The notes under the pieces were generated by a model that did not search any database, had not been told where the DNA came from, and saw only the letters and a list, made by a program, of their open reading frames with translations. The position numbers and the translations under genes were made by a program. A stretch of 64,000 bases of DNA, taken from positions 34,112 through 98,111 of the forward strand of contig JBFMAK010000004.1 in assembly GCA_040755695.1 (NCBI GenBank), read 5' to 3'. The stretch comes from Candidatus Iainarchaeum sp. (GTDB lineage: Archaea > Iainarchaeota > Iainarchaeia > Iainarchaeales > 1-14-0-10-31-34). The stretch's first letter is position 1. Every line of letters begins with the position of its first letter. Shown here piece by piece: positions 1 through 64,000 of the stretch.

Positions 1-270
1 TTTAAGCACAGCAAGAGAGGTTGTTGGAGTGAAAGTGTAAGGAGGAGGCAGGGGATAAGGCAGTTTCGCCAGGTAAAGGCTTGAAATCCTTTTTACTTTA
101 ATTCCCTCAATTAATTCCTCTTTTTTTGTGTTAGGAATCCTTGAAGTAAGAACTTGAATTTCATGGCCTCTCGCAGCAAGCCTTTTCCCTACATGAAACA
201 CAACCTTCTCTGTCCCGCCCATATAAGGATAGAATAAAGGGTCCAGCATGCACACCCTAAAAGAATCCAT
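1..270 (-). CDS. Glycosyltransferase family 4 (GT-B), N-terminal part; runs off the window edge
   Basis: Manual translation from ATG at 270: MDSFRVCMLDPLFYPYMGGTEKVVFHVGKRLAARGHEIQVLTSR, a typical GT4 N-terminus (P..GG.E...LA.RGHEV.V.T). Not in the ORF track. Confidence 0.85.
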   Translation of the reverse strand, partial: MDSFRVCMLDPLFYPYMGGTEKVVFHVGKRLAARGHEIQVLTSRIPNTKKEELIEGIKVKRISSLYLAKLPYPLPPPYTFTPTTSLAVLK

Positions 271-348
271 AACCAATCCATAAAGCGCAAAGAAAATTTA
301 AATTTATTTAATCTCCATCCAAAAAAAGAAAAAAAAAAGAAGAAAGGT

Positions 349-370
349 TTATTAAGAAGGAAAGACCTTA
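349..370 (+). promoter_or_regulatory. TATA-like promoter motif shared with the ORFan at 2949
   Basis: TTATTAAGAAGGAAAGACCTTA here versus TTATTAAGAGGGAAAGACTTA at 2904-2924; both lie about 22-24 nt upstream of an ATG. Confidence 0.5.
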
Positions 371-392
371 ATGATAAATAAAGGTGAAATGA

Positions 393-701
393 ATGCCTTT
401 ACCGAAAAGAGGAACAACAAGAAAAAGGAATCCAAGAATAAGAGATACCTATAAAGGGCATGTTTTATTTTATATCCCAGAAACAGGAGAATTTTTTAGA
501 GGAGTACCAGAACGCAGAGAGATAAAAGAAGTTTATAAACACGGTCTTAAAAGAAACCAATGGATATTCGACACTATGCCTGTAAAAGCATTAGCTACAA
601 AACCCACTTCATCTTTATTCATGCATACTGCCCCAACACTTGAAAATGAAAAGGTTATTAAGTTAAGAAAAAAGAAAATACATATAGGGAAGAAAAGATA
701 A
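393..701 (+). CDS. Small basic hypothetical protein (ORFan)
   Basis: 102-aa K/R-rich ORF preceded by an AAGGTGA RBS-like sequence. Confidence 0.6.
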   Translation: MPLPKRGTTRKRNPRIRDTYKGHVLFYIPETGEFFRGVPERREIKEVYKHGLKRNQWIFDTMPVKALATKPTSSLFMHTAPTLENEKVIKLRKKKIHIGKKR

Positions 702-805
702 TTTCACCCACAATTTGTAATTCTATATAAGCATACATCTTATTAAGGTTGATCAGAACGTAAACTTTTTATTTATATTTGAGTATAATGTATTACGGTG
801 ATTGC

Positions 806-1018
806 ATGGAAACTGTTATCGTATCACAAAAGTTTCAGATAGTCCTGCCCAAGCTTATTAGGAGGAGTTTGGGGATTGAGCCGAAAGAAAAGTTAGTTGT
901 TATAGAGAAAAAAGGGGTAATAGAATTAATTCCAGTAGGGAAAATGAGTGAAGCCAAAGGTTTAGCCAAAGGAGTTACAACAAAAAAGCTGAGGGATGAA
1001 AGTGAACGTTTTAGTTGA
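806..1018 (+). CDS. AbrB/MazE/SpoVT-family antitoxin (VapB-like)
   Basis: METVIVSQKFQIVLPKLIRRSLGIEPKEKL matches the AbrB fold pattern; overlaps the downstream PIN gene; GGTGA RBS before ATG 806. Confidence 0.9.
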   Translation: METVIVSQKFQIVLPKLIRRSLGIEPKEKLVVIEKKGVIELIPVGKMSEAKGLAKGVTTKKLRDESERFS

Positions 1019-1382
1019 TTCTTTTGGATGGATTGAATATTTTGGGGAAGGAAGGTTGTCAGAAAAATACGGCCAGTACATTGAAAAAGCAAACAAATCT
1101 GAATTCTTTACCCCTTCAATTGTTCTCTTTGAAGTGTACAAGCAAATAAAGCGAATGCAGAATGAAACCAAGGCATTGGAAGCAATTGCTTACATAGTGT
1201 CTTATACAACAGTAATCATATTAGATGAAAATATTGCAATAGAAGCTGCAGAAAAAAGCATTGAAACAGGCCTCGGAATGGCTGATTCAATAATTAAAGC
1301 CACAGCAGAAAAAACAAAAGCAAAAATAATTACCTCAGACAAACACTTCAGAGGAATGAAAGAAATAATACTCGTAGAGTAA
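996..1382 (+). CDS. vapC: PIN-domain toxin (VapC)
   Basis: LVDSFGWIEY, LFEVY, MADSII and ITSDKHF carry the acidic PIN catalytic residues. Confidence 0.9.
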   Translation: MKVNVLVDSFGWIEYFGEGRLSEKYGQYIEKANKSEFFTPSIVLFEVYKQIKRMQNETKALEAIAYIVSYTTVIILDENIAIEAAEKSIETGLGMADSIIKATAEKTKAKIITSDKHFRGMKEIILVE

Positions 1383-1765
1383 TTCTACATAAGAATACAT
1401 AACATAATGCTGCTGAAACAATGCTTCCGCAGGGCAATCAATGAAATGGGCGCAAATAAAAGACCTAAAACAATTCCAATTAATATAAAGTGCCGTTAAT
1501 ACACCTGTTTTTTTGTTTTGAGCCTGAAAATTGCTTTTCTTGCTTTTAGCCTCTTTTTTTGAATAACTCCAGTTTAAGGGATGTCGGATTCCTAAAGGAA
1601 ATTGCTTTATACATAAAGATTTCCGGGTTTTCTATGCAATAACAGAGTGTTATTTTTGCTCTGTTTTGTTAACAAAAGCCTTTTAAAGCCCTAAAGCAGA
1701 ATATATTACTGAATTGAATTCTATTAATTCAATTTTTCTATATATTTTTTATGGGGTGGTAAAAT

Positions 1766-2851
1766 TTGAAGTCAGTAATAGAGGAAGCAGTAAATAAAAG
1801 CGTTGCAGTCAAAGCAGAAGACAAAATAGAGGAATTCGGCGCTCCTAAAATCATGGTGATAGGTACAGGGGGAGCAGGCTGCAATGCAGCAAACAGGCTG
1901 GCAAACATGGGCGTTTCAGGAGCCCAATTGGTTGCAGTGAACACAGACAAACAGCACTTATCAATTATTAATGATGAATTAACCAAAATCCTGATAGGGA
2001 AGAGCGTTACAAGGGGTTTAGGAGCAGGAGGATATCCAGACATTGGAGCAAAGGCAGCAGAAGTGTCAAGGCAGGCCCTAGAAGAGGTTTTAAGCGGGGT
2101 AGACATGCTTTTTCTTTCAGCTGGAATGGGGGGAGGAACAGGAACTGGAAGTGCGCCAATTATAGCACAAATAGCAAAAGAGCAGGGCGCAATAGTAATA
2201 GCAATAGTAACCTATCCTTTTGCCTTAGAGAAAGCAAGACTAATAAAAGCAGAAGAAGGAATAGAAGAACTAAGGAAAAGCACAGACACAGTGGTGGTAA
2301 TAGACAACAACAGGCTAGTAGAATTGGTTCCAAACCTTCCAATACAAGACGCATTCAAGGTAGCAGACGAAGTCACAGCACGGACAGTAAGGGGCATAAC
2401 AGAAACAATAACCCAGCCTTCTTTGATCAACTTGGACTTTGCTGATGTTAGGGCAGTAATGGGAAACAAAGGCCTTTCAGTAATTGCAGTAGGGGAAAGC
2501 AAGTCAGTCAACAAAGTAGATGAAGTAGTGGAAGACACTTTAAAGAATGTCCTCTTGGACGTGGACTTTACTGGAGCTTCAGGAGCCTTAATTCACATTA
2601 CAGGAGGACCTGAACTGACCTTGGGCGAAGCAAACGCTGTAGGCGAAATGCTCACAGAAAGCATTGACCCTAAATCTGTAGTCATCTGGGGCGCAAGGGT
2701 TGACCCGACATTTGAAAACAAAATAGAAGTAATAAGCATTTTCACAGGAGTGCACAGCCCTTACATTAAAAGCCCAGAAGAAACCTCTGAGTCAAGAGCC
2801 ATGAGCTCCAGAGCAAAAGGAAAAAGCGAACTAGGCCTAGGATACGCGTAA
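1766..2851 (+). CDS. ftsZ: Cell division protein FtsZ (paralogue outside the secE-spt5 cluster)
   Basis: GTGGAGCNAAN, AVNTD, GMGGGTGTG tubulin signature and INLDFADV; TTG start. Confidence 0.97.
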   Translation: MKSVIEEAVNKSVAVKAEDKIEEFGAPKIMVIGTGGAGCNAANRLANMGVSGAQLVAVNTDKQHLSIINDELTKILIGKSVTRGLGAGGYPDIGAKAAEVSRQALEEVLSGVDMLFLSAGMGGGTGTGSAPIIAQIAKEQGAIVIAIVTYPFALEKARLIKAEEGIEELRKSTDTVVVIDNNRLVELVPNLPIQDAFKVADEVTARTVRGITETITQPSLINLDFADVRAVMGNKGLSVIAVGESKSVNKVDEVVEDTLKNVLLDVDFTGASGALIHITGGPELTLGEANAVGEMLTESIDPKSVVIWGARVDPTFENKIEVISIFTGVHSPYIKSPEETSESRAMSSRAKGKSELGLGYA

Positions 2852-2948
2852 ATCCTCCTTTCCTTTCTTTTTCTTTTTTTTTTGATTTTTTTATGAGCAA
2901 AGCTTATTAAGAGGGAAAGACTTACTATTGAATAGAGATGATAAAAAA

Positions 2949-3278
2949 ATGCCAAAACCAGCAAGAATAAAAGTAGGAAAACCAAGACTACAAGATAATA
3001 GGAGAAAAAAGATTATTTACATTACAGAAGGAAAAGGAAAAGAATTTTTGGCAGAACTGTCCAGTCATAAAATTCCAGCATTTCATGGTTATAAACATGG
3101 GCCTTTTACTGTAGTGAATAGCTTACGCGGAAGAGAAAGAAGAACTCTTAGGGAAGATGCTCCAATAGCAAACCGCAGTGAACTCAGAGGCACAACTTTT
3201 GAAAAAGGATTTAAGGGCACGGCACAACAACTTTATGTTGGAACAAAAGAATCCAGGAAAAAAAGCCCTAAAAAATAA
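2949..3278 (+). CDS. Small basic hypothetical protein (ORFan)
   Basis: MPKPARIKVGKPR..., K/R-rich, with the same upstream motif as the 393 ORF. Confidence 0.6.
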   Translation: MPKPARIKVGKPRLQDNRRKKIIYITEGKGKEFLAELSSHKIPAFHGYKHGPFTVVNSLRGRERRTLREDAPIANRSELRGTTFEKGFKGTAQQLYVGTKESRKKSPKK

Positions 3279-3322
3279 TTTTTTGCATAGGTTTAAATAG
3301 GATTGAATTGAATTAATTTAGG

Positions 3323-4459
3323 ATGAAGAAAATTCTCTTGCTTGCCGGGTTTTTGGCTTTAGTGATTGCAGCTGGCTGCATAAAGCAGCCCTTGAGCAGT
3401 GCAGAACTCACAAAAATCTATTTCTATAAAAGCGACGGCACCATGACAATAAAACACATATATTACGGCGAATTAAGTGCTGACAGCACTGAATGGGAGC
3501 AGAACTGCACCGAGGCCCTGCAAGGCCAGATTGATTCAATAATAGAAGACGCAAAATCAAAGAGGACTACAGCAAAAAGCGAAGAAGAATTCAAGAAACT
3601 CAACAATTCAATTGCAGCACTCGAACTAATAAAGGGAAGGATTGAATGCAGCCTGCAGAGAGACAATGCCTTGAACTTGGAAGAGAAAGCAAAAATAACA
3701 GCAACAATTGAAATGGACAAAGACTTCATAAAAAAAATAAGAGACCTGAATGCAGGGGAAACAGACTACGGCATAACAAGAGAGGAAGGGGGAGGCTTCA
3801 CTGCAAGAATTCCATTAAAAGAAAACATAAGCGCAATAGACCTTTTCGCAGAAAACATCACCAAAAAAACAATTAAAATAAAAGTTGAAGGGGATGTCTC
3901 ATCAATAAAGCCCGAAGGTTATACAATAGAAGATAATTATTATGTCTTCAGGAACCCGGAAAAATTCAAGGAAGAATTCATTGAATTAAATTACAAGCTT
4001 AACGCATACTATTTCCTTGTGGGCTACTTCCTTCCTGCAGCAGTGCTCATAGGATTAATGGTAATACTTATAATAGTCGCATTATCGTTCTCAGGCAAAA
4101 AAAAGGTGGGCACAACAAAAACAAAAGAGGAAATAGCAAAGCCTGTGAAAATTGAAGACGAGAGAAGGCAGATGATAGCAGAAAAAATAGAGCAAGAAAA
4201 AAAATTAAGGGAAAAAATATCAGGCGAAACAGAAAAAGAAAAGAAACCTCAAAAGCCATTGAGCCCAGAAGACCAAATGGAACAACTCAAAATAAAACTT
4301 ACAGAAGTGCTAAGAAAAGAGATAGGCTCAAGCGACATAAAAATAATGTCCTTCACCAAAGTAAGGGACAATTACCTCGCAAAAGTGGAGATAGTGAACG
4401 AATTATACTTCATGGACTTGGACTCAAAGTTCAGGATAATAGACTTCAAGAAAATGTGA
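3323..4459 (+). CDS. Membrane-anchored hypothetical protein (lipoprotein-like signal, internal TM helix, charged cytoplasmic tail)
   Basis: MKKILLLAGFLALVIAAGC lipobox-like N-terminus; TM segment YFLVGYFLPAAVLIGLMVILIIVAL. Confidence 0.75.
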   Translation: MKKILLLAGFLALVIAAGCIKQPLSSAELTKIYFYKSDGTMTIKHIYYGELSADSTEWEQNCTEALQGQIDSIIEDAKSKRTTAKSEEEFKKLNNSIAALELIKGRIECSLQRDNALNLEEKAKITATIEMDKDFIKKIRDLNAGETDYGITREEGGGFTARIPLKENISAIDLFAENITKKTIKIKVEGDVSSIKPEGYTIEDNYYVFRNPEKFKEEFIELNYKLNAYYFLVGYFLPAAVLIGLMVILIIVALSFSGKKKVGTTKTKEEIAKPVKIEDERRQMIAEKIEQEKKLREKISGETEKEKKPQKPLSPEDQMEQLKIKLTEVLRKEIGSSDIKIMSFTKVRDNYLAKVEIVNELYFMDLDSKFRIIDFKKM

Positions 4460-4590
4460 TTAATGCATATATTTAAATTATCTGCCTCAGCCAATTAATA
4501 CATAGAATATGCAATCAACTCTGCTTCTCGCATGAATGTTGCTTTGTGTACTCTATTACACAAGAATTATAAAGAAAGGTGAAAAATTAA

Positions 4591-4740
4591 ATGGCTTTCA
4601 GAAGTTTTTCTGGCGGCGAAAGGAAAATGTACAAGGCTGTCTGCTCTGACTGCGGACAAGACTGCGAGGTTCCATTCCAGCCAACAGAAGGAAAACCTGT
4701 CTACTGCAGGGAATGCTACCAAAAGCACAGAAGATACTAA
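4591..4740 (+). CDS. CxxC-x17-CxxC small zinc-finger protein
   Basis: Manual translation MAFRSFSGGERKMYKAVCSDCGQDCEVPFQPTEGKPVYCRECYQKHRRY (49 aa); AGGTGA RBS; below the ORF-track cutoff. Confidence 0.92.
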   Translation: MAFRSFSGGERKMYKAVCSDCGQDCEVPFQPTEGKPVYCRECYQKHRRY

Positions 4741-4820
4741 TTAGTTGGAATTAAACAAGACAAACAAACCAATTTTATTCTTTTTCTATTTTATTTTTAT
4801 TAAGTCACTCACCAGAACAG

Positions 4821-4904
4821 GCGGGGGTCGGATAGCGGTCTATTCCACCAGCTTGAGGGGCTGGCGCCTCAGTGGCTTCGAGAGTTCGAATCTCTCCCCC
4901 CGCA
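4821..4904 (+). tRNA. tRNA-Leu(GAG)
   Basis: Acceptor GCGGGGG/CCCCCGC, anticodon arm CCAGC-TTGAGGG-GCTGG, long variable arm, T arm GAGAG-TTCGAAT-CTCTC. Confidence 0.95.
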
Positions 4905-4933
4905 AATCAGAACCTTGCGGTTCCGATACCTCC
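4905..4933 (+). repeat. Dispersed hairpin repeat family A, copy 1
   Basis: AATCAGAACCTTGCGGTTCCGATACCTCC abuts the tRNA-Leu discriminator base; further copies at 10224, 10286, 12321 and 27885. Confidence 0.92.
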
Positions 4934-5007
4934 AAACCGCCGCTGCCGGTTTACGTCAGACCTTATAACACAAATTTTTTATTAATTTTGCTGTTTTTTC
5001 TTTGTTT

Positions 5008-6216
5008 ATGAGAAAATCTTTGAATCAGTACAGGAATATTGTTGGGGATGAAAGCATTGACAAGCTTTACGAGGCTGCAGCCCCCTTAAGCGAAAAACAT
5101 TTCGTTCACATTAATTCAACTCATTACGGTGGAGGCGTTGTTGAAATACTAAACAGCCTAATCCCTTTAATGAATGATGCGGGCATTAGCACTGGATGGA
5201 GGGTCCTCAAGGGAACATCAGAATTTTTTACTGTAACCAAAAAATTTCATAATGCCTTGCAAGGAGAAAAAATTAATTTTTCTGAAATGAAAAAAAAGAT
5301 TTACATTGACTTTAATGAACAGAATTCTTTTATTACCCACATAAGCCATCATGATTGCATAATAATTCATGACATTCAGCCACTGCCTTTTATAACCTTC
5401 TATAAAAAAACACAGCCTTGGATTTGGCGCTGCCATGTCGATTTATCAAGGCCTAACAAAGAAGTCTGGAATTACCTGAAAAAATTTATTTTAAGGTATG
5501 ATGCAGTCATTGTTTCAGCAAAAAAGTTTAAGAAAAGTATGCCTATACCAACGCGCATAATTGTCCCATCAATAGATCCTTTAAGCGCAAAAAATGAAGA
5601 AATACCGCAAAATAAAATCGAAAAATTTCTGGCAAAAAAAGGCGTTGAATGCAATAAGCCTATTATCTCACAGATCTCCCGCTTTGATAAATGGAAGGAC
5701 CCATTAGGGGTAATTAAAGTGTTTAAGCTCATTAAAAAGAAAGTGGACTGCAAACTGGTTTTAATGGGGAGCATGGCAGGAGATGACCCTGAAGGACCTA
5801 TTATATATGGAAAAATACTTAAAGAGGTTGAAGGCGAAAAAGACATTATTTTATTAACAGAAGACAATGCCTTTCTGGTTAATGCATTGCAAAGGGCGTC
5901 TTCTGTTGTTTTACAAAAATCTATCAAGGAAGGCTTTGGCCTTTCAGTCAGTGAAGCCTTATGGAAAGAAAAGCCAGTAATAGGAAGCAATGTGGGGGGC
6001 ATTCCATTGCAGATAATCAACGGAAAAACAGGCTATCTGGTTGACGGCATAAAAGATTGCGCAGACAAAACAATTAAACTGTTAAAAAATGAGAAAATGG
6101 CCAAAAAAATGGGTGCCCAAGGAAAAGAATTCGTGAAAAACAATTTTCTGATTACAAGACACTTAAAAGATTATTTTGAATTATTTAAAGAAAAAAGATT
6201 TGGGCTAATAAAATAG
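5008..6216 (+). CDS. treT: Trehalose synthase TreT (GT4)
   Basis: HINSTHYGGGVVEIL, VTKKFHNALQG, WRCHVD, QISRFDKWKDPLG and EGFGLSVSEALWK motifs. Confidence 0.88.
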   Translation: MRKSLNQYRNIVGDESIDKLYEAAAPLSEKHFVHINSTHYGGGVVEILNSLIPLMNDAGISTGWRVLKGTSEFFTVTKKFHNALQGEKINFSEMKKKIYIDFNEQNSFITHISHHDCIIIHDIQPLPFITFYKKTQPWIWRCHVDLSRPNKEVWNYLKKFILRYDAVIVSAKKFKKSMPIPTRIIVPSIDPLSAKNEEIPQNKIEKFLAKKGVECNKPIISQISRFDKWKDPLGVIKVFKLIKKKVDCKLVLMGSMAGDDPEGPIIYGKILKEVEGEKDIILLTEDNAFLVNALQRASSVVLQKSIKEGFGLSVSEALWKEKPVIGSNVGGIPLQIINGKTGYLVDGIKDCADKTIKLLKNEKMAKKMGAQGKEFVKNNFLITRHLKDYFELFKEKRFGLIK

Positions 6217-6286
6217 AAATTTGCGGGTTGCATTTCAAGCAAATGAACAATAAATTTTTATAGTTTTCTAGATACTTCTCTACCGT

Positions 6287-7324
6287 ATGCCAGCAATAGA
6301 AACATTAATCCAGAATGATTACCTTAGATTCCTGCTTATTTTGGTAGCTTCATTCATAATTGCCAGAACAGCGCATTTTATCCTCAAGAATTATTTGAAG
6401 AAACTGACTGAAAAAACAAAAAGCGACATTGATGACATTTTAGTTGACTTGATTACAAGGCCATTATATGTTCTGGTTATGCTTGGAGGCTTTTATCTTG
6501 CCTTGAAATCCTTGGCTGTATTAAATCCTTACTATTTATGGTTGGACGGAATATTCTTTCTTTTATTTGTGTTCATAATTGCAAGGCTTGTTTCAAGGGC
6601 TCTTGCTATATTTGTAAGCAAGGGTCTTAAAGTACAAAAAAAATTTGAGAAAACACCTCAGTTGATAAACAAAATAGTTTCTGCGGTAATCTACTTATTT
6701 GCCATACTGATTGCATTGGATTATTTTGGAATCGAAATAACGCCGGTTATTGCTGCTTTGGGCATTGGAGGACTAGCTGTGGGCCTTGCACTTCAAAGCA
6801 CTCTCTCAAACTTTTTTGCAGGCCTAAGCATAATTTCAGCCAAGCCAATCAATATAGGGGACCACATTGAAATTCCGGATGCAAATATTTCCGGTTACGT
6901 GGAAGACATAAGCTGGAGGGCAACAAGAATCAAAACCCTTCCCAACACTATTGTAATAGTGCCTAACTCAAAGCTAGCTGAAAGCATTATAGTGAATAAT
7001 TCTCTTCCACAAAAAGAGATGGCTGCATTAGTTCAGTGCGGTGTTGCCTACAATTCTGACCTCAAAAAAGTCGAAAAGGTCACAGTGGATGTAGCAAGGA
7101 AAATCCAGAAGACAGTGCCTGGAGCAGTAAAAGAATTTGAGCCTTTCATAAGATACCATACCTTCGCGGACTCAAACATTAATTTTACTGTTATCCTTAG
7201 AGTGGAAACCTTTGTGGATAAGTACCTTGTAATGCACGAATTCATTAAAGCGCTTAAAGAGAGATACGACAAGGAAGGCATTGAAATCTCCTGGCCTGTA
7301 AGAAAAATATATTACGGGAAATGA
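6287..7324 (+). CDS. mscS: Small-conductance mechanosensitive channel
   Basis: GIGGLAVGLALQSTLSNFFAG, GYVEDISWRATRI and IVPNSKL MscS motifs. Confidence 0.93.
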   Translation: MPAIETLIQNDYLRFLLILVASFIIARTAHFILKNYLKKLTEKTKSDIDDILVDLITRPLYVLVMLGGFYLALKSLAVLNPYYLWLDGIFFLLFVFIIARLVSRALAIFVSKGLKVQKKFEKTPQLINKIVSAVIYLFAILIALDYFGIEITPVIAALGIGGLAVGLALQSTLSNFFAGLSIISAKPINIGDHIEIPDANISGYVEDISWRATRIKTLPNTIVIVPNSKLAESIIVNNSLPQKEMAALVQCGVAYNSDLKKVEKVTVDVARKIQKTVPGAVKEFEPFIRYHTFADSNINFTVILRVETFVDKYLVMHEFIKALKERYDKEGIEISWPVRKIYYGK

Positions 7325-7325
7325 A

Positions 7326-8309
7326 TCATCTGCCTAACGCCAAGAAAAGGAAAAGAAAATAAGACAACAATAGCACAAAGCCTTTTGCCCTTGAAATCCT
7401 AAAACCAAAGAAGGTAAATATCACTAACAAAAGGGAAACAAAAAACATGAATGGAATTAAGAGCAGTTCAAATTTTAATGGCACGAGCAATGGCGAAACA
7501 ATTCCTGCTGCCCCCACTACCATGAGAATGTTCACTGTATTGCTTCCAATAATGTTTCCAACCATGATATTGTTTAATCCTTTTTTTATTGCAGTAATTG
7601 AAACAAAGAGTTCAGGCACTGTAGTGCCCAAGGACATGAGGGTTGCGGCAATAAGGCTTTCATGAAAGCCAAAAGAAAAAGCAATCCCCTTGATTCCATC
7701 AATTAAAATTAATGCCCCTAAATACAATCCTATCAGTCCTATGCCAAAAACACCTAACTCAAGCAAAAGGGCCTTCTTGAAGCTTTTCGCTATTGACCTA
7801 ATTAAGGTTTCAGGTTTGAAGAGGTTAAGGTAAGTGTGAAAGCTGAAGAAGTCCGCAACCCTTATCTGAATTTTAAGCAGGAAAAACATGTACGCAATAA
7901 AACCAGCAAACAAAAGCAGGGACTCATAAAATGAAATCACCCCGTCAAAAGCAAAACCCATAAAAATAAAAGAAGCCAGGAACATGATCATTAATTCCCT
8001 GCTGAAAACCTCTCTTGGAATTAAAATTGCCCCTGCAATAACAGAGCTCAAGCCAAGAATAAGGCTTATGTTTGCAATGTTCGCCCCAACAATGTTTCCT
8101 ACAGCAATGCCCCCTGAACCAGCAAAAGAAGAAATAAGAGAAGAGGAAAGCTCTGGCAGAGAGGTTCCAATTGCAATAATTGTAAGGCCTATCACCAATT
8201 CGCTTATTCCGTAGATTCTTGCAATCCTTGAAGCGCTTCCTACAATTAAATCAGAGCTCTTCATCAATAAAAAGAAAGCCGCAAAAACAAACAAAAAATA
8301 CAAAATCAT
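7326..8309 (-). CDS. Calcium/sodium antiporter (CaCA, YrbG-like)
   Basis: Two alpha repeats: IGTSLPE...GNIVGANIAN and LGTTVPE...GNIIGSNTVN. Confidence 0.92.
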   Translation of the reverse strand: MILYFLFVFAAFFLLMKSSDLIVGSASRIARIYGISELVIGLTIIAIGTSLPELSSSLISSFAGSGGIAVGNIVGANIANISLILGLSSVIAGAILIPREVFSRELMIMFLASFIFMGFAFDGVISFYESLLLFAGFIAYMFFLLKIQIRVADFFSFHTYLNLFKPETLIRSIAKSFKKALLLELGVFGIGLIGLYLGALILIDGIKGIAFSFGFHESLIAATLMSLGTTVPELFVSITAIKKGLNNIMVGNIIGSNTVNILMVVGAAGIVSPLLVPLKFELLLIPFMFFVSLLLVIFTFFGFRISRAKGFVLLLSYFLFLFLALGR

Positions 8310-8379
8310 GGTGCTCCACAAAATAAAAAGCGAAAAATTATTTAATGACTTCAGGCATTAAACTAAAAGTGGTTCAAAA

Positions 8380-9591
8380 ATGATTGATGTAGGCTTCATT
8401 ATCGGGCTCATAGGCCTAATAATATTCTTTGGATTCTTTGCTTCGGTGTTCTTCCAGAGGACGAAAATCCCTGACGTCCTTCTGCTCATATTTATTGGAA
8501 TGCTTATAGGGCCTATTTTAGGCTATATTAGCTCTGCTTCGCTGATGGCTTTCGCGCCGTTGATTGGGACAATAGCATTAATCATAATAGTGTTTGAAGG
8601 CGGAGCAAAACTGGATTTGGAGACAGTGATAAAGCAGCTGCCCCAAGCAAGCATATTCACTGTAATAGTGTGCATTCTTACAGCAATCATTTCAATGGTC
8701 TTCACCATATTTTTGGGGATGCCCTTAATCTACGGCCTTCTCTTGGGGTTCATTATTGCGGGAACCAGCTATGAAATAATCGCTTCACTTGTTTCAAAGC
8801 TTTCTGTTTCAGAGGAAATAAAAACTTTATTGAGCTTGGAGTCAGCGTTCAACACAGCAATAACCATTGTTGCGGCTATTGCTTTAGTGCAATTGATTTC
8901 GCTTAAAACATTTGATGTAATAAACCCTTTCCAGAAGATTGCAAGCGCTTTCTCTATCGCAATAGTTTTAGGCATTATTGCAGCATTCCTTTGGGCAAAA
9001 ATAATGAAAATTCTTAAAGGGCAGCCATACCATTACCTTCTCAGCCTCTCAAGCTCTTTTGTTTTATATGTTGTTACAGAAATACTTGGAGGCAACGGGA
9101 TTACCTCCATCCTCATATTCGGGCTAGTGCTTGCCAACTACAACACAATAACAAGGGCATTGAACCTGCGAAGCTACTTCAAGATAGACTATTCTGTCAA
9201 AACCCTCCAGACAGAAGTGAGCTTTTTTGTGAGGACAATGTTTTTCGTTTACTTGGGCGCAGTATTCAATTTCAGTGAATTCACCCAGCAAATCATCATA
9301 ACTTCCCTTGTAGTTTTTCTGGCAATAATCATTGCAAGATATGCTTCAATTAAAATCTTATTGAAATTAAACAATTCACTGAAAGAATCTGATACAGTTA
9401 TTATGTCCATGCTGCCGAGAGGCCTTGGCACAGCAGTTTTAGCCTCACTTCCATTATCCTTTGGCCTGAAACTGGACTTCACAAACATTGTGCTAATGAT
9501 TGTAATCCTCTCAAATGTTTTCGCCACAATAACAGTATTCTATTTCGAGAGAGCATACAAAAAGAACTTGATTGCAACAACCCAACTATAA
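8380..9591 (+). CDS. Cation:proton antiporter (CPA1, NhaP-like)
   Basis: IPDVLLLIFIGMLIGP, IIVFEGG, ESAFN and PRGLGTAVLA; about 12 TM helices. Confidence 0.9.
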   Translation: MIDVGFIIGLIGLIIFFGFFASVFFQRTKIPDVLLLIFIGMLIGPILGYISSASLMAFAPLIGTIALIIIVFEGGAKLDLETVIKQLPQASIFTVIVCILTAIISMVFTIFLGMPLIYGLLLGFIIAGTSYEIIASLVSKLSVSEEIKTLLSLESAFNTAITIVAAIALVQLISLKTFDVINPFQKIASAFSIAIVLGIIAAFLWAKIMKILKGQPYHYLLSLSSSFVLYVVTEILGGNGITSILIFGLVLANYNTITRALNLRSYFKIDYSVKTLQTEVSFFVRTMFFVYLGAVFNFSEFTQQIIITSLVVFLAIIIARYASIKILLKLNNSLKESDTVIMSMLPRGLGTAVLASLPLSFGLKLDFTNIVLMIVILSNVFATITVFYFERAYKKNLIATTQL

Positions 9592-9604
9592 ATTTTTAAT
9601 TAAT

Positions 9605-9934
9605 TTAGAGCTTAAATTTATGCATTCTTCTTACCCTTTCAAGCTTTCCTGTTTTCAGATTGTAATGTAAAGGCCTCTTCCAGAAACGCCTCCATTCCTT
9701 TCCCCTCAAACCTTTTTCTGTTGCTATAACTTGAAGAATGAATTGTCTTGTTTTAGGTCCTCTTATTCTTAGAATATTAAAAGCATCATATAATGTTCCC
9801 TTGAATTCTGGTTTAAGCTTTTTAACAGCATTTAAAATATTTTCTTCTGTTTCGGAATACCTGCGCTTTCTCAAAACCTTTCTCTGTCCAATAAGCCTTA
9901 TTTCCTTGTAATATATTTCTCCGCTTTTACGCAT
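9605..9934 (-). CDS. Small basic hypothetical protein (ORFan)
   Basis: 109-aa, strongly K/R-rich ORF filling the intergenic gap. Confidence 0.55.
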   Translation of the reverse strand: MRKSGEIYYKEIRLIGQRKVLRKRRYSETEENILNAVKKLKPEFKGTLYDAFNILRIRGPKTRQFILQVIATEKGLRGKEWRRFWKRPLHYNLKTGKLERVRRMHKFKL

Positions 9935-9981
9935 TCCAAAACACTAAAAAACAATTAGTGCATAACTTAATTATAATTCTA

Positions 9982-10060
9982 TCTTTTTCCTTTTTGGGCA
10001 ACTTTCCCTTTCTTTTTTGGGATAACGTAACACTTTTTTCTTTCGGGAAAGAAAAAAGGG
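9982..10060 (-). repeat. Dispersed repeat family B, copy 3' of tRNA-Ser(TGA)
   Basis: Minus strand: CCC-TTTTTTCTTT-CCCG-AAAGAAAAAAG-TGTTACGTTATCCC-AAAAAAGAAAG-GGAAAGTTGCCC-AAAAAGGAAAAAG; same architecture as 10112-10184, 26778-26875 and 62629-62770. Confidence 0.75.
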
Positions 10061-10065
10061 TCCGA

Positions 10066-10222
10066 CGCGGAGGACGAGATTCGAACTCGCGTGAGCTTTT
10101 GCTCGCCAGCTTTCCTGCCGCCATTTTTTTCTCTTTGGGGCAACTTACCACTTTCTCTTTTTTCTAAAAAGAGAAAGGGGCAGGCTCAAGGCTGGTGCGT
10201 TGGACCACTCCGCCACCTCCGC
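10066..10222 (-). tRNA. tRNA-Ser(TGA) with a 73-nt intron at 37/38 (10112-10184)
   Basis: Acceptor GCGGAGG/CCTCCGC; CCAGC-CT-TGA-G|intron|A-GCTGG; canonical BHB (CTTG/CAGG central helix, two 3-nt bulges, CTGCC/GGCGG intron helix); long variable arm. Confidence 0.95.
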
Positions 10223-10367
10223 AAATCAGAAACTACGTTTCCGATACCTTCCTTGTATTACATTCGCTTGCGCTCAGTAATACTTATCAGAACCTTGCGG
10301 TTCCGATACCTTCCAACCGGTCCGTCAGTTGACGCCGGTGCACTACATTCGCTACGCTCAGTAGTGC
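10223..10367 (+). repeat. Mosaic array of hairpin modules (A-C-A-x-C) upstream of tRNA-Ser(TGA)
   Basis: Family A copies at 10224-10252 and 10286-10314; hairpins GTATTAC-attcgcttgcgctca-GTAATAC (10255-10283) and GCACTAC-attcgctacgctca-GTAGTGC (10340-10367). Confidence 0.85.
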
Positions 10368-10689
10368 TTCCACAGCTTTTGTGTGGTTATAGTTTTATTG
10401 CAGGAAAACATTTAATAAAAAAAGGTTTTAGTTTAAGAAAAATTAGAGCGAAGAATTGAGGAAGGGCAGACCAGGGATCTGCTGCAGCCTTTAAGGAAAA
10501 GGCCGGCGAAGAAAATGCTCCGCAGTGCAGTATGGCCTGCCTCCTTTAACTCCCAATACCCGATACTATCTTTTAAGAGCATTAATTTAAATATTTTTTT
10601 ATTTTATTTTTCAATCAATTGAATTAAACATAAAAAAAGGCTCTTTAAAGCAGAATATTTTTAAATTCAAGTTCAATAATAATTAAAGC

Positions 10690-12321
10690 ATGAAAGGAAA
10701 ATTCTGTTTAATTGCAGTTCTGGTTGTATTTGCTTTGCTTACTGCTGGATGCACTTTAAGCCCAGGCAAGCCTCCTGAAGAAAAGCCAGGGGAAACGCCC
10801 AGCCTTCTTACCCCGCCTTCAAGTGTTACAGCTGAAGTGAAAGGCAGTACTGCAAGGATTACCTGGAGCAAGAGCACTGAAACTGGGGTAAAAGGATACA
10901 ATGTGTTCAGGAGCCTTCTAAAAGGAAAGAATTACATGAAATTGACTGAAGAGCCTTTGGATGTAAACGAATTCACTGACAAGGAATTGGCTGAAGGCCT
11001 TACATACTATTATGCTGTAACAGTAGTTAACTCGCAGGGAACAGACAGTGAGTTCTCTCAGGAGGCAAGCGCCCTGGTTTTAGGGATTGAATTGATTATA
11101 GACAAAAATAACTCAATTTATGCGGGCTTATGCGAGGAAAAGGAAAGCCAGTTCAAGAAAGACTTGTGCTTGTCTAATTATGCAATAGAGCACTTGGATG
11201 GCCTTGTATGCAATTTCATTGAAGGCCTCTCAAAAGACAACTGCTTCAATGAAGTGGCAACAAAAAAGAATGAAGCAGCCTTCTGCGCTTTTATCACTGT
11301 GCTGAATCCTTCAATGAAAGATGCTTGTTACAAGACAATTGCAGTAGCATTGAATGACGCAAAGATTTGCCTGCAGATAAAAGATAAGACAGTTTCAGAT
11401 GAATGCACTAAAACAATAGCCTTAAGCCAGTCTTCGGCAACTGAATGCAATTCAATTGCAGGCGTCACAGAAAGGGATGACTGCTTTACCCAACTGGCGC
11501 AAAAACTCAAGGACTACAAGGTGTGCAATAATATTTCTTCTTCTCGCTCTTTCACTGCATTCAAGAAAGACGAATGCCTTAATTCCCTTCTATCAAGCGC
11601 AACAGACGAAAAGATATGCGCTTTATACATTGACAAAACCTTGGCAGACAACTGCTACAATTCAATTGCAGTCAATACAGGCAATTTCGATTTATGCGAA
11701 AAGATAGTCAGCGACTATAATTCCGATGTATGCGTCTTCAACGTAGACAAAAATGTCCTAAAATTAGAGTACTGCACCATAATAAAGGATGCAAACATAC
11801 AGCAGGACTGCTTTACATATTTAGGGGAGAAGAACCCTTCAATTGAGGCGTGCGAATTAATACTCAATTTCCCTGACAAGGAAACCTGCTACTATAATTT
11901 GGCAGTCAAAAACCTTTCATTCGAGCAATGCAAAAACATTGCGGCAGACATGAACAAAAGGGATTCATGCTACAGCCAGATTGCAGCAGACCTGAACCAG
12001 AGCAGTGCCTGCATTAGAATAAGAGACAACACAATAAGAAACAACTGCTATGCCTTAGTGGCATTGAATTCGCTTAGCCCTGAAGTGTGCGAAAAAATTA
12101 CTACTGGAACAGGATACATTTCATGCATTAGCGAAATAGCAATAAAATTAAAGGACTACAGTGTCTGCAAGCAGGTAACAAAAGACTATCCTGCCTTCAT
12201 TTACAACAGAACAGACTATTGTTATTATGATTTCGGCGTTGAATTGAAAAGCCATGACGCCTGCGCAAAAATATTCAATCCTGCATACAGGGTTGCATGC
12301 GACGGCAATGCCTCAATTTAA
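10690..12321 (+). CDS. Surface lipoprotein with a fibronectin type III domain and Cys-rich ~26-aa repeats
   Basis: LLTAGC lipobox; FN3 pattern (ITWSKS, KGYNVFRS, TYYYAVTVVN); periodic C-x13-C-x~11 repeats to the C-terminus. Confidence 0.85.
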   Translation: MKGKFCLIAVLVVFALLTAGCTLSPGKPPEEKPGETPSLLTPPSSVTAEVKGSTARITWSKSTETGVKGYNVFRSLLKGKNYMKLTEEPLDVNEFTDKELAEGLTYYYAVTVVNSQGTDSEFSQEASALVLGIELIIDKNNSIYAGLCEEKESQFKKDLCLSNYAIEHLDGLVCNFIEGLSKDNCFNEVATKKNEAAFCAFITVLNPSMKDACYKTIAVALNDAKICLQIKDKTVSDECTKTIALSQSSATECNSIAGVTERDDCFTQLAQKLKDYKVCNNISSSRSFTAFKKDECLNSLLSSATDEKICALYIDKTLADNCYNSIAVNTGNFDLCEKIVSDYNSDVCVFNVDKNVLKLEYCTIIKDANIQQDCFTYLGEKNPSIEACELILNFPDKETCYYNLAVKNLSFEQCKNIAADMNKRDSCYSQIAADLNQSSACIRIRDNTIRNNCYALVALNSLSPEVCEKITTGTGYISCISEIAIKLKDYSVCKQVTKDYPAFIYNRTDYCYYDFGVELKSHDACAKIFNPAYRVACDGNASI

Positions 12322-12350
12322 ATCAGAACCTTGCGGTTCCGATACCTCCC
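12321..12350 (+). repeat. Dispersed hairpin repeat family A, copy between convergent genes
   Basis: AATCAGAACCTTGCGGTTCCGATACCTCCC; the first 29 nt are identical to the 4905 copy. Confidence 0.92.
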
Positions 12351-12359
12351 TTTGGTGGT

Positions 12360-13025
12360 TCAAATACCTCCCTTAAAATTCGGATTCCTTAATTTACTGA
12401 TTGTTTCAATCAAATTCTTTGACTTGAAGATGGTTGAACCGCTCACAAGAATTGTTGCTCCCCCATCAATTACCTTGCGCGCATTCAATTCATTTATGCC
12501 ACCGTCAACCTCTAACTCAAAATTCAATCCCCTTTCTTCCTTCAATTCATTCAATTCCCTTATTTTCTGGATTGATTCCTCAAGGAATTTCTGGCCTCCA
12601 AAGCCTGCATTAACGCTCATAACCAGAACCATATCAACAGAATCAAGGAAAGCAAGAACTTCTTTCACTGGCGTTAAAGCATTCACTGCAATCCCTGCCT
12701 TAACATTATTTGATTTAATCAATTCAATTAATTCATCCTGCTTTTTTGTTGCCTCAACATGAAAGGAAAGGAATTCAGGCTTAAAAGAAAGAAATCTTTC
12801 AATCAGCTTTTCAGGCTCTGAAATCATCAAGTGAATATCCAAAGGCACTCTTGTCCTGCCGCAAATTGATTCAATTACAGGCAGGCCGAAAGAAATGTTT
12901 TGTACAAACAAACCGTCCATTACGTCCAAGTGCAGCAAGTCAGCTCCAGCCTCTTCCACCCTCTTGATTTCTTCTCCCAGCACAGAAAAATCAGCTGAAA
13001 GAATTGAAGGCGCAATTAAAACCAT
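12360..13025 (-). CDS. rpe: Ribulose-phosphate 3-epimerase
   Basis: IAPSILSADF, LHLDVMDGLFV, DIHLMI, MSVNAGFGGQKF and EVDGGIN. Confidence 0.97.
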   Translation of the reverse strand: MVLIAPSILSADFSVLGEEIKRVEEAGADLLHLDVMDGLFVQNISFGLPVIESICGRTRVPLDIHLMISEPEKLIERFLSFKPEFLSFHVEATKKQDELIELIKSNNVKAGIAVNALTPVKEVLAFLDSVDMVLVMSVNAGFGGQKFLEESIQKIRELNELKEERGLNFELEVDGGINELNARKVIDGGATILVSGSTIFKSKNLIETISKLRNPNFKGGI

Positions 13026-13031
13026 TTTTTA

Positions 13032-14021
13032 TTACCCCCAATGTTTAAGTCTCCTGAGAATTGCTCCCTTTCTTCTGTGATAAGTTATTCTCCGCGGACT
13101 TGATTTAGCCATGCTTTTTATTCGAGTTGAAACCACTTCACTCATTTTATTAAATTCTTCAAGTTTTCTTGTTTGCCCTGTCCTGACCATAAATTCTCTG
13201 ATTACTTTAACTGAATCATTAAATTGTTTCATCCTGCTTTCAACATGTTTTTGTATTGTCTGAATGGCTGGCTTTTCGTGCTCAAACCTCCTATTAGGAA
13301 TTGCAATACATTTAAATTTCAAGCCAAGTGCTAATGCCACAACAGGCCTTATGGGCTCTTTGCCCCACATGCCAAGAGAATCTTTTATTTCTTTTCTTGA
13401 ATTCTTAAAAATTTCTTTTATGAAAGAATTGATTTTATTATGTGCTTGAGGAGTCAAACAAATCATTCCCGAAAATGTCTGAAAAGAAAACGGATTGCTT
13501 AAAAAAGGATTTGCCTTAAATTTGCTTGGCTCAAAAGCAGGGTTTGCATAACTTGCAAACCTTGAAACCCATATTTCATTGAGATACTGCGGTTTAGGGA
13601 AACTTAAAATGTTTCTGTGCCTGAAAGCCCAGCCAGCAGTAACAAATTCTGCTTCCCTTTTCAGTACAGGCTTTATTAAACGGTCCAATTGTTTTGAAGA
13701 GTAAAGGAAATCATCACAGCAGGAAAGCATTGCAAAAACATTATTCCTTTCAGCTAACTCAAAGCCTCTATCTATTGCATCATTTAACCCCAAATTTTGT
13801 GCTCTTTCTAATGTAATTCTCTCTCCTGTTGCCTTAAGCCTTCTTCTAACTTTATCATTCAAGCCATTCTCTGAAGTGTCTTCAATAATGAAGCTGGGTT
13901 TGATACCAATTCTTTTCAGTGAAAGAGCAGCATTTTTTATGGTAGCTGGAAGTGTTTCAATAACATATTTCCTTCCAATGGTAGGAATTATCACCGCAAC
14001 AGTATTCTTCATTTTCTTCAA
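13032..14021 (-). CDS. Divergent GT2/GT-A-like protein with a basic C-terminal tail
   Basis: N-terminal AVIIPT, NLGLNDAIDRG and a CCDD (DxD-like) motif; otherwise divergent. Confidence 0.5.
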   Translation of the reverse strand: MKKMKNTVAVIIPTIGRKYVIETLPATIKNAALSLKRIGIKPSFIIEDTSENGLNDKVRRRLKATGERITLERAQNLGLNDAIDRGFELAERNNVFAMLSCCDDFLYSSKQLDRLIKPVLKREAEFVTAGWAFRHRNILSFPKPQYLNEIWVSRFASYANPAFEPSKFKANPFLSNPFSFQTFSGMICLTPQAHNKINSFIKEIFKNSRKEIKDSLGMWGKEPIRPVVALALGLKFKCIAIPNRRFEHEKPAIQTIQKHVESRMKQFNDSVKVIREFMVRTGQTRKLEEFNKMSEVVSTRIKSMAKSSPRRITYHRRKGAILRRLKHWG

Positions 14022-14077
14022 TTGAATTCACCCCTTTTTTTCATCCAACAAAAACTGTTATTCATCAGTTACCCTTG

Positions 14078-14151
14078 TGGACCGGTCGGGATTTGAACCC
14101 GAATTCTCTCGGATGCGAACCGAGCGCATTGCCAGGTTGTGCTACCGGCCC
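14078..14151 (-). tRNA. tRNA-Ala(CGC)
   Basis: Reverse complement GGGCCGG...CTCGG-TTCGCAT-CCGAG...TCGGG-TTCAAAT-CCCGA-CCGGTCC-A. Confidence 0.95.
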
Positions 14152-14203
14152 AAACAAATAATGAATTAATTATAAAAAAAAGGTTAAATTATAATGCATT
14201 GAG

Positions 14204-14632
14204 TCATTTTTCCTGCTTTTCTTTTTTTATGTGAAATAATATCATTATGCCTCTCGCGGCACCAGTAAGCCAGGGCTTTATGTGGAAGAATATTTTAACT
14301 AGCCTTGCAAGGCCTGTGAGCACTGGCTTGATTATAGCAAGAATGCCTACTGTCTTAACAAATATGAGATAGGGAATGAAAGAGAGAATGAGAAGCCAGT
14401 TTTCTTTCACAAATTCTTCTTTCCGTTTTGCCTTAAAATAATGATTGACTAAATCAACGCCCAAAATTATTACTGCAATAATGTCAATTACCTCAACCCA
14501 AAAAAGGCTTTCTTCAGAAATAGAGTGCCTGAAAAACAATTCAATAATTAAAGTAATAAAAATTACGAGTGTTGCATTGAACACTATTACCTTCCAGGTC
14601 TTGGCGTGCTGTTCAGGAATCATATAAACCAT
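14204..14632 (-). CDS. Stand-alone ion-transport (voltage-sensor-like S1-S4) membrane protein
   Basis: IDIIAVIILGVDLVNHYFKAKRKEEFVKENWLLILSFIP resembles the S2-S3 region of Ion_trans proteins; no pore loop. Confidence 0.55.
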   Translation of the reverse strand: MVYMIPEQHAKTWKVIVFNATLVIFITLIIELFFRHSISEESLFWVEVIDIIAVIILGVDLVNHYFKAKRKEEFVKENWLLILSFIPYLIFVKTVGILAIIKPVLTGLARLVKIFFHIKPWLTGAARGIMILFHIKKEKQEK

Positions 14633-14729
14633 AAATTAAAGGCATTTAAGTTAAAAAAACCTGCTGGAAAAAATCCAAAAAAGCAACAAATTAATATAAG
14701 TTTAACCTTAAGTTTTAAGAGTGAACTAA

Positions 14730-17700
14730 ATGAGCGAAGAAGAGGAAAAGCCAAGGGCTGAAAGCGGGGAAGAAAAGCACAGGGTGGAGAAGAGCATTGT
14801 GAAGGAAGACAACGACATATTTGATGAAGTGTTTGAGGGAAAAAAGGAAAAGAGGGTGGAGCAAAGAATTGAAGAGACTGAAGAAGAGGAAAAAGAAATG
14901 AATGAAAAGGAAGGAAAGGAATTAGGAGGGGAAGAGGAATTAATTCCAATTAAAGAAAAAAAGAAGAAAAAAGAAAAGGAAAAGAAGTTGAAGGGCGTTG
15001 AAGGCGCAAGGCAGGAAATGCTCCAAGAAAAAGAGAAAGACAAACTCAAGAGGGAGATAATAAAAAAGGCATTGAAGTCTGCAACAATAGAGCCAGAGAT
15101 AATGGAACCTGAAATTGAAGAAGTAGAATTAGAGCCTGAAGAGATAAGCCCTGAAGACATTGAAGGCCTGGGAGAAAAATACCTTAAAGAAGAATTAGGA
15201 GAAAAAGAAAGCGAAGTAGAATTAATTGAGCCTGCAACAGTGCCTTTAAGGTTTCTGGAGTATGAAGCAAAAAATTCTGTTTTCATTGGAAGAAAAAAAT
15301 CAGTCTTCCAGTCCTACAAGGACGAGGCAGGCCTCTTGATTGGGAGAGTGGAAGAAGACGGAAAACATAAAGAAAAAACAGTATTATTAGACGGACTGAA
15401 CCCTCACGTAATATTTGTTTGCGGCGCGAGAGGATCGGGAAAATGCCTTACAGGCGATTCACTGATAACATTAGAAGACGGATCAATTATACCTATAAAA
15501 GAATTAGAATACAACAACAAAAGGGTCTTGGGATTAAATCATGAACTAAAAATAGTTCCATTAAAAAAAGAGGGCTTTTACAAAAGAAAAGTAGACAAAT
15601 TGTTTTCTCTCCTGTTAAGGAGTGGAAGAGAAATAAAATTGACTCCAGAACACCCTCTCCTTACAATTAATGGGTGGGTGCAGGCACAAGAACTAAAAAG
15701 AAAAGACAGTATAGCAACTCCAAGAATTCTTAATGTGTTTGGAAACAGTAAAATGAAAGAAGGGGATGTAAAGCTTTTAGCTTATTTTATAGCAGAAGGC
15801 CATCTTGGAAATGCCTTTGTATTGTTTAGTAATCAAGACAAAAAAATAATTGAAGATTTCTCTAAAAGCATAAGGGAATTTGACGAAAACCTGAGGATCG
15901 AAGTGCACAGCAAAAGCTGGTGCTATAGAATAGCACAAAAAAAGAAAGGCATTGATTTAAGAAATATTGTAAGAAATGAAAAAGGGCAGTTTACAAACAA
16001 GGGTTTTGTCATTACACAAAAAAGCTCTCTGGCTAAATGGTTTGAAAGCATTGGCTTATACGGAAAGCTTTCAAAAGAGAAATTTATTCCGGAAGAAATA
16101 TTAAAGCTTTCAAAAGAACAACTGGCCTTATTTCTTAACAGGCTTTTCAGCTGTGATGGAAGCATTCACAAGGTAAGCGGAAGCGAAAAAAACTGGCTGA
16201 TTTCTTATGCTAGTTCCTCAGAGAAACTAATAAGGCAAGTGCAACACCTTCTGCTTAGATTTGGGATAATCTCAAAGATTAAACCAAAAAAAACAAAATT
16301 TAAAGAGAAAATATTTGATTCTTTTGAATTGGTTATTTCATCTGAAAGCGTAATCAAATTCATTCAAGAAATAGGCTTTTTTGGAATAAAAGAATTAAGA
16401 CAAGAAACTGCAATAAAAAACATGCTTGAAATTAACAGAAACCCCAACATAGATACAATTCCAAAAGACATTTGGGATATTTATAGGCCAAAGAATTGGA
16501 CGGCAACAGCCAGAGCTATGGGTTACAGCCAAAAGTCATTAAAGTCATTGCATAATGCCATAAATTATGCTCCTTCAAGAGAAAAGCTATTGAAAATTGC
16601 CCAAATAGATGAAAATAAGGGAGTACAACTGATAGCAGAATCAGACATTTTTTGGGATGAGGTAGTTGAATTAAAAGAAATAGAAGGGGAAGAAGTGTAT
16701 GATATTTCTGTCCCAGAATACCACAATTTTATTGCAAACGATATAATTGTTCATAATTCTTACGTCCTTGGAGTCATAGCAGAGGAACTGGCTCTAAGAA
16801 ACAAGAACATTGGCACAATAGTAATTGACCCTGTGGGAGTATTCTGGAGCATGAGGTATCCAAACAAAGAGGAAAAAGAATTAAAGGAATTAATTGAATG
16901 GAATTTAATGCCTCAAGGCCTGGAGAACTTAAAGGTATTCGTGCCAGAAGGCATTAAAGCAGAAATTCCAAGGAATACTTACGATGCAACATTTGCAGTA
17001 CTGCCTTCAATGCTTTCAGTGGAAGACTGGTGCCTTACGTTTGGAATGGAGCGCTTTGGGCCGACAGGCCTTCTGTTAGACAAAGTACTCAAAAAAATAG
17101 AGCATGGTTATAAGACAACAGAAGCAAAATACATTAAAGCAAAGAAAGGAAACTACAGCTTGGAGGAATTGATTCAATGCCTTGAAACAGAAGAAGAATT
17201 AAATTCAAAAGAGAGAGGCTACAAGCAAGATTCCATCAGGGCTCTGGCTTCAAGGCTTGAAGCAGCAAAGAACTGGGGCATATTCTCAGAGAAAGGCACT
17301 CCATTAAGCGAATTAAGCAGGGAAAACCAGCTTACTGTTTTAGACACAAGCTTTTTAGAGGACAATGTCGGGGCATTAGTAATAGGGATTCTGGCTAGAA
17401 GAATCCTTTCAGCAAGAAAGATTTCTACAAGAAAAGAGAGCGCAAAAAAATTGAAGGCAAGCATGGACGAAATGCTTGAACTGGAGATTCCTCCAACATG
17501 GCTGTTCATAGATGAAGCCCACACTTTAATTCCCTCAGGGAATGTAAAAACGCCTGCAACAGAGGCTTTAGTGGAATACGTAAAGCAGGGAAGGAGGCCT
17601 GGCTGCAGCATTGTTTTTGCAACACAGCAGCCCAGCGCAATAGACACAAAGGTTTTATCCCAATTGGATATTCTTATTTCGCATAAACTGGTTTTTGACG

Positions 17701-18932
17701 ACGACATAAAAGCAATATACAAGAGGATTCCGACAATAATTCCATTCAAATACAAGAAAAGCAATTTCATTAGGACTCTCCCAATTGGAAAAGCATTAGT
17801 AGGAGACAGGAGAGAGGAAACAAGCAGGGCTTTCGTGCTGAGCATTAGGCCCAGGATAAGCCAGCACGAAGGAAGGGATGTAGAGGCAACATCAATTGAA
17901 TCAAAAATGAGCGAAGAACAAGTCCAAAAACTTGCAGTGGAAATGCTTATCTCAAAATTGAACAGGGAAGGAGAAATAGAATTGCCTCAAGTGAATTCGC
18001 TTATTGACACGCTGAACAGCAAGTATAAAACAAAGGTAATGCTCTCCTCAGTTCTTGACGCCCTTGAAGACAAGATGGTTTCAATTGATTCAGAGAAAAT
18101 ATTCCTGCCTTCAGCAATAAAAAAAGAGGAAGAAATAGCAGAAAGAAAGGAATTAATTGAAGAAAAAGGAATTGAAAGGGGAATTGAAGGCAAAGCAGAA
18201 GAAATGGCAGAAGCATTTCATTCGTTCCCGATCAGATTCAGTGAAGAGAGAGCCAGAAGGATTGCTGAAAGCGCAAGGAAGAAGAAAAAATTGGGTTTGA
18301 TTGGAAGGGAAGAGCAATTGAAATCTTTGAATCTGTACTACGAAAAAATATTCAAGATTCAATACAATGACTTTAACCAAAGACAGGAATTCTTTTCCAA
18401 CAACTGTTATGTGAGTTCTGAGACCGGTGAATTTCTGCATGCAACAGACAGAGAATTCATTGAATCAAAAGGATTCTCAAAAGTCATTCCCTTAGGAAGG
18501 GATGAAGCAAGCACTCTCGGAAGGCTTATTGAAAGAAAAAACCTGAAAGAATTAATTGGGCTGGGAGGCATAAGCGAAGAGAAAGCAAAGAAAGTGCTCG
18601 AAGAACTTACAAGAAAAGGATTCGTGAAAAAAGAATTAAAAGAGGGGAAGGCATCCTATTTCCTCAACTCGCAATTAGAGCTTCCGCCAAACCCAAGGCA
18701 CAAAATTGTCAATTCACTGGATGAACTGCCTTTAACAGAAATAAAAGCAGGGCAAGTCAAGAAAGAAAACTTCACTGAAAGCCAGGTAATGCAGGCCCTG
18801 CAAAACTATTGGCCTTCAATTGTAATCAAAAAGCTTTCATTAATACTGAAGCCCTACTTTGAGGCTGTCCTAGAAGAAGCAGGAAAAGAAAGAAGGCTTA
18901 AGATAGACGCAATCACGGGAAAAATAATTTAA
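14730..18932 (+). CDS. HerA/FtsK-superfamily (DUF87-like) ATPase with an intein and a long acidic N-terminus
   Basis: Walker A GARGSGK|S split by the intein, IVIDPVG, Walker B LFIDEAH, QGRRPGCSIVFATQQP; about 962 aa after splicing. Confidence 0.88.
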   Translation: MSEEEEKPRAESGEEKHRVEKSIVKEDNDIFDEVFEGKKEKRVEQRIEETEEEEKEMNEKEGKELGGEEELIPIKEKKKKKEKEKKLKGVEGARQEMLQEKEKDKLKREIIKKALKSATIEPEIMEPEIEEVELEPEEISPEDIEGLGEKYLKEELGEKESEVELIEPATVPLRFLEYEAKNSVFIGRKKSVFQSYKDEAGLLIGRVEEDGKHKEKTVLLDGLNPHVIFVCGARGSGKCLTGDSLITLEDGSIIPIKELEYNNKRVLGLNHELKIVPLKKEGFYKRKVDKLFSLLLRSGREIKLTPEHPLLTINGWVQAQELKRKDSIATPRILNVFGNSKMKEGDVKLLAYFIAEGHLGNAFVLFSNQDKKIIEDFSKSIREFDENLRIEVHSKSWCYRIAQKKKGIDLRNIVRNEKGQFTNKGFVITQKSSLAKWFESIGLYGKLSKEKFIPEEILKLSKEQLALFLNRLFSCDGSIHKVSGSEKNWLISYASSSEKLIRQVQHLLLRFGIISKIKPKKTKFKEKIFDSFELVISSESVIKFIQEIGFFGIKELRQETAIKNMLEINRNPNIDTIPKDIWDIYRPKNWTATARAMGYSQKSLKSLHNAINYAPSREKLLKIAQIDENKGVQLIAESDIFWDEVVELKEIEGEEVYDISVPEYHNFIANDIIVHNSYVLGVIAEELALRNKNIGTIVIDPVGVFWSMRYPNKEEKELKELIEWNLMPQGLENLKVFVPEGIKAEIPRNTYDATFAVLPSMLSVEDWCLTFGMERFGPTGLLLDKVLKKIEHGYKTTEAKYIKAKKGNYSLEELIQCLETEEELNSKERGYKQDSIRALASRLEAAKNWGIFSEKGTPLSELSRENQLTVLDTSFLEDNVGALVIGILARRILSARKISTRKESAKKLKASMDEMLELEIPPTWLFIDEAHTLIPSGNVKTPATEALVEYVKQGRRPGCSIVFATQQPSAIDTKVLSQLDILISHKLVFDDDIKAIYKRIPTIIPFKYKKSNFIRTLPIGKALVGDRREETSRAFVLSIRPRISQHEGRDVEATSIESKMSEEQVQKLAVEMLISKLNREGEIELPQVNSLIDTLNSKYKTKVMLSSVLDALEDKMVSIDSEKIFLPSAIKKEEEIAERKELIEEKGIERGIEGKAEEMAEAFHSFPIRFSEERARRIAESARKKKKLGLIGREEQLKSLNLYYEKIFKIQYNDFNQRQEFFSNNCYVSSETGEFLHATDREFIESKGFSKVIPLGRDEASTLGRLIERKNLKELIGLGGISEEKAKKVLEELTRKGFVKKELKEGKASYFLNSQLELPPNPRHKIVNSLDELPLTEIKAGQVKKENFTESQVMQALQNYWPSIVIKKLSLILKPYFEAVLEEAGKERRLKIDAITGKII
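15444..16757 (+). mobile_element. Intein (438 aa) with a LAGLIDADG homing endonuclease
   Basis: Starts CLTGDSLI; block B IKLTPEHPLLT; LAGLIDADG-like LLAYFIAEG and LNRLFSCDG; ends VYDISV...HNFIANDIIVHN with Ser as the +1 residue. Confidence 0.95.
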
Positions 18933-18948
18933 TTAATTTAATTTTTTT

Positions 18949-19542
18949 ATGGCTCAAGCTTTTTCTTTAAGGGAAGGAATAAAGGAATTAAAAGAAAGAA
19001 TTATTGAACTAAAAAAAAGAGGCAAATTTGTTATTGTAGGGATTGCGGGGGCAAGCTGTTCAGGAAAGACATTCACTGCAAGAAAAATAAAGGCAAAAGT
19101 AATTCCATTCGACGACTACTACATAGGACTGAAAAAAATGAACAAAAAAAAAGTGAAGAACTTCGATGAACCCAAAGCGCTCGACCTCAAACTACTTAAA
19201 AAGCACTTGAAAGAACTAAAAAAAGGCAGGGCAGTCAGAAAACCTATTTATGACATGAAAACACATGAAAGGAAAGGGATTGAAAAATTTATTCCCTCAA
19301 AAATAATGATACTCGAAGGCCTTTACGCCCTCAGGCATGAAATACTAAAATTCATTGACTTGAAGGTTTTTGTTGAATCACCAAAAAAATTAAGGCTGAA
19401 GAGAAGGATTGAACGAGATGAAAAAGAAAGAGCATGGAGCAAAAAAGAAGCAATCCAATACTTCAATCAAGTAGTTGAGCCAAACTATAAAAAATACGTT
19501 CTGCCAACAATAAAAAATACTGAAATCATAATAAAAAATTAG
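18949..19542 (+). CDS. udk: Uridine kinase family protein
   Basis: VGIAGASCSGKT, FDDYY, NFDEPKALD, ILEGLYAL and RLKRRIERD. Confidence 0.85.
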   Translation: MAQAFSLREGIKELKERIIELKKRGKFVIVGIAGASCSGKTFTARKIKAKVIPFDDYYIGLKKMNKKKVKNFDEPKALDLKLLKKHLKELKKGRAVRKPIYDMKTHERKGIEKFIPSKIMILEGLYALRHEILKFIDLKVFVESPKKLRLKRRIERDEKERAWSKKEAIQYFNQVVEPNYKKYVLPTIKNTEIIIKN

Positions 19543-19553
19543 GGCTGAATCAA

Positions 19554-20768
19554 ATGATAAAAGAATTTTACCTGAAAAACGGAATTAATCTCTTGGTTGA
19601 AGAAAGAAAGGAAAGCAAGTCTGTTGCAATAGTCGTGGCAGTGAACTTCGGGTCACTCTACGAAAACAGAAAGCAGGCAGGCATAGCCCATTTAATTGAA
19701 CACCTCATGTTTTCAGGCACAAAAAAAAGAAACAAAAAACAGATATCAGAAGAAATAGACAATATAGGGGGAAAAATAAACGCATTCACATCCAATGACA
19801 TGACAGCCTATTATGTTGAATTACAGGACAAGCACTTAGACATAGGCTTGGGGGTATTGAGCGACTGCCTGCAGAACTCCTTGTTCGAAGAAAAAAACAC
19901 GGAATTGGAAAAGCAAATAATACTAAAAGAAATAAACCAGCTTAAGGATAATCTGCCTTACTACTCAATTGACTTATTCCAGAAATTATGCTTCAAAGAC
20001 AACAAAATGGAAAGCGTCATAGGAACAAAAGAAACTGTAGGAAATATAAAAAGAGAAGACATACTGAACTATTACTCGAGATTTTATGCCCCAAAGAACT
20101 TCATTGTATCAGTTGTAGGAAACGTGAAAGCACAAGAAGTAAAAGAAAAAGTAAAGCAGAAGTTCTTGAACAAAAAATTGCCTGAAACCAAAAGAATCGA
20201 ATTAAAGAAGGAAAGGCAAGAAAAAAGAGAGAAAATAATTAAAAGGCAGGTAAACCAAGCGCACCTAGCCTTTGGTGTTAGGGCCCCAAAAAGCAATGAG
20301 AAAAGCGTTTTTGCAATGGAGGTAATTAATGCCTTCCTTGGCGGAGGCCTAAGCTCAAGGCTTGTCCAGGAAATAAGGGAGAAGAGAGGCCTTGCATATG
20401 TCGTGCACTCTATTTACGAAAGCAATCCATTCTTCGGCTTCTTTTTGCTGTATGTAGGGACAGGCAAGAAAAACCTCGGGCTAGTAAAAGAATTGATAGG
20501 AAAAGAATTGCTTGAACTCAAAGAAAAGAAATTGGGTGAAACTGAATTAAAGAACGCAAAACAGTACATTGAAGGAAAGCTTTTGCTCAACGAAGAAAAC
20601 AATTACGAGAAAGCGATTAACACAGTGAAATACAAGCAGAACAGAATAAAGTCAACAGAAGAATACCTGAAAAAAATCAAGGAAGTAACAGCAAGAGAAG
20701 TAATGGATACAGCAAAAAAATATTTTGGGGAAGAGAAGATTGTGAGCGTTGAAATAAGGCCTAAATAA
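19554..20768 (+). CDS. M16 (pitrilysin-family) zinc peptidase
   Basis: GIAHLIEHLMFSGT (HxxEH), INAFTS and SSRLVQEIREKRGLAY. Confidence 0.93.
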   Translation: MIKEFYLKNGINLLVEERKESKSVAIVVAVNFGSLYENRKQAGIAHLIEHLMFSGTKKRNKKQISEEIDNIGGKINAFTSNDMTAYYVELQDKHLDIGLGVLSDCLQNSLFEEKNTELEKQIILKEINQLKDNLPYYSIDLFQKLCFKDNKMESVIGTKETVGNIKREDILNYYSRFYAPKNFIVSVVGNVKAQEVKEKVKQKFLNKKLPETKRIELKKERQEKREKIIKRQVNQAHLAFGVRAPKSNEKSVFAMEVINAFLGGGLSSRLVQEIREKRGLAYVVHSIYESNPFFGFFLLYVGTGKKNLGLVKELIGKELLELKEKKLGETELKNAKQYIEGKLLLNEENNYEKAINTVKYKQNRIKSTEEYLKKIKEVTAREVMDTAKKYFGEEKIVSVEIRPK

Positions 20769-22022
20769 TTAGCTCTGCTTTTTTGATTTGCATTTATTTA
20801 AAACATTCATTAGCATTTTCTTTCCTTTCAAAAGCCCTTTTTTGTTTAGTGCATCAACAGCGAAATGCACCACTTTTGGCTGGCTTTTTGATTTTCTGAC
20901 AAAAAAACCGTATTCATTATAGAAGGCTCTTATGCCGTCAAATTCGCTGAATTCAACTGCATTGGACTGAAGAAGGTCTTTTAATTTTGAGAAATCAATT
21001 TCTGCCTCAATCCCGCCTTTGTAGTAGAGGGTCTTGAATTGCGAGGAAAAATCTTCAAGGCTTTTTGAATCAATTGAGGAGAGAAGGCCTGCAACGTAAA
21101 TAGCATCAGAGTAATTCATGTGCTTTACGAAAGAATAATGGCCTGAGTATTCTGCTGCAAGCTTTGCCCTGGTTTCCTTTATTTTCTGGATTACTCTCAC
21201 CTGGCCCATCTTGGAGTAATAAACCTTGAAGCCCTTGTCTTTCAAGAAAAATTCTGCTTCCCTGCTCAAATCAACAGTCAAAACAACACTATCTTTTTCT
21301 TTGAGGTAATTTTCTGCCAAGAGGCAGGCAATAATATTGGAGGAAACAATTTTCCCCTTGTTTGCAACCAGAAGCCTGTCAGCATCAAAGTCAAAGGCAA
21401 AGCCCACCTTGCCTTTCTCTGCTGTAAGCCTTTTCAATTCATTCAATGTTGAGTCCTTTGGCTCAGGGTCGACCCTTGAAAGAAGAGGGTCAGGAACAGA
21501 ATTAACTGTTTCAGGGAAAACCTGCTTTAGAGAGCAAGCGCTGCCATTCCTTAAATCAAATATCCCTCCATTAAATTCAGGCAGTGCCTCAATGTATTCA
21601 CGAAAATCACAGTTAATTTTAGGCTCAAAAAACTTTTTAGGCATTTTAAGGCCTGAACCATTAATTGAAACAAATTCCTCCTCCAGTTTCAGCAAATAAC
21701 CAGAAGAAAAGAACTCCCTTCCATTAAAAATTTTTGCTCCATTGAATTCGAAAGGGTTGTGCGAGGCTGTAATGCACGCTCCAAGCTTCCTTGCCATAAA
21801 AGCAACTGCAGTGGTTGGCGCCAAACCCAAAAAATTTTTTTCTCCATCAAAGCCCTCCATCAAAGAACTGCACAAGCTTAAGCCATGCTTTCTCGGGTCA
21901 TGCCCCAAAACAATTCCATCAGAAAAAGAATTAAGGGCCCTGCCCAAAGCAAAGAAATTCTTTTCTGTAACCGCTTTACCGTAAAGCCCTCTCACATCAT
22001 AAGAACCGAACATTCCATCCAT
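20769..22022 (-). CDS. Phosphohexomutase (PMM/PGM family)
   Basis: FGSYDVRG, ITASHNP phosphoserine loop, FDFDADR metal loop and AEYSGHY. Confidence 0.88.
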   Translation of the reverse strand: MDGMFGSYDVRGLYGKAVTEKNFFALGRALNSFSDGIVLGHDPRKHGLSLCSSLMEGFDGEKNFLGLAPTTAVAFMARKLGACITASHNPFEFNGAKIFNGREFFSSGYLLKLEEEFVSINGSGLKMPKKFFEPKINCDFREYIEALPEFNGGIFDLRNGSACSLKQVFPETVNSVPDPLLSRVDPEPKDSTLNELKRLTAEKGKVGFAFDFDADRLLVANKGKIVSSNIIACLLAENYLKEKDSVVLTVDLSREAEFFLKDKGFKVYYSKMGQVRVIQKIKETRAKLAAEYSGHYSFVKHMNYSDAIYVAGLLSSIDSKSLEDFSSQFKTLYYKGGIEAEIDFSKLKDLLQSNAVEFSEFDGIRAFYNEYGFFVRKSKSQPKVVHFAVDALNKKGLLKGKKMLMNVLNKCKSKKQS

Positions 22023-22125
22023 TCAATTCACTTAAACTAATCTTTTCGTAAGCAAATTATAAAACAGTAACGCTTAAATATAGGGAAAAGCAAGATATTA
22101 AAGCAAAAGGAATTAAAGGATTGGA

Positions 22126-22464
22126 ATGGAAGACTACCTTAAAAGAAAAGAAGAAGAAGAAAAGCTGATGAGTAAGAACCCTGTGCTGCTCCAGATACTC
22201 CTCTCAAAAGAGCAGACCATAGAATCAAAGCTTAGGACAGCCTTCTCTTTGATCCAGACAGCAATAGGCCTTGCAGCCTTCGGCCTTGCAATAATAACCT
22301 TCTTTAAAGGCGAACTTGGATACCTGATTATTGGGGCATTCTTAATTCTTATTGCATTAATTTTGGTGTGGTTCGCAATAAAACGCTACTTCCATTACGC
22401 CCAAGAAAGCCAGATAATAAAAGAGCACAGGGCAGACTTAAGGGAATTAATAGGACAAGAATAA
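22126..22464 (+). CDS. DUF202-like small membrane protein
   Basis: LSKEQTIESKLRTAFSLIQTAIGL resembles the DUF202 pattern (LA.ERT.LAW.RT); two TM helices. Confidence 0.65.
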   Translation: MEDYLKRKEEEEKLMSKNPVLLQILLSKEQTIESKLRTAFSLIQTAIGLAAFGLAIITFFKGELGYLIIGAFLILIALILVWFAIKRYFHYAQESQIIKEHRADLRELIGQE

Positions 22465-22485
22465 TTAAACAAAAAAGCTGATTGA

Positions 22486-22767
22486 ATGGAATTAAAGGAT
22501 TTTGTAGGCAAGCCATGCAAGAGCAGGACTGCATGCGAGTTCATCCCAAAGAAAAAAATTGAATTGAATCTTTCCCTTACAGCGCAGAACCTAAGAGAAA
22601 AAGAAGTCATTGTAGAAATGGAGACGCCTTACCTCCTCCTAATAAAATTCAAGGGAAAAAACATTTCACTCTTCAAGAGCGGCAAAATGATAGTGAAAGA
22701 AACACAGGACGAGAGCGAAGCAAGGGTTATAGCAGAAGAATTAATAAACAAGATAATACAAAAATAG
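22486..22767 (+). CDS. Conserved-looking small hypothetical protein
   Basis: 93-aa ORF with normal codon use; ISLFKSGKMIVK beta-rich motif. Confidence 0.7.
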   Translation: MELKDFVGKPCKSRTACEFIPKKKIELNLSLTAQNLREKEVIVEMETPYLLLIKFKGKNISLFKSGKMIVKETQDESEARVIAEELINKIIQK

Positions 22768-22795
22768 ATTAAGAAATGTAAAAGAGGCAAGAAGA

Positions 22796-23452
22796 ATGCT
22801 GAATTTTTCAATGATCCCTGAGATACTGCTTATCCCTAGAGAAGGCTTCAATGCACTGAAAAAAGAGACAGAGGCATTGGACGGAATAACCACTGGGGTA
22901 ATACTCTTCATTGCGTCAACAGCCCTTTCTGTGGGATTCCTTGCCTTATTTGAACCCAACAAATTTGATGTTATTTCAGAAATAAAAACGCTTTCAACAA
23001 GCATGGTGTTCATAATAATTTTCACGATAATTGTGGGAACAATTGCAGCAAAGACAGCAAAAAAAGCATTCAATGGCATAGGCGATGCCGCAATAACAAT
23101 AAGTTTTAGCGGTTACAGCCAGGCAGTATACTTCATTATCTCACTCCTGATGACCTTGCTGACAATAATTTTAGGCCTCACAATACTAAAGGAAATGCCA
23201 CAAAACATTTTTTCCTTGGCGCTCTCAACAGGCCCTGCAGGCATGCTGTTCCTTGCAGTAATTGCTGCAGGAGCCCTCTGGTGGCTTTATGTTCACGGAA
23301 GCGGCATAGCAGAAGCAAACAACCTCTCTTTTTTCAAAGGGGTTGCAGTATCATTGTTCGCCAGCATTACAGCAATAGCAATAACAACATTCATTGTCCT
23401 TACAGCAGACTTTGTCATAGTAACGCAAACAGGCTTTTCAATAATCCCCTAA
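22796..23452 (+). CDS. Yip1-domain membrane protein
   Basis: EILLIPREGFNALK start, about five TM helices, GIAEANNLSFFKG. Confidence 0.7.
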   Translation: MLNFSMIPEILLIPREGFNALKKETEALDGITTGVILFIASTALSVGFLALFEPNKFDVISEIKTLSTSMVFIIIFTIIVGTIAAKTAKKAFNGIGDAAITISFSGYSQAVYFIISLLMTLLTIILGLTILKEMPQNIFSLALSTGPAGMLFLAVIAAGALWWLYVHGSGIAEANNLSFFKGVAVSLFASITAIAITTFIVLTADFVIVTQTGFSIIP

Positions 23453-23508
23453 TTGCTTATATAATGCTTTAAAACAATTTTTGCACTCAAACTCTTTATT
23501 GGTATTAT

Positions 23509-24600
23509 ATGAAAAACTCATTCAGTTTTGGAAGAATTTTAGGCATAAGCCTTGAACTGCACATAACCTTCATACTCCTAATAATAGCCATTGCAGCAGG
23601 CATCCTATTGCTTGACACAAAAAATTTTATTCCCACAATGCTCTTGCTTTTCTTCCTCTTCCTTTCAGTATTCCTGCACGAATTAGTTCACTCAATTGTT
23701 GCAGTATACAAGGGCGTGAAAGTAAAAAAAATAATCCTGCTTCCAATAGGAGGCTTAGCACAAACAGAAAGAATGCCTGAAAAACCATTAGACGAATTCC
23801 TCATCTCAATTGCAGGCCCATTATTCAATTTCCTTGTGGTCTTTGCAGTAGCATTATCAGTTGTATTCCTGCACCTGCCTTTCCCTTCAATACAGCAGTT
23901 AAGCAATCCAGCCCTATTAGAACAGTTAATGATGCAATACCCTTTATTCGCATTATTCTGGGTCAACCTAATTTTAGGTGCATTCAACCTCTTTGTTCCT
24001 GCAATGCCAATGGACGGCGGCAGGGTTTTAAGGTCATTGCTTGCAATTAAATTCGGGACAGTAAAAGCAACAGGCTTTGCAACAAAACTCAGCATTGCAA
24101 TAGCAGCAGCAATGTTTCTCATAGGAATATTCGCCAATTTCTGGCTTGCAATAATCGCAGTATTCGTTTACTTTGGGGCCCAAGCAGAAAACGAGGCAAC
24201 ACAAATAAAAGCAGTCCTTGAAAGAAGCCCAATAAAAAAATTAATTAAGCCCTTGCCAAAAACAGTCTCAGGCGAAAAAACACTTAAAGAATTATATGGC
24301 GAAATGAAGAAAAGAAACCAGACAGGCCTGCTAATAAAATTAGGCAAAGGGCTTGGATACATTGGAATTGAATCCTTAAAGCAAGAAAAAAAAGAGAACT
24401 GGGGCAAAATAAAAGCAAAAGAGAAAGCACAGAAGATTCCCTCAATTCCAATAGAATCAACTGCCTCTGAAGCACTCACAAAACTAATGCAGTCGCCTTA
24501 CAGCTTCTTCACAGTAAAAGAAAAAGCAAAAATAACAGGCATAATAGAACAGTCTGCCCTCACCAAACTATTCCAACTGAAAAGAATCGGAGAAGTATAA
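23509..24600 (+). CDS. Site-2 protease (M50) with degenerate CBS domains
   Basis: LHELVHS (HExxH), ISIAGPLFN and FNLFVPAMPMDGGRVL. Confidence 0.93.
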   Translation: MKNSFSFGRILGISLELHITFILLIIAIAAGILLLDTKNFIPTMLLLFFLFLSVFLHELVHSIVAVYKGVKVKKIILLPIGGLAQTERMPEKPLDEFLISIAGPLFNFLVVFAVALSVVFLHLPFPSIQQLSNPALLEQLMMQYPLFALFWVNLILGAFNLFVPAMPMDGGRVLRSLLAIKFGTVKATGFATKLSIAIAAAMFLIGIFANFWLAIIAVFVYFGAQAENEATQIKAVLERSPIKKLIKPLPKTVSGEKTLKELYGEMKKRNQTGLLIKLGKGLGYIGIESLKQEKKENWGKIKAKEKAQKIPSIPIESTASEALTKLMQSPYSFFTVKEKAKITGIIEQSALTKLFQLKRIGEV

Positions 24601-24632
24601 TAAGGGAAAACATTTAAAAGGAGTGCTACACT

Positions 24633-24655
24633 AATATTACTATTATGGTAATATT
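24633..24655. promoter_or_regulatory. 23-bp inverted repeat, putative AbiEi operator
   Basis: AATATTAC-tattatg-GTAATATT, 14 nt upstream of the antitoxin ATG. Confidence 0.55.
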
Positions 24656-24669
24656 GAGGTAACGTTAAA

Positions 24670-25167
24670 ATGTCTGGCAAGAATGGCATTAAGGGGTTGT
24701 CCAACAAGGAGATTAGGGTAGTGTCTTTTCTGGAATTGGAGGAAAAGCGCTTCTTTTCCAAGAAAGACATTAAGGGTTTTTTCAAGTCTGCAAGCGATAT
24801 GCGCAAATACATTTATTCGCTTAAACATAAAGGCAGAATCGCCAAAATAAACAAGGATAAATATTATCTTGTTCCAATTCAGGCACAGAAAGCTTGGGCA
24901 GAACACCCTTTTATTGTTGCAGATGAACTTTTTAATGGAAAAGAATACTATATTGGTGGAAAGGCTGCTGCCCATTACTGGGGGCTTATAGACCAGCTTC
25001 CTTTTATTGTTGATGTTTTTTCCACTAAAAAGCAGGGCGCCAAAACAATCCTTGGAACAAAATTCAGGTTTCGCCGTATTAGAAAGCTTGGCGGTTTTGT
25101 AAGAAAAACTATTGGTAACCACGGTTTTCTGATTGCAAGCAAAAAGGAGAGCAAAAAATGGATTTAA
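24670..25167 (+). CDS. Type IV TA antitoxin (AbiEi-like, wHTH)
   Basis: N-terminal wHTH; YYIGGKAAAHYWGLIDQLPFIVDV is typical of the AbiEi C-terminal domain; overlaps the toxin gene. Confidence 0.82.
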   Translation: MSGKNGIKGLSNKEIRVVSFLELEEKRFFSKKDIKGFFKSASDMRKYIYSLKHKGRIAKINKDKYYLVPIQAQKAWAEHPFIVADELFNGKEYYIGGKAAAHYWGLIDQLPFIVDVFSTKKQGAKTILGTKFRFRRIRKLGGFVRKTIGNHGFLIASKKESKKWI

Positions 25168-25916
25168 TCAGCAAAGCCAGGCTTCAGAACATTGCGGCTG
25201 AAAAAGGCTTTAACCTCATTTACCTAGAAAAAGACTATTTTCTTACTGTCTTGCTGTATTTAATCAAAGACATTAAAGGCTTGTACTTCAAGGGCGGAAC
25301 AGCATTAAACAAAACTGTATTCAACCACACAAGGCTGAGCGAGGACTTGGACTTCACTTGCACGGCAAAAATAAGCGAAGTTAAAAGGAAGATTGAAGAA
25401 ATAATAAAAGAAAACCTTGGATTATTTACAAGAATTGGAACAGACAAAGAAACAGGAAAATTTACCAGAATCCAAGTCTTTTATAAAGGTTATTTCAGGA
25501 AAAAAGAATACGTTAATGTTGATTTGAATGCTAACGCCAGAATTCACTTAAAGCCGGAAGAAAAAAACGTAAAGCATTTTTATTACAGGAAAATCCCAAG
25601 GTTCTCGGTACAAACATTAAACTTCAAGGAACTTATCGCAGAAAAGGTTTCAGCAACATTCGGGCGCAACGCGCCAAGAGACTATTACGACCTTTACAAC
25701 ATAATAACCAAAAAAATTCCAGTAAACATAAAACTCGTAAAACAAAAACTGAAAGAACACAACCAAAAATTTGACATCAATAAAATATTCAAGCCAGGAA
25801 GCAAAGTATACAGTAGATGGCAAACAGACCTGCTTCCACTCACAAAAACAAAACCAGAATACAAAAAAGTAATAAAAACAATAGCAAAATACTTCAAATA
25901 CAAGCAAAAAAAATAA
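25158..25916 (+). CDS. Type IV TA toxin, AbiEii nucleotidyltransferase
   Basis: LEKDY, FKGGTALNK, RLSEDLDF, IAEKV and PRDYYDLY. Confidence 0.92.
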   Translation: MDLISKARLQNIAAEKGFNLIYLEKDYFLTVLLYLIKDIKGLYFKGGTALNKTVFNHTRLSEDLDFTCTAKISEVKRKIEEIIKENLGLFTRIGTDKETGKFTRIQVFYKGYFRKKEYVNVDLNANARIHLKPEEKNVKHFYYRKIPRFSVQTLNFKELIAEKVSATFGRNAPRDYYDLYNIITKKIPVNIKLVKQKLKEHNQKFDINKIFKPGSKVYSRWQTDLLPLTKTKPEYKKVIKTIAKYFKYKQKK

Positions 25917-25930
25917 ACGTAAAAAAAATA

Positions 25931-26683
25931 ATGGGTAGTTCAATGAAAATTAAAAAAATTTATTTATGGGGTAAAAAGCGTGCTTTTATTGAATTAAAAG
26001 AAGATGATTATGGTCGTCTAGTTAATATAACAAAAAAATACAGTATGGGGGGTGAAATGACTTTAGGGGAATTTTTCGCTGAATGTTTTATTGTTAAGCC
26101 AATACCTAATTTTAGATTAGCATATCACCCATCTGGTATTAGTATTGGAATCGATTTAGGCGAAAAAGGCAGACCTCTTCAACTCACTTTTATCTCCAGA
26201 GAAAAAACAATGCAAAATATTGAAAAAATTTTAGGCAAAGAAAAAACAAAAAGGCTGTTGGAATTGTTTAAACATAGGGATAAAAAAATGTCTGAAGTGT
26301 TGAAATGGAGGAATTATCTATTAACTAAACCAATAGGCAGCAGGGGGGAAGACAAATTATTGTCTGCTCTTGTGCATATTGGTAAACTACAAGACAAAGA
26401 AAGAATAGTCGAAAGAATTGACAGTGAGATTAAGAAATCCTTTAGACCACTTATAATAAATTACTGTAAAAAAAGAAAGTGGATTATTCCATTAATAGGT
26501 CCGTCCTTTATTTCAGATAAAGCAAAAATAATGAGTAATGGTTCCTCGTGGGGGGTTGGTTCAAGAAAAACATCAAAAAAATTAGTAAAAGGAACATACC
26601 AATGGCCTATTACTATCAAAGAAGATAAAGGATGGCATAAAGAAATCAAAAAAATGAGAGCAAAAACAAAAAGACAGTTATAA
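25931..26683 (+). CDS. AT-rich basic hypothetical protein (ORFan)
   Basis: ORF of about 250 aa from ATG 25931, with lower GC than its neighbours. Confidence 0.6.
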   Translation: MGSSMKIKKIYLWGKKRAFIELKEDDYGRLVNITKKYSMGGEMTLGEFFAECFIVKPIPNFRLAYHPSGISIGIDLGEKGRPLQLTFISREKTMQNIEKILGKEKTKRLLELFKHRDKKMSEVLKWRNYLLTKPIGSRGEDKLLSALVHIGKLQDKERIVERIDSEIKKSFRPLIINYCKKRKWIIPLIGPSFISDKAKIMSNGSSWGVGSRKTSKKLVKGTYQWPITIKEDKGWHKEIKKMRAKTKRQL

Positions 26684-26695
26684 TTAAAAAAAAAT

Positions 26696-26777
26696 GCTGG
26701 GGTCGGATAATGGCATTCCACTGGCCTCGAGAGCCAGCGCCCTCAAGGGCATGAGAGTTCAAGTCTCTCCCCCAGCG
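26696..26777 (+). tRNA. tRNA-Ser(CGA)
   Basis: GCTGGGG/CCCCAGC acceptor, CTGGC-CTCGAGA-GCCAG anticodon arm, long variable arm. Confidence 0.95.
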
Positions 26778-26875
26778 CTGCCCCTTCTTTTCTTTAGAAA
26801 AGAAAAGAAGCGGTAAGTTGCCGGAAGAAAAGAAAGTAAAAAGTGCAAGGAGCCCAAAAAAAGAAAAAAGAAGAT
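26778..26875 (+). repeat. Dispersed repeat family B, copy 3' of tRNA-Ser(CGA)
   Basis: CTGCCC-CTTCTTTTCTTT-AGA-AAAGAAAAGAAG-CGGTAAGTTGCC..., 36/45 identical without gaps to the tRNA-Ser(TGA) intron. Confidence 0.88.
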
Positions 26876-26890
26876 TGTTAATTAAATTAT

Positions 26891-27259
26891 TTATCTTCTG
26901 AATATCCTTCTGTAAAGTTTCCTTACAGGGTGTTTTTTAGTTCTTACATGACCGGGTTCATTTATTATTGTATGATTAATTCTGCCTAGGAAATCATATT
27001 TCTTTTCAATTGTTTTAAAAGAAGTGCTGCCGTCCATAATACTTCTTATTTTACGCATTACTGTTTCTGACTGTCTTTTTCCGTTATGGCCCCACACTCG
27101 TTCTATTGTTGTGGTTTTTTCGGGCATATTAGTACTTATATGGTCAACTTTTTTTCTGATTATGATTTCTCTAAATACATTATTTGGTTTATCAAATATT
27201 ATGTCTTTGGATCTTCCATTAATTGCTTCTCTAACTTGTTGCTCTGTCAAATTTTTCAT
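26891..27259 (-). CDS. Small basic hypothetical protein (ORFan)
   Basis: 122-aa ORF with an R/K-rich C-terminus (HPVRKLYRRIFRR); TATA-like TTTATATAA upstream. Confidence 0.6.
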   Translation of the reverse strand: MKNLTEQQVREAINGRSKDIIFDKPNNVFREIIIRKKVDHISTNMPEKTTTIERVWGHNGKRQSETVMRKIRSIMDGSTSFKTIEKKYDFLGRINHTIINEPGHVRTKKHPVRKLYRRIFRR

Positions 27260-27346
27260 TAATATCTCTCATTATATCCTATTAGTAAATAAGCTCTTTC
27301 TTATATAAAAATTTTTTGTTTTTAATTATTTTAAGGGGGAATAATA

Positions 27347-27844
27347 ATGGATAAAGCAAGGTTTTCGGTCATTGAAATAGAGAACCCTGAAACAAACGAA
27401 ATAATCATAGGCCAAGGCAATTTTACGGTGAAAACAATAGAAGACTTCTATGACGTCCTGGTGAGCAGCAGTCCTGGAATAGAATTCGGGGTGGCAATGA
27501 ACGAGGCAAAACCAAAGCTGGTTAGAGTGAACGGGAACTTACAAGAACTAAAGGACAGGGCAGCAAAAACCTGCCTTCAATTAGGCGCAGGCCATGCATT
27601 CGTGATATACTTCAGGAAAGCCTTTCCATTGCACGTATTGAACGCAATAAAATCAATGCCCACAATAGCAAACATTTACTGCGCTACAAGCAATCCCCTG
27701 CAATTAATCACAGCAGAAACATCACTGGGAAAAAGCATTACAGGTGTTGTTGATGGAACAGCAGCAGACAAAATTGAAACACCAAAAGAAAAAAAAGAAA
27801 GGCTTGAACTGTTAGAAAAATTAGGCTTCAGGAAAAAAGAATAA
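27347..27844 (+). CDS. Adenosine-specific kinase family protein (DUF355)
   Basis: IIIGQGNF, FGVAMNEA, GAGHAFVI, IYCATSNPLQ and ITGVVDG. Confidence 0.85.
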   Translation: MDKARFSVIEIENPETNEIIIGQGNFTVKTIEDFYDVLVSSSPGIEFGVAMNEAKPKLVRVNGNLQELKDRAAKTCLQLGAGHAFVIYFRKAFPLHVLNAIKSMPTIANIYCATSNPLQLITAETSLGKSITGVVDGTAADKIETPKEKKERLELLEKLGFRKKE

Positions 27845-27847
27845 AAA

Positions 27848-27971
27848 GCGGCTATAGTCTAGTGGTTAGGATTCGAGCTTCCCAAATCAGAACCTAACGG
27901 TTCCGATACCTCCCTTAAGAGGTTGTGATTGGAGTGAGCTCGCTACCCGGGTTCGAATCCCGGTAGCCGCA
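27848..27971 (+). tRNA. tRNA-Gly(CCC) with a 52-nt intron at 37/38 (27885-27936, boundary ambiguous by 1 nt)
   Basis: GCGGCTA/TAGCCGC acceptor; CGAGC-TT-CCC-A|intron|A-GCTCG; central helix TTCC/GGAG with a relaxed BHB; T arm CCGGG-TTCGAAT-CCCGG. Confidence 0.93.
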
Positions 27972-27993
27972 CTTCAAGTTTGGTTATTTGGAT

Positions 27994-28848
27994 TTAGTCT
28001 TTTCCAACAGTGCCTAATGCTAAGGCATACGAATAGAATGGGCCTCAAAGCTCATGGTATTTTGCCGGCTGTTTTTCTATTTCAAAGTAATTTTTTACGA
28101 ATTCAGAAAACTTCAGCCATTTCTCCCTGTGCTCTCTGGCTTTTTGCGTAAAAGAAAAAAACAAAGATATGTTGAACCAAATGCGAGCTTCAAATTGGAT
28201 TATGGAAAAATCCCTGGCAAACATTATAAGAAAATGATTCAAGAAGAAATACAAGAAAAACAAACCTGCAATAAAAAATAGTAATTCAATAATAAAAAAA
28301 GGAAAAAATCCAGTTAAAAAAGCAAATATGATAAAAAGCGGAAAAATAAATATCATTGAAAATGCCCCTACTGCCCAGAAGAAAATAAATTGAAAGATAT
28401 AAATTTTCATGAGCTCTTCCTTTCCCATCTCATTAACAAAAGACATCTGGCTCATGCTCGTCAAACCTTCTGTTTTGAATTCAACAATTAAAGCATTCTC
28501 AAATTTTTGCCAGAATTCCTTGTATTTGTCACTGAGAGCCTGCTTAAGTTCAGTGAAGCTGAATCTTTTGTTTTCTTTTTTAATCCATTCCATCAGAAAA
28601 TTCAATACAACCAATTCAGAGGTGTTTAAGCCTGCTGTTTTTTCATCATTAATTCTTGGAAAAAATTCTTCACCAAAACTTTCAAGCTTGACTGCCCCTT
28701 TGTCTTCCAGCCTGAAAATTGAAGCCATAAAACTATTTTTTGAAAAATACTTTTTCACTAGAAATTCTGCAAGGCCAGGAGAATAATCAAAAGGTGGCTT
28801 TTCAAAATATTCTCCCACAAAAATCAACTCTAAACTATTAATATACAA
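27994..28848 (-). pseudogene. DUF2207-like membrane protein remnant (N-terminally truncated, premature TGA)
   Basis: PPFDYSPG...SIFRLEDKG and WLKFSEFVKNY; the frame continues past TGA(28045-28047) as GPFYSYALALGTVGKD*, matching the family C-terminal motif LW..Y..YA.ALG. Confidence 0.65.
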
Positions 28849-28927
28849 AAGCTTTAAATATTACCTTAACTCTTTAAACTAATTGAAAAGCATTTTTTAA
28901 TGCTTCAAATAAAAGGGAGGTTTAACA

Positions 28928-29200
28928 ATGACATTGCAGGAAATAAAAAGCCTTGACATAATGTCAGCAGCCAAAATCTACGGGGCAATGGGATTTATTG
29001 CAGGCATAATAATGGGAATAAGTATCTTGATATTTGGAACAGCAGCCTCAGGAGCTCTGGGTTTTGGCGTTGGTTTATTGGGCTTCATAATGGCAGTAGT
29101 ACTTTACACAATTATTGGCTTTGTTGGAGGCCTTGTAGGAGCATTCATCTATAACATTATTGCAGGTTTCATCGGCGGAATAAAAATAGAATTGAAGTAA
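28928..29200 (+). CDS. Small two-TM Gly-rich membrane protein (DUF3566-like)
   Basis: EIKSLDIMSAAKIYG...GGIKIELK pattern; GGGAGG RBS. Confidence 0.7.
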   Translation: MTLQEIKSLDIMSAAKIYGAMGFIAGIIMGISILIFGTAASGALGFGVGLLGFIMAVVLYTIIGFVGGLVGAFIYNIIAGFIGGIKIELK

Positions 29201-29238
29201 ATAAACCGCCCCCTTTTTCTTTTTTTTATTTTTTTGGG

Positions 29239-29432
29239 TTAAAGGTTTTTTGTTAGTTCTGATTTGAGTTTTTCGAATAATTTGCTTGAAATCTTTCCGA
29301 TTTCTTTCAGGAATAATAGCTTTTCCATATTTCATCTTCTTTGTTATCCCAAATCTTTTCCAACGCCTTCTGGGACAAAGCAGCCTTAGAATAATTCTCT
29401 TCCTCAATCTTTTCTCTGCCTGGTTCTCTCAT
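29239..29432 (-). pseudogene. Degraded type II TA module: short antitoxin-like ORF (29307-29432) plus internally deleted PemK/MazF-like toxin (29239-29328)
   Basis: Manual translations: MREPGREKIEEENYSKAALSQKALEKIWDNKEDEIWKSYYS and, overlapping its end, MEKLLFLKEIGKISSKLFEKLKSELTKNL. Confidence 0.55.
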
Positions 29433-29458
29433 GATCTTGCTCCTGCTATTATATAACA

Positions 29459-30334
29459 CTAATCTTCTTTTATTAAAGTAGATTTGATTAACTGTTTTTC
29501 TTTTCTCTTGAACAAGGACTTAATTTCATTTAATTCCTTGTGTGGGCCAATGAATGTAATGGAAGGGAAATGAATGAATACCTTGATGCCTGAGAATTCA
29601 AGCGAAAGATTCTTTGAGGAGTCATACAAAAAGTTTTCGCTTACCAGTTCAAGCAATTTATCAAGAGACTGAACTGGAAGAAGTAAAGAATTCTCTTTCT
29701 TTTTTGCATTGAATTTGGCTGAAACCAAGTCAATGAAGGAAAGGTCATTTGATTCAAGAAAGAATTCCTGCGGTTGGAGCATGCTTTGGATTCTGGAAAT
29801 GCATTCAAGGGAATTCCAGTTCAAGTCCAAAGAAAAAAAGTCATTGAAATTGAATTCCTTGAGCGATTCAATGTGAGAGGAAAAAACCTTTGAAAGGTAA
29901 TCCAGGTGCCTTGCCTTCAATTCAATCCTCTTGTTCAATTCAATTAACTCGCTTACATTGAACTGGCTTGAACTCTTTGCTGCCTTCAGGAGCTCTGAGT
30001 CCTCTTTTGCTCGCTCAATTAAGGTTTGAAGGTACTGCACAATGGATTCAATTTCGTTCTCTGCGTTCTTGGTTTTGAGCAGGGAATTCAATTTCATTAA
30101 AAGCTTGTTCTTCATTTCAGAGTTAATTTCAGTTGCTCCTTTGTCTGTAATAAAGAAGTGTTCTCCTTTTTTTGTTATTAAGCCCAGGGAAAGGCAGTCC
30201 TTTAAAGTCCTTGAAAGGGAGGCCTTGGCTGAATTCATTGAACTATAAGAAGAAGAGGTTTTTCCGAGCAAGGAATTAAAGCTTATTCCCTGATATTGTT
30301 TAATCATCAGCAGAACAGAATTCTTTACAGTCAT
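29459..30334 (-). CDS. Hypothetical protein with an N-terminal winged helix and a coiled coil
   Basis: MTVKNSVLLMIKQ...LSRTLKDCLSLGLITKKGEHFFITDKG is a wHTH-like pattern. Confidence 0.7.
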   Translation of the reverse strand: MTVKNSVLLMIKQYQGISFNSLLGKTSSSYSSMNSAKASLSRTLKDCLSLGLITKKGEHFFITDKGATEINSEMKNKLLMKLNSLLKTKNAENEIESIVQYLQTLIERAKEDSELLKAAKSSSQFNVSELIELNKRIELKARHLDYLSKVFSSHIESLKEFNFNDFFSLDLNWNSLECISRIQSMLQPQEFFLESNDLSFIDLVSAKFNAKKKENSLLLPVQSLDKLLELVSENFLYDSSKNLSLEFSGIKVFIHFPSITFIGPHKELNEIKSLFKRKEKQLIKSTLIKED

Positions 30335-30412
30335 CAATAAATAAAAGGAATGCGAAAGAAATAAAAATAAGATAAGCACTTCATTTAATAGCAAAAGAAA
30401 AGAAGGAAAAAA

Positions 30413-31213
30413 ATGATTTACTCAATAATAAATTCAATAAAGCTGCTGGCAACAAAACCCTTCTATATAATAACGGCTTTGGTGATAAGCATCATCAATG
30501 CAGTCCTATTATTTTTCGTCCAGGACGACTTAACGCAGTTTTTGAGCGGTTCTCTCCTAACAGGAAACCTGCCTTCAAGCAATATCACTGTACTGCCGTA
30601 CCAGGTAATTTCAATGTACCCAAAGCAGTCAATAGAATTGATTGCAGTCTTCTTCTTGTGGATTCTATTGAATGTAATGCTTTTCTTTGGCTTTGCCCAT
30701 TACTCAAAAAAATTAAACCAGAAAAAGGCAAATGCGGGCGCATCATTCGGCTTCATGGCAGAAAAACTGCTTGAGGCAGTGAAAGTTACAGTGTTCTTTT
30801 TCTTGATTGGAGCATTGTTTGCAACCTTAATCTGGTTTGCATTGGTTTTAACCATATCAAACGCAATTCTGGGGATTATTGCATTAATAATACTGGCAAT
30901 CATACTGCTTTTGGTTTTAATTGAATTCATTCTGACTCCTGCCGTGATGGCAGCAGAAGAACTGAAATTAAAGGAAGGCCTAAAAGAAACATTTGCCTTC
31001 TCCTCAAAGCACTCGATCGAAATATTAATACTCATAATAATTATTGGAGTGATTGACACCCTGATAAACGAAATAATAATTTTAATAGAAGATTTTTCCT
31101 TTGCGCAGAATTACTGGGTCCAGAACGGAATTGAAATAATTGCGGCATTGATTGTCACTTCCCTTGCATTCTTAATCTTAACCCAATTCTACTTAACAAA
31201 GAAAAAAGAATAA
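30413..31213 (+). CDS. Multi-pass membrane protein of unknown function
   Basis: 266 aa with about six hydrophobic segments; co-oriented with smc. Confidence 0.75.
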   Translation: MIYSIINSIKLLATKPFYIITALVISIINAVLLFFVQDDLTQFLSGSLLTGNLPSSNITVLPYQVISMYPKQSIELIAVFFLWILLNVMLFFGFAHYSKKLNQKKANAGASFGFMAEKLLEAVKVTVFFFLIGALFATLIWFALVLTISNAILGIIALIILAIILLLVLIEFILTPAVMAAEELKLKEGLKETFAFSSKHSIEILILIIIIGVIDTLINEIIILIEDFSFAQNYWVQNGIEIIAALIVTSLAFLILTQFYLTKKKE

Positions 31214-31237
31214 ATAAAGCATTAAACAGTGAAAGAA

Positions 31238-34024
31238 ATGGCCACAATAGCAAAGCTCAGGCTGAAAAACTTCAAGTCATTCAACAAAGCATTAATTCCT
31301 TTCAGCCAAGGCTTCACCTCAATAGCAGGAAGCAACGGAAGCGGAAAATCAAACATCCTTGACGCACTAATGTTTGTATTAGGAATAACAAGCCTTAAAA
31401 CCCTGCGCGCTTCAAAGCTCACAGACCTGGTGAACCACAACGCAACAGAAGGATACGCCTTAGTGGAGATTGAACTCCAAAACAAGGAAAACAATTACAT
31501 GCTTTCAAGGGAAATAGACAAAAAGGGAGTTTCAGTTTTCAGGCTAAACGGAAAGAGAAGCACATTAAACGAAGCCAACAGCCTCTTGAACGAATTAGGC
31601 ATAAGGGCAGACGGCTACAATATTGTGGTGCAAGGAGACATCACAAGAATAATTGAAATGAATGCAGTGGAGAGAAGGGAAATAATTGATGACCTTGCAG
31701 GGCTTAGGGAGTACGACGAAAAAAAAGGTGAAGCACTAAAGGAATTGGACAAAGTAGACCAGAAAATCAAGGAAGTGACAATTGTACTAAAGGAAAGGGA
31801 ATCATATTTAGAGGAAATAAAAAAAGAGAGGGAAGCAGCATTAGAGCACCAGAAGCTTTCAGCAGAATTGCAGCAGACTAAAGCAACCCTGCTTGACAGC
31901 GAAATAAAAAAAATAAACAAGGAAAGCAATGAATTCCAAGAAAAAAAGATGGAATTCACCCAGTCAAGGGAAAAAGCAGAGGGAACATTAAAAGAAATAG
32001 CAGAAGAAGAAAAAAGAATACAGCAAAAAATTGAAGAACTCAACAGAAAAATAATTGAGTCAAGCCAGAAAACCTATGCAGGAATAGGAATAGAATTAGA
32101 GGAAGCAAAATCAGAGAAAAGGCTCAGCGAAGAAAAAATCAGCCAGAGAAAGGAATTCACCATAAGGATAAACAACAGGATTCACTCCATCACAGAAAAA
32201 GCAAACTCAATAAAGGAAAGAAAAACAGAAACAAAAAATAGAATTAAAGAAATCCAGGAAAAAGAGCTTGAGTTTGAAGAAAAAATAAAAGAAAAGGAAA
32301 ACCAAATAAAAAAAGAAAAAGAGAGGATTGGCTCAATAAAAGAAAAAATAAACAGGCTCAAAGAAAAAATAAAAAACGAGAATATCAAGCTCAACAAAAG
32401 CAAAGAAGAATTCTTCCAGTCAAAAGCAGAAAGCGAAAGGCTCAAAAAAGAAATAGAAACACAAGAAGAAGCACTCAAAGAAATAAAAGAAGACCTTGCC
32501 TCAATAAATGTCTTCAGCAAAAGCAAGGGCCTAAGGGAAAAAATAAAGGGCTTGCAAAGACTCATTGAAGAAACACAGAAAGCCCTAGGAAAAGAGAAAG
32601 CAAGGGAAATAGAGAAAATAAAGGCTTTGACAAAAGAGATTGAGACAGGATTAAAGGAAATCCTTGAGGGCGTAGAGGAATTAAGCCCTGAAAATAAAAG
32701 GCAAAAAATTGAAGCCTTACAGAAAGAGAATGCAAAGAAATTCAAGGAAAGCTTTGAGCTGAAGTCAAGGCAAGAGAAAGAAATTGAATTAATAGAAAAA
32801 GAAACAGAAATAAGGGAGAGAGAAAGAATCGAGTTAGAGGCAATGCTTGGAGAGGAGAGTGGAACAGAAAAAGAATTAAGTGAACTGAAAGCCCAAAAGA
32901 TTGAAGCAGGGCTTCAAATAAATTCATTCAATGAAAGCCTAGGGGAAATGGAATTCAACGAGAAGGAAGGCATAAAAGAAACAAAAGACTTAATGGAAGA
33001 CATTGACAGCGCAAGAAAGGCAATGGCAAAAGAAGAAGAGAGAATAAGCGAACTGAATGAAAAGATAAGGAAACTGAATATTGAGCTCGAGAAGCAGACG
33101 CAGGAAAGCCATTACCTCTATGAAGAAAAAGAAAAGGAAAGCACGAAGACAGGCGCACTGCAGGAAAAAAAACTGAAGCTGGAACAAAAAATATCTAAGT
33201 TGATAAAGGAAGAAAACGAGATAGAGATAGAGAAATCAAAGAACGAGGTAAGGCTTGTTGACCTGCAGGAGGAATTCAAGGATTTAAGCGAAATAAAGAA
33301 ACTTGAAGGATTTGAAATAGAGGAATTAAGGGAGAGAATGCTTGAATGCGACAAGAGAATAAAGGAGTTAGGCCCAATAAACCTCAAAGCAATAGAGTCA
33401 TTCGAGGGCCACGCAAAAGAATTGATTGAAATAAAAGAGAAATCAGAGAAACTGGACAAGGAGAGGAATGCAGTAATCGAAATGATTGACAAGATTGAAG
33501 TGAAAAGGCTCAATGTATTCACTGAATGCTTCAATCAAATAAACCAGAACTTCAAGAAAATGTACGAGGCATTGGCAGAAGGAGAAGGCTTTTTGAGGCT
33601 GAGCAATGAATTGGACCCATTGAATTCAGGCCTGTTAATTGAAGCAAAGCACGAAAGCGAGAAATTAAAGAACATTGATTCAATGAGCGGGGGAGAAAAA
33701 AGCCTTACTGCAATAGCATTCCTTTTCGCAATACAATTATACCAGCCGGCTCCATTCTACTTCTTTGACGAGGCAGACGCTGCACTAGACAAAGCCAATT
33801 CAGTCAAATTAGCAAGAATGATAAGGCAGATATGCTCTGAAAGCCAGTTCATTGCAATAACCCACAATGACGTCCTAATAAAAGAATCAGACCAAATAAT
33901 AGGCGTTGCATTGAACGAAAACAACACTTCAGTCATAGGACTAAAATTAAGGGAAGAATACGAAAAAAAAATAAAAGAAAACAATTCTCCAGAAAAAAAA
34001 CAGCAAGCAATACAAATTGCCTGA
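31238..34024 (+). CDS. smc: Chromosome segregation protein SMC (no recognisable hinge)
   Basis: LKNFKSF, GSNGSGKSN, Q-loop VVQGD, LGPINLKAIE, MSGGEKS and FFDEADAALD; continuous coiled coil between the two head halves. Confidence 0.88.
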   Translation: MATIAKLRLKNFKSFNKALIPFSQGFTSIAGSNGSGKSNILDALMFVLGITSLKTLRASKLTDLVNHNATEGYALVEIELQNKENNYMLSREIDKKGVSVFRLNGKRSTLNEANSLLNELGIRADGYNIVVQGDITRIIEMNAVERREIIDDLAGLREYDEKKGEALKELDKVDQKIKEVTIVLKERESYLEEIKKEREAALEHQKLSAELQQTKATLLDSEIKKINKESNEFQEKKMEFTQSREKAEGTLKEIAEEEKRIQQKIEELNRKIIESSQKTYAGIGIELEEAKSEKRLSEEKISQRKEFTIRINNRIHSITEKANSIKERKTETKNRIKEIQEKELEFEEKIKEKENQIKKEKERIGSIKEKINRLKEKIKNENIKLNKSKEEFFQSKAESERLKKEIETQEEALKEIKEDLASINVFSKSKGLREKIKGLQRLIEETQKALGKEKAREIEKIKALTKEIETGLKEILEGVEELSPENKRQKIEALQKENAKKFKESFELKSRQEKEIELIEKETEIRERERIELEAMLGEESGTEKELSELKAQKIEAGLQINSFNESLGEMEFNEKEGIKETKDLMEDIDSARKAMAKEEERISELNEKIRKLNIELEKQTQESHYLYEEKEKESTKTGALQEKKLKLEQKISKLIKEENEIEIEKSKNEVRLVDLQEEFKDLSEIKKLEGFEIEELRERMLECDKRIKELGPINLKAIESFEGHAKELIEIKEKSEKLDKERNAVIEMIDKIEVKRLNVFTECFNQINQNFKKMYEALAEGEGFLRLSNELDPLNSGLLIEAKHESEKLKNIDSMSGGEKSLTAIAFLFAIQLYQPAPFYFFDEADAALDKANSVKLARMIRQICSESQFIAITHNDVLIKESDQIIGVALNENNTSVIGLKLREEYEKKIKENNSPEKKQQAIQIA

Positions 34025-34026
34025 AA

Positions 34027-36447
34027 TCATTTCTTCTTTTTAGTTTTCTTTCCGTTGGACTTTCTCTTGGGTTTAGGTTTTGATTTGGGGGTTTGCTCTG
34101 CCTTTATTTCTTCTTTTTCTAATTTACTTAAATCAATTTTGGGTTCTTCGTCTTTCTTCAGTTCCCTTTCTTCCTTTCTCTCTTCTTTTAGGAGCTGGGA
34201 TTTCTCTTTCGTGTAGGAATCCATTCTCTTCTTGTACTCCTGCTCTGAAATTAAGCCTCTGCCATAAAGCCTTTTCAGGCCTGCAAGGCTTCTGTCCTTT
34301 GCCTTCAGTTCCTCCCTGAACCTGTCAATGTCAATCAAGTGAGTGGACTTGGATTTAAGAGAGCCTTCAACTAATTCCAATTCCTTCTTGTACTCAGAGC
34401 TCAGCTCAGAGTGCTTTTCCTGTGAAATCCTTCCTGAAGCAAGGGCTTCATCCAATCTCAATTGAAGTTTCTTGATTCTTTCAGCCTGGTACTTGGGCTT
34501 AACAGAATAATTCAGGTAATTGCTGTACAGCAGGAGGATCACAAAAACAATTAATGCGACGATCACAGTCCCCATAATTAAATTGAAGAGAGCTTGCTGG
34601 TTATCTGAAGGGGTTAAATTAACATTTAAAATATTCCCTCCTTGCCCCTTTATGTATTGGGACTCACTGAAGGTGCCATAATAAGAGTAAATGTCTGTTG
34701 CTGAATCATACAATGCCTCTGAGAGATAAGCAAGGCTCAAGCCGTTCTTTAATTTTTCTTTTGCAACTATTACCTGCCCGTCCTTCTGATAGAAGTATGC
34801 TGCATCAAGGAAGTATCTTGCGTGAGCAACGTAAAGTCTGCTCCAGCCGAAGACCTTCTTTGAGCTTGAATTCTTTTTAATTGAAGATTCAATTGAATTT
34901 ATTTTTTCTTGGAGCATTGAATGAAGGGCATTAAAGTCTTTGTCTTTTGAGTCTAATTCAGCGTTAATTAATGCAACAGAAGAGCTTGAATCAAAGAGTT
35001 CAGCCAGAAACCATTTCAGTTCTTCCTCTTTTTTTGCTGCCTCAAGCCTTCTCTGAATGTCTTTAATGTCCTCTGAATCTAATACCTTGATGCCGTTCTC
35101 TGCATTAACCAAGTAATTGTCTGATGCCCCTTTAAAGTGGTCGTCAGGCTTTACCATTGCAGTAGAGTTCTTTGCTATCTCATAAAAGCTTTTTGAAGCC
35201 TTATACCAGCTTACAGCGAACTCGTAGTCCTGAATGTCTTCCAGGGCAGTAGAATTAGTTGTTGACCCTTCCCTAATATCAACTACAATTGTTGTTTTGG
35301 GCTGCTGCAATTTCTCCAAATTCAACTGGCTCCAAGCAAGCCTTTCCTGTGCTGCAATATACCAGTCTAACTGATCAATAGGAACAAAAGAGTCAAGGTT
35401 TGCCTTCAAATTGGTTATATCATTGCCTAATTCCTCAAGCCTTCTCTTAAACAAGGTTGAACTATCATCCAAAAGAGAAGGGTTATCAGAAACATCTTTT
35501 ACAAGAGAAGCATAAACATTCGCAAGGAAGGCATTGTTTGCAGCAGAGTAAAGGTAATTATTATCATAAAGGCTTTGTGTTTCCTTTAAAGTGCTTTCAG
35601 CTGAATTCAGCATGCTTAACAGGAAATTTATTTGGGCCTGATCTGAAAGCCTTGTGTTTGAGAGTGAAGCCTTTGCTTCATTTATTCTTTCCTTTGTTTC
35701 CTCAATCATTTCTTTTGTAAGTGACTGCATTGGATAAAGGCTTGAATCAAGAGGGATAGGCTTTGGCTCAAAGATTTCTTCAGGCCCTGCAGAGCCCTTG
35801 TTGACGTCAATCTGCTCTATTGGAGTGAAAGCAAGTTTAAGCACTTCATCAATGCCCTGAACTTCAACTACCTTCAGAGTCCATTCCTGAATAGCATAAT
35901 CAACCAAATTAATGTTTTTTACTGTGCTGTCTGTTTTGATCATCTGTTTTGCTGAGCCTTTAGGAATCATGAAAAGCCTTATTCCTGTCCTGGCCGCCTC
36001 CTTTGATTTTTCAAAGACTCCTGCAACGCTGCCTACAGTGCCGTCCTCTGAGATCGTGCCAGTAATTCCAACCCTTGCATCCAATTTCTTGTCTTCAAGC
36101 ATTGAAATTGTAAGCAGTGCCATTGCTGCTCCAGCGCTAGGGCCTTCAACCATTGAGGCATCAGAATTAATGTCAAACTTGTAATCGTAATCTTCAATTT
36201 TGCTGTAATAATTTCTTGCAAGCTTTAATGCAGTCCTTTCAGCGCTTTGAGTGGTAGTTCCAACCAAAGGGTTTACTGAAGACCAGATCTTTCCTGTTCC
36301 GGGCTCAATTGTAAGCGTTAAGTCAGCAGAGATTGCTCCTCCATCCCCTGTCACAGCAAAAATCTTCATTGAGCCATTGGTGATTACAGCAGAAACATTA
36401 AAAGAGAACAGAATTAAAAGAACGAAAACCAAAAAAAACTTCTTCAT
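34027..36447 (-). CDS. Archaeal secreted/membrane-anchored S16 (Lon-type) serine protease without ATPase domain
   Basis: Signal peptide; VEGPSAG catalytic Ser; ITGTISEDGTVGSVAGVFEK catalytic Lys; C-terminal TM helix and coiled coil. Confidence 0.85.
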   Translation of the reverse strand: MKKFFLVFVLLILFSFNVSAVITNGSMKIFAVTGDGGAISADLTLTIEPGTGKIWSSVNPLVGTTTQSAERTALKLARNYYSKIEDYDYKFDINSDASMVEGPSAGAAMALLTISMLEDKKLDARVGITGTISEDGTVGSVAGVFEKSKEAARTGIRLFMIPKGSAKQMIKTDSTVKNINLVDYAIQEWTLKVVEVQGIDEVLKLAFTPIEQIDVNKGSAGPEEIFEPKPIPLDSSLYPMQSLTKEMIEETKERINEAKASLSNTRLSDQAQINFLLSMLNSAESTLKETQSLYDNNYLYSAANNAFLANVYASLVKDVSDNPSLLDDSSTLFKRRLEELGNDITNLKANLDSFVPIDQLDWYIAAQERLAWSQLNLEKLQQPKTTIVVDIREGSTTNSTALEDIQDYEFAVSWYKASKSFYEIAKNSTAMVKPDDHFKGASDNYLVNAENGIKVLDSEDIKDIQRRLEAAKKEEELKWFLAELFDSSSSVALINAELDSKDKDFNALHSMLQEKINSIESSIKKNSSSKKVFGWSRLYVAHARYFLDAAYFYQKDGQVIVAKEKLKNGLSLAYLSEALYDSATDIYSYYGTFSESQYIKGQGGNILNVNLTPSDNQQALFNLIMGTVIVALIVFVILLLYSNYLNYSVKPKYQAERIKKLQLRLDEALASGRISQEKHSELSSEYKKELELVEGSLKSKSTHLIDIDRFREELKAKDRSLAGLKRLYGRGLISEQEYKKRMDSYTKEKSQLLKEERKEERELKKDEEPKIDLSKLEKEEIKAEQTPKSKPKPKRKSNGKKTKKKK

Positions 36448-36538
36448 ACAAGTAGCAATTAATCCACAAAAAGAAATTTAAATTAATTCTTTTGGTTAGA
36501 AGAAAAAGAAATTAAAACAAAAAAAAGGAAAGAAGGAT

Positions 36539-36853
36539 TCAGCCGAATAATGCTCCTAGTCCGGCTGCTGCTTCTTCTTCGGTTTTGGCTTCTTCTTTCT
36601 TTTCTTCCTTTTTTTCTGCCTTGGCTTCTTGTGCTGGAGGTTGAGCTGGAGCAGAAACTGAAGGCATTATTGAAGCGCTCTTTATTGCCTCGTCAATGTT
36701 GACTTCCTTCAGTGAAGCAATCAAAGCCTTAACCCTTGCAGGGTCGGCTTTAATTCCTGCGGCTTCAAGGACTGAAGTAACATTTTTTTCGTCAATGCTT
36801 TTCTTTGCTGAGTGAAGCAGCATTGCAGCATAAACGTATTCCATTTTTTTCAC
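36539..36853 (-). CDS. rpl12: 50S ribosomal protein P1/L12
   Basis: [11 protein letters not shown]...[12 protein letters not shown]. Confidence 0.97.
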
Positions 36854-36896
36854 CTCTTTAATTTTTTTTAATTCATTTTTATTTTAATAAAAATTT

Positions 36897-37739
36897 TCAC
36901 TCCTTGATTTTCTCCTTTAACAATTTTGCCTCAATGTCTGCCTTCTTGATGAATTCATTTACTGTTTCCTCGTTGTAAATTCCGGCGTTCAGTGAAAGGC
37001 TCAAGGAATCAATGAAGGCCTTGAAAAGCAAGTGCTTTACTGTTTCGCCTGTAATATAATAGGAATTCAATGCCAGGTTCAATGCATTCAAGTGCGCCTG
37101 CCTGAATTCCCCGAAAACCTTTGCTTCATCTATGTCTAATACTCCGGCCTTGAATATTTGTTTTCCTTCAAGGACCCCAATCAAATTCAATCCAACCTTT
37201 ATTGGTTTAATATTCAATTTATTTAAAGTGCCAGCAGCAGGCTTTGAGACAATTGCGCCTTTCTTGCAGACAACTGTGTCCTCTGGAATCATTATTGTTG
37301 CGCCTTGAATTCTTGCATTGATTCCAGCTTGCTTTAAATCGCTTAAAGCTGGACCTGGGGGAAGGCCAGTGTCTCCTGCCGGGACAATTAAATCGAATGG
37401 GGCAATCATTCCTGCTTTTGCGCTCATGCTTCCCTTGTTTTTCTTGAGCACTGCATAAAGCTCGAAAGGATTCAATTCAGTGAAAATTACTGCAATAGAG
37501 CCAGAAATCATTTCATCCAGGCCAAGCCCTTTCACTTTGGATTCACTCAAAGCCTTTTTTACCACTCTTGCCTTTGAAACCTTTATTACTGCCTTGGGCT
37601 TAAGCAGTTTTCTTGTGTCCTGAAATAATGCAGCAGGGAAACTTGAAATGTCAGCCAATGCAATTACAGGGTATTTTTCTGCCAACTGCTTTAATTCCTC
37701 TAATTCTGCATGCTTCCACTTCTTTGTATGGCGTGTCAT
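36897..37739 (-). CDS. rplP0: 50S ribosomal protein L10/P0
   Basis: FTELNPFEL, AKAGMIAPFDLIVPAGDTGLPPGP; conserved operon position. Confidence 0.95.
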   Translation of the reverse strand: MTRHTKKWKHAELEELKQLAEKYPVIALADISSFPAALFQDTRKLLKPKAVIKVSKARVVKKALSESKVKGLGLDEMISGSIAVIFTELNPFELYAVLKKNKGSMSAKAGMIAPFDLIVPAGDTGLPPGPALSDLKQAGINARIQGATIMIPEDTVVCKKGAIVSKPAAGTLNKLNIKPIKVGLNLIGVLEGKQIFKAGVLDIDEAKVFGEFRQAHLNALNLALNSYYITGETVKHLLFKAFIDSLSLSLNAGIYNEETVNEFIKKADIEAKLLKEKIKE

Positions 37740-38407
37740 TGTGCTTCACCTTTCTGCACTTCGCCAACCTTTACTGGGGGGCCCATTGTCAGTTTCACAA
37801 AAACAGATTTTACGTTCTGCTTTTTTCCAGGCAGCTTTGCTTCAACTGCCTCATAAACTGAAAGAATGTTTTCAGCCAATTGCTCGTCAGGCATTTTCTC
37901 GTTGCCTACACTCAAGTGAATTACAGGCATGAATTTGCCTTTCTTGTTTGTAATCCTTGTAGTGCTCGAACTCTTTGAAACAAATTGCTGCACAGCCTTG
38001 ACATCAGGCTGAACAGGCTTAGGCATCTTGCCTCTTGGAGCCAGAATTTGACCCAAAAATTTTCCTACAGTAATCATCACAGGGCCTTCAGCAAGCAATA
38101 CATCAACAGAGTCAGCAAGCTCTTGGACCTGCTTTTTGTCAAGGGCCTGAATTTCGTTCTCCATTATTACCCTTTCAACAATTCCCTTCAGGGAAGAAGC
38201 AAAGCCTTTGTCGCGCACGAAAACCAGTGCCCTGACCTTTTTTGCTTCCTGGTGAGGCAATACTACCTCCAAGTCAATCCTGTTGGTGTCCTTCTTAAAG
38301 TCAATTCCCTTGAAATTGATTGTCAAGTCAACAGACTGCCTGAATTTCCTTGTCTTGCCTTTGTCGCGGGCCTTCTGCAATGCTTCTAGTACTTCCTTTT
38401 TATCCAA
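37736..38407 (-). CDS. rpl1: 50S ribosomal protein L1
   Basis: RKFRQSVDLTINFK, LGQILAPRGKMPKP and KLTMGPPV; TTG start with AGGAGG RBS. Confidence 0.96.
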   Translation of the reverse strand: MDKKEVLEALQKARDKGKTRKFRQSVDLTINFKGIDFKKDTNRIDLEVVLPHQEAKKVRALVFVRDKGFASSLKGIVERVIMENEIQALDKKQVQELADSVDVLLAEGPVMITVGKFLGQILAPRGKMPKPVQPDVKAVQQFVSKSSSTTRITNKKGKFMPVIHLSVGNEKMPDEQLAENILSVYEAVEAKLPGKKQNVKSVFVKLTMGPPVKVGEVQKGEAQ

Positions 38408-38421
38408 TCGAAAACCTCCTG

Positions 38422-38450
38422 CAAAACTTTTGGGAAAAGTTTTATCAAAA
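38422..38450. repeat. Hairpin repeat family D, intergenic copy upstream of rpl1
   Basis: CAAAACTTTT-GGG-AAAAGTTTT-ATCAAAA, similar to the two CAAACTTTT-loop-AAAAGTTTG-ATCAAAA units inside the RNase P RNA. Confidence 0.7.
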
Positions 38451-38568
38451 AAACTCTCCGAGTTAGCAGTAGTAACGGATTAAAATCAAGAAAAATTTAC
38501 ATAATAATTATGGGGCAAGGTTTAAAAAAGAAGGAGTTAAAAAAGAATTCGCAACAACTTAATAATAA

Positions 38569-40410
38569 ATGGAAGTTAAAGAGCCAGAATTTAAGAGGGT
38601 GAAATTAGACTTAGCCTTTTTTCTTAAAGTACTAATAATAGCAAATTTTCTGATTATTTTCTCTGTTCTTTTCTTGCATCCAATACCAGAATACCTTCTT
38701 GTTACCGACACAATAACACACATAAAATGGATTGAACTAATAAAAAAAGACTTCAAATATATTGACTACAATCATTTTGGTTCTTATCCTAAAGGATTCC
38801 ATTTAATCAATGCTGCATTAAGCTTCCTGTTGCCAGTAGGAACAGCAATGGCACTCAGCACTGCAATATTTGGCGCCCTACTAATAGTCTTCTCATACAA
38901 GCTTGCTTTTCTTGTAAGCAAAAACAAAACACAAGCATTAACAACCGCATTTATTACCTCGACAATTAGTGTTGGGGTTACTTCTTCAATTTCTTCGGCA
39001 ATACCCCAAACCTTTGCTTTAGCTTTAATGGTGATGACTGCATATTTTTTCCTTAAAAAGGACTGGATTAAAGGAGGCATAACATTAGGCATTTATTCAA
39101 CTATTCACACTTCTTTCCCTTTAGTGATCGGGTTAATTTTAATTATTGCGTTGATAGATTTATTTAAAAGAAACAATACAGAAAACCTTTTTGTCTTAAT
39201 TAAAATGATTGCTTTAATGCTGGCTTTTTTTCTTCCCTTAGTTCTCTTTCAAAATTATTATAAAATGCAACCGGCAGTGATCCTTGATTCACTGCCAAGA
39301 ATTCAATTCTATGATGATATGATTTCTCCTTTAAGCCTTCTTTCAGTCACAAGTCCTTTTGGGATAATATTGTTAGCATTTATTGGGTTATATTTTTATA
39401 AAAAAAACATTTCAGAACAAAAATTTCAGTTAATGATATTATGGTTTTTAATTCCTTTAGCCTTATCACAGGCATACTGGCTCACCGACTCAGGCCTTGT
39501 GTTGTGGATTTTTCCGGCTTCAAGAATTCTCATATTCTTCTTGTTTCCAGTAGCATTCTTTTCTTCAAAAACAATTATGATGCTTAAAAGAAAGGAAATT
39601 ATTTTTGCTGTAGTTTCAATAATATTCCTTATTTCAGTATCAAACTCTTTTAGTTTATACCAACAAAAACCTGCAATTGACAAATATGATTTTGAATTAA
39701 TTGAACACCTAAAAAAAGATGGAAAAATAGACAAAATTATAGCTGGTGATTACGGTGCGCAAGTAATACAACTAAGCTTGAATAAAGGCGTTTCCGATCG
39801 AGATTTATGGCTTATTTTTGGGGGCTATTTAAAAACACTAATAGACGAAAACAGGGTTGATTTTGTTTTATTATACAAAAAAAAATATTCCAAAGGATAT
39901 GAAGTTAAAAGAGGCGTAACAAAAGATTTTGAAAACAAGAAATGGATTTTACTTAAAATAGGGAAAGAATTAAAATTTCAGAAACCAGAAAATTTGAATT
40001 TATATTTGATAAGTTTTATTACATTTCTAAACTCTAAATATGAGAAAATAGCCATCAATAACCCTTATTTTATTGCAGTGATTGCAGAAGATTCGAAAGA
40101 CATAACCTGCATGAAAATGCTGGAAGGCATTAGTATTGAAAGCTGCCCCAAAGAGGTTGATTTCATCATAAAAGGAGAGAAAAAAAATATAATAGAGCTA
40201 TTCAACTCATACGACAAGGATTACTTTAAATTAAAGTTATTATACATGTACAGAAAAAAAATGCTAAATTTTTCTTCACCACTAAACCCATTCCTTAAAT
40301 TAGAAAATGCAGAATACCTCTCACACATAAAAAGATGGACTTCAACATCACCTTATTCCCAACCAAATGAAAATATAGCAAGGGTTTTCTGGGCGCTTGG
40401 CTTAAGATAA
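38569..40410 (+). CDS. Polytopic membrane protein, possible GT-C glycosyltransferase
   Basis: About 10-11 TM helices; DTITH and YPKGFH early loop motifs; AT-rich; first gene of a GT2/DUF2304 operon. Confidence 0.6.
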   Translation: MEVKEPEFKRVKLDLAFFLKVLIIANFLIIFSVLFLHPIPEYLLVTDTITHIKWIELIKKDFKYIDYNHFGSYPKGFHLINAALSFLLPVGTAMALSTAIFGALLIVFSYKLAFLVSKNKTQALTTAFITSTISVGVTSSISSAIPQTFALALMVMTAYFFLKKDWIKGGITLGIYSTIHTSFPLVIGLILIIALIDLFKRNNTENLFVLIKMIALMLAFFLPLVLFQNYYKMQPAVILDSLPRIQFYDDMISPLSLLSVTSPFGIILLAFIGLYFYKKNISEQKFQLMILWFLIPLALSQAYWLTDSGLVLWIFPASRILIFFLFPVAFFSSKTIMMLKRKEIIFAVVSIIFLISVSNSFSLYQQKPAIDKYDFELIEHLKKDGKIDKIIAGDYGAQVIQLSLNKGVSDRDLWLIFGGYLKTLIDENRVDFVLLYKKKYSKGYEVKRGVTKDFENKKWILLKIGKELKFQKPENLNLYLISFITFLNSKYEKIAINNPYFIAVIAEDSKDITCMKMLEGISIESCPKEVDFIIKGEKKNIIELFNSYDKDYFKLKLLYMYRKKMLNFSSPLNPFLKLENAEYLSHIKRWTSTSPYSQPNENIARVFWALGLR

Positions 40411-40420
40411 AAAAAGGTGT

Positions 40421-41083
40421 TTGAAATTGATTGCTGCAATAATCCCCGCATTAAATGAAGAAGCCGCAATAGAAAAAGTTGTAAAAGAAACAAGAAAATT
40501 TGCAGGCAAAGTTATTGTAGTCAGCGACGGCAGCACTGACAGGACAGCAGAAAAAGCAGAAAAGGCAGGCGCAATTGTTTTGGCCAACTCTGCAAACATG
40601 GGGAAAGGCTTTGCTTCAAGAATAGGAGTAAAAAAGGCATTGGAATTCAATCCAGAAATCATAGTTCTAATTGACGCTGACTTGCAGCACGACCCAAGAG
40701 AAATTCCAAAAATGGTTAGAGAATTAAAAGAAAAGAAACTGGACCTTGTACTAGGTGCAAGGATTGGAAAAAAAGGCATGCCTAAAACAAAAACAATCGG
40801 CAATGCCTTAATTGATTTTTTAATAAGAATATTCTATGGAATCAATTTGAAAGACAGCCAGTGCGGTTTTAAGGCAATAAAAAAAGAAGCCCTGCAAAAG
40901 ATAATGTGGAATTCAAATGACTACGGCATGGAAACAGAGATTGCGGCAAGGATAGCAAAGAACAAACTCAAATTTAAAGAAGTTCCAATAAAGACAGCAT
41001 ACAATGATAAATATAAGGGAACAAGTGTTATTGATGGGATAAAGATTTTTTTGAACATAATTTGGTGGCGTATCTTTATATGA
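40421..41083 (+). CDS. GT2, dolichol-phosphate glycosyltransferase-like
   Basis: IIPALNEE, VSDGSTD, NMGKG, IDADLQHDP and DSQCGFKA. Confidence 0.92.
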   Translation: MKLIAAIIPALNEEAAIEKVVKETRKFAGKVIVVSDGSTDRTAEKAEKAGAIVLANSANMGKGFASRIGVKKALEFNPEIIVLIDADLQHDPREIPKMVRELKEKKLDLVLGARIGKKGMPKTKTIGNALIDFLIRIFYGINLKDSQCGFKAIKKEALQKIMWNSNDYGMETEIAARIAKNKLKFKEVPIKTAYNDKYKGTSVIDGIKIFLNIIWWRIFI

Positions 41084-41418
41084 ATTTGCTGCTGCTTCAA
41101 ATAATAGTAACCTTATTCAGCGTTTTAATGATATACGTGGCTTTTATTACATACAAAAAAAGACAGATACTCCAAATGGACTTCATTTTATGGCTTTTTG
41201 TGTGGGCCTGCTTTATAATAGGAATAAACTTTTCTGAAAGCTTCAAGAAAATAATCGAGACCCTAAGAATCGGGAGAACCATGGATTTACTTTTCATTTC
41301 AGCATTTATTGTATTATTTTTCATTCTTTTTTTCCTGTTTAAAATTGCAAGAGACGACCAAAAGAAAATCAATCTGGTTGTAGAGCACTTGGCGCTAAAG
41401 AAACAGAAAAGGCAATAA
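41080..41418 (+). CDS. DUF2304 family membrane protein
   Basis: LRIGRTMDLLF...KKINLVVEHLAL; typical partner of DPM-type GT2 genes. Confidence 0.82.
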   Translation: MNLLLLQIIVTLFSVLMIYVAFITYKKRQILQMDFILWLFVWACFIIGINFSESFKKIIETLRIGRTMDLLFISAFIVLFFILFFLFKIARDDQKKINLVVEHLALKKQKRQ

Positions 41419-41423
41419 AGCAA

Positions 41424-42024
41424 TTACAATTTTTTTGCAACCACAAGCATCCTGCGAGGTATTACGCCAAAATGTTTTTCTCTCCACTCAAAGACTGGCT
41501 CAAAGCCGTTTTTTCTTTAAGATTTTCTTGAGGGTTTTCTTGGGATAATACCTCACGTGCTCCCCTAACGGGTCATAAATTTTTTCCCAGTAAAATAAGG
41601 CTACTATCAAATTCTTTAAAAAATTGAATTCAGGGGCAATAATTATGATGTTTCCATTCTTTTTTAAGACCCTTCTAAACTCTGAAAACATTTTTTTTGT
41701 GTCAGGAACATGCTCTATAACCTCGCCAGCGAATATTGTGCTGAAACTGTTGCCAGGGAAAGGAATGTCTGTGACTGAGCCCTGCCTGAACTTTACGTGA
41801 GGATAATTCTTTTTTGCTTTTTTTACTGCCGTGCGCGAAATGTCTATTCCCTGGGCCGGAACTATTTTGTTCAATTCATTTGTTATTAGCCCGTACGCAC
41901 AGCCGACGTCAAGGCAGTCATTTTTAAGGAAAGGCCTTATCATTTCCATTGTTTCATTTATTTCTTTTTTGCTCCAGCGGGCAACAGGATCCTTTTCCCA
42001 AATCCTTTCATAAAATTCTTTCAT
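41424..42024 (-). pseudogene. Class I SAM methyltransferase with a +1 frameshift in an A6 run near the 3' end
   Basis: LDVGCAYG and FAGEVIEHVPD; removing one A at 41509-41514 restores LKKNGFEPVF...MLVVAKKL* (stop at 41424). Confidence 0.7.
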
Positions 42025-42025
42025 A

Positions 42026-42544
42026 TTATTTCCTTTTAGCTTTTATTATCATTGAAGTAGAAAAAAATTTATTTTTTATTTTAGGCATTGAAGGAACTAC
42101 ATAATCGATATCCACAAAAAACTCATTTTCTGAAAAAATTTTTTTTATTTGGCTTGAGTAAATTGCTTTCTCATCCTTGTTTAATGAACCCCCAGAAATC
42201 TTAAGTATGAATGCATACAAGTAAAACATTACTCCATTAGGCTCTATTCCGTAATAGGTGCCTTTTGGTTTTAGAACTCTTTTAATCTCTTTAAGTACTT
42301 TGTTTATGTCCTTCAAATGATGCAATACAAAAGCGACAAAAACTGCATCAAAAGACTTTTCTTTAAAAGGCAGATTAAACGCGCTTGCTTGCACAAAATC
42401 ATTCAATTCGTATTTTTTTACGTCAGTTGGAAAAACCTTGTTTTTTTCGCCCAAAACTCTTGTAAATCTTCCTGCGCCGCACCCTATCTCAAGCAATTTC
42501 TTGTTTTTAATATTGAACATGTTAACTATTAGTCTTTCTGTCAT
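42026..42544 (-). CDS. Class I SAM-dependent methyltransferase
   Basis: LLEIGCGAG, ASAFNLPF, FVLHHL and RVLKPKG. Confidence 0.9.
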   Translation of the reverse strand: MTERLIVNMFNIKNKKLLEIGCGAGRFTRVLGEKNKVFPTDVKKYELNDFVQASAFNLPFKEKSFDAVFVAFVLHHLKDINKVLKEIKRVLKPKGTYYGIEPNGVMFYLYAFILKISGGSLNKDEKAIYSSQIKKIFSENEFFVDIDYVVPSMPKIKNKFFSTSMIIKAKRK

Positions 42545-43211
42545 TTTTTTTACCTGCCAAATTATGGCCTATGAAACCAACAATTGCCCCACACAAAAAA
42601 GCAATTCTTGAAAAAATTTCCTGAATTTCCCTTTTAATTATGCTGGACCCTTTAATCTTTTCTGGATTAAAATCAATATTGTTGTACTTTAAATTAATTT
42701 TAACCAATAGCCTTCCGTAAGCAAAACTATTATTAACAGATTTCCAGAACCCCTTGCTTTTTCTTTCGTGCAAAACAGGCGCAATAGGCAATTCCAGACC
42801 TTTGTATCCTAAATTATTTAATCTGGCAAACAATTCAGTATCCTCAGCCAAAGGAAAATTTTCATTCATTTTATTATTTTTAAGCACAGATGAATGACAG
42901 GCAATGTTAGACCAACACCAAGGTGTCTGCCTTACCTCAATTCCCCTAATTATTGTTTTTTCGCCGTGCCTTTTTACTGCCTCAACCATTTCCTCAAGCC
43001 ATGTATTTGTCAAAGGCATTGCATCGCTTTCGGTTATGACCAAAATCTTTCCTTTTGCCCTGCTTATTGCATCATTTAATGCTTGAGGAATTCCTTTCTT
43101 CTGGGATGTCACTAATTCAAAGCCTTGGAATGACTGCTTCTTAAGCGCACTGATTAAAGGCTTCAATTCTTCTCTGCTTTTGGCTACTGCAATAACAGAA
43201 ACTTCTTTCAT
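42522..43211 (-). CDS. Glycosyltransferase family 2
   Basis: ALNDAISRAKG, ITESD and EDTELFARL. Confidence 0.8.
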   Translation of the reverse strand: MKEVSVIAVAKSREELKPLISALKKQSFQGFELVTSQKKGIPQALNDAISRAKGKILVITESDAMPLTNTWLEEMVEAVKRHGEKTIIRGIEVRQTPWCWSNIACHSSVLKNNKMNENFPLAEDTELFARLNNLGYKGLELPIAPVLHERKSKGFWKSVNNSFAYGRLLVKINLKYNNIDFNPEKIKGSSIIKREIQEIFSRIAFLCGAIVGFIGHNLAGKKNDRKTNS

Positions 43212-44617
43212 TCAGCCATCTCCCTCAAAACTTTTAATGGAACGCCAAAGACCCCCTTTAAGCCGTAATACTTGTACAGATTATATAAATGAAACAAAAT
43301 TATTTTAGGTTTTCTTGACAGCATTTTTTTGTGCCATTGCTTTACTGCATAATCTAAAAGCCCTTCAACTTCTTTGCAGCTATAAGAAGGCAGGTTAGTA
43401 ATGCTCTTGTCATTCCCTTTGATTTTCCTCCAGTCACTTACAGCAAGATAGCCTTTTCTCTTGCACCAATCATACATTTTAGTCCCTGGAAAAGGCACAC
43501 AAATAGAAAACTGCAGTGTATCAGAAGGCAAATTCAAAGCAAATTTTATTGTATTCAGATCGCTTTCCCTTGTTGAGTAAGGCAGACCCAAAACCCAGCA
43601 AACATGAGACCTCAGCTTAAATTTCCTGCAGGCTTCAACAAACCTTATAATATCTTCTCTTGTAATTGGCTTGCCGAAATGCTTCATTACATTGGGGTCA
43701 GCCGACTCAGCCCCAATAGTAACTCCAGTACAGCCAGCCTTTTTCATTAATCCAAGAAGCCCATTGCTCACCTTTGCATCAACCATGCAATTCCATTTAA
43801 GTTTCAGCTTCCGCTTGACTATTTCATTGCATATTCTCCCGGCATGCTTTTCATTTATTGCAAAACTGTCGTCATCGAAATAGAGCTCATTTGGCCGGTA
43901 TTTGCCCAACAAGTAATTCATTTCATCAACAACATCTTTTGGGTTTCGTATTCTGTAGTTTGGCTTGCAGTAATAGACTGGAACAGTGCAAAAATCGCAT
44001 CCTCTCGGGCAGCCCCTGCTTGAAACCAGAACAACATTAAAGCCGTTCAGTTTAGGGTCATTGTATTTTTGCATGGGAAGTTCTTCTCTCTCAGGCCAAG
44101 GCAATTCATCCAAGTTTTCTATGAGTTCACGGGCAACGAATTTGTGGCCTTTAGCATAAACGCCTTTGGGAATCTTCTTTAATTTTCCATTCAAGTATTT
44201 AATTAAATCCAAGATACTGTAATCGCACTCCCCTACAATAACATAATCATAGCCTTCCTTCAAATGCTCTCTTGGTGTTGGGGTCGCATGATAGCCTGAC
44301 GCAGCAGTTATAAGAGAAGGCTTTAATTTTTTAAGCATTTTAATTGTTTTCAGGTCATAATCAAAAGAGGAAGCAGTTGTCTCCCAAATTAATATGTCTG
44401 GATTGAATTCCTTAAATTTTTTAATGAACTGCCTTCTATTCAATTCTTCTGCTGTTGAATCAATAATGTGAGCGTCATAGCCGTTCTTTTTCAGGACTGC
44501 TGTAGCATAAGCAAGCCTGACAGGAAAAGGAAAATATTTCATTGAATTTTTTGAGACAGTAATGTCCCACCTGCACCTGAGCCATGGCCCAGGGGGATTT
44601 GCAAGCAATATTTTCAT
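43208..44617 (-). CDS. Cobalamin-binding radical SAM protein (class B, HpnJ-like)
   Basis: N-terminal B12-binding domain (LANPP, RLAY, VGECD); SRGCPRGCDFC; YFDDDSF; GAES. Confidence 0.9.
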   Translation of the reverse strand: MKILLANPPGPWLRCRWDITVSKNSMKYFPFPVRLAYATAVLKKNGYDAHIIDSTAEELNRRQFIKKFKEFNPDILIWETTASSFDYDLKTIKMLKKLKPSLITAASGYHATPTPREHLKEGYDYVIVGECDYSILDLIKYLNGKLKKIPKGVYAKGHKFVARELIENLDELPWPEREELPMQKYNDPKLNGFNVVLVSSRGCPRGCDFCTVPVYYCKPNYRIRNPKDVVDEMNYLLGKYRPNELYFDDDSFAINEKHAGRICNEIVKRKLKLKWNCMVDAKVSNGLLGLMKKAGCTGVTIGAESADPNVMKHFGKPITREDIIRFVEACRKFKLRSHVCWVLGLPYSTRESDLNTIKFALNLPSDTLQFSICVPFPGTKMYDWCKRKGYLAVSDWRKIKGNDKSITNLPSYSCKEVEGLLDYAVKQWHKKMLSRKPKIILFHLYNLYKYYGLKGVFGVPLKVLREMAE

Positions 44618-45942
44618 CTTACCGCCAATTTAATATTTTTATAAAATCTTTTAAAATAAATATTTAAATATAACAAAAACATTCTTGGCTTTGATAACAT
44701 CTTAAAGTATTTGATGTAATTTTTATGTTTGGTTGAACTCCATGCCAAAAATATTTTCTTTTTATAGAAAGCCAAATCCTCTTTGGTAAGGTTTTCTAAT
44801 CTTATTGGGTAATCATTCATGCAATAATGGTAATCAGAAAGCCTTTTTATATTTAATATTGCTTTTTCTAGGCAATATTTTTCTAGATCTGTGCCTATTA
44901 ATGGAGTCATTATGCTTACCTGTATTCCATCAGGATGTATTTCTTTAATGAGTCTAACTGTCATTTCAAGATCTTCTTTTGTTTCTGTTGGAGTTCCAAT
45001 TATGATGAATGCATGACATAGAATTTCTGCTTTGTGTGTCATTTTAAATGCTTCTTTTATTTGTTTTACTGTTATGCCTTTTCTCATAAAATTAAGTATT
45101 TTCTGAGAGCCTGATTCAACGCCGTAATTTATGAATGTGCATCCAGCATCTTTCATCATTTCAAGTTTTTCCTTGTCAATAAGATTTACTCTTGTGCTAC
45201 ACTTCCAGTTTATTTTTAATGGTTTCACTGATTCACAAAATTTTTTTAGCCAATCTAAGTTCCATGTAAAAGTGTCATCAAGGAAATAAAAGATAAAATT
45301 GCTGCCATAATTGTTTATTATTTGTTTTATTTCTGCTACAACGTTTTCAGGGCTTCTCAGCTTAACTTTATCACCGAATAATTTTCTTTGAGTTGGCTGG
45401 CAAAAGATGCAATTGTATGGGCAACCCCTTGACATCATTATCTCGATTTCATGGTTCATCCTTAGATATTTGCCGTAATCAATTAATTTTCTGTTAGGAA
45501 AAGGGATTACATCTAATTTTTCAACATGCTCTCCGTAAACCAATCTTTCCTTTATTTTTCCTTTGATTATATTTAAAAAAATCTTTTCGCCCTCGCCAAC
45601 TACTAAAAAGTCAACATGTTTATTCTTAAGCATATTAGCTGTGTCAACAGTAGCATGAGCTCCACCGACTATAACTTTAGCATGAGGGCATATCTTTTTG
45701 GCTATTTCAATTGCCCTTAAACCATTTTTTGCTATGGGGGTTTGTATTGAAAAACCTATGAATTTAGGACTCACTTGCTTTAATCTTTGCTTGTATTCTT
45801 TCCAACTTGTAAACGTTAAATCAATTATTTCAGATTTTATTTTATTGGCTGCTAAATAAGATGCAATATATTGAATCCCTAACGGAGCTGAACTTCCCCC
45901 TGCCAACAATTCTGGGGTTCGAGGATATACTAAAGTTATCAT
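44614..45942 (-). CDS. Cobalamin-binding radical SAM protein (class B)
   Basis: PLGIQYIASY, GGAHAT, VGEGE, SRGCPYNCIFC, FLDDTFT and GVESGSQ. Confidence 0.92.
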   Translation of the reverse strand: MITLVYPRTPELLAGGSSAPLGIQYIASYLAANKIKSEIIDLTFTSWKEYKQRLKQVSPKFIGFSIQTPIAKNGLRAIEIAKKICPHAKVIVGGAHATVDTANMLKNKHVDFLVVGEGEKIFLNIIKGKIKERLVYGEHVEKLDVIPFPNRKLIDYGKYLRMNHEIEIMMSRGCPYNCIFCQPTQRKLFGDKVKLRSPENVVAEIKQIINNYGSNFIFYFLDDTFTWNLDWLKKFCESVKPLKINWKCSTRVNLIDKEKLEMMKDAGCTFINYGVESGSQKILNFMRKGITVKQIKEAFKMTHKAEILCHAFIIIGTPTETKEDLEMTVRLIKEIHPDGIQVSIMTPLIGTDLEKYCLEKAILNIKRLSDYHYCMNDYPIRLENLTKEDLAFYKKKIFLAWSSTKHKNYIKYFKMLSKPRMFLLYLNIYFKRFYKNIKLAVR

Positions 45943-46700
45943 TTTTTCACGCCCAAACACTGTATCATCATAAGATTATAGAAGCCCCTTAAAAACTCTG
46001 GCAATTTATATTTCTTTTTAAGTTTATTAAAACCTTCAATTTTAATATAATCAAATTTTTCTAATTGAATATTATGTTTTTCAAATAAATTTTTGACTTC
46101 ACTGAAGCCCGTAAACCAATGGTAATCCACACAGGCTTTCCCGAGCAATTTTTCGTCTATGAATTTCCTAAGAAACCTTGGAAACAGAATAGTGAAAGGC
46201 AGGCCGTCATGTGGATTCCAGAGAATAAACAATGGAAAATACCTTGCTTCTGTTGTTACAAATATGCTGCCTCCTTTTTTTAAAACCCTTGACATTTCGC
46301 TCGCAAAGGACTCATGGTCAGGAACATGTTCTAATGTGTCCGTGCAGATAATTAAATCAAAAAATTCGCTGGAATAAGGAATTCTCCTCCCATTCCATAA
46401 TTTCAGCTCCTGCGGTTTCAGTTTGAGGTCTTTGAATCTCTGCCTTGATATCTCCAAAAAATATTTGTTGACATCTATTCCATACACTTTTGCCCCCCCT
46501 TCAGCAAATGCACAGGCAATTCCGCCTGTTCCAGTGCTTGCATCCAAAACCTTTTTGCCTTTCACTTTCAATGAAAGATGCTTTATTATTTTTCTGCCTA
46601 AATCAAACCTGCTCAAAGCATACCTTACATCAACTTCGGGCTGGGTCATAGGCTGTATTTTGTCATTCTTCCATAAAACCAATTTATCCTGCCATTTCAT
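45939..46700 (-). CDS. Class I SAM-dependent methyltransferase
   Basis: VLDASTGTGG, FDLIICTDTLEHVPD and RVLKKGG. Confidence 0.9.
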   Translation of the reverse strand: MKWQDKLVLWKNDKIQPMTQPEVDVRYALSRFDLGRKIIKHLSLKVKGKKVLDASTGTGGIACAFAEGGAKVYGIDVNKYFLEISRQRFKDLKLKPQELKLWNGRRIPYSSEFFDLIICTDTLEHVPDHESFASEMSRVLKKGGSIFVTTEARYFPLFILWNPHDGLPFTILFPRFLRKFIDEKLLGKACVDYHWFTGFSEVKNLFEKHNIQLEKFDYIKIEGFNKLKKKYKLPEFLRGFYNLMMIQCLGVKK

Positions 46701-46712
46701 TTTTTTTGCACC

Positions 46713-47699
46713 TTAAAATTTATTGCCAAAAAACAATTTTAATCCAAATACGGCACCGGAAAGCCAAACCAAATTCCTAAGAAATATTATGACAAAAGAC
46801 AATGGAATTAACTGAATTTCTTTTCTTGAAATAAAAACAAAAAAATTATAATACAAAGCAAAAAGCAAGGAAAACCCAATCAAGGAAAGATAAATTGCAT
46901 CAAAGTAAAAAGGGCTTAAAATCAAAGCCAAAACAAAAACTGCAGCAAAGAGAGGGGCAAAAGGTATTTCTAGGCCTGTATAAGAGTCCCCTGAAATTTT
47001 TTTTGGGTGAATTGCATACAATTTCATTCTCCAGTAAGCCCTCCAAAACTGCTTTTTAAGGTACTCAATTAGATTGCTTGGATGCCTGTGCCAGACAAAA
47101 ATGCTTTTATCAAACAGCAGCCTGCGGCCAGCCTTTGAAATCCTGAAAGAAAGTTCTGGATCTTCGCCTGAGGCCTGAGGGAAACTTTCATTAAAACCAT
47201 TAAAACCCAAAAAAATGCTTCGCTTGTAGGCGCAGCAGTAAGAGCCAAGGAAATCAGTAAATTCAGGCTGCCTGCTGTGGCGCCATTCAATCTCGTATCC
47301 TGAATACCTTGCAATAATGCTTTTTCTGTTTAAGGTCCTGTAAGTGCCCCCAACGCCGGCCACACAATATTTTTTGAAGTCTTCAGAGATTTTTTTAAGA
47401 AAATCCTGCGGTGCAATGCAGTCAGAGTCAAGGAAGACAATTATTCCTGCTTTTGATTTTTTTGCCCCGAAATTCCTTGCCCCTGCAGGGCCCCTATGCT
47501 TTATTTTCAGAATTTTAATTTTAAGCCTTGATTTTTTCTCGAATTCATTTATTAACTCAAGGCTTTTGTCAGTGCTTCCGTCATCTACCAATATTACATT
47601 GAATTCATTGAAATGCTGTCTTTCAAGGCCTTGAAGGCATTTAACTATGGTTTTCTCAGAATTGTAAAACGGGATTATTACAGAAACTTTTTCTTTCAT
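46713..47699 (-). CDS. Glycosyltransferase family 2
   Basis: VSVIIPFYN, VDDGSTD, GPAGARNFG, FLDSDC and GEDPEL. Confidence 0.93.
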   Translation of the reverse strand: MKEKVSVIIPFYNSEKTIVKCLQGLERQHFNEFNVILVDDGSTDKSLELINEFEKKSRLKIKILKIKHRGPAGARNFGAKKSKAGIIVFLDSDCIAPQDFLKKISEDFKKYCVAGVGGTYRTLNRKSIIARYSGYEIEWRHSRQPEFTDFLGSYCCAYKRSIFLGFNGFNESFPQASGEDPELSFRISKAGRRLLFDKSIFVWHRHPSNLIEYLKKQFWRAYWRMKLYAIHPKKISGDSYTGLEIPFAPLFAAVFVLALILSPFYFDAIYLSLIGFSLLFALYYNFFVFISRKEIQLIPLSFVIIFLRNLVWLSGAVFGLKLFFGNKF

Positions 47700-47776
47700 T
47701 TTTTATCCTGTTTTTGCAATTTTATTGTGGGCTAACATTATTGGTTAAATATCTTTTATTCCACAATTAGTTTTAA

Positions 47777-48739
47777 ATGAAAAGCTATTCGGGCAAAAAA
47801 ATGGTGGTTTCATTTATAATTCCGGCCCATAACGAGGAAAAAATGATAGGCTTTGCCCTAGAGCCCTTAATAAAATTGAAAGCAGACTGCCCTTTCATTG
47901 AAATATTGGTTGGGCTTGACGGCTGCACTGACAGAACAAAAGAAGTGGCTGGAGAATTTAAAGAGATTAAATTATTTGAGTTCAAAGAAAGAAAAGGAAA
48001 GCATAAAGTGTTGAACGAATTAGTCAAAAAAGCGCGCGGTGAAATATGCGTTATAAATGATGCTGACTGGATTTTTGTTGCAAGAAAAAATGATTTAAAA
48101 AAAATGATTGAATGCTTTGAAGACAAAAGCATTGGGGGTTTAGGAGACCATTACGCTTTAACCTTTGCCCCAGAAATACTCAAAAAAAGCAATTCAATCC
48201 TGTTTGCAGGAGAAGCATGGAACCTTCTTTTCATCACAGAATACAAAAACAAATTCTTCACCAAAGAAATTAACGGAGAAAGGTTTGCAGATTTTGGAAA
48301 AGCCAGCTATCCCTTCTTTGTTCATTTTTTCAGGAAAAACTCTGTTGGAGAAGCAACAACGCTTGCAGATGACGCAGAGAGATTCCTGCAAATTGAAAGA
48401 AAAGGATTGAAAGTGAAACTGCTTCCTTTCGGCTCAAAGCCTTATTTCATTCCAGCATACAATTCAATTGACTTGAAAGGAATACTGAAACAGAGAAGCA
48501 GAGGCTTTATTGCGCAGAAACAGATAAGAGAGAAATATGGGTCAAATAATTTTACTGCAAAAACAAGCCTTTCGCTATTCTTTTACGCCCTCAAAAATCT
48601 TCCAAGAGTAAAAAAACCAAAACATGTTTTTGGGGTTCTCTTATGGTGGGTTCTTTCAGGGATTTCATACATTAATTATGCAGTAAGGAAAAGAAATCTT
48701 TCAACTGAAGAAGGCTGGCAACTAGGATTAAGCCGTTAG
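47777..48739 (+). CDS. Glycosyltransferase family 2
   Basis: SFIIPAHNEE, LDGCTDRT, GKHKVLN and INDAD. Confidence 0.87.
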   Translation: MKSYSGKKMVVSFIIPAHNEEKMIGFALEPLIKLKADCPFIEILVGLDGCTDRTKEVAGEFKEIKLFEFKERKGKHKVLNELVKKARGEICVINDADWIFVARKNDLKKMIECFEDKSIGGLGDHYALTFAPEILKKSNSILFAGEAWNLLFITEYKNKFFTKEINGERFADFGKASYPFFVHFFRKNSVGEATTLADDAERFLQIERKGLKVKLLPFGSKPYFIPAYNSIDLKGILKQRSRGFIAQKQIREKYGSNNFTAKTSLSLFFYALKNLPRVKKPKHVFGVLLWWVLSGISYINYAVRKRNLSTEEGWQLGLSR

Positions 48740-49810
48740 AACTTTAAAGTAGAGTTTTGGATTGAAAATTATGTTCCTGACCTGAAAAAGGCAGTGCGTG
48801 CAATAGCACCCTTCCCCTTCAATCATTTTTCTCTGTCTATCTGCTTTTTTTGAAAACCACACAGAAGAAAAAGCATAATTTGCTTTCCTTAGACTTCCAA
48901 TGCTTGGGAGGAGTTCGCATAAAGAAAGGCTGCCGTCTGAATTAATTACCCCTGCAACCTTTCCTGCAAGGCATGGAATCACCTGCCTTTCCTGCCTTAA
49001 TGTCTCAAGCTGTATTTTATTTAGGAAAGAATTAATCTTGAATGCCATGAGAGGATAGAATGATTTCATGAAAAAACTGTTCTTGTAATACCTTTTGTCC
49101 CTTGAAGAATAGGCTTTCAGGTTTTCCCTGTATTCACCAAAAAGCTTTTCCATCTGCTCTGCTGTAGGGGGCTTTAATTCCGGGTTTTTTGGGTTGCCTC
49201 TAATTATCTCAATTGTATGAAAGTCAACATCCATTTCATCCCTTACAAAATCCATTAAAGCGCCCATTTCACCGTAGTTTTGGTTGCATACAACAGTGCA
49301 CACCATTGTGGAAAGCTGGGGGAATTCTCTTTTCAGTTTTCTAAGTTTTTTTTCTGTTTTCAGAACCTTCTGAAAATTACCCTTTACTCCTCGAATCGAG
49401 TAATGCGTTTTCTCCAAGCCGTCAAGAGAGAGCAGAATTGTAAGATTTATTTCACTGCATTCTGAGAGAATTTTTTTTGTTGTCTTGTATATTTTTTCAG
49501 GAAGAAGGCAGTTTGTTGGAATTGCAATGTTTTCCGCCTTATTGTTTTCAAAAAAAACCCTGCAGATTTCAGGCAAATCATTTCTCAGAAAAGGCTCTCC
49601 TCCACTCAAATGAAGCCATGCGAGTTCATGCATGTTTTCTGAAATTCTTTTTATTTCTTCAAGCGACAAATCATCTTTTCTGTTCAAATTTTTCCAGTTA
49701 AAGCAGGTTTTGCACCTGCTGTTGCATTTGCTTGTAACAAAGAAAATCATGTAAGGGGGCAATTTGTTCTTTCGGGGATTTAAAAGCCATTTGAATGATT
49801 TTCCAATCAT
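48728..49810 (-). CDS. Radical SAM protein with a SPASM/twitch domain
   Basis: VTSKCNSRCKTC, LSGGEPFLR, SLDG; C-terminal PCLAG...LCE...CYCTHC. Confidence 0.9.
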   Translation of the reverse strand: MIGKSFKWLLNPRKNKLPPYMIFFVTSKCNSRCKTCFNWKNLNRKDDLSLEEIKRISENMHELAWLHLSGGEPFLRNDLPEICRVFFENNKAENIAIPTNCLLPEKIYKTTKKILSECSEINLTILLSLDGLEKTHYSIRGVKGNFQKVLKTEKKLRKLKREFPQLSTMVCTVVCNQNYGEMGALMDFVRDEMDVDFHTIEIIRGNPKNPELKPPTAEQMEKLFGEYRENLKAYSSRDKRYYKNSFFMKSFYPLMAFKINSFLNKIQLETLRQERQVIPCLAGKVAGVINSDGSLSLCELLPSIGSLRKANYAFSSVWFSKKADRQRKMIEGEGCYCTHCLFQVRNIIFNPKLYFKVLTA

Positions 49811-50709
49811 TTATCGCCCGCCTCGCTGAATTTTTTAACTCCCTTCATTACTCCTGCGCTCCAATAAATTCTCCCAAGAAAGAGCAGAGGAGCATAAAGA
49901 ATAACTTCAGGGGAATATTTTAAATTCTTCCATAAAACAAACGAAAAGGAAACAACGAAAAGAACTGGAAGGAACAGAAGCATTTCATAAAAATTTTTCC
50001 TGAAGAGAAAACTCCAAGAGAAAGGATTATCGTATTTCAGATTCACGTATGCTTCCCCTATGCCGTGCTCAAATCTGTGGAATAAAAAATTTTTCAGGTT
50101 TTTTATCTTGTGAAAGTGCTTTGCTTTAGCTTCAGGGAGAAAAACTATCCTGTAATTTTTATTTTTTAGTTTGATTGAAAGTGCAGTATCCTCTGTCCAA
50201 AGCACTTCCTCATCAAATCCATTCAATTCATTAAATATTTTCTTTCTAATGCAGAAGTTTGCGCTTGTTGCAAGAACTCTCTCTTCTTTCTTCATTTTTG
50301 GGTTCAGTGAATGCGCCCAGTCAAGGTGGATTGCTTTTGAGTAAATATTTTTTTCTCCGTCAATCAATGACCCATAAACAGCAGTTGTTTCTCTGTTCAT
50401 CATTTCTTTAACCATTATTTTAAGCCATTTTTTTTCTGGAGCACAGTCAGAGTCAAGAAAGGCTATTATTCCTGCTTTTGCTTTCCTTGCCCCAAGATTT
50501 CTTGCAGCAGCAGGACCTTTATGTTTTTGCTGAACCAAAATTACCCCCTTAAATTTTTTTACTATATCCCTTGTGCTGTCGATGCTTCCATCATCCACTA
50601 CTATGACCTCAAACTGGCTTTTAGGGAAATCAGATTTAAGAATTGAACTTAATGTAAGGGCAATTGTTTTCTCTGGATTATAGCAGGGAATTACAATAGA
50701 CACTTTCAT
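49807..50709 (-). CDS. Glycosyltransferase family 2
   Basis: VSIVIPCYN, VDDGS, GPAAARNLG, FLDSDC and TEDTAL. Confidence 0.93.
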   Translation of the reverse strand: MKVSIVIPCYNPEKTIALTLSSILKSDFPKSQFEVIVVDDGSIDSTRDIVKKFKGVILVQQKHKGPAAARNLGARKAKAGIIAFLDSDCAPEKKWLKIMVKEMMNRETTAVYGSLIDGEKNIYSKAIHLDWAHSLNPKMKKEERVLATSANFCIRKKIFNELNGFDEEVLWTEDTALSIKLKNKNYRIVFLPEAKAKHFHKIKNLKNFLFHRFEHGIGEAYVNLKYDNPFSWSFLFRKNFYEMLLFLPVLFVVSFSFVLWKNLKYSPEVILYAPLLFLGRIYWSAGVMKGVKKFSEAGDK

Positions 50710-50994
50710 ACATTAATATTGACTGCTTAAAATAAAAAATAAGAGGGCGGAAAAGGAGAGAAAAAATCTCCTTGCAATTTCCTTTACAAAAATTTTTTCC
50801 GCCCTTGTTGTTGCATGCCAACCACTCTCTTTTATTGAATTGGGTTGAAACCTTCCTGAAGGACAAAAAAAATGCAAAATATAAATAATAGTTTTTTGGT
50901 ACAAAAAACGTAAAATTGGCTGAAAACAACTGGGGGTTAGAAATTCAAACCAAATATTTAAATATATCCAAGGACACATTATTAATCCTAAAAA

Positions 50995-51040
50995 AAACAA
51001 CATATAGTGTTTTATTTATTACAAACACAACATATAGTGA
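50995..51040 (+). promoter_or_regulatory. Tandem NrdR boxes
   Basis: AAACAACATATAGTGT (50995-51010) and ACACAACATATAGTGA (51025-51040), 30 bp apart, fitting the NrdR-box consensus acaCwAtATaTwGtg; downstream of an AT-rich TATA-like stretch. Confidence 0.85.
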
Positions 51041-51079
51041 GGTTAATTTGTTTTTTAATGAAATTGAGGGGTGAATAGC

Positions 51080-53182
51080 ATGAAGTGTCCTTTCTGCAAT
51101 AACACTGAGACAAGAGTAATAGATAAGAGAATTAATGACGAAGAAAAGAGCAATAGGAGGAGAAGGGAATGCCTAAAGTGCGGCAGGCGCTTTACAACCT
51201 ACGAGAGAATTGAATCCCTGCCCAAAATCGAATTCGTAGAAAAAAGGGATGGAAGAATTGTTGCCTTTGACAAGGATAAAATCACTGAAGCCATATTCAA
51301 GGCAGCACAGTCTGTTGGAGGAACAGACAAGAGCATTGCAGAAGGGCTTTCAGACAAGGTCATAGAATTATTAGAACAAAAATTTGGCTCAAACAAGACA
51401 CCAAAAGTTGAAGACGTCCAGGACGCAGTAGAAAAAGTATTGATAGAAGAAGGCCACACAAAAACAGCAAAAGCATTCATTTTATACAGAGAGAAAAGAA
51501 AAGAAATGAGGGACCTAAAATCATATCTTACAAAAGCAAACGAAATAATTAACAGCTATCTGAATATTAATGACTGGCGCGTAAAAGAGAACGCCAACGC
51601 AGACTTCTCTATTTCTGCATTTCAGGCGCACATTTCAGGTGAAATAATTGCAGAATACGCACTAAACAATATTTACCCAAAAGAAATAGCTGAAGCGCAC
51701 AGAAAAGCAGACTTCCACATTCACGATTTGAGTGTTGGAACCTTCACTGCTTACTGCGCTGGCTGGAGCTTAATGCAATTGTTAATGGAAGGATTTAATG
51801 GAGTGAGAGGAAGGGTTTCAGCAAAGCCTGCAAGGCACTTCAATGCAGCCTTAGGCCAGTTAGTCAACTTTTTTGGTACTCTTCAAAATGAATGGGCTGG
51901 CGCTCAAGCAGTATCATCTTTTGACACCTATTTTGCACCTTTAGTGAGAGAAGACAAACTGAATTACAAGCAGGTAAAACAGAGCATACAAGAATTCGTT
52001 TATGGAATCAATCAGACAACGCGCTGGGGCAACCAGGTTCCATTCACTAATATTACCTTGGATTGGACTGTGCCTGAAGACATGAAAGACCATAAAGCAA
52101 TAGTTGGGGGGGAACTGCAGAAAGACACCTATTCAGATTACCAGGAAGAAATGGACTGGATCAATAAGGCATTCATTGAGGTAATGAGCGCAGGAGACAT
52201 GAATGCAAGAATCTTCACCTTCCCTATTCCAACATACAATATTACAAGAGACTTTGACTGGGGCACAGAGAATGCTAACCTTCTATTTGAAATGACAGCA
52301 AAGTATGGAATCCCATACTTCCAGAACTTTATTAACAGTTCCTTGAAGCCTCAGGATGTGCGCAGTATGTGTTGCAGATTACAGTTAAGGTTAGATGAAT
52401 TGAGGGCAAAGACTGGAGGCTTGTTCGGCTCAGGAGAACAGACAGGAAGCATTGGGGTAGTAACAATAAACATGCCTAAGATTGGCTTTCTTTCAAAAAG
52501 CAGGGAGGAATTCTTTGAAAGGCTCGGAAAATTATTGGTGCTGGCAAAGGATTCACTTGAAATAAAAAGAAAGGAAGCAGAAAAAAACATGCAGCAAGGC
52601 CTGCTTCCTTACACTAAAAGATATTTAGGGCACTTGAACAACCATTTCTCCACGATTGGATTAGTGGGAATGAATGAGGCAGGCATTAATTTCCTGCACC
52701 AGAGCATTGCAGAAAAAGAGGGAAAGCAGTTAGCCTTGGATGTATTAGACTTCTTCAGAGAGAAATTAACTGAATTCCAGGCAGAAACAGGCCACATCTA
52801 TAACTTGGAGGCAACGCCAGCAGAAGGAACGTCTTACAGGCTTGCAAGAATTGACAAGAGGAATTACCCTGAAATAATTACAGCAGGGAATGGAACGCCT
52901 TTCTATACAAATTCAACGCACCTGCCAGTGGACTACACTGACGACATATTTGAGGCATTAAAGCACCAGGACGAACTTCAAACAAAATACACTGGGGGAA
53001 CAGTATTGCACGGCTTCATTGGAGAGAGGATTGACTCAAACCAGTCATGCAAGAAGCTGGTGAAGAAGATTGCAGAGAATTTCAGGCTGCCTTACTTCAC
53101 TGTAACCCCAACATTCAGCATCTGCCCAGTGCACGGCTACATCAAGGGAGAGCACAAGAACTGTCCCACGGCAGCAAAATAA
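51080..53182 (+). CDS. nrdD: Class III ribonucleotide reductase core fused to an N-terminal NrdR zinc ribbon and ATP-cone; lacks the C-terminal glycyl-radical loop
   Basis: MKCPFC...RRRRECLKCGRRFTTYER (NrdR); VEKRDG...AKAFILYR ATP-cone; HIHDL, SMCCRL, EATPAEG and YTGGTVLH; GAGGGGTGA RBS. Confidence 0.93.
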   Translation: MKCPFCNNTETRVIDKRINDEEKSNRRRRECLKCGRRFTTYERIESLPKIEFVEKRDGRIVAFDKDKITEAIFKAAQSVGGTDKSIAEGLSDKVIELLEQKFGSNKTPKVEDVQDAVEKVLIEEGHTKTAKAFILYREKRKEMRDLKSYLTKANEIINSYLNINDWRVKENANADFSISAFQAHISGEIIAEYALNNIYPKEIAEAHRKADFHIHDLSVGTFTAYCAGWSLMQLLMEGFNGVRGRVSAKPARHFNAALGQLVNFFGTLQNEWAGAQAVSSFDTYFAPLVREDKLNYKQVKQSIQEFVYGINQTTRWGNQVPFTNITLDWTVPEDMKDHKAIVGGELQKDTYSDYQEEMDWINKAFIEVMSAGDMNARIFTFPIPTYNITRDFDWGTENANLLFEMTAKYGIPYFQNFINSSLKPQDVRSMCCRLQLRLDELRAKTGGLFGSGEQTGSIGVVTINMPKIGFLSKSREEFFERLGKLLVLAKDSLEIKRKEAEKNMQQGLLPYTKRYLGHLNNHFSTIGLVGMNEAGINFLHQSIAEKEGKQLALDVLDFFREKLTEFQAETGHIYNLEATPAEGTSYRLARIDKRNYPEIITAGNGTPFYTNSTHLPVDYTDDIFEALKHQDELQTKYTGGTVLHGFIGERIDSNQSCKKLVKKIAENFRLPYFTVTPTFSICPVHGYIKGEHKNCPTAAK

Positions 53183-53205
53183 ATAATTGAATGAGGTGAC
53201 ATAAA

Positions 53206-53352
53206 ATGGAAGAAAAGGAATGCGGAAAAGAATGCGAGGTATACAGCAGGGTAGTAGGCTATTTCAGGCCAGTACAGTCATGGAATGAAGGAAAACAAGA
53301 GGAATTCAAGCACAGGAAAACATATGAAATAAAAGAAAAAGAATTAAAGTAA
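53206..53352 (+). CDS. Stand-alone glycyl-radical domain of NrdD (48 aa)
   Basis: Manual translation MEEKECGKECEVYSRVVGYFRPVQSWNEGKQEEFKHRKTYEIKEKELK; own GAGGTGA RBS at 53193-53199; not in the ORF track. Confidence 0.9.
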   Translation: MEEKECGKECEVYSRVVGYFRPVQSWNEGKQEEFKHRKTYEIKEKELK

Positions 53353-53372
53353 AAAAAAAAGTGAAGGAAAAA

Positions 53373-54077
53373 ATGGAATTCAAGGGAATACAGAAGACTA
53401 CTTTAATTGATTTTCAGGGGCACATTGCCTCTACTTTATTTCTTTCGAAATGCAATTTCTCTTGCCCTTACTGCCAGAACCCCTTGCTTGTAAGGGATGA
53501 TAAAAGCCTTGTTTCAATCCCTGAAAAGGAAATGATTGAACTGCTTGACGAAAGAAAGGAATTCATTGAAGGCATCTGTATTACAGGCGGAGAGCCAACG
53601 CTCTACGGCAAAGAATTAAAGGAATTCGTTAAGAGAATAAAAAGGGAATTGAAGCTGAAAGTCAAGCTGGACACTAACGGAAACAATCCCTTGATATTAA
53701 AAGAATTAATTCAAGAAAAATTACTGGACTACATTGCAATGGACATCAAAGGGCCTTTAGATAAATACGATGAAATTGCGAGAGTAAAGGTAGACAAGAA
53801 GGCAGTGCAGGAGAGCATTGACCTGATAATGAATTCAGGTCTTGAGTACGAGTTCAGGACAACCATTGTACCGGAATTTTTTTCAAGAGAAGATGCAATC
53901 TCAATAGGAAAATGGCTTATGGGAGCAAAAAAATACTTTTTGCAGCAATTCAATAATCAAACAGAATTGCTTGACCCCGAATTCAAGGAAAAAAAGCCTT
54001 ATCCTCCAGAGAAATTAAAGGAATTAGCACAATTAATGAAGCCTTTCTTTGGGGAATGCGGTGTCAGGGGAATCTGA
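53373..54077 (+). CDS. nrdG: Anaerobic RNR activating enzyme
   Basis: KCNFSCPYCQNP, ITGGEPT, KLDTNG, AMDIK and EFRTT. Confidence 0.93.
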   Translation: MEFKGIQKTTLIDFQGHIASTLFLSKCNFSCPYCQNPLLVRDDKSLVSIPEKEMIELLDERKEFIEGICITGGEPTLYGKELKEFVKRIKRELKLKVKLDTNGNNPLILKELIQEKLLDYIAMDIKGPLDKYDEIARVKVDKKAVQESIDLIMNSGLEYEFRTTIVPEFFSREDAISIGKWLMGAKKYFLQQFNNQTELLDPEFKEKKPYPPEKLKELAQLMKPFFGECGVRGI

Positions 54078-54098
54078 TTTAAAAAAAAAACAGGAAAA

Positions 54099-54569
54099 TC
54101 AATTGAAATAAGAATCGTATTTTCCTTCTTTCAGGGCTTTAATTGCTTTATCGGGTTTTACTCCGTCTACCGTGAGGCCTAAAGAGTAACAGGAGCCCAT
54201 GACTTCTGCTGCAGCGCTTTTCAGGCTTGAAGACTTCATTGAGTCAATCTTCATTTCAGCAACTTTAATGACCTGCTCTATTGAAATGTCTCCTACAATC
54301 TGCTCTTTAGGGTTAGGAGAACCTTTTGGCAGATTTAATTCTTTTTTTATGAGGGCGCTAGTGGGAGGGCTTCCTACTTTTATTGTGAAGTTTTTCTTTG
54401 AGTCAATTTCTATTGTGACTGGAATCTTTATTCCCTCGAAAGCCTTTGTCTTGGAGTTAATTTCAGCTACAATAGCCCCAATGTTTACTCCTAAAGGACC
54501 TAACGCTGGACCCAAAGGAGCTGCTGCTGTTGCTTTTCCTGCTTCAACCATTACTTTGACTTCAGGCAT
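54099..54569 (-). CDS. rpl11: 50S ribosomal protein L11
   Basis: VEAGKATAAAPLGPALGPLGVN and GSPPTSALIKKE. Confidence 0.97.
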   Translation of the reverse strand: MPEVKVMVEAGKATAAAPLGPALGPLGVNIGAIVAEINSKTKAFEGIKIPVTIEIDSKKNFTIKVGSPPTSALIKKELNLPKGSPNPKEQIVGDISIEQVIKVAEMKIDSMKSSSLKSAAAEVMGSCYSLGLTVDGVKPDKAIKALKEGKYDSYFN

Positions 54570-54595
54570 AAATTTTCCTCATTAAAAAATATAAT

Positions 54596-55045
54596 TCATT
54601 CTTTTAGAATTCTGATGTGCTCTGCCCTTATTGTCACAGGAATCTTTACTGCTGCCTCAAGCAATTCAACTGTGACTTCCTCTTTTGTTGGATTTACCCT
54701 GAGCACCCTTGCCTTTTCTCCCTTGAAAGGCCCAGTAATCAATTCTACTTTCATTCCTTCCTTTATGGACTTCATTAAAGGCTTTGCTTCAAGCAGGGAA
54801 GAAAGCTCTTCAATTTTTACTTGGCCTCCCACAATTCCCTTTCCTTTAATGTGAGGGGTATTGGCAATAGCCCTCCTTACTGTTAGCTCTGAGTCTGCCT
54901 CTATGAGCACGTATCCTTTAAGGCCTGGAATAACGCTCAAAGAATAAACGCTTAATCCTTCCTCTTTTACCTTGTTTGAAAGGATGTCAACAACCAAGGA
55001 CTCCTGGCCTACTGTTGTTCTAAGAGTAAAGATCATTAGTATCAT
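54596..55045 (-). CDS. spt5: Transcription elongation factor Spt5/NusG
   Basis: RTTVGQE, GYVLIEA and the KOW motif VELITGPFKGEKARV. Confidence 0.96.
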   Translation of the reverse strand: MILMIFTLRTTVGQESLVVDILSNKVKEEGLSVYSLSVIPGLKGYVLIEADSELTVRRAIANTPHIKGKGIVGGQVKIEELSSLLEAKPLMKSIKEGMKVELITGPFKGEKARVLRVNPTKEEVTVELLEAAVKIPVTIRAEHIRILKE

Positions 55046-55058
55046 TCCATTATAAAAA

Positions 55059-55244
55059 TCATATTTTCGGGAAGCCCATTGAAATAAAAGTAAAAATCAA
55101 TTTCATTATGTAACCAATTACTGCAACCAATAGTATGCCCAGACCTGTTGCCTTAATCATTACCATGAATTCTTCCCTGTCAGGCTTTCTGGCTACAGTG
55201 AAGATCCTCCTGCTTGACTCAATGAAAGGACTCAAATTAAACAT
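55059..55244 (-). CDS. secE: Protein translocase subunit SecE/Sec61-gamma
   Basis: RRIFTVARKPDREEF...GLGILLVAVIGY; position between ftsZ and spt5. Confidence 0.93.
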   Translation of the reverse strand: MFNLSPFIESSRRIFTVARKPDREEFMVMIKATGLGILLVAVIGYIMKLIFTFISMGFPKI

Positions 55245-55312
55245 TTTTTTCACCAAAAAAAAGATTTTCCTGCAATACAAATAAAAAACAATTCTTAATT
55301 ACGCCTTAAATT

Positions 55313-56464
55313 TCATCCAGTGAATTCAATCCCCAAATCAATTTCTCCTTCGTCATTATACAATTCCTTCAACTGCTTTGCTCCACTCCCTGAACCCAGG
55401 TAAGGGAATTTCCCTCCGGCAATTACAACCATTGCCTGGATCTGGTTCCTTGGAAGGTCTTCCTCTATCATTGCCCCCCAAATGATATGGGCGTTAGCAT
55501 TAATTTTAGAGCTTACTGCTTCCACAATCATTTCTGCCTCCCTTAAAGTCATGTCTGCGCCCCCAACAACATTCACTAAAGCCCTTGCAGCCTCACTTAT
55601 GTCTACATCCAGCAAAGGAGAAGTCAAAGCGTTCTCCACTGCCTCCAAAGCCCTTGAGTCAGTTGCTTTTTCTGCATGGCTTTCACCTAATCCAATCATT
55701 GCTGCACCGCCTTTATCCAGTATTGTCCTCAGGTCAGCGAAATCCAAATTGATCAGCCCAGGCTTTGTGACCATTTCAGTTATGCCTTTCACTGCATTTG
55801 TGAGCACTTCATCTGCAACCCTGAAAGCCGCAGTAACAGGCAGGTCAGGGGCAATCTCTAAAATTTTATCATTCGGGATAACAATTATAGTATCTGACTC
55901 CTTTCTCAATCTAGCCAATCCATCCAATGCGTTCTCCATTCTCTTCCTTCCTTCAACAGTAAAAGGCAGGGTGACAACAGAAATTGTTAAGGCTTTAGAT
56001 CCTTTTGCAATGTTTGCCACAATTGGTGAAGCCCCAGTCCCTGTGCCTCCGCCTAAACCGCAGGTAATGAAAACCAAATCAGAATCATTCAGTATCCCGG
56101 AAACATCTTCAATTGACTCCTGCGCTGCTGCCTCTCCAATAGAAGGATTGCTTCCTGAGCCTAATCCTTTAGTTAATTTTTTTCCTATAAGAAGCTTCTT
56201 TTCAGCCTGAACAGAGAGAAGGTCTTGAGCGTCAGTGTTCATTACAATTGTTTCAGCTCCATGAATTCCAATTTCACTCATCCTGTCAACAGTATTGCAG
56301 CCTCCGCCTCCAACACCCACAACCCTTATTTTTGCCCTGCTGGCTTCAAGCAATCTCACTAATTCTTCGTCTTGTTCCCCTTGAGGCAGCCTCTTTCCTT
56401 TAGGGCCTAATTTGCCTCCTTCAGACAAGGCTTTCCTTACTGCGCGCTCTACAACAGACTTCAA
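55313..56464 (-). CDS. ftsZ: Cell division protein FtsZ (FtsZ1-type gene context)
   Basis: GVGGGGCN, GLGGGTGTG and INLDFADL; ftsZ-secE-spt5-rpl11 synteny. Confidence 0.97.
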   Translation of the reverse strand: MKSVVERAVRKALSEGGKLGPKGKRLPQGEQDEELVRLLEASRAKIRVVGVGGGGCNTVDRMSEIGIHGAETIVMNTDAQDLLSVQAEKKLLIGKKLTKGLGSGSNPSIGEAAAQESIEDVSGILNDSDLVFITCGLGGGTGTGASPIVANIAKGSKALTISVVTLPFTVEGRKRMENALDGLARLRKESDTIIVIPNDKILEIAPDLPVTAAFRVADEVLTNAVKGITEMVTKPGLINLDFADLRTILDKGGAAMIGLGESHAEKATDSRALEAVENALTSPLLDVDISEAARALVNVVGGADMTLREAEMIVEAVSSKINANAHIIWGAMIEEDLPRNQIQAMVVIAGGKFPYLGSGSGAKQLKELYNDEGEIDLGIEFTG

Positions 56465-56595
56465 GACCTAAAACCTCCAATAAATTTATAAAAAGCAAAA
56501 CCATTAATAGTATTAAAACAAAAAATTTCCTGCAAAAAATCAATCATTTTGTTTTGTCACTGGAAAATAATTAAAAGGCAAAGGTAAAATTAATT

Positions 56596-57558
56596 ATGAA
56601 AAGAAAAGGATTAAAAGCTATTGCTCAAGCCATAAGGGATTTAAAAATACAGGGAGCCTCAAAAGTAAGGGAGAAGGCAGTCAAAGCAATAGCAGAAAGC
56701 GTAAAGCACACAGAAACAAAAGAAGTCCATGAATTCAAGAAAGAACTTAAAAGAAATCTTCTCCTCATACTGAACGCAAGGCCTACTGAACCAGAGCTCA
56801 GGACAGCAGTAAGAATAATTTTAAGGAAGGCACTGCACGAAACAGACTCCCTGAATGAACTCAAAGAACACATTTACAGGGCGTGCATGAACTACGAGAA
56901 AGAAAGAATAAAGGCAATGCAATTGATTGCACTATACGGCGCAAGGCTCATACCAAAAAATTCAATTGTTCTTACACACTGCCATTCAAACACAGTAGAA
57001 GAAATCCTTTTATTAGCACACAAGCAAAAGAAATTAAGGAAAGTATACTGCACTGAAACAAGGCCATTATTCCAAGGAAGAATTACTGCAAGAAACCTTG
57101 CAAGAAAAGGAATCAAAGTCATATTAATAGCGGACAACGCTGTCTTTTCCTTCATGAAAGAATGCGATTTATTTTTTACTGGAGCAGATGCAGTCCTTGC
57201 AGACGGTTCGGTAATAAACAAGATTGGCACAGCAGGCATTGCCTTAACAGCAAAAAAATTCTGTGTGCCTTACTACGCTGCAACCTCCTCCCATGCCTTT
57301 GACCCTCTTACTTTTTATGGAATAGAAGAAAAAATTGAAGAGAGAAATCCAAGCGAAGTATGGGACAAAAAATTGAAGAATTTAAGCATAAGGAATCCTG
57401 CCTTTGACAGGACTGAAGCAGAATTCATTGAAGGCATAATAACAGAAAAAGGCGTTCTAACACCGGAAAGCCTCTGCCAGCTGAAATACAAGGAACTCCA
57501 CCTCGACAAACAAAAAGAAGAATTTTTAGACATATACAGGACAATAAAGGAATTGTGA
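56596..57558 (+). CDS. Ribose-1,5-bisphosphate isomerase (eIF2B-like family)
   Basis: IQGA, ARPTEP, LTHCHS, TETRPLFQG, GADAV, NKIGT and NPAFDRT. Confidence 0.85.
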   Translation: MKRKGLKAIAQAIRDLKIQGASKVREKAVKAIAESVKHTETKEVHEFKKELKRNLLLILNARPTEPELRTAVRIILRKALHETDSLNELKEHIYRACMNYEKERIKAMQLIALYGARLIPKNSIVLTHCHSNTVEEILLLAHKQKKLRKVYCTETRPLFQGRITARNLARKGIKVILIADNAVFSFMKECDLFFTGADAVLADGSVINKIGTAGIALTAKKFCVPYYAATSSHAFDPLTFYGIEEKIEERNPSEVWDKKLKNLSIRNPAFDRTEAEFIEGIITEKGVLTPESLCQLKYKELHLDKQKEEFLDIYRTIKEL

Positions 57559-57562
57559 AATC

Positions 57563-57961
57563 ATGGACTACAAAAAATACAAATTTCATTTGACAATAGG
57601 GCTAATTTTACTTGTTGTAATAATATCGGCTGTTTTTATTTATTATTTGCCAACAAAAGAAAAAGAAGCATGTAACAAACTAGGGATTACTACAATGAGT
57701 ATGCTTCATGTTTCTAAATGCACAGATAATGAGGAAAAAGCTTATGTTAAAGTTGACACGCCTTATTGGACAAGAGAATATTATAATGAATCAGGAAATA
57801 TTATTCTAAAATGCGGTGAAACTTACGATGAGTACAGTTCCGCTGAGTACATGGACCAATGCACAAAATTTGAAAAAGCTCTCACATGCAATAAACGAAT
57901 GTGCTTCAATGAATTTGAATATTACATCAAATATTACTTATATTACTTTTTTAATTTTTGA
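57563..57961 (+). CDS. Small AT-rich exported Cys-containing hypothetical protein
   Basis: N-terminal TM helix; six Cys residues. Confidence 0.6.
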   Translation: MDYKKYKFHLTIGLILLVVIISAVFIYYLPTKEKEACNKLGITTMSMLHVSKCTDNEEKAYVKVDTPYWTREYYNESGNIILKCGETYDEYSSAEYMDQCTKFEKALTCNKRMCFNEFEYYIKYYLYYFFNF

Positions 57962-58539
57962 TGCAGTCAAGTGAGAACATGAAACAATTGTTTCCATCGT
58001 ACGCAAACCCCAATACTTGGCGGACAATTACAGCAGACCAAACCCGCAGGGAAGACTGGAAGCAAATTCGCCAGAAAATTCTTGAGCGTGATGATTATGC
58101 CTGTCAGTATTGCGGCTTCAAATCAGACAAATGGCAAATCGTGCACCACATTAACGGAAACCCAAATAACAATCGCCATTCAAACCTCATGGTTGTCTGC
58201 CAAATGTGCAACCTCATTGAACACGCGGGAATGGGTTGCGTATTGCAGGGTGTTGTTGACTTGTACAAAAAAGCGAAATACAGCCAAAACGAGATTGTCG
58301 CAAAGACTAGGGAACTGCGAGCGTCTGGAAAGACCGATGCTGAAATAATCCGGGAACTTGGCCTTGAGGAAAAAATGGAATTCAGGCAGGATTGGGCTTA
58401 TCTCAAACCACTTTTCGGTTTCGTAACCTCACGAAAGGCGACCGATGAAAAGACAAACATTGCCTTGGCATACCAGTATCAAGCGGCCAGAAATCCGGCC
58501 AGCCAAGGTCAGCAGCAGCGGAGTTTGGGTGAGTTTTAA
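57961..58539 (+). CDS. HNH endonuclease
   Basis: ERDDYACQYCG, VHHINGNPNNN and NLMVVCQMCNLIEH. Confidence 0.87.
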   Translation: MQSSENMKQLFPSYANPNTWRTITADQTRREDWKQIRQKILERDDYACQYCGFKSDKWQIVHHINGNPNNNRHSNLMVVCQMCNLIEHAGMGCVLQGVVDLYKKAKYSQNEIVAKTRELRASGKTDAEIIRELGLEEKMEFRQDWAYLKPLFGFVTSRKATDEKTNIALAYQYQAARNPASQGQQQRSLGEF

Positions 58540-58573
58540 CCTCAAAAGACCATAGGTCGTTATATTTATATAT

Positions 58574-58590
58574 TAGTTGTTTAACAACTA
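58574..58590. promoter_or_regulatory. Perfect palindrome, putative autoregulatory operator
   Basis: TAGTTGTT-T-AACAACTA between a TTTATATA TATA-like box and ATG 58596. Confidence 0.6.
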
Positions 58591-58595
58591 TAATC

Positions 58596-59240
58596 ATGTT
58601 GGAGTTGACTGAAAAGCGTTTGGTTTCCATTTTGTGGATGCTGAAAAACAAGGGGAAAAAATGGAGCATTCACGAGCTGAGCAAAGGCTCTGTCGGATTG
58701 TCATATAGACCAACATTTAGTTTTGTCAAAGAGCTCGAGAACAAAGGTTTTATAGAAAAAGACCCAAAGACCGCAGAATATGGTGTTACAAGGGTTGTTG
58801 ATTTGGTTAGATTTGTTTCGCTTGCAAGGCCTGTTGGAAGCTTGAAAACGCTTAATTTTCATTCGCCGCTTGAATTTTCTAAAACCCTGAAAATGGTTCA
58901 AGAATCAAAATTGCCACTTGCTTTCACTGTTTTTGCGGGAAGCGAGCTTTACAGGCAATACGTGAAAACAGACCAAGTACACGCTTACATAAAAAAAAGG
59001 GAGGAAGAAAAGTGGGGCAAATACCTGCTTTCAAAAAACTGCCTGAAAGCCCAAAAAAGCCAGGCAAATTTATTCTTGATTCCAACAGAACAAGGGGCTT
59101 TTTTCAAGGACGCCACAAAAGTGAGAGGCTATTCCATTGCGCCAGCGCCAATTCTTTTGAGCGATCTCTTGAGCTTCGGCGGCTTGGCTGAAGAACAGGC
59201 AAGCTTTCTGATGGAAGAATGGCTTAACAACAGGCTGTGA
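58596..59240 (+). CDS. wHTH plus AbiEi_2-like antitoxin/regulator
   Basis: N-terminal wHTH; C-terminal PILLSDLLSFGGLAEEQASFL resembles AbiEi_2/DUF2186. Confidence 0.7.
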   Translation: MLELTEKRLVSILWMLKNKGKKWSIHELSKGSVGLSYRPTFSFVKELENKGFIEKDPKTAEYGVTRVVDLVRFVSLARPVGSLKTLNFHSPLEFSKTLKMVQESKLPLAFTVFAGSELYRQYVKTDQVHAYIKKREEEKWGKYLLSKNCLKAQKSQANLFLIPTEQGAFFKDATKVRGYSIAPAPILLSDLLSFGGLAEEQASFLMEEWLNNRL

Positions 59241-59247
59241 TTCTCAA

Positions 59248-59991
59248 ATGGAAAAACTGATGATTGAAAAGTCAGACGAATTCCTGTATACTTTCTTTAA
59301 GAACCTTGGAAAGACCGAGATTGATGAAATTGGCTTGATGGGTGGCTGGGCAGTGCATTACACTCTCAAAAACAAGGATGTTGTTCACATTGGTTCAAGA
59401 GACATTGACATTTTCTTTGACCCTGCAAAAATAAATCCAAAAGCCATTGAAGAAAAACTCAAAAGTATGGGTTTTCATCCACACTCCACTTTCCGCTGGG
59501 TAAAAATATTCCATAGCGAAACGGGAAAAGAGCTTGGCTTGGAAGAAAGCAAAAAACACCCAATCCACAATCTTTCATACGTCTACTTTGACATTACCAC
59601 GCCAAACAAAATAGGGCACTCAATGCCAGAGCCATTGCTCAAAAAGGTTTTCAAGAAAGAAAAAGAACACGTAAAAATCAAAGACATTCACGTAATGGTT
59701 CCTTCTCCCAAAATACTGATTGAAATGAAGCTGACGTCTATTCCTGGACGAAGCGATGCTTTCAAAAGAACAAAAGACATAGCAGACCTTTACGCTCTGC
59801 TGGAAAACAATCTTGGCTTGTGGGTTGTGAAAAAAGGCCAAAGAGTAAAAACAAAGGGTTTGGACAAAAAACTTGCAAAAGGATTCAAGGAAAAGCTTGA
59901 AAGATTCAAAATAGACGGCACAATTGCAGCGTCAGCCACAATGCTGAAAATAGGGCAAACCACGCTTACGGATTTGTTGGAAAAAATTTGA
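59248..59991 (+). CDS. Nucleotidyltransferase (AbiEii-like toxin)
   Basis: LMGGWAV, SRDIDIF and KRTKDIADLYALL. Confidence 0.78.
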   Translation: MEKLMIEKSDEFLYTFFKNLGKTEIDEIGLMGGWAVHYTLKNKDVVHIGSRDIDIFFDPAKINPKAIEEKLKSMGFHPHSTFRWVKIFHSETGKELGLEESKKHPIHNLSYVYFDITTPNKIGHSMPEPLLKKVFKKEKEHVKIKDIHVMVPSPKILIEMKLTSIPGRSDAFKRTKDIADLYALLENNLGLWVVKKGQRVKTKGLDKKLAKGFKEKLERFKIDGTIAASATMLKIGQTTLTDLLEKI

Positions 59992-60206
59992 GGCTATGTG
60001 ACTAACTTCAGCGGTTAATAAACCATTGTCATATACCCCAAAACTCGCCAAGAATTCGGGGGGTTACGTTACAGCGCAACTCTATTTAAATGGCCAGAAT
60101 TTTTTCTTGGTCAGCGCACAAAATTTAACCCATTCGCCGCATGAACGCTTCTGTGTTGGCGCATTTTGCTTAGGGAGTGTGGTAAATCTATAACCTGTGT
60201 TGATGT

Positions 60207-62156
60207 TCAGCTGATTGTAATTGTGCCTGTCATTAAAGGGTGGACGCCGCAGTGAAAGCTGAATGAACCGTTCTTGTCTGCAACGAATTGAACTGCTGTA
60301 GTGACATTAAAAGGAAGCTCTGTGTTGATGTTGAAGTCTGGAATTACAATGCTATGGTTTGCGTCCAATGATGTAATATTCAATTTCACTGTGTCATTCA
60401 GGCTCACTGAAAAAGAATTTGGAACAAAACCAGCGTTAGTGTCAGCGTTCACGTCAAATGTTCTGAGCTGTCCTGCGTAAACGTGCAGGCACTGGGCAGT
60501 GCATAAACCTGCATTGCTGCATGAATCTGTGGTCAAAGAATTGGAGTCATCGCACTGGGAATTAGAAGTGCACGCAGGAGTAATACATGAATCATTACAG
60601 CACAACTGGTTTGCATCGCATGGACTGTCTTCATCGCATTCACTTTCAGGCAGTTCAGGCTCCTTTAATGTAATAACTTTTATTACAGGGCTCATGATCC
60701 ATTGGCTTCCTGCCTTGTGAACTGACTCTGGCTTGAAATCCAAGAGAAGGTCAGTTTCCTTGTTTGCGTCAATAATGAATTGATGCACTAGCTTTATTTT
60801 ATCGCTTGGCACCTTAACTTCAGCTGTATTGTTTCCGTCAAAGCCTACTGTTGCGCTGTCCACTGAAAGCCTTATCTGGGTGTAATGGCCTGATTCAAGG
60901 GTTTTTGTTCCGAGCAATTCCTGCACATTAGCCAATTTCATTAAATCAAAGGTCGCAGAATAGTTTGCGTCAGTGAAATCAAACCATTTGCCGCCCTCAG
61001 TTTTGTGAACCTCAATCTTTGAGATAGTTATATTAAGGGAAGTGAAATCTTCGCTGTTATTGTTTCCATCATCGTTTTCTTTAGGGGAGTCCTTCAAGTA
61101 AATCTTCAGGTCACCGAAGCCCGGAGTAATGTAGCCTTCTGTTTTGCCATCTTTATCCCCTTTACCGTCATCTTCTTCCTCTCCATCATCATCTTCTTTT
61201 TCTGTTTTTACTACGAATTCAATGTTTTTGTCTGTAAGATAGGTTCGAACTATATGGTAAGGCTGCGTCAAAGCCAAGGTTACTACCTCATCTGGCCCTG
61301 GAGAGCTCTCTTCCACGAACACCCTGATTGAATTCCCCTGCTCTCTTAAGTCATCTATCTCAATTGAATAGCCTCCGGTGCTCTGCTCTCCCATGAAAAC
61401 AGCAATAACCATTTCTTTGCTGAAGTCAACTGAAGGAAGCTCTGGTGCTGGGCTCACGCCTTCTTTTACCTTGCTCCACGCTGCCTGCCAAGCGCTGTTG
61501 TCTTTTACAACCAAATTTTCTGCTGTCTTGTAACCGCTATTATAACCCTTTTCAATTGTCTCGAAGTCTATTTCCTTGCCGTGCTCTTCCTCATCCTTCT
61601 GCTCCTGCTCTTGCTCGTCTTCATGCTCTTTTTCTGACTCAATCTTTATTACAGGCTTCACGATGAATTTGTCCGCTGCTTTCTTTAACGAAGCAGGACT
61701 GAAGTCAATTACCAAAGTCACAGTCTTGTTTTCATCAATAGTGAATTCTCTAACCAGCTTTATTTTATCTCCTGGAACCATTACACTGAAGGTATTGTCG
61801 TCAATTACTGCCTCAACTTTTGTTACATCAAACCTTATTTGGGTATAATGGCCTGCTTCCAGCTGGCTCTGGCCAATTATTTCCTGTACATTAGACAACT
61901 TCATTAAATCAAAAGTTTTCTCCCCTTGGAAGAAAGTAATCCATTTGCCTCCCTCTGTCTTGTGCACCTCAATATTTGATATAGTGACATTCAGCGAGGT
62001 AAGACCAGGGATCGTCATTTCATTGGCATCAGTAATCTTTAAGACTAAAGTGCCGTAACCTGAAGGGATAATTCCTCCTGGCGGCTGCTGAGTGCAGCCA
62101 AACAACACAATTGAAAAAACTAACAGCAAAGCAATTAAACCAAACTTCCTATTCAT
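60207..62156 (-). CDS. Modular surface lipoprotein: DUF4382-like x2, PrcB-C-like domain, Cys-rich segment, cupredoxin
   Basis: VLFGC lipobox; two homologous EVHKTEGGKW...GHYTQIR...DKIKLV domains; VDFSKEMVIAVFMGEQSTGGYSIEI; C-terminal NHS...FHCGVHPLMTG. Confidence 0.8.
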   Translation of the reverse strand: MNRKFGLIALLLVFSIVLFGCTQQPPGGIIPSGYGTLVLKITDANEMTIPGLTSLNVTISNIEVHKTEGGKWITFFQGEKTFDLMKLSNVQEIIGQSQLEAGHYTQIRFDVTKVEAVIDDNTFSVMVPGDKIKLVREFTIDENKTVTLVIDFSPASLKKAADKFIVKPVIKIESEKEHEDEQEQEQKDEEEHGKEIDFETIEKGYNSGYKTAENLVVKDNSAWQAAWSKVKEGVSPAPELPSVDFSKEMVIAVFMGEQSTGGYSIEIDDLREQGNSIRVFVEESSPGPDEVVTLALTQPYHIVRTYLTDKNIEFVVKTEKEDDDGEEEDDGKGDKDGKTEGYITPGFGDLKIYLKDSPKENDDGNNNSEDFTSLNITISKIEVHKTEGGKWFDFTDANYSATFDLMKLANVQELLGTKTLESGHYTQIRLSVDSATVGFDGNNTAEVKVPSDKIKLVHQFIIDANKETDLLLDFKPESVHKAGSQWIMSPVIKVITLKEPELPESECDEDSPCDANQLCCNDSCITPACTSNSQCDDSNSLTTDSCSNAGLCTAQCLHVYAGQLRTFDVNADTNAGFVPNSFSVSLNDTVKLNITSLDANHSIVIPDFNINTELPFNVTTAVQFVADKNGSFSFHCGVHPLMTGTITIS

Positions 62157-62291
62157 CTCCTCTCCTCCTATTAAATTAATTCAATGAATCAATGTAATGC
62201 GCAGATAAAATTAAAAAAAGAGGCATTCGGGAAGGCAAAAAAATTAAAAAAAGCAATTAATTTAAATTCGTTATTCTACATAAAATACTTT

Positions 62292-62631
62292 GGCGGGTAG
62301 GACAAGGCCAGCTGACGGTTCCTTAAGTGGAGCTGAGGAAAGTCCGTCCATCCAAACTTTTTGAAAAAAGTTTGATCAAAACAAACTTTTAAGAAAAGTT
62401 TGATCAAAAAACACTTGAAAAGGTGGCTCTCGGAACAGAAACGAAACCATTCAAGGATTACAATGAATGAAAAAAGAGGTTCTTTGAATATAGTTTCAAG
62501 CTTTGCTTGAAATTTTTCAAAGCTTTGCTTTGAAATAGGATGAAACGGCTGAGAGCAGATGCAAGCCTTCAATGGCGCTCAGGTGAATGCTGGATAAAAA
62601 CAAAAGACGGCTTACTCTGTCCTGCTCCGCC
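62292..62631 (+). ncRNA. rnpB: RNase P RNA
   Basis: P1 GGGTAGGACA/TGTCCTGCTC; P2 CCAGC/GCTGG; conserved GAGGAAAGTCC, ACAGAAA, GATGAAACG, GAATGC and ACAAAAGACGGCTTA; P4 AAGTCCG/CGGCTT. Confidence 0.9.
62353..62409 (+). repeat. Tandem family D hairpins inside the RNase P RNA
   Basis: CAAACTTTT-TGAA-AAAAGTTTG-ATCAAAA followed by CAAACTTTT-AAG-AAAAGTTTG-ATCAAAA. Confidence 0.88.
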
Positions 62632-62770
62632 CTTTTCTTTTAAAAAAAGAAAAGTGCAGGTTGCCCAAAAGAAAAGAAGCGGCAAGTTGCTGGAAGAAAA
62701 GAAAAAAAGCGACAGGCTGTCGGAAAGAAAGAAAATTAACGGGTTGCCTCAAAAGAAAAAAGAAAGGGGT
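62629..62770 (+). repeat. Dispersed repeat family B, expanded copy 3' of the RNase P RNA
   Basis: CTTTTCTTTT-AAA-AAAAGAAAAG hairpin, then four purine-tract/mini-hairpin units (TGCAGGTTGCCC, CGGCAAGTTGCTG, CGACAGGCTGTCG, ACGGGTTGCCT). Confidence 0.8.
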
Positions 62771-62822
62771 TAGGGGCAATAAATTTAACTATTTCTTGTA
62801 ATAAATTGTGATAGGTAAAATT

Positions 62823-64000
62823 ATGAATGATCTAATTGGCAGGTCAAAAAATATTTTTAATAAATTAAATATTGAAGAACTGCAAAAGGCAGGTATTGAA
62901 AGAGAGGATATAAAAGTTTCTTCTCACAGCCACCATATTGTTACTTATCCCCCATTATCTGCTTTGCCCGAAATAAATCCTTCAGAAATATATTCAAGTA
63001 ACAACCAAAAATCTAATCGAGAAATAGCCCTTTACCTGCATTTGCCGTTTTGCACAGGAAAATGCTTATATTGCGCCTATATAACTCTAGCAAACAAGCC
63101 TAAAGAGTTTATTGACAGATACATTGATGGCGTTGAAAAAGAAATTGACCTCTTGCTAAAATTCCCAAACCTTCAAAATATTACAGTAAATTCACTTTAT
63201 GTTGGCGGCGGAACACCAACTTTTTTATCAGCTCAACAGCTGGGCAGAGTCTTAAAATTGCTGAAAACTAGATTTACTGTTAAAAGTTGGGCAGAAATAA
63301 CCGTTGAAGCAGGACCAGAAACAATTGTTGCTTATGACGGAAAAGAAAAGTTGGAGATTCTTTTACAAAATGGAGTAAACAGGTTAAGCATTGGCTTTCA
63401 AACTTTTAATGATGATATATTGAAATTAATTAGGAGAAGGCATAATTCAAAACAAGAAATAGAAGCATACAATTTATTAGAAAAAGTTGGTTTTGAAAAT
63501 ATTAATATTGATTTAATTCCGGGTTTGCCTGACCAAACACTTGAAAGCTGGCAAAACGATTTAGAACAAATAAGCAAACTGGATCCAGCTTCTGTAACCT
63601 GCTATCCGCTTTCCATAAAGCAAACAGCCGCTATCTGGCCAATGTATCAGGAAGAAATAAAGAGATTTCCAAGCAGAGAAAACGTCATAGTGATGCACAT
63701 AATGGCAAATGAATTCTTTAATGATTTAGGTTACACTCAAAGGCCTGTCTGGTGGTATACAAAAACACCTGAATATGTTTACAAACAACAAATTCATAAG
63801 TGGGGTGAGCTTGGAGAACAATTAGCTTTAGGTGCCTCTGGATATTCATTTATGAATGGTTTCCAGTATTTCAACTATCGAACTGTGCCTCAATATTTAG
63901 AGGCAGTTGAAAACAATAAGTTGCCTGTCTGGAAAGGCACAAAACTTTCAAAAGAAGATTTGATGAGAAGACTAATCTTATTCGGTTTAAAAACAGGGCT
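62823..64000 (+). CDS. HemN/HemW-like radical SAM protein, partial (runs off the window edge)
   Basis: Manual translation: LYLHLPFCTGKCLYC, YVGGGTPT, NRLSIGFQTF and NIDLIPGLPDQT. Confidence 0.9.
   Translation, partial: MNDLIGRSKNIFNKLNIEELQKAGIEREDIKVSSHSHHIVTYPPLSALPEINPSEIYSSNNQKSNREIALYLHLPFCTGKCLYCAYITLANKPKEFIDRYIDGVEKEIDLLLKFPNLQNITVNSLYVGGGTPTFLSAQQLGRVLKLLKTRFTVKSWAEITVEAGPETIVAYDGKEKLEILLQNGVNRLSIGFQTFNDDILKLIRRRHNSKQEIEAYNLLEKVGFENINIDLIPGLPDQTLESWQNDLEQISKLDPASVTCYPLSIKQTAAIWPMYQEEIKRFPSRENVIVMHIMANEFFNDLGYTQRPVWWYTKTPEYVYKQQIHKWGELGEQLALGASGYSFMNGFQYFNYRTVPQYLEAVENNKLPVWKGTKLSKEDLMRRLILFGLKTG

Follow-up and report, generated by a model that had tools for sequence, protein, structure and literature searches.

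Does a ribonucleotide reductase (RNR) that carries the DNA-binding module of a repressor also control its own gene? The question is raised by the class III RNR operon of a DPANN archaeon, whose NrdD chain opens with an NrdR-type zinc ribbon. The operon lies within the 64-kb stretch of DNA that was analysed (the window), and its features are collected in the table.

Table. Features of the nrdD locus, in positions of the window
Feature	Position	Strand	Description or evidence
TATA-like element TTTAAATA, putative archaeal promoter	50957..50964	+	read from sequence
Candidate NrdR box 1, AAACAACATATAGTGT	50995..51010	+	14/16 consensus positions
Candidate NrdR box 2, ACACAACATATAGTGA	51025..51040	+	14/16 consensus positions
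Shine-Dalgarno-like GAGGGGTGA of fusion gene	51066..51074	+	read from sequence
Fusion ORF	51080-53182	+	700 aa; single uninterrupted frame; stop TAA at 53180
NrdR-type zinc ribbon, aa 1-45 (CPFC ... RRRRECLKC ... RFTTYE)	51080..51214	+	Pfam PF22811
RNR-type ATP-cone, aa 52-142	51233..51505	+	Pfam PF03477
NrdD large chain, aa 170-700	51587..53182	+	Pfam PF13597; finger loop SMCCRL; ends after CPVHGY..GEHKNCP
Shine-Dalgarno GAGGTGA of glycyl-radical ORF	53193..53199	+	read from sequence
Glycyl-radical ORF (CGKECEVYSRVVGYFRPVQSWNEGKQEEF), 48 aa, other frame	53206..53352	+	NRDD profile 526-562, E 4e-12
nrdG, radical-SAM activase	53373..54077	+	Pfam Radical_SAM + Fer4_12

The fusion gene starts at ATG 51080, 3' of its Shine-Dalgarno-like element. 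Pfam assigns three domains to its product: Zn_ribbon_NrdR (aa 1-42, E 4.9e-17), ATP-cone (aa 52-142, E 9.8e-23), and NRDD (aa 170-697, E 1.3e-171). The first-pass annotation had read an NrdR zinc ribbon into residues 1 to about 45, and the ribbon profile bears this out with full coverage (positions 1-42 of 42). The ribbon matches the NrdR structure 7p37 in the PDB (E 6e-13) and contains two CxxC motifs, C3/C6 and C31/C34. In alignment, it has all of the DNA-contact residues of S. coelicolor NrdR (R12, D15, R17, R26-29, and R37), the protein in which the residues for DNA contact and base specificity were defined (PMC9110341). C3, C6, C31, C34, D15, R17, R26-29, and R37 are invariant across 12 sequences that share the ribbon-cone-NrdD architecture (direct fusions); most of these sequences have R or K at position 12.

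An RNR-type cone joined in frame to the ribbon had also been claimed, and this reading holds. The cone ends in AKAFILYR and lacks the NrdR motif VAYxRFASVY. In an AF2 model of aa 1-170 (pLDDT 87), it superposes best on the cones of LbNrdB, PaNrdA, and S. thermophilus NrdD, with an rmsd of 1.5-1.9 Å; a Foldseek search with the same model returned NrdR structures as top matches, aligned across both domains. Judged by its sequence and modelled fold, the cone is of the RNR type and groups with RNR cones. The NrdR family criteria applied here were PF22811 plus PF03477, COG1327, and a small protein of 140-220 aa. Because the cone lacks VAYxRFASVY and groups with those of RNRs, and because the protein is 700 aa long, the fusion protein is not a strict NrdR orthologue, although by sequence it carries the NrdR DNA-binding module.

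The catalytic part agrees with the first-pass annotation in its barrel (PF13597) but not in its completeness. The large chain covers positions 1-526 of the 562 in the NRDD profile and is therefore an incomplete NrdD, and the RVVGY glycyl-radical motif is encoded by a separate 48-aa ORF with its own Shine-Dalgarno sequence and ATG. Because the glycyl-radical segment is a separate ORF, the functional unit reaches past 53182. The finger loop of the large chain contains MCCR, one of the cysteine motif classes (MCCR and MGCR) described for NrdD in PMC9669993. Downstream, the nrdG ORF opens at GTG 53361, and ATG 53373 gives a 234-aa protein, as called in the relative L170.

L170 was assembled separately and was reached through the 94%-identical L11 protein. 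Its fusion protein is 92% identical to that of the window and is also called as 700 aa, and the locus agrees with the window in the fusion, in the split, and in gene order through nrdG. The glycyl-radical chains of the two loci are identical at 45 of 48 residues, and the Shine-Dalgarno sequence of this ORF is kept in L170 although the flanking spacer differs. The large chain has a common end point in the window, L170, L006-L008, L012-L017, L086, and L100; detachment of the glycyl-radical domain from NrdD recurs in many relatives.

Two NrdR boxes 30 bp apart had been reported upstream of the gene, and scoring against the consensus ACACWATATATWGTGT recovered the pair. At the six positions that PMC13584703 lists as critical (C4, A6, A8, T9, T11, and G13), both boxes agree with the consensus. 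Relative to the ATG, the boxes are at -85 and -55, with their centres 30 bp apart. They are the sole sites with at most two mismatches in the 64-kb window (0.02 expected; two or more sites in 0 of 100 shuffles) and form its sole tandem pair (0.026 expected). All 12 critical positions of the two boxes are kept in L170, with about 56% identity expected under neutrality, and the 5' UTR from 51041 to 51079 is nearly identical. Bacterial NrdRs have a spacer optimum of 15-17 bp and lose repression at 13 bp or less, which places the 14-bp spacer of the window at the short edge of their range.

Transcription would start near 50987, just 5' of box 1. An AT-rich TATA-like element is also present at the aligned position in L170, and in relatives such an element lies 8-25 nt upstream of box 1. 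A TATA box within the spacer was considered and rejected: the candidate TTTATTTATTA of the window is not kept in L170 (TTTGATTGCTG), so the TATA-like element was placed upstream at 50957. A scan for sigma-70 promoters and terminators, which is unsuited to an archaeon, gave counts no higher than those in shuffled sequence, and an Rfam search of the intergenic region gave no match at the gathering score.

The first-pass annotation proposed a search for the domain architecture and for co-occurring boxes, and both were found together well beyond this locus. At least about ten clusters (50% identity) with the ribbon-cone-NrdD architecture occur among 1.84 billion representative proteins, and they come from different samples; these counts are lower bounds, since the protein search used a word index that is biased toward short fragments and does not amount to a census. 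Every catalytically intact fusion gene for which upstream DNA is available is immediately preceded by tandem boxes at a distance of 29-33 bp from each other. These genes include direct fusions (the window, L001, L005, L086, and L090) and complete NrdR-NrdD fusions (L002/L003, L004, and L100), with a cutoff of at least 12/16 positions per box and one exception, the second box of L100 (11/16). The upstream pairs are the only tandem pairs in the box-tested fusion loci (0.006 expected in 26 kb). Across the direct fusions, the ribbon is the most conserved domain: 13 of 14 ribbons are 59-73% identical to that of the window, and that of the remaining protein, P0235, is 47% identical and has lost the RRRR motif. 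The NrdD core is 48-50% identical to that of the window in clade I direct fusions; among direct fusions, 10 to 16 residues link the ribbon to the cone.

Relatives without the fusion have nrdR directly upstream of nrdD, and L002, a complete fusion, is closely related to the direct fusion L086 and syntenic with it. On these sequences, the likely route led from an nrdR-nrdD operon to a complete NrdR-NrdD fusion and then to loss of the NrdR cone. The first-pass annotation was unaware of the complete fusions, which explain the origin of the architecture. Direct fusions fall into two NrdD clades separated with 100% bootstrap support, and by this phylogeny the direct fusion has two or more origins within NrdD.

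Two derivatives appear to be pseudoenzymes. P0230 and P0232 have an intact ribbon and cone, followed by an NrdD body without the MCCR motif. The P0230 locus, the only one of the two that was fetched, has no adjoining glycyl-radical ORF or nrdG, and loci of this type have a single weak box upstream. Retention of ribbon and cone without the catalytic motif points to a regulatory role of the ribbon-cone unit that is separate from catalysis.

The ribbon on the enzyme and the two boxes before its gene suggest that the enzyme probably represses its own transcription, and it is plausible that this repression would be set by dATP and ATP through the single cone. In the proposed mechanism, the ATP-cone of the enzyme itself follows the ribbon, in the place that the NrdR cone would take, and three components would make up the enzyme: the 700-aa chain, the separate 48-aa chain that bears the glycyl radical, and the activase NrdG. 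When the cone binds ATP, the enzyme would be active and the zinc ribbons of the dimer would be apart or hidden. A rise in dATP would cause the cones to pair and the dimers to associate, as they do in Prevotella copri NrdD, which dATP moves toward tetramers whose four cones share one face (PMC11226230). Ribbons from two dimers could then pair as in the NrdR tetramer, in which cone pairs combine with ribbon pairs that bridge two boxes (PMC9110341). The paired ribbons would clamp both boxes, at or just downstream of the presumed transcription start, and so keep nrdD, the glycyl-radical ORF, and nrdG from being transcribed. A single nucleotide sensor would thereby switch off both catalysis and enzyme synthesis. 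The sequences show the architecture itself, selection on it, its recurrence, and the tandem boxes that accompany it; DNA binding by the fusion protein, the repressive direction of its effect, and its nucleotide dependence are the parts of this model that we infer.

Several points bear against the model. The spacer is short by the standard of bacterial NrdRs, P0230-type loci have a single weak box, and a stand-alone NrdR elsewhere in the genome, of which 64 kb is in view, could occupy the boxes. A tetramer of roughly 320 kDa would have to fit 46 bp of DNA, and the archaeal promoter elements and the transcription start come from inference. The cone of NrdR is placed in a class of its own, with ATP and dATP bound at once (PMC9110341); the fusion cone, being of the RNR type, is unlike it, so the oligomer switch of NrdR, a cycle of dodecamer, octamer, and tetramer, may not carry over.

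The least credible of the other readings is that a frameshift or misassembly artificially connected separate nrdR and nrdD genes, or that the zinc ribbon is a decaying remnant. Related genomes do have separate, overlapping nrdR and nrdD genes, and errors are possible in metagenome assemblies. However, the same 700-aa frame is present in the independently assembled L170 at 12.6% nucleotide divergence, the architecture recurs in clusters from different samples, and the NrdR cone (about 110 aa) is wholly absent, which a frameshift could not produce. Between the window and L170, the zinc ribbon is the most constrained domain, with a dN/dS of 0.018 compared with 0.054 for the NrdD core (dS about 0.67-0.7), which rules out decay. 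The reading is thus refuted, and the fusion is genuine and under selection; the first-pass annotation had likewise read the domains as joined in frame. A distinctly unlikely reading is that a stand-alone NrdR elsewhere in the genome serves the boxes and that the fused ribbon has another job, such as pairing with other ribbons to strengthen dATP-induced oligomerisation and, through it, allosteric inhibition. In its favour, NrdR occurs in 22% of archaeal genomes (PMC13584703), zinc ribbons are the main oligomerisation interface in NrdR (PMC9110341), close non-fused relatives have a separate nrdR, and the inspection covers 64 kb of the genome. Yet the nrdR of those relatives occupies exactly the place of the fused ribbon, which indicates that the fusion replaces nrdR rather than adding to it. 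Oligomerisation alone would need neither the base readers D15 and R17 nor the RRRR phosphate clamp, all of which are invariant, and tblastn found no second nrdR or ATP-cone in the 64-kb window. A second copy of a regulator is not expected in genomes as small as those of DPANN archaea.

Simple negative self-regulation, in which the fusion binds the boxes independently of the nucleotide state of its cone, the amount of enzyme would stay constant, and allostery is a separate matter, is an unlikely alternative that draws on the difference between RNR-type and NrdR cones, on the poor conservation of the tetramer-interface residues of P. copri NrdD (PMC11226230), and on the variable ribbon-cone linker. 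It sits poorly with three observations: the ribbon is at the NrdR-homologous ribbon-cone junction in every direct fusion, the NrdR cone was lost in at least two lineages that kept the RNR cone, and the cone is still highly conserved in the pseudoenzymes P0230 and P0232. The best explanation as a whole, which we consider reasonably probable, is that NrdD took over the NrdR ribbon and that one sensor would serve both catalysis and synthesis. A more specific form of this explanation is offered tentatively, as a possibility that may well fail in some of its parts: the holoenzyme would be its own repressor, with a dATP-bound RNR cone that both stops catalysis and assembles a dimer of dimers whose four ribbons clamp the boxes; this design would have evolved at least twice in DPANN by way of complete fusions, and some NrdD bodies would have decayed to a dead scaffold, giving a new NrdR-like regulator.

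Comparison with known systems places the fusion between two families. Like NrdR from S. coelicolor (7P37/7P3F) and E. coli (9FVR), it has a ribbon with two CxxC motifs, RRRR, D15, R17, and R37, followed directly by an ATP-cone, and its nrd genes are preceded by candidate operators in the form of two 16-bp boxes in tandem, spaced by about three turns of the helix. Unlike NrdR, its cone is of the RNR activity-site type and leads into a 530-aa NrdD core; the host is an archaeon rather than a bacterium, and the spacer is 14 bp instead of the usual 15-16 bp. Like the cone-bearing class III RNRs of Prevotella copri (8P23/8P28) and S. thermophilus (9D3X), it has an ATP-cone before the NrdD barrel, a double-cysteine MCCR finger loop, and an adjoining nrdG, and by analogy with these enzymes dATP inhibition through its cone would be expected. 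It differs from them in the additional N-terminal ribbon of DNA-binding type and in the glycyl-radical domain, which is a separate 48-aa polypeptide.

Trigger enzymes such as PutA, BirA, and NadR combine a catalytic and a DNA-binding domain in one chain and repress their own operon, with a pathway metabolite as the switch. The fusion resembles them in architecture only: it has catalytic and DNA-binding-type domains and a candidate operator at its own promoter. It belongs to an unrelated fold and family, its DNA-binding domain comes from the dedicated repressor of the pathway, and its putative sensor is an existing allosteric domain. An RNR chain spread over two genes also occurs in the split class II NrdJa/NrdJb of Pseudomonas aeruginosa (cited in PMC9669993); the second chain of that enzyme carries the C-terminal zinc-finger part, whereas here the enzyme is class III and the detached piece bears the glycyl radical. 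Literature searches found no publication on an NrdR-RNR fusion or on a split NrdD, and nothing that linked the term "trigger enzyme" to RNR; the design of a ribbon-NrdD fusion appears to be unstudied. No class I or II RNR with an NrdR ribbon was present among the proteins and loci inspected, and a class II fusion that the first-pass annotation had mentioned for Thermoplasmatales was not found in searches that were not designed to exclude one.

The split chain raises the separate question of whether a radical peptide damaged by oxygen can be exchanged for a new one, in the way that GrcA acts for pyruvate formate-lyase; the detached peptide may serve as an exchangeable radical-bearing subunit and so add an extra layer. 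NrdR and the activity site of RNR use one kind of nucleotide sensor, the ATP-cone, the former for transcription and the latter for catalysis, and the field has yet to settle how far one cone class can stand in for the other. With an NrdR DNA-binding module on an RNR-type cone, the fusion is a natural test of whether an RNR cone can drive an NrdR-style oligomer switch, and the complete fusions, direct fusions, and pseudoenzymes form a ready evolutionary series for structural work. The predicted binding of DNA by the fusion would place NrdR-type regulation at archaeal promoters. If the model is true, RNR would join the few enzymes known to control their own gene.

The fusion protein of the window is a single chain in which an NrdR zinc ribbon is followed by a ribonucleotide reductase (RNR)-type ATP-cone and the core of the class III enzyme NrdD. 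Its three Pfam domains bear out the fusion and the coordinates described in the first-pass annotation. L170, a close relative in an independent assembly (Logan assembly SRR9617926), carries the same uninterrupted 700-aa gene followed by the 48-aa glycyl-radical ORF and nrdG; thus, the fusion is genuine and not an error that joined two genes. The two fusion proteins are 92% identical. L170 additionally contains a 434-aa gene with no Pfam match between nrdG and the L11 gene, which is absent from the window.

Between the window and L170 fusion genes, overall dS is approximately 0.67 (Nei-Gojobori). The dN/dS ratio is 0.018 for the zinc ribbon (11.5 synonymous and 1.5 non-synonymous changes), 0.054 for the NrdD core, 0.135 for the linker and cone, and 0.30 for the cone-core linker, making the ribbon the most constrained region of the protein. 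Direct fusions are those in which the ribbon is joined straight to the RNR cone. In an alignment of 12 of them, the four zinc cysteines, D15, K16, R17, N25, R26-R29, R37, and the FTTYE motif are invariant. When S. coelicolor NrdR is bound to DNA, as seen by cryo-EM, R12, R26-29, and R37 hold the phosphates, and the bases are read by D15 and R17 (PMC9110341); all of these DNA-contact residues are present in the window protein. The ribbon is 59-73% identical to that of the window in 13 of 14 other direct fusions; the remaining one, P0235, is 47% identical and has lost the RRRR motif. The same comparison gives 48-50% identity to the window for the NrdD cores of the other clade.

An AF2 model of residues 1-170 has a mean pLDDT of 87. 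Its top PDB hits are NrdR structures, and these alignments span both domains (E 2e-11 to 3e-9). For the cone by itself, the closest superpositions are with the L. blandensis NrdB, P. aeruginosa NrdA, and S. thermophilus NrdD cones (rmsd 1.5-1.9 Å, 33-38% identity). The predicted N-terminal module therefore has the layout of NrdR but an RNR cone.

Coordinates of features in the window and in related loci (box positions with a minus sign are relative to the start codon)
Feature	Position	Strand	Description
Hairpin	50743-50812	+	Nested, GGGCGGAAAA...TTTTCCGCCC around GGAGAG...TCTCC
TATA-like element	50957-50964	+	TTTAAATA, matches archaeal TATA consensus
NrdR box 1	50995-51010	+	AAACAACATATAGTGT, 14/16 to consensus ACACWATATATWGTGT
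NrdR box 2	51025-51040	+	ACACAACATATAGTGA, 14/16 to consensus ACACWATATATWGTGT
5' UTR, box 2 to start codon	51041-51079		GGTTAATTTGTTTTTTAATGAAATTGAGGGG..., contains SD
Fusion ORF	51080 (ATG) to TAA 53180-53182	+	700 aa, read from sequence
Zn_ribbon_NrdR	aa 1-42		Pfam E 4.9e-17, full profile covered
ATP-cone	aa 52-142		Pfam E 9.8e-23
NRDD	aa 170-697		Pfam E 1.3e-171
Small-ORF start	23 nt past large ORF	+	SD GAGGTGA and ATG, read from sequence
Glycyl-radical ORF	53206-53352	+	48 aa, different frame, starts MEEKECGKECEVYSRVVGYFRPVQSWNEGKQEEF..., Pfam profile positions 526-562 (glycyl-radical loop)
nrdG	53373-54077	+	Radical-SAM activase gene (Pfam)
Radical-SAM cluster	43208-45960, 48728-49810		Two B12-binding proteins, one SPASM-type
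HerA-like helicase	14730-18932		1400 aa, LAGLIDADG intein
RNase P RNA	62296-62626		Archaeal
tRNAs	10066-10222, 14078-14151, 27848-27971
Boxes, window	-85, -55		Direct fusion
Boxes, L001	-95, -63		Direct fusion; weaker pair farther upstream
Boxes, L005			Direct fusion; two box pairs
Boxes, L086	-66, -35		Direct fusion
Boxes, L090	-92, -60		Direct fusion
Boxes, L002/L003	-55, -22		Complete NrdR fusion
Boxes, L004	-64, -32		Complete NrdR fusion
Boxes, L100	-143, -111		Complete NrdR fusion; second box 11/16, under the cutoff of at least 12/16
Complete fusion, L100	3521-5950
P0231, L086	5001-9332		1443 aa, two inteins
CxxC-extended chains	L006 8470-8910, L007 2295-2792, L008 8003-8467		Small chain
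Additional gene, L170	10490-11794		434 aa

The two NrdR boxes that had been claimed upstream of the gene are present and unique: no other site in the window has at most two mismatches (0.02 expected; two sites in 0 of 100 dinucleotide shuffles), and the window has no other tandem pair (0.026 expected), defined as two boxes of at least 12/16 spaced 29-33 bp apart. Mutagenesis has identified six critical positions (C4, A6, A8, T9, T11, and G13; PMC13584703), and both boxes have all of them. Comparison with L170 shows divergence and a 21-nt indel in the central part of the intergenic region; the 12 critical box positions are all unchanged, as is the 14-bp length of the spacer, and neutral identity at this dS would be approximately 56%. 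A tandem pair lies directly upstream in all catalytically intact fusion loci with upstream DNA available. No pairs other than these occur within the loci L001-L005 and L086, with 0.006 expected by chance in the 26 kb of L001, L002, L004, L005, and L086 pooled.

Judging from the TATA-like element, transcription would start near 50987, placing the boxes at about +8 and +38. This position, at or just past the putative start site, fits repression. In relatives, a TATA-like element lies 8-25 nt upstream of box 1. An AT-rich stretch within the box spacer was rejected as the TATA box because it is not conserved in L170. Approximately 35 nt of the 5' UTR are identical to L170, exceeding the conservation of the boxes. 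The hairpin in the region that separates nrdD from the divergent glycosyltransferase gene (MFE -31.9 kcal/mol, z-score -3.0) is nearly fully kept in L170, and the flanking intergenic DNA has diverged. It matches no Rfam family at gathering score and could be a small RNA or regulatory element. The radical-SAM cluster upstream of the nrd operon adjoins several family 2 glycosyltransferases.

The catalytic chain is part of the fusion as first annotated, but the glycyl-radical part, which that annotation overlooked, sits on a separate ORF. The large ORF reaches positions 1-526 of the 562 in the NRDD profile and ends after ...CPVHGYIKGEHKNCPTAAK. In L170, the large chain stops at the same point, the spacer has diverged and contains an SD, and 45 of 48 residues of the small ORF are identical. 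The same stop point and restart with its own SD and ATG occur in Nanoarchaeota MAGs (L006-L008), Spirochaetes (L012-L017), L086, L100, and many metagenome loci; further split loci include at least L096, L102-L107, L112, and L146. Across loci, the large chain stops past CPxHGY..GEH..CP, and the ORF with the glycyl-radical loop (EVYSRVVGY...) ranges from 48 to about 200 aa. Since L170 and archaeal, spirochaete, and metagenome loci break at the same place, the split is genuine and no error, and it is conserved in archaea and bacteria. In many relatives, including L006-L008 and L012-L017, the small chain extends into a glutaredoxin- or thioredoxin-like CxxC domain (Pfam Glutaredoxin borderline, 22.7 bits vs a 22.9 cutoff), which the window ORF does not have. 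This domain may be a built-in reductant of these MCCR-type enzymes. No published account of a split class III RNR was found in the literature searched; NrdJa/NrdJb is a known split enzyme of class II (PMC9669993).

An exhaustive HMMER search with residues 1-170 against 1.84 billion representative proteins returned approximately 10 clusters in which an RNR-type cone follows the ribbon directly, and at least some further direct fusions came from a word-index protein search and a metagenome scan. Among NrdDs that are not fused, the nearest (Nanoarchaeota L006 and L008, Spirochaetes L012-L018, and many metagenome loci) are encoded immediately downstream of a stand-alone nrdR (VAYxRFASVY), and the two genes often overlap. 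Complete fusions contain the whole NrdR in frame, in the order ribbon, NrdR cone, RNR cone, NrdD, and so have two cones per chain; they are P0001 (Aenigmatarchaeota, locus L002), P0004 (locus L004), P0007 (Nanoarchaeia), P0236, and L100. Direct fusions lack the NrdR cone; their ribbon and RNR cone meet at the homologous junction, separated by 10-16 linker residues (10 in NrdR). The direct fusion L086 and the complete fusion L002 are syntenic (glycosyltransferase, hypothetical gene, tRNA synthetase, fusion) and 65-81% identical in their common parts; therefore, the direct fusion there corresponds to a complete fusion minus approximately 110 residues. Complete fusions are likely the intermediate between nrdR-nrdD operons and the window architecture.

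In a neighbor-joining tree of the cone and NrdD N-terminus, one clade holds all complete fusions and the direct fusions P0003, P0008, P0009, and P0231, and is split at 100% bootstrap from the group of the window, P0002, and non-fused enzymes. Because direct fusions fall in both groups, the tree indicates that the direct fusion arose at least twice or that the N-terminal module was swapped between lineages.

P0230 and P0232 have a well-conserved ribbon and cone on an NrdD-like body without WRVKEN, HIHD, or the MCCR finger loop. The P0230 loci (L087-L089) have neither a glycyl-radical ORF nor nrdG nearby; the adjacent genes encode an amino-acid kinase and a hydrolase, and just one weak box lies upstream. 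These proteins are probably catalytically dead NrdD scaffolds retained as regulators. The ribbon and RNR-type cone also precede C-terminal regions unrelated to these: one with no family assignment in P0233, and part of a xylose-isomerase-like TIM barrel in P0325. Both may reflect further domain shuffling or chimeric assemblies. Inteins are common in the window genome and in relatives: P0008 (L005) has one at an SRWG|C site, which is shared with P0231 (L086).

The host is a DPANN archaeon, given the RNase P RNA, the tRNAs (two matches spanning 124 and 157 nt probably contain introns), the archaeal L11 and Spt5 genes, and the best named relatives of L11, which are Diapherotrites, "Ca. Iainarchaeum", and Micrarchaeota MAGs. 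Databases label such fusions "NrdR, partial" or "anaerobic RNR". Full-text searches of the NrdR and RNR literature gave no description of such a ribbon-RNR fusion, nor was the class II RNR fusion mentioned in the first-pass annotation found.

That annotation also proposed that one cone governs catalysis and promoter binding. On loading with dATP, P. copri NrdD becomes inactive and moves toward tetramers with paired cones, all four of them on a single face (PMC11226230). DNA-binding NrdR is a tetramer of cone pairs and ribbon pairs whose two DNA-binding sites, 80 Å apart, span two boxes (PMC9110341). Uniting the two kinds of pairing, the fusion architecture allows a combined switch: dATP would pair the cones of two NrdD dimers, and the four ribbons thus presented would sit on the two boxes as two pairs. 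Against this mechanism count the window cone, an RNR cone of a different class from that of NrdR (PMC9110341); the 14-bp spacer, at the short edge of the range in bacterial NrdRs; and the coverage of only 64 kb of the genome, in which no second nrdR occurs, with NrdR reported in 22% of archaeal genomes (PMC13584703). The dATP-driven regulation through ribbon and boxes is a plausible hypothesis, and sequence comparison lends good support to a fusion architecture that is real, selected, and recurrent.

Follow-up and report, generated by a model that had tools for sequence, protein, structure and literature searches.

A class III ribonucleotide reductase of Candidatus Iainarchaeum that is probably made as two chains, with the glycyl-radical loop on a separate 48-residue peptide

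The window (the whole 64,000-nt stretch of Candidatus Iainarchaeum sp. DNA analysed here) contains the genes nrdD-large, nrdD-small and nrdG in a row. We infer that they probably form one operon for a working class III (glycyl-radical) ribonucleotide reductase (RNR) that is made as two polypeptides, assembles and is active. The first-pass annotation had read a large ORF, a 23-nt gap with GAGGTGA, a new 48-aa ORF and then nrdG, and the sequence is as it described. The features are listed below.

50997-51009 and 51027-51039, + strand: two ACAACATATAGTG copies, 30 bp apart, 40-85 nt upstream of nrdD (sequence read)
51066..51074, + strand: ribosome-binding site GAGGGGTGA of the nrdD large gene, 5 nt before ATG 51080 (sequence read)
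51080..53182, + strand: nrdD large chain, 700 aa (Pfam PF22811, PF03477 and PF13597; NF006126)
53183..53205, + strand: intergenic gap of 23 nt, with stops in all three frames and the Shine-Dalgarno sequence GAGGTGA
53206..53352, + strand: nrdD small chain, 48 aa (PF13597 positions 526-562 of 562, E 4e-12)
53373..54077, + strand: nrdG, radical-SAM activase, 234 aa (TIGR02495 NrdG2, 196.7 bits, cut-off 131)

Pfam profile searches place an NrdR-type zinc ribbon, an ATP-cone and a class III RNR barrel, in that order, on the large chain. The NrdD catalytic family is represented by PF13597, TIGR02487 and NF006126 (the last, also PRK08270, being thioredoxin-type); on the large chain PF13597 is matched over positions 1-526 of 562 (E 1e-171, 572 bits), and NF006126 scores 1042 bits against a cut-off of 548. 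The finger loop carries a double Cys (SMCCRL). The ORF ends in ...FSICPVHGYIKGEHKNCPTAAK, with its stop TAA at 53180-53182; the putative Zn ligands are Cys682 (codon at 53123-53125), His685 (53132-53134) and Cys695 (53162-53164), and the third ligand is followed by the residues TAAK and the stop. The RVxGY glycyl-radical motif has no match in the large chain and is present on the 48-aa chain. ATG 51080 is the likely start, rather than GTG 51071, because GAGGGGTGA lies upstream of it and the resulting length of 700 aa matches that of the relative P0121.

The small chain (MEEKECGKECEVYSRVVGYFRPVQSWNEGKQEEFKHRKTYEIKEKELK; 5.8 kDa) runs from ATG 53206, 6 nt behind the GAGGTGA at 53193-53199, to the stop at 53350-53352. 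It contains Cys6 (53221-53223), Cys10, the radical glycine Gly18 in RVVGY (53257-53259) and a WNxGKxxEF tail, and it aligns to residues 608-645 of T. maritima NrdD; among 19 aligned stand-alone peptides, 16 columns are invariant. With E values of up to 0.1 admitted, PF13597 NRDD is the sole Pfam match of the peptide; the Gly_radical family of the pyruvate formate-lyase (PFL) type gives none. The NRDD profile is shared out between the two ORFs with neither loss nor overlap (together positions 1-562), and NF006126 is likewise divided (4-647 on the large and 646-683 on the small chain, of 684). For nrdG, which the ORF list begins at GTG 53361, comparison with the relative L001 gave ATG 53373 as the start; its place is unchanged in L001, L002, L004, L005 and L120.

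A relative assembled from a different sample, L001 (SRR9617926), has the same layout of 700 aa, 48 aa and nrdG, with 92% identity in the large chain and 94% in the peptide. Its gap is 19 nt, compared with 23 nt in the window, and GAGGTGA and the ATG are retained. Both chains are under purifying selection: compared with L001, the large one has a dN/dS of 0.068 (dS 0.67) and the small one 0.18. An exact look-up in a collection of 15 billion proteins returned no identical copies of the two window proteins. In the phylum at large, NrdD is present in 113 of 215 genomes. The gene is contiguous in about 17 of these 113 and split in roughly 90, where the break lies at profile positions 517-541 and is due to an in-frame stop in 14 cases; judged by these gene sequences, the two-chain NrdD is the majority form in the phylum. 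The natural division into core and glycyl-radical peptide claimed in the first-pass annotation, which had also called for a survey of the split position, is thus conserved both in L001 and across the phylum. We read 28 junctions base by base and found overlaps, TAAATG or gaps of 20-60 nt, with a start codon retained in all 28 and a GGAGGTGA-like site wherever a gap exists.

The alignment of 114 large chains (the window's own and its 113 closest relatives) comprised 78 split chains, which miss the glycine motif, and 36 contiguous ones, some of them thioredoxin-fused with a CKTHGY-type motif. On the tree of these sequences the split or contiguous state changed at least 8-10 times, compared with 30.9 in shuffles, and there are clades with 42 of 43 and 19 of 20 members split. 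Searching 1.84 billion representatives with the peptide, we found the best 150 matches to be mostly 45-110 aa long (longest 380 aa), with no full-length NrdD among them. The split also occurs in Margulisiibacteriota (Margulisbacteria), Saganbacteria, Micrarchaeota and groundwater contigs of 0.5-1.2 Mb. A scan of genome contigs, where 72 of 80 NrdDs were contiguous, gave the canonical motif and a few further split pairs.

The genome that the window belongs to is 99.85% complete, and in it the window's NrdD is the sole RNR, with no class I or class II catalytic domain found. The two-chain arrangement is therefore probably obligate in this organism, in agreement with what had been proposed from the sequence at first. 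Since this genome has a single peptide gene, the peptide is a regular radical subunit and not a spare of the GrcA kind. Half of the phylum's genomes have no NrdD, which suggests that RNR may be dispensable in some host-dependent members and weakens the argument that the enzyme must be functional.

Could the two ORFs nevertheless be one damaged or misread gene? The assembly is of the metagenome type, in 42 contigs, which would speak for a broken gene or for an artefact of sequencing or assembly. However, the large and small ORFs differ in reading frame and each of the three frames is closed by a stop in the gap, so a one-base error is unable to fuse them, and a perfect ribosome-binding site and ATG precede the second. 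Moreover, about 90 genomes, among them many independent assemblies, share the layout, and the two parts complement each other exactly on the profile. The recurrent layout, the kept start and ribosome-binding site, the purifying selection on both parts and the status as sole RNR all contradict an error or pseudogene, which we regard as exceedingly improbable. Translational recoding into a single chain, by a hop from AAA 53177-53179 to AAA 53203-53205 or by a frameshift, has about as little chance. Identical AAA codons do flank the gap, with a stop after the first, a formal parallel to phage T4 gene 60 with its take-off and landing codons, but AAA is very frequent in the AT-rich DNA here, and no stable, potentially stimulatory RNA fold was found at the junction (z = +1.0). 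The junctions of relatives also differ, some being overlaps, others TAAATG or gaps of 60 nt, and every one has a start codon of its own; on the unstructured junction and this variety we rejected bypass. We likewise rejected the idea that the junction contains an intein, an intron or an RNA element, as Rfam gave no match nearby (two sub-threshold matches lie at 50700-50842) and the gap is just 23 nt; the inteins of relatives sit elsewhere, within the barrel. No promoter- or terminator-like site was found in the 23-nt gap.

NrdD is interrupted within the second zinc knuckle (CPxC). T. maritima NrdD binds Zn via CxxxHx6CxxC (PMC4493059), and contiguous relatives of the window's enzyme read C-x2-H-x9-C-P-x-C-G-x3-[CT]-EVYSRVVGY. 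In the window, C, H and C (C-x2-H-x9-C) stand on the large chain, and the homologue of the fourth ligand is Cys6 of the peptide, aligning with the last Cys of the T. maritima zinc motif. A break within the zinc site, as had been read at first, is thus borne out at the level of aligned residues. Among 28 related pairs, all 23 whose large chain lacks this fourth Cys (Cys4) have a peptide Cys at -5 from EVYSR, at the spacing of the contiguous enzymes, whereas three of the five pairs that retain CPxC on the large chain have peptides without it (Fisher p = 0.003, uncorrected for phylogeny, the five CPxC cases coming from only three families). The presence of a peptide Cys at the homologous position in 23 of 23 Cys4-less pairs suggests an inter-chain zinc site with its fourth ligand from the peptide, which we consider, on balance, the probable arrangement. 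Completion in trans is not universal, since the -5 position is something other than Cys in 68 of 247 stand-alone peptides elsewhere. Those 68 also fit a rather unlikely alternative, in which the two-chain enzyme is functional and its zinc site unshared: the large chain would bind zinc through three ligands, with water or a different side chain as the fourth, or would bind no metal. The peptide would then be held solely by its hairpin and tail inserted in the barrel, and its N-terminal cysteines would be remnants of an ancestral CPxCG or have another role. The large-chain Cys4 position is often a Glu (CPVEV and similar), able to bind zinc, and a second split class has the full site on the large chain (CPxxH or CPxC). 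Nevertheless, in the window and in several other Cys4-less large chains this position is a non-ligand residue (Ala, Thr, Pro or Val), and the exactly canonical spacing of the -5 Cys in all 23 Cys4-less pairs is at odds with an unshared site.

Under the shared-site reading that we prefer, the large chain would supply ribbon and ATP-cone, zinc ligands 1-3 and the catalytic barrel, finger-loop cysteines included. The 48-residue chain, translated from its own Shine-Dalgarno sequence and ATG 23 nt past the large-chain stop, would supply Cys6 as zinc ligand 4, a beta-hairpin with Gly18 and the C-terminal tail. The peptide would dock in the barrel by insertion of this hairpin, its N-terminus pinned to the large chain by the zinc knuckle completed in trans, and NrdG would afterwards abstract the glycine hydrogen. 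AlphaFold2 gave pLDDT 64 for the peptide alone. For a pseudo-fusion of the naturally in-frame split relative L120, with the TAA read as Gly, it gave pLDDT 79-91 in the peptide part and 70 in the linker (pTM 0.81), a model biased towards the canonical fold by the contiguous homologues in its alignment; the solved folds closest to it are class III RNRs.

Canonical single-chain NrdD with NrdG (T. maritima NrdD, PDB 4COI and 4U3E) shares with the window the family, the ATP-cone, the barrel, the double-Cys finger loop, the C/H/C/C zinc motif positions, the RVVGY loop and an adjacent NrdG2-type activase. Unlike that one-chain enzyme, the window's has its glycyl-radical domain cut in the middle of the zinc knuckle, the second half being a separate gene product, and it adds an N-terminal NrdR zinc ribbon. 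As barrel and radical domain stand on separate ORFs whose frames differ and between which every frame has a stop, we take it for a variant of the NrdD family and not for the described architecture. GrcA/YfiD of E. coli resembles the window's peptide in being small, free-standing and limited to the glycyl-radical loop; it depends on the cognate radical-SAM activase for activation and acts within a large barrel protein, and the peptide may be likened to it in these respects too. However, GrcA/YfiD is PFL-type (Pfam Gly_radical) and has ~127 aa, whereas the peptide is NrdD-type, has 48 aa and bears a putative metal ligand; and GrcA/YfiD coexists with a full-length PFL bearing its own radical domain, of which the window's core has none. 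Class II NrdJa/NrdJb of Pseudomonas aeruginosa (PMC4520616) is likewise a naturally split RNR catalytic subunit, cut near its C-terminus and encoded by adjacent genes, with a zinc-finger-bearing C-terminal part on the second chain. It belongs to another RNR class with another cofactor, and NrdJb is large and folded and bears reducing cysteines but no radical. Split domains were regarded as particular to class II by Burnim et al. 2022 (PMC9669993).

Why the gene is split is a separate question, on which two proposals bear, both starting from the first-pass annotation. By the first, the split was selected because the radical module is a cheap exchangeable cartridge, a fresh peptide reloading the 80-kDa core after oxygen cleavage, by analogy with GrcA/YfiD for PFL, except that here the peptide would be a regular part. 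For PFL it is established that oxygen cleaves the chain at its radical glycine and that GrcA rescues the enzyme (PMC8683613), and P. copri NrdD has a glycyl-radical domain that is a mobile body (PMC11226230). Three genomes of one related genus have a second, unlinked gene for the peptide, which is consistent with such exchange; we examined one of these copies, that of G051, and it directly follows the rubrerythrin gene, in the neighbourhood of a Fur/PerR-like regulator and MsrB. Also consistent with exchange is the absence of an NrdD core within 3 kb at 45 of 80 viral-contig loci with a peptide gene, and one lone peptide gene recurs in a phage-like context on 16 contigs. At the locus itself, a replaceable oxygen-sensitive subunit finds no support: the window's own genome has a single peptide gene, of the NrdD family rather than PFL-type, and translationally linked to the core. 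Fission and re-fusion were repeated many times, which fits near-neutral toggling, and a 2026 review leaves open whether non-PFL enzymes have radical spare parts, calling them 'yet to be determined' (PMC13450708). We think selection for exchange improbable.

The second proposal, in which an NrdR-fused core without its radical peptide becomes free through the split to repress transcription, appears less probable still. It draws on the NrdR-type zinc ribbon at the start of the large chain (62 bits), which a genome search found to be the sole one of this type, and on the two upstream ACAACATATAGTG repeats, which resemble the published NrdR-box consensus and which we treat as putative boxes. The ribbon and ATP-cone match NrdR in the PDB at E 5e-12; the NrdR repressor (PDB 7P37) is free-standing, whereas the matching pair in the window is fused to NrdD and is not the free-standing protein of ~150 aa, its TIGR00244 (NrdR) score of 73 bits lying under the equivalog cut-off of 124.65. 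A fused ribbon could, however, auto-repress without any split, and a contiguous enzyme lacking the radical could bind DNA equally. Furthermore, 59 of the 78 split relatives lack the ribbon and some contiguous relatives possess it, which leaves the proposal unsupported; the ribbon's association with the split (p = 0.018) is owed largely to a single clade. The NrdR fusion is a clade trait.

The literature searched held no description of a split class III RNR; in it, every described class III RNR or glycyl-radical enzyme has the radical glycine on the catalytic chain, and GrcA for PFL is the only published free radical module. A natural two-chain NrdD would mean, going by its genes, that the radical domain may work untethered. 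It could serve as a test system for how the activase gains access to a buried glycine, as a free 48-mer could be activated before docking; for the role of the zinc site, which here would be an inter-subunit clamp; and for repair of oxygen damage via peptide exchange. A broader and improbable picture is that, throughout most of this DPANN phylum and many other anaerobic lineages, class III RNR is a hetero-oligomer with an exchangeable, zinc-stapled radical peptide of 5-6 kDa, whose extra or lone copies would be replacement or hijacking cartridges; if true, this would be the first spare-part system outside PFL. The large genes appear truncated and the small ones are usually unnamed (the few names seen were a fragment-like reductase name or "hypothetical protein"), and the RNR capacity of DPANN archaea and other uncultured anaerobes could therefore be misjudged in automated surveys.

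The locus consists of three co-oriented genes, a large nrdD ORF, a small ORF of 48 codons and nrdG:

51080 (ATG) to 53180-53182 (TAA), strand +: large nrdD ORF, 700 aa, C-terminus ...TPTFSICPVHGYIKGEHKNCPTAAK
23-nt gap between the nrdD ORFs, strand +: GAGGTGA at 53193-53199, read in the sequence
53206 (ATG), strand +: small ORF of 48 codons, product MEEKECGKECEVYSRVVGYFRPVQSWNEGKQEEFKHRKTYEIKEKELK
53373 (ATG), 20 nt past the small ORF stop, strand +: nrdG, NrdG2-type activase, 196.7 bits

For the large ORF, ATG 51080, behind GAGGGGTGA, is a more likely start than the listed GTG 51071, since the resulting product has the same length as in the closest relative. The mechanical starts GTG 51071 and GTG 53361 are both probably wrong, as ATG 51080 and ATG 53373 agree with the proteins of relatives and have ribosome-binding sites. 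The first-pass annotation had described a split NrdD, with the radical loop on a separate 48-aa ORF and nrdG next to it, and this was confirmed by the sequence and by the profiles: Pfam NRDD is divided cleanly between the large ORF (1-526 of 562) and the small ORF (526-562 of 562), and NCBIfam NF006126 likewise (4-647 on the large ORF, 646-683 of 684 on the small one). The large ORF additionally matches profiles of an NrdR-type zinc ribbon and an ATP-cone. The two nrdD ORFs lie in different frames and the gap has a stop in all three, so that a single-base error cannot fuse them. We found no promoter or terminator in the gap. The genome (1.30 Mb, 99.85% complete) carries a single NrdD core and a single peptide gene, and no class I/II RNR catalytic domain was found in it.

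The same three genes occur in a relative from a different sample (L001; SRR9617926), with a peptide 94% identical. The gap is 19 nt there vs 23 nt in the window and its sequence has also changed, with GAGGTGA and the ATG kept; dS between the two genomes is 0.67, with dN/dS values of 0.068 (large chain) and 0.18 (small chain). Judging from these comparisons, the split is not an accident of the window's assembly. The 48-aa query matched 249 small proteins in a word-indexed protein collection, many of them on contigs between 25 kb and 1.2 Mb long. At all four such loci inspected (groundwater contigs, GCA_964632135 and a Margulisiibacteriota MAG), the large NrdD ORF stops a few residues past "CP" and is followed by a ribosome-binding site, the small ORF and nrdG. 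In an exhaustive HMMER run on 1.84 billion representatives, the best 150 matches of the peptide were mostly 45-110 aa long (the longest 380 aa), and no full-length NrdD was among them. The few small ORFs named in public annotation are called "hypothetical protein" or bear a reductase name.

Across the phylum, NrdD is present in 113 of 215 genomes, with 61 same-order genomes viewed in detail. Counted from the match table, the large frame ends at profile positions 517-541 in about 78 genomes, with the remainder in a second frame, as confirmed at 26 same-order junctions read directly; in-frame stops interrupt nrdD at these positions in 14 genomes, about 17 have a contiguous gene, and in about 6 the gene breaks off at a contig end. 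Surveyed among homologues, the break falls at 517-541 in most NrdD-bearing genomes of the phylum. We retrieved and read 31 junctions: the split ones were overlapping ORFs, TAAATG, or gaps (20-60 nt) that contain a GGAGGTGA-like site, and every one of them retained a start codon. This agrees with two genes of long co-existence, each initiated on its own and often translationally coupled. Many nrdD genes of the phylum are also interrupted by one or two inteins (G005, G007, G008, G020, G033, G044, G046, G048, G057 and other genomes) at profile positions about 50, 155 and 260, judging by Pfam PF14528 or PF14890 in cluster proteins and open frames of 1000-1700 aa in genomes; the nrdD of the window has none.

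The NrdD of T. maritima binds Zn2+ via CxxxHx6CxxC (PMC4493059), and in that of P. copri a single mobile C-terminal domain comprises the zinc site, the buried glycine loop and the tail (PMC11226230). In the genome collection, 72 contiguous relatives mostly show the motif C-x2-H-G-Y-x2-G-E-x3-C-P-x-C-G-x2-[CT]-E-V-Y-S-R-V-V-G-Y. The large chain of the window has C-P-V-H...C-P, then TAAK and the stop; the peptide has MEEKE, then C-G-K-E-C-E-V-Y-S-R, and phmmer aligned its Cys6 with residue 608 of T. maritima NrdD, the last zinc Cys. The proposed break inside the zinc site therefore holds for the window locus. The fourth Cys ligand is missing from 23 of 28 split large chains, which have A, T, P, E, V or other residues instead, and all 23 partner peptides have a Cys five positions before the EVYSR glutamate (-5), as in the canonical spacing. 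The other five large chains keep CPxC, and three of their partners have lost the Cys at -5. Fisher's test for this complementarity gives p = 0.003, which overstates independence, since the pairs share ancestry and three families account for the five exceptions. In a second split class the large chain carries the complete site, CPxxH, and the cut is later. Among stand-alone peptides, 179 of 247 have the Cys at -5. On balance, an inter-chain zinc site appears likely in the NrdD of the window.

Folded alone with 19 homologues, the peptide gave a low-confidence model (pLDDT 64) with a beta-hairpin round the glycine and one short helix. Because the two chains of the window are in different frames, a pseudo-fusion was modelled from a split relative with a TAA followed by an in-frame ATG (L120; TAA read as Gly, 720 aa, 53 aligned sequences). 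It reached a mean pLDDT of 84.1 and a pTM of 0.81, with 70 for the linker and 91, 79, 88 and 83 for blocks of the peptide, and Foldseek grouped it with solved class III RNRs. The models are compatible with a peptide that would fold on binding, as weak evidence, since the alignment includes contiguous homologues that steer the prediction.

We aligned 114 large chains (the window's own and 113 of the 120 closest clusters); the glycine motif is missing from 78 and present in 36. On a tree of the region that precedes the zinc motif, the split/contiguous label requires 10 changes, 8 of them forced by well-supported branches, vs a mean of 30.9 when labels are shuffled (0 of 500 shuffles as low), and there are large near-pure split clades (42/43 and 19/20). 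The state is thus stably inherited, yet it flipped several times. Some contiguous relatives have a long insert between zinc ligands 3 and 4 that keeps M-x-K-C or V-K-C, like the start of a small ORF (e.g. CPVEVGGGEKMAKCNKDTEVYSR), which suggests re-fusion of split genes. One contiguous NrdD (P0140, 752 aa, on a 23-kb Logan contig) ends in a tandem pair of glycyl-radical modules (...CEKNTEIFSRVVGYYRPVQNWNEGKK...CGKDSEVFSRVVGYYRPVQNWNKGKK...), as though a peptide gene located downstream had been fused on. Contiguous NrdDs of the clade of about 790-820 aa (P0142, P0155, P0159, P0162, P0179, P0212, P0224, P0225, P0230) have a thioredoxin-like C-terminal domain, WxxHCPHCP...GTPTVILFD, after the radical domain, which fits a thioredoxin-dependent (NrdD2-type) enzyme; at a Margulisiibacteriota locus (L005), the gene immediately before nrdD encodes a thioredoxin. 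In Syntrophomonas palmitatica JCM 14374 (L098, NZ_BBCE01000014.1), the reading frame upstream of the radical motif stays open for just 81 aa and contains all of the zinc motif. The break here lies nearer the start of nrdD, is different from the split of the window, and may be a draft-sequence error.

Translational recoding across the gap, which is flanked by identical AAA codons, could in principle give a single chain. We rejected this extremely improbable reading: no RNA structure was seen at the junction (z = +1.0), and the junctions of relatives are unrelated, each with its own start codon. Neither an RNA element nor an intein was found near the junction. A weak Rfam match to the IS128 sRNA at 50700-50809 of the window (32.6 bits vs a gathering score of 80, E 5e-4) sits in the leader of a divergent glycosyltransferase operon and is probably due to chance.

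Two functional readings of the two-gene arrangement were also weighed. That the split frees a radical-free, NrdR-fused core to repress transcription is improbable. Auto-regulation by the large chain is plausible in itself, since the fused ribbon (51080-51215) is the only one of NrdR type in the genome and two repeats lie upstream:

50997-51039, upstream of nrdD, strand +: two copies of ACAACATATAGTG, 30 bp apart, read in the sequence

However, nothing ties this regulation to the split: the ribbon is absent from 59 of 78 split relatives, and its association with the split is weak and comes mostly from one clade. Somewhat less improbable, though still unlikely, is a radical peptide that serves as a replaceable subunit. 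In its favour, three genomes of one related genus have a second, unlinked gene for a 48-aa NrdD-type peptide:

L029 1725-3207 (= G051:C7), G093:C79:83506-83631 and G094:C31:7653-7781: loci of the extra peptide genes

The one copy read in context, that of G051, overlaps a rubrerythrin-like gene at its stop codon; upstream of this rubrerythrin-like gene lie a Fur/PerR-like regulator and MsrB. The peptide gene has no NrdD core within 3 kb at 45 of 80 loci on IMG/VR viral contigs (L121-L200), and P0073 (L201/L202) is a lone peptide gene, flanked on 16 contigs by an amidase-like gene on one side and numerous small unknown ORFs on the other. Contiguous nrdD is found at 21 of the 80 viral-contig loci. 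Against this reading, fission and fusion have recurred, which fits near-neutral change. No second, unlinked copy was found in the window's genome, where the peptide, as sole radical module, is the regular part and not a spare.

In the literature searched we found no description of a split class III RNR. Split domains have been described as a class II feature (Burnim et al. 2022, PMC9669993), and spare-part proteins beyond PFL are "yet to be determined" (2026 glycyl-radical enzyme review, PMC13450708). The window locus adds a cut inside the zinc knuckle with a pattern of ligand complementarity, a split NrdD that is the majority form in a whole phylum, a two-chain NrdD as the sole RNR of a genome, and the co-occurrence of the split with an NrdR fusion.

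Follow-up and report, generated by a model that had tools for sequence, protein, structure and literature searches.

Archaeal RNase P RNA cleaves the 5′ leaders of precursor tRNAs together with the proteins POP5, RPP30, RPP21, RPP29 and L7Ae, and one of its structural classes, type M, was defined in Methanococcales and Archaeoglobus. Lengthening of an RNase P RNA by genomic repeats is reportedly seen in heterocyst-forming cyanobacteria, for which Vioque is said to have described STRR repeats in P12 in 1997 (Nucleic Acids Res 25:3471, cited in PMC2858038). To our knowledge, repeat capture in RNase P RNA was previously known only from this cyanobacterial P12. Short palindromic repeats of prokaryotes are described as REP/BIME, REPIN and MITE-like elements (PMC3116915, PMC12306157), and the bulge-helix-bulge (BHB) introns of archaeal tRNA and rRNA have been proposed to be mobile (PMC4090602, PMC3293823). 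Type M RNase P RNA lacks P8, P6, P16 and P17 (PMC2858038).

Here we analyze the RNase P RNA gene (rnpB) of a DNA window, by which we mean the whole 64-kb stretch under study. The window has a G+C content of 34–42% and tRNA genes with long introns, partial matches to it come from groundwater, aquifer and sediment metagenomes, and the named homologues of its neighbouring HemW-like gene are from Nanoarchaeota, Pacearchaeota and Diapherotrites. From these features, the AT-rich host is likely an archaeon of DPANN type. Among described systems, the STRR repeats of cyanobacterial RNase P RNA appear to be the closest precedent for the inserts that we find in this gene.

An RNase P RNA gene with a reduced core

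In an Rfam search, positions 62296–62626 of the forward strand matched archaeal RNase P RNA (RF00373, E = 5.4e-33) over the full model (positions 1–288). This Infernal-type comparison, which had been suggested alongside the original prediction of the gene, gave 119.9 bits, above the gathering score (84). Reading outward from the match, P1 can be extended by pairing GGCGGGUAGGAC (62292–62303) with GUCCUGCUCCGCC (62619–62631), leaving one bulged U, and the match with this extension coincides exactly with the predicted span. The gene and its conserved elements are as follows:

62257–62267, forward strand: putative promoter with TATA-like box TTAATTTAAAT, ~30 nt upstream of the P1 start, read from the sequence
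62292–62631, forward strand: rnpB, RNase P RNA gene with a reduced, type-M-like core (RF00373 match plus P1 extension by reading)
62335–62345, forward strand: CR-I, 5′ strand of P4, DNA GAGGAAAGTCC, RNA GAGGAAAGUCC (invariant in alignment A1 and the Rfam alignment)
62349–62352, forward strand: P5/7 element CAUC, directly 5′ of insert 1
62412–62425, forward strand: native P9 hairpin CACUU-GAAA-AGGUG (Rfam alignment; homologous hairpins in L134, L124 and L126)
62435–62444, forward strand: CR-II, ACAGAAACGA (Rfam alignment, alignment A1)
62446–62490, forward strand: native P12, stem UUCAAGG/CUUUGAA around GGAUUACAAUGAAUGAAAAAAGAGGUUC, homologous to GGATTACGATGATCAAAACTGAGTTTCC of L124
62539–62548, forward strand: CR-III, DNA GATGAAACGG, RNA GAUGAAACGG (Rfam alignment, alignment A1, reading)
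62565–62576, forward strand: P15 hairpin of 3 bp, GCC-UUCAAU-GGC (Rfam alignment)
62585–62590, forward strand: core block GAATGC, RNA GAAUGC (Rfam alignment, alignment A1)
62600–62615, forward strand: CR-V, ACAAAAGACGGCUUAC, 3′ strand of P4 (Rfam alignment, alignment A1)
62609–62615, forward strand: core block GGCTTAC, RNA GGCUUAC (Rfam alignment, alignment A1)

The core motifs had been predicted to be intact, and every conserved block was indeed found in the Rfam alignment and alignment A1: the blocks including CR-I to CR-V are present, the two strands of P4 pair, and all are invariant relative to four other rnpB genes. P6, P16 and P17 are missing, and the P15–P17 region comprises 6 nt, compared with 39 in the RF00373 model; with this region down to a bare P15 hairpin, the core is therefore reduced and type-M-like. 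The P12 sequence of the related gene L124, GGATTACGATGATCAAAACTGAGTTTCC, is box C/D-like and of K-turn type, and its counterpart GGAUUACAAUGAAUGAAAAAAGAGGUUC is probably a C/D-box-like K-turn region as well. The TATA-like box upstream lies at the usual spacing of an archaeal promoter and may serve rnpB. Judged from its sequence, the locus is a working RNase P RNA gene with a bare P15, a K-turn-like P12 and, natively, probably no P8.

Two hairpin pairs within rnpB

Perfect hairpins of at least 8 bp occur at ~20 sites in the 64-kb window, and four of these sites lie inside the 340-nt rnpB. A hairpin search and reading of the sequence placed four hairpins, arranged as two pairs, exactly at the coordinates originally predicted for them:

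62353–62409, forward strand: insert 1, two tandem D units of 57 nt in total, each a 9-bp A/U-rich hairpin plus ATCAAAA, between P5/7 and P9
62353–62374, forward strand: hairpin D1, CAAACTTTT-tgaa-AAAAGTTTG (hairpin reading)
62382–62402, forward strand: hairpin D2, CAAACTTTT-aag-AAAAGTTTG (hairpin reading)
62494–62535, forward strand: insert 2, hairpin pair hp1 and hp2 of 42 nt, between the P12 3′ strand and CR-III
62494–62512, forward strand: hairpin hp1, TTTCAAGC-ttt-GCTTGAAA (hairpin reading)
62515–62535, forward strand: hairpin hp2, TTTCAAAGC-ttt-GCTTTGAAA (hairpin reading)

Insert 1 lies at the P8 position of type A RNase P RNAs, and ATCAAAA directly follows each of its hairpins (62375–62381 and 62403–62409). 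D1 and D2 have identical arms, so the pair can adopt either two hairpins (−5.5 and −5.0 kcal/mol) or a single nested helix (~19 bp, AUCAAAA loop, −15.3 kcal/mol). Folding favoured the nested form whether the segment was taken alone or within the full RNA, so the prediction of two 9-bp hairpins was right about position but not about the preferred fold; neither fold is favoured by the substitutions found in relatives. Insert 2 does lie in the P12 region as predicted, but not in P12 itself, since native P12 occupies 62446–62490. Both pairs are stable when folded in isolation, and both stay local structures in the minimum-free-energy fold of the whole RNA (z = −5.3). The helix that Rfam aligns as P8 in the window was rejected as spurious, being forced from a U-run and an A-run of the D units.

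Reduced relatives without the inserts

We scanned metagenome contigs with a pattern drawn from the 3′ half of rnpB, which is therefore blind to both inserts, and obtained 44 loci, about eleven of them rnpB genes. Three reduced metagenomic genes (L134, L124 and L126) have in common with the window the core and an unusual 3′ end (ACAAAAGACGGCUUAC or ACAGAAGGCGGCUUAC), and both hairpin pairs are missing from all three, leaving clean gaps in alignment A1. Between P5/7 and P9 these genes have no P8 and only a short A-rich linker, which in L134 (TGAAATCAAAAAA) resembles that of the window (GATCAAAAAA), and immediately after P12 they continue with GAUGAAACG. The absence of both pairs from three other reduced rnpB genes identifies both as insertions. 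It follows that the D pair is not a modified P8, nor the P12-side pair a P12 elaboration of long standing; the P8 site of the window, an A-rich linker in these relatives, holds a repeat-derived D pair that is not homologous to P8.

A search by synteny recovered HemW-like homologues (68–80% identity, on long contigs), none of which had rnpB upstream, and the searches yielded no rnpB at intermediate distance. Both inserts are shared only by relatives ~90–95% identical to the window, so the insertion event is probably recent. Had the helices been present in orthologues across the lineage, with the D unit found nowhere else, the original prediction would have failed; instead, the helices are confined to close orthologues, and further copies of D occur elsewhere. 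On this sequence comparison, the recent ancestors of the lineage acquired two short palindromic elements by insertion into their DNA.

Constraint and retention in close relatives

Both pairs are kept in four close relatives: L142, a JGI contig (Ga0315289_10000148) that is 95% identical to the window rnpB, and three Logan contigs from a sediment run (X1, a 70.5-kb contig), an aquifer metatranscriptome (X3) and a groundwater run (X4). The Logan contigs have the architecture of the window, each with its own substitutions, and one further contig (X2) holds the P12-side pair and the 3′ end of rnpB. Window and L142 differ at 17 rnpB positions. These include a compensatory block in P10/11 (62429–31 with 62550–53) and wobble changes in P9, P12 and P1: in P9, A62421G of L142 yields a U·G pair, and in P12, T62483C and A62488G in relatives preserve pairing. 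Together with the RF00373 score, the compensatory and wobble changes relative to L142 argue that the rnpB is genuine and under constraint.

The insert stems (~70 nt) contain none of the 17 differences (rough Poisson estimate ~0.03); the insert loops contain three, and the spacer behind D2 one. The X3 contig has A62397G, by which a U-A pair of D2 becomes U·G. Conservation of the insert stems could reflect function instead of neutrality.

The X3 metatranscriptome contig (233 nt, 62314–62545, wholly within rnpB) contains both inserts and no joints, at a word depth of 2, and DNA carry-over is possible; two sister runs gave nothing. By reading, neither a bulge-helix-bulge nor an exon-exon helix can be drawn at the insert boundaries, where the flanks are non-complementary (GUCCAUC versus AACACUUG, and GAAUAUAG versus AUAGGAUG) and an exon-exon helix therefore cannot form. 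Given the lack of a BHB motif and the X3 contig with its inserts, retention in the mature RNase P RNA is the better-supported reading, short of proof. Calling the inserts structural helices, as had been done originally, is apt in so far as they are retained with conserved stems, and in that sense only.

Both pairs belong to dispersed repeats

Outside rnpB, the window contains one further D-type unit:

38422–38450, forward strand: free unit CAAAACTTTT-ggg-AAAAGTTTT-ATCAAAA, 15 nt upstream of the TTG start of rpl1, a minus-strand gene

This copy, which had been predicted, has three mismatches, among them a compensatory change of the closing pair from C-G to A-T, and 100 shuffles gave no match. 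It is a presence/absence difference among close relatives: the 70.5-kb X1 contig, which is collinear and also bears rnpB, has CGA in place of positions 38423–38464, and X2 has the D copy. D units also break the contigs of X4. Locus L079 has a compensatory variant with arms CAAACCTTT/AAAGGTTTG, and it also has a D-D tandem with an identical GATCAAAAC junction.

The hp1-hp2 pair is dispersed as well. It recurs as a 42–44-nt unit at the ends of X1 contigs of 6,088 and 1,151 nt, and in all on at least three X1 contigs and in collapsed unitigs. Depth is ~19 for the contigs with the pair, compared with 16.4 for the rnpB contig, and 60–110 for the collapsed unitigs; the total word depth of the unit in X1 is ~305, compared with 16 for its flanks. 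A second copy was absent from the 64-kb window, which would agree with only a few copies per ~megabase genome. Both elements are thus members of dispersed families of REP/MITE-like type, whose copies are gained and lost at other loci. The original prediction had derived one pair from a free repeat family, which holds for D but understates the case, given the X1 copies of the hp pair. It had further proposed two independent tandem duplications in place; these are not borne out, as the hp pair travels ready-made and D-D tandems exist elsewhere.

A third repeat type follows the gene:

62630–62770, forward strand: 3′ flank with a CT/AG hairpin (62630–62656), then ~30-nt units of a small GC hairpin plus purine spacer

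This module family is dispersed and lies outside the mature RNase P RNA. CT/AG hairpins of this type follow the hp-pair copies in X1. Hairpins of the 3′-flank type also occur after two tRNA genes and within a tRNA intron, and there is a depth spike at 62640–62693 in X1 and X2.

The D motif across genomes

With the exact pattern AAACTTTT-N3–5-AAAAGTTTK-ATCAAAA, we found at least 138 copies of D on at least 120 loci in the GTDB species set. Among the matches listed, hosts include Methanosarcina (isolates, with tandem arrays), other Methanosarcinales, ANME-1, Methanocellales and Methanobrevibacter, as well as Micr-, Iain-, Woese-, Pace-, Nanohalo- and Altiarchaeota; in GC-rich Clostridia and Cloacimonadota, the listed copies stand after a GC-rich hairpin. 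The ninth, closing pair covaries in this set (C-G 94, A-T 37, mismatched 4; n = 135 among the matches listed). IMG/VR gave 168 matches on 110 contigs, most of them giant-virus bins with 17–32% G+C, and nearly all of these copies are of the variant tAAACTTTTTAGAAAAAAGTTTTATCAAAA. Composition-matched controls in IMG/VR were far rarer (1 for a non-complementary 3′ arm and 4 for a permuted tail, versus 110 for D), so that both the hairpin and the ATCAAAA tail are specific. A viral scan for the P12-type hairpin yielded one unrelated phage locus only.

D had no Rfam counterpart at gathering scores on 40 loci or at E ≤ 5 on a bacterial copy, and a literature search for its sequence returned only unrelated primers and a transposase gene. 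In the loci examined, Methanosarcina D arrays had no transposase-like ORF beside them, the 5′ flanks of D contained no duplicate of the 3′ ATCAAAA and hence no target-site duplication, and we found no RAYT/TnpA-type gene, other insertion signature or mobilizing enzyme. We considered IS200/IS605-type ends (hairpin plus TCAA/TTGAT) and saw no transposase. The arms of D are simple (A4-C-T4 and A4-G-T4) and its tail equals the start of another arm, which leaves room for convergence. The wide distribution of D may therefore stem from convergence of AT-rich palindromes or, alternatively, from the spread of one foldback element, and its presence in giant-virus bins and bacteria is as readily accounted for by a functional signal or convergence as by a mobile element. 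A role as a strong terminator is made less likely by the T5 tract that the hairpin carries within tRNA introns and rnpB, and a promoter role by the position of D relative to tRNA +1, off the usual TATA spacing.

D hairpins at tRNA genes

Among the GTDB matches listed, 17 of the 138 D copies lie within a tRNA gene or at most 2 nt away, although positions of this kind account for 1.1% of the sequence (binomial P ~3e-13). Again among the listed matches, six opposite-strand copies directly adjoin tRNA +1, with G+1 serving as the closing G of the stem, two start 1–2 nt after a tRNA 3′ end, and five begin 0–3 nt from the 5′ end of a canonical intron; seven of the eight copies in tRNA introns are in sense orientation, mostly at the 5′ splice site. 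In the small (DPANN) archaea of this list, D often lies flush against tRNA processing sites. In locus L095, inverted D-like hairpins bound a 221-nt tRNA intron. Either D insertion is aimed at tRNA boundaries, or only segments that are removed by RNA processing are safe in compact genomes; rnpB is the one case seen here of D in a part of an RNA that is apparently kept. The tRNA genes of the 64-kb window have no D units.

Discussion

The inserts of this rnpB are probably REP/MITE-like palindromic repeats that entered at tolerant peripheral sites and were retained as self-folding expansion helices. A D hairpin pair would have inserted into the single-stranded linker between P5/7 and P9, and a 'TTTCAAGC' hairpin pair at the base of P12. 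What would preserve both is that each folds on itself and occupies a peripheral part of the S-domain at which helices are tolerated in other RNase P RNAs; the catalytic core would be undisturbed. They would then be transcribed and kept as neutral or near-neutral expansion helices, with selection mainly keeping their stems self-contained. Uptake of repeat elements into a ribozyme gene, the central claim of the original prediction, is supported by the insert-free relatives, by D outside rnpB, by the presence or absence of the rpl1 copy and by the X3 contig.

It is unlikely, yet worth weighing, that the hairpins are instead functional modules, either sites for a protein or pairing partners of hairpins in pre-tRNA leaders or introns, which would connect RNase P with the RNAs that it cleaves or with a processing or regulatory factor common to both. 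Consistent with such a role are stems that are conserved while loops vary among relatives, the position of D flush with tRNA +1, 3′ ends and intron starts in DPANN loci among the matches listed, a tail that goes with the hairpin (110 versus 4 for the permuted tail) and the mutual complementarity of any two D units. Against it, D is absent from the tRNA genes of the window, a close relative dispenses with the rpl1 copy, the genes L134, L124 and L126 manage without either insert, and we found no candidate protein. We regard as quite unlikely a more far-reaching reading centred on D: that CAAACTTTT-loop-AAAAGTTTG-ATCAAAA is an undescribed foldback element, common to domains and giant viruses, that inserts at, or is selected to lie precisely on, cleavage sites of stable RNAs (tRNA +1, tRNA 3′ ends and intron 5′ splice sites) and that in this lineage has entered RNase P. 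Every D copy is complementary to every other, so those in RNase P RNA could pair with D-bearing precursors, and were this true, they would amount to a natural built-in guide sequence.

Removal of the inserts as introns, by the archaeal splicing endonuclease or another activity, would leave a plain type M mature RNA; deleting 62353–62409 does restore an L134-like P5/7-linker-P9, and D occurs within tRNA introns of other archaea (7/8 sense and mostly at the 5′ splice site, among the matches listed). We nevertheless consider this improbable, given that reading finds no BHB motif or exon-exon helix at either boundary pair and that the X3 metatranscriptome contig has both inserts and no joints. The D pair lies at the P8 position, Rfam aligns part of it as P8 and arms as simple as A4-C-T4 and A4-G-T4 could conceivably converge, all of which would suit an ancestral P8 duplicated in place beside an ordinary P12 elaboration, with the resemblance to sequences elsewhere due to chance. 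This account was already disfavoured and is highly improbable, because the reduced relatives are entirely without P8, at least 24 specified bases are identical to hundreds of copies elsewhere when controls are 25- to 100-fold rarer, and the P12-side pair stands intact at other loci of a relative's genome. Repeats do break the X4 and X1 assemblies at this point, as they might if they had been mis-spliced into the rnpB contig; the same architecture in independent assemblies from different samples (window, L142, X1, X3 and X4), each with its own substitutions, makes the chance of such an artefact negligible.

Insertion and retention of dispersed repeats, the reading that we prefer, would make this locus a natural example, open to dating, of helix gain by capture in an essential ribozyme. 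As 'filled' and 'empty' versions are both available, RNA growth by hairpin accretion becomes directly testable. The phenomenon now reaches Archaea and the P8 position, and reduced type-M-like RNase P RNAs are found to occur in DPANN-like archaea. The unexpectedly wide distribution of D and its position flush with tRNA processing sites merit a study of their own.

Comparison with known systems

The window core resembles type M in being without P6, P16 and P17 and in its simple P15 hairpin, and natively it would probably be without P8 as well. It differs from type M in that the window is not from Methanococcales or Archaeoglobus, the homologues of the neighbouring gene being DPANN, and in that the P8 position is refilled by repeat hairpins; the type-M-like reduction may thus be independent of those groups. 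REP and MITE-like elements share with the present families short hairpin units, pairs or arrays, intergenic dispersal, presence/absence variation and breaks in assemblies. Unlike them, the families here showed no RAYT/TnpA-type gene or target duplication and have units within stable-RNA genes, and while classical REPs are usually lineage-specific, the D motif is common to domains and giant-virus bins. Similarity to BHB introns lies in the occupation of tRNA introns by D units in other archaea, but the rnpB inserts have no flanking BHB and one RNA contig keeps them. As in rRNA expansion segments, helices are added at tolerant surface sites with the core of an essential RNA unchanged; here, by contrast, the source is identifiable as dispersed repeats and the event is recent.

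The likeness to STRR is that a dispersed genomic short repeat sits in RNase P RNA and lengthens the P12 region of the S-domain with the core intact. STRR are bacterial tandem heptamers that lengthen one existing helix, whereas the inserts here are archaeal, ready-made pairs from two palindromic families. The window rnpB further differs in having two insertion sites, one of them at the P8 position, and in the availability of both 'empty' and 'filled' relatives.

The D motif across hosts

The D motif (AAACTTTT-N3-5-AAAAGTTTK-ATCAAAA), a short A/U-rich hairpin with an ATCAAAA tail, is present in the window at two places:

62353-62409, D motif, as a pair inside rnpB, the gene for RNase P RNA
38422-38450, D motif, further copy

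Across GTDB loci (L001-L120, among the matches listed) and IMG/VR contigs (L175-L284) together, exact copies number in the hundreds. The hosts are very diverse, including numerous archaeal orders, GC-rich Clostridia, Cloacimonadota and giant-virus MAG bins, and composition-matched control patterns were 25- to 100-fold rarer than the motif. Comparison with Rfam returned no matching family, and no paper with a match was found in the literature.

The rpl1-rpl10-rpl12 operon has a GGAGG Shine-Dalgarno sequence and a TTG start, and immediately 5' of these sits the D-type hairpin of 38422-38450 (window 38408-38470, minus strand). It is missing from this leader in a close relative, so the leader varies among near-identical genomes.

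Reduced RNase P RNAs and the surroundings of rnpB

Three metagenome contigs carry RNase P RNAs that are strongly reduced, lacking both P8 and P16/17:

L134, 785-1147, reduced RNase P RNA
L126, 509-914, reduced RNase P RNA
L124, 1867-2289, reduced RNase P RNA

P12 is a mere tetraloop hairpin in L134 and L126, and the distance from CR-II to CR-III is only 19-29 nt. RNase P RNAs of type-M-like or smaller form seem to occur well beyond Methanococcales. About 4 kb upstream of rnpB in the window is an ORF with an HNH endonuclease domain (Pfam HNH_3/HNH; 57958-58539, plus strand), adjoined by uncharacterised ORFs.

The window also holds a second module family, of polypyrimidine/polypurine hairpins (for example, CCCTTTTCTTTT-AAA-AAAAGAAAAG):

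62630-62770, polypyrimidine/polypurine hairpin family
26784-26810, same family
10033-10058, same family
10151-10177, same family

Such a hairpin is found immediately 3' of rnpB and of two tRNA genes, and the tRNA at 10066-10222 (minus strand) carries another within its 76-nt intron. Units of ~30 nt also follow rnpB, each comprising a small GC hairpin and a purine spacer. That these modules are dispersed too is shown by spikes of depth in relatives.

Hairpins at tRNA genes

An intron sequence of the window, ATCAGAACCTAACGGTTCCGATACCTCCCTT (27883-27940, within the tRNA at 27848-27971), is nearly identical in the GTDB archaeal MAG SMAG_U8205 (L068, 228-262), where it is flanked by two D units and adjoins a tRNA-Cys gene. 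This recurrence shows intron modules to be shared between genomes.

In DPANN-type loci, D hairpins directly abut tRNA processing sites:

L020, L054, L101, L108, L118 and L022, D hairpin at tRNA 5' end
L006 and L027, D hairpin at tRNA 3' end
L009, L018, L024, L062 and L069, D hairpin in tRNA intron
L095, 113-408, tRNA-Glu with a 221-nt intron bearing inverted D-like hairpins at both ends

Here tRNA G+1 is the stem-closing base of the D hairpin, or the 5' splice site of the intron coincides with the hairpin start. The inverted D-like hairpins of the L095 intron resemble terminal inverted repeats.
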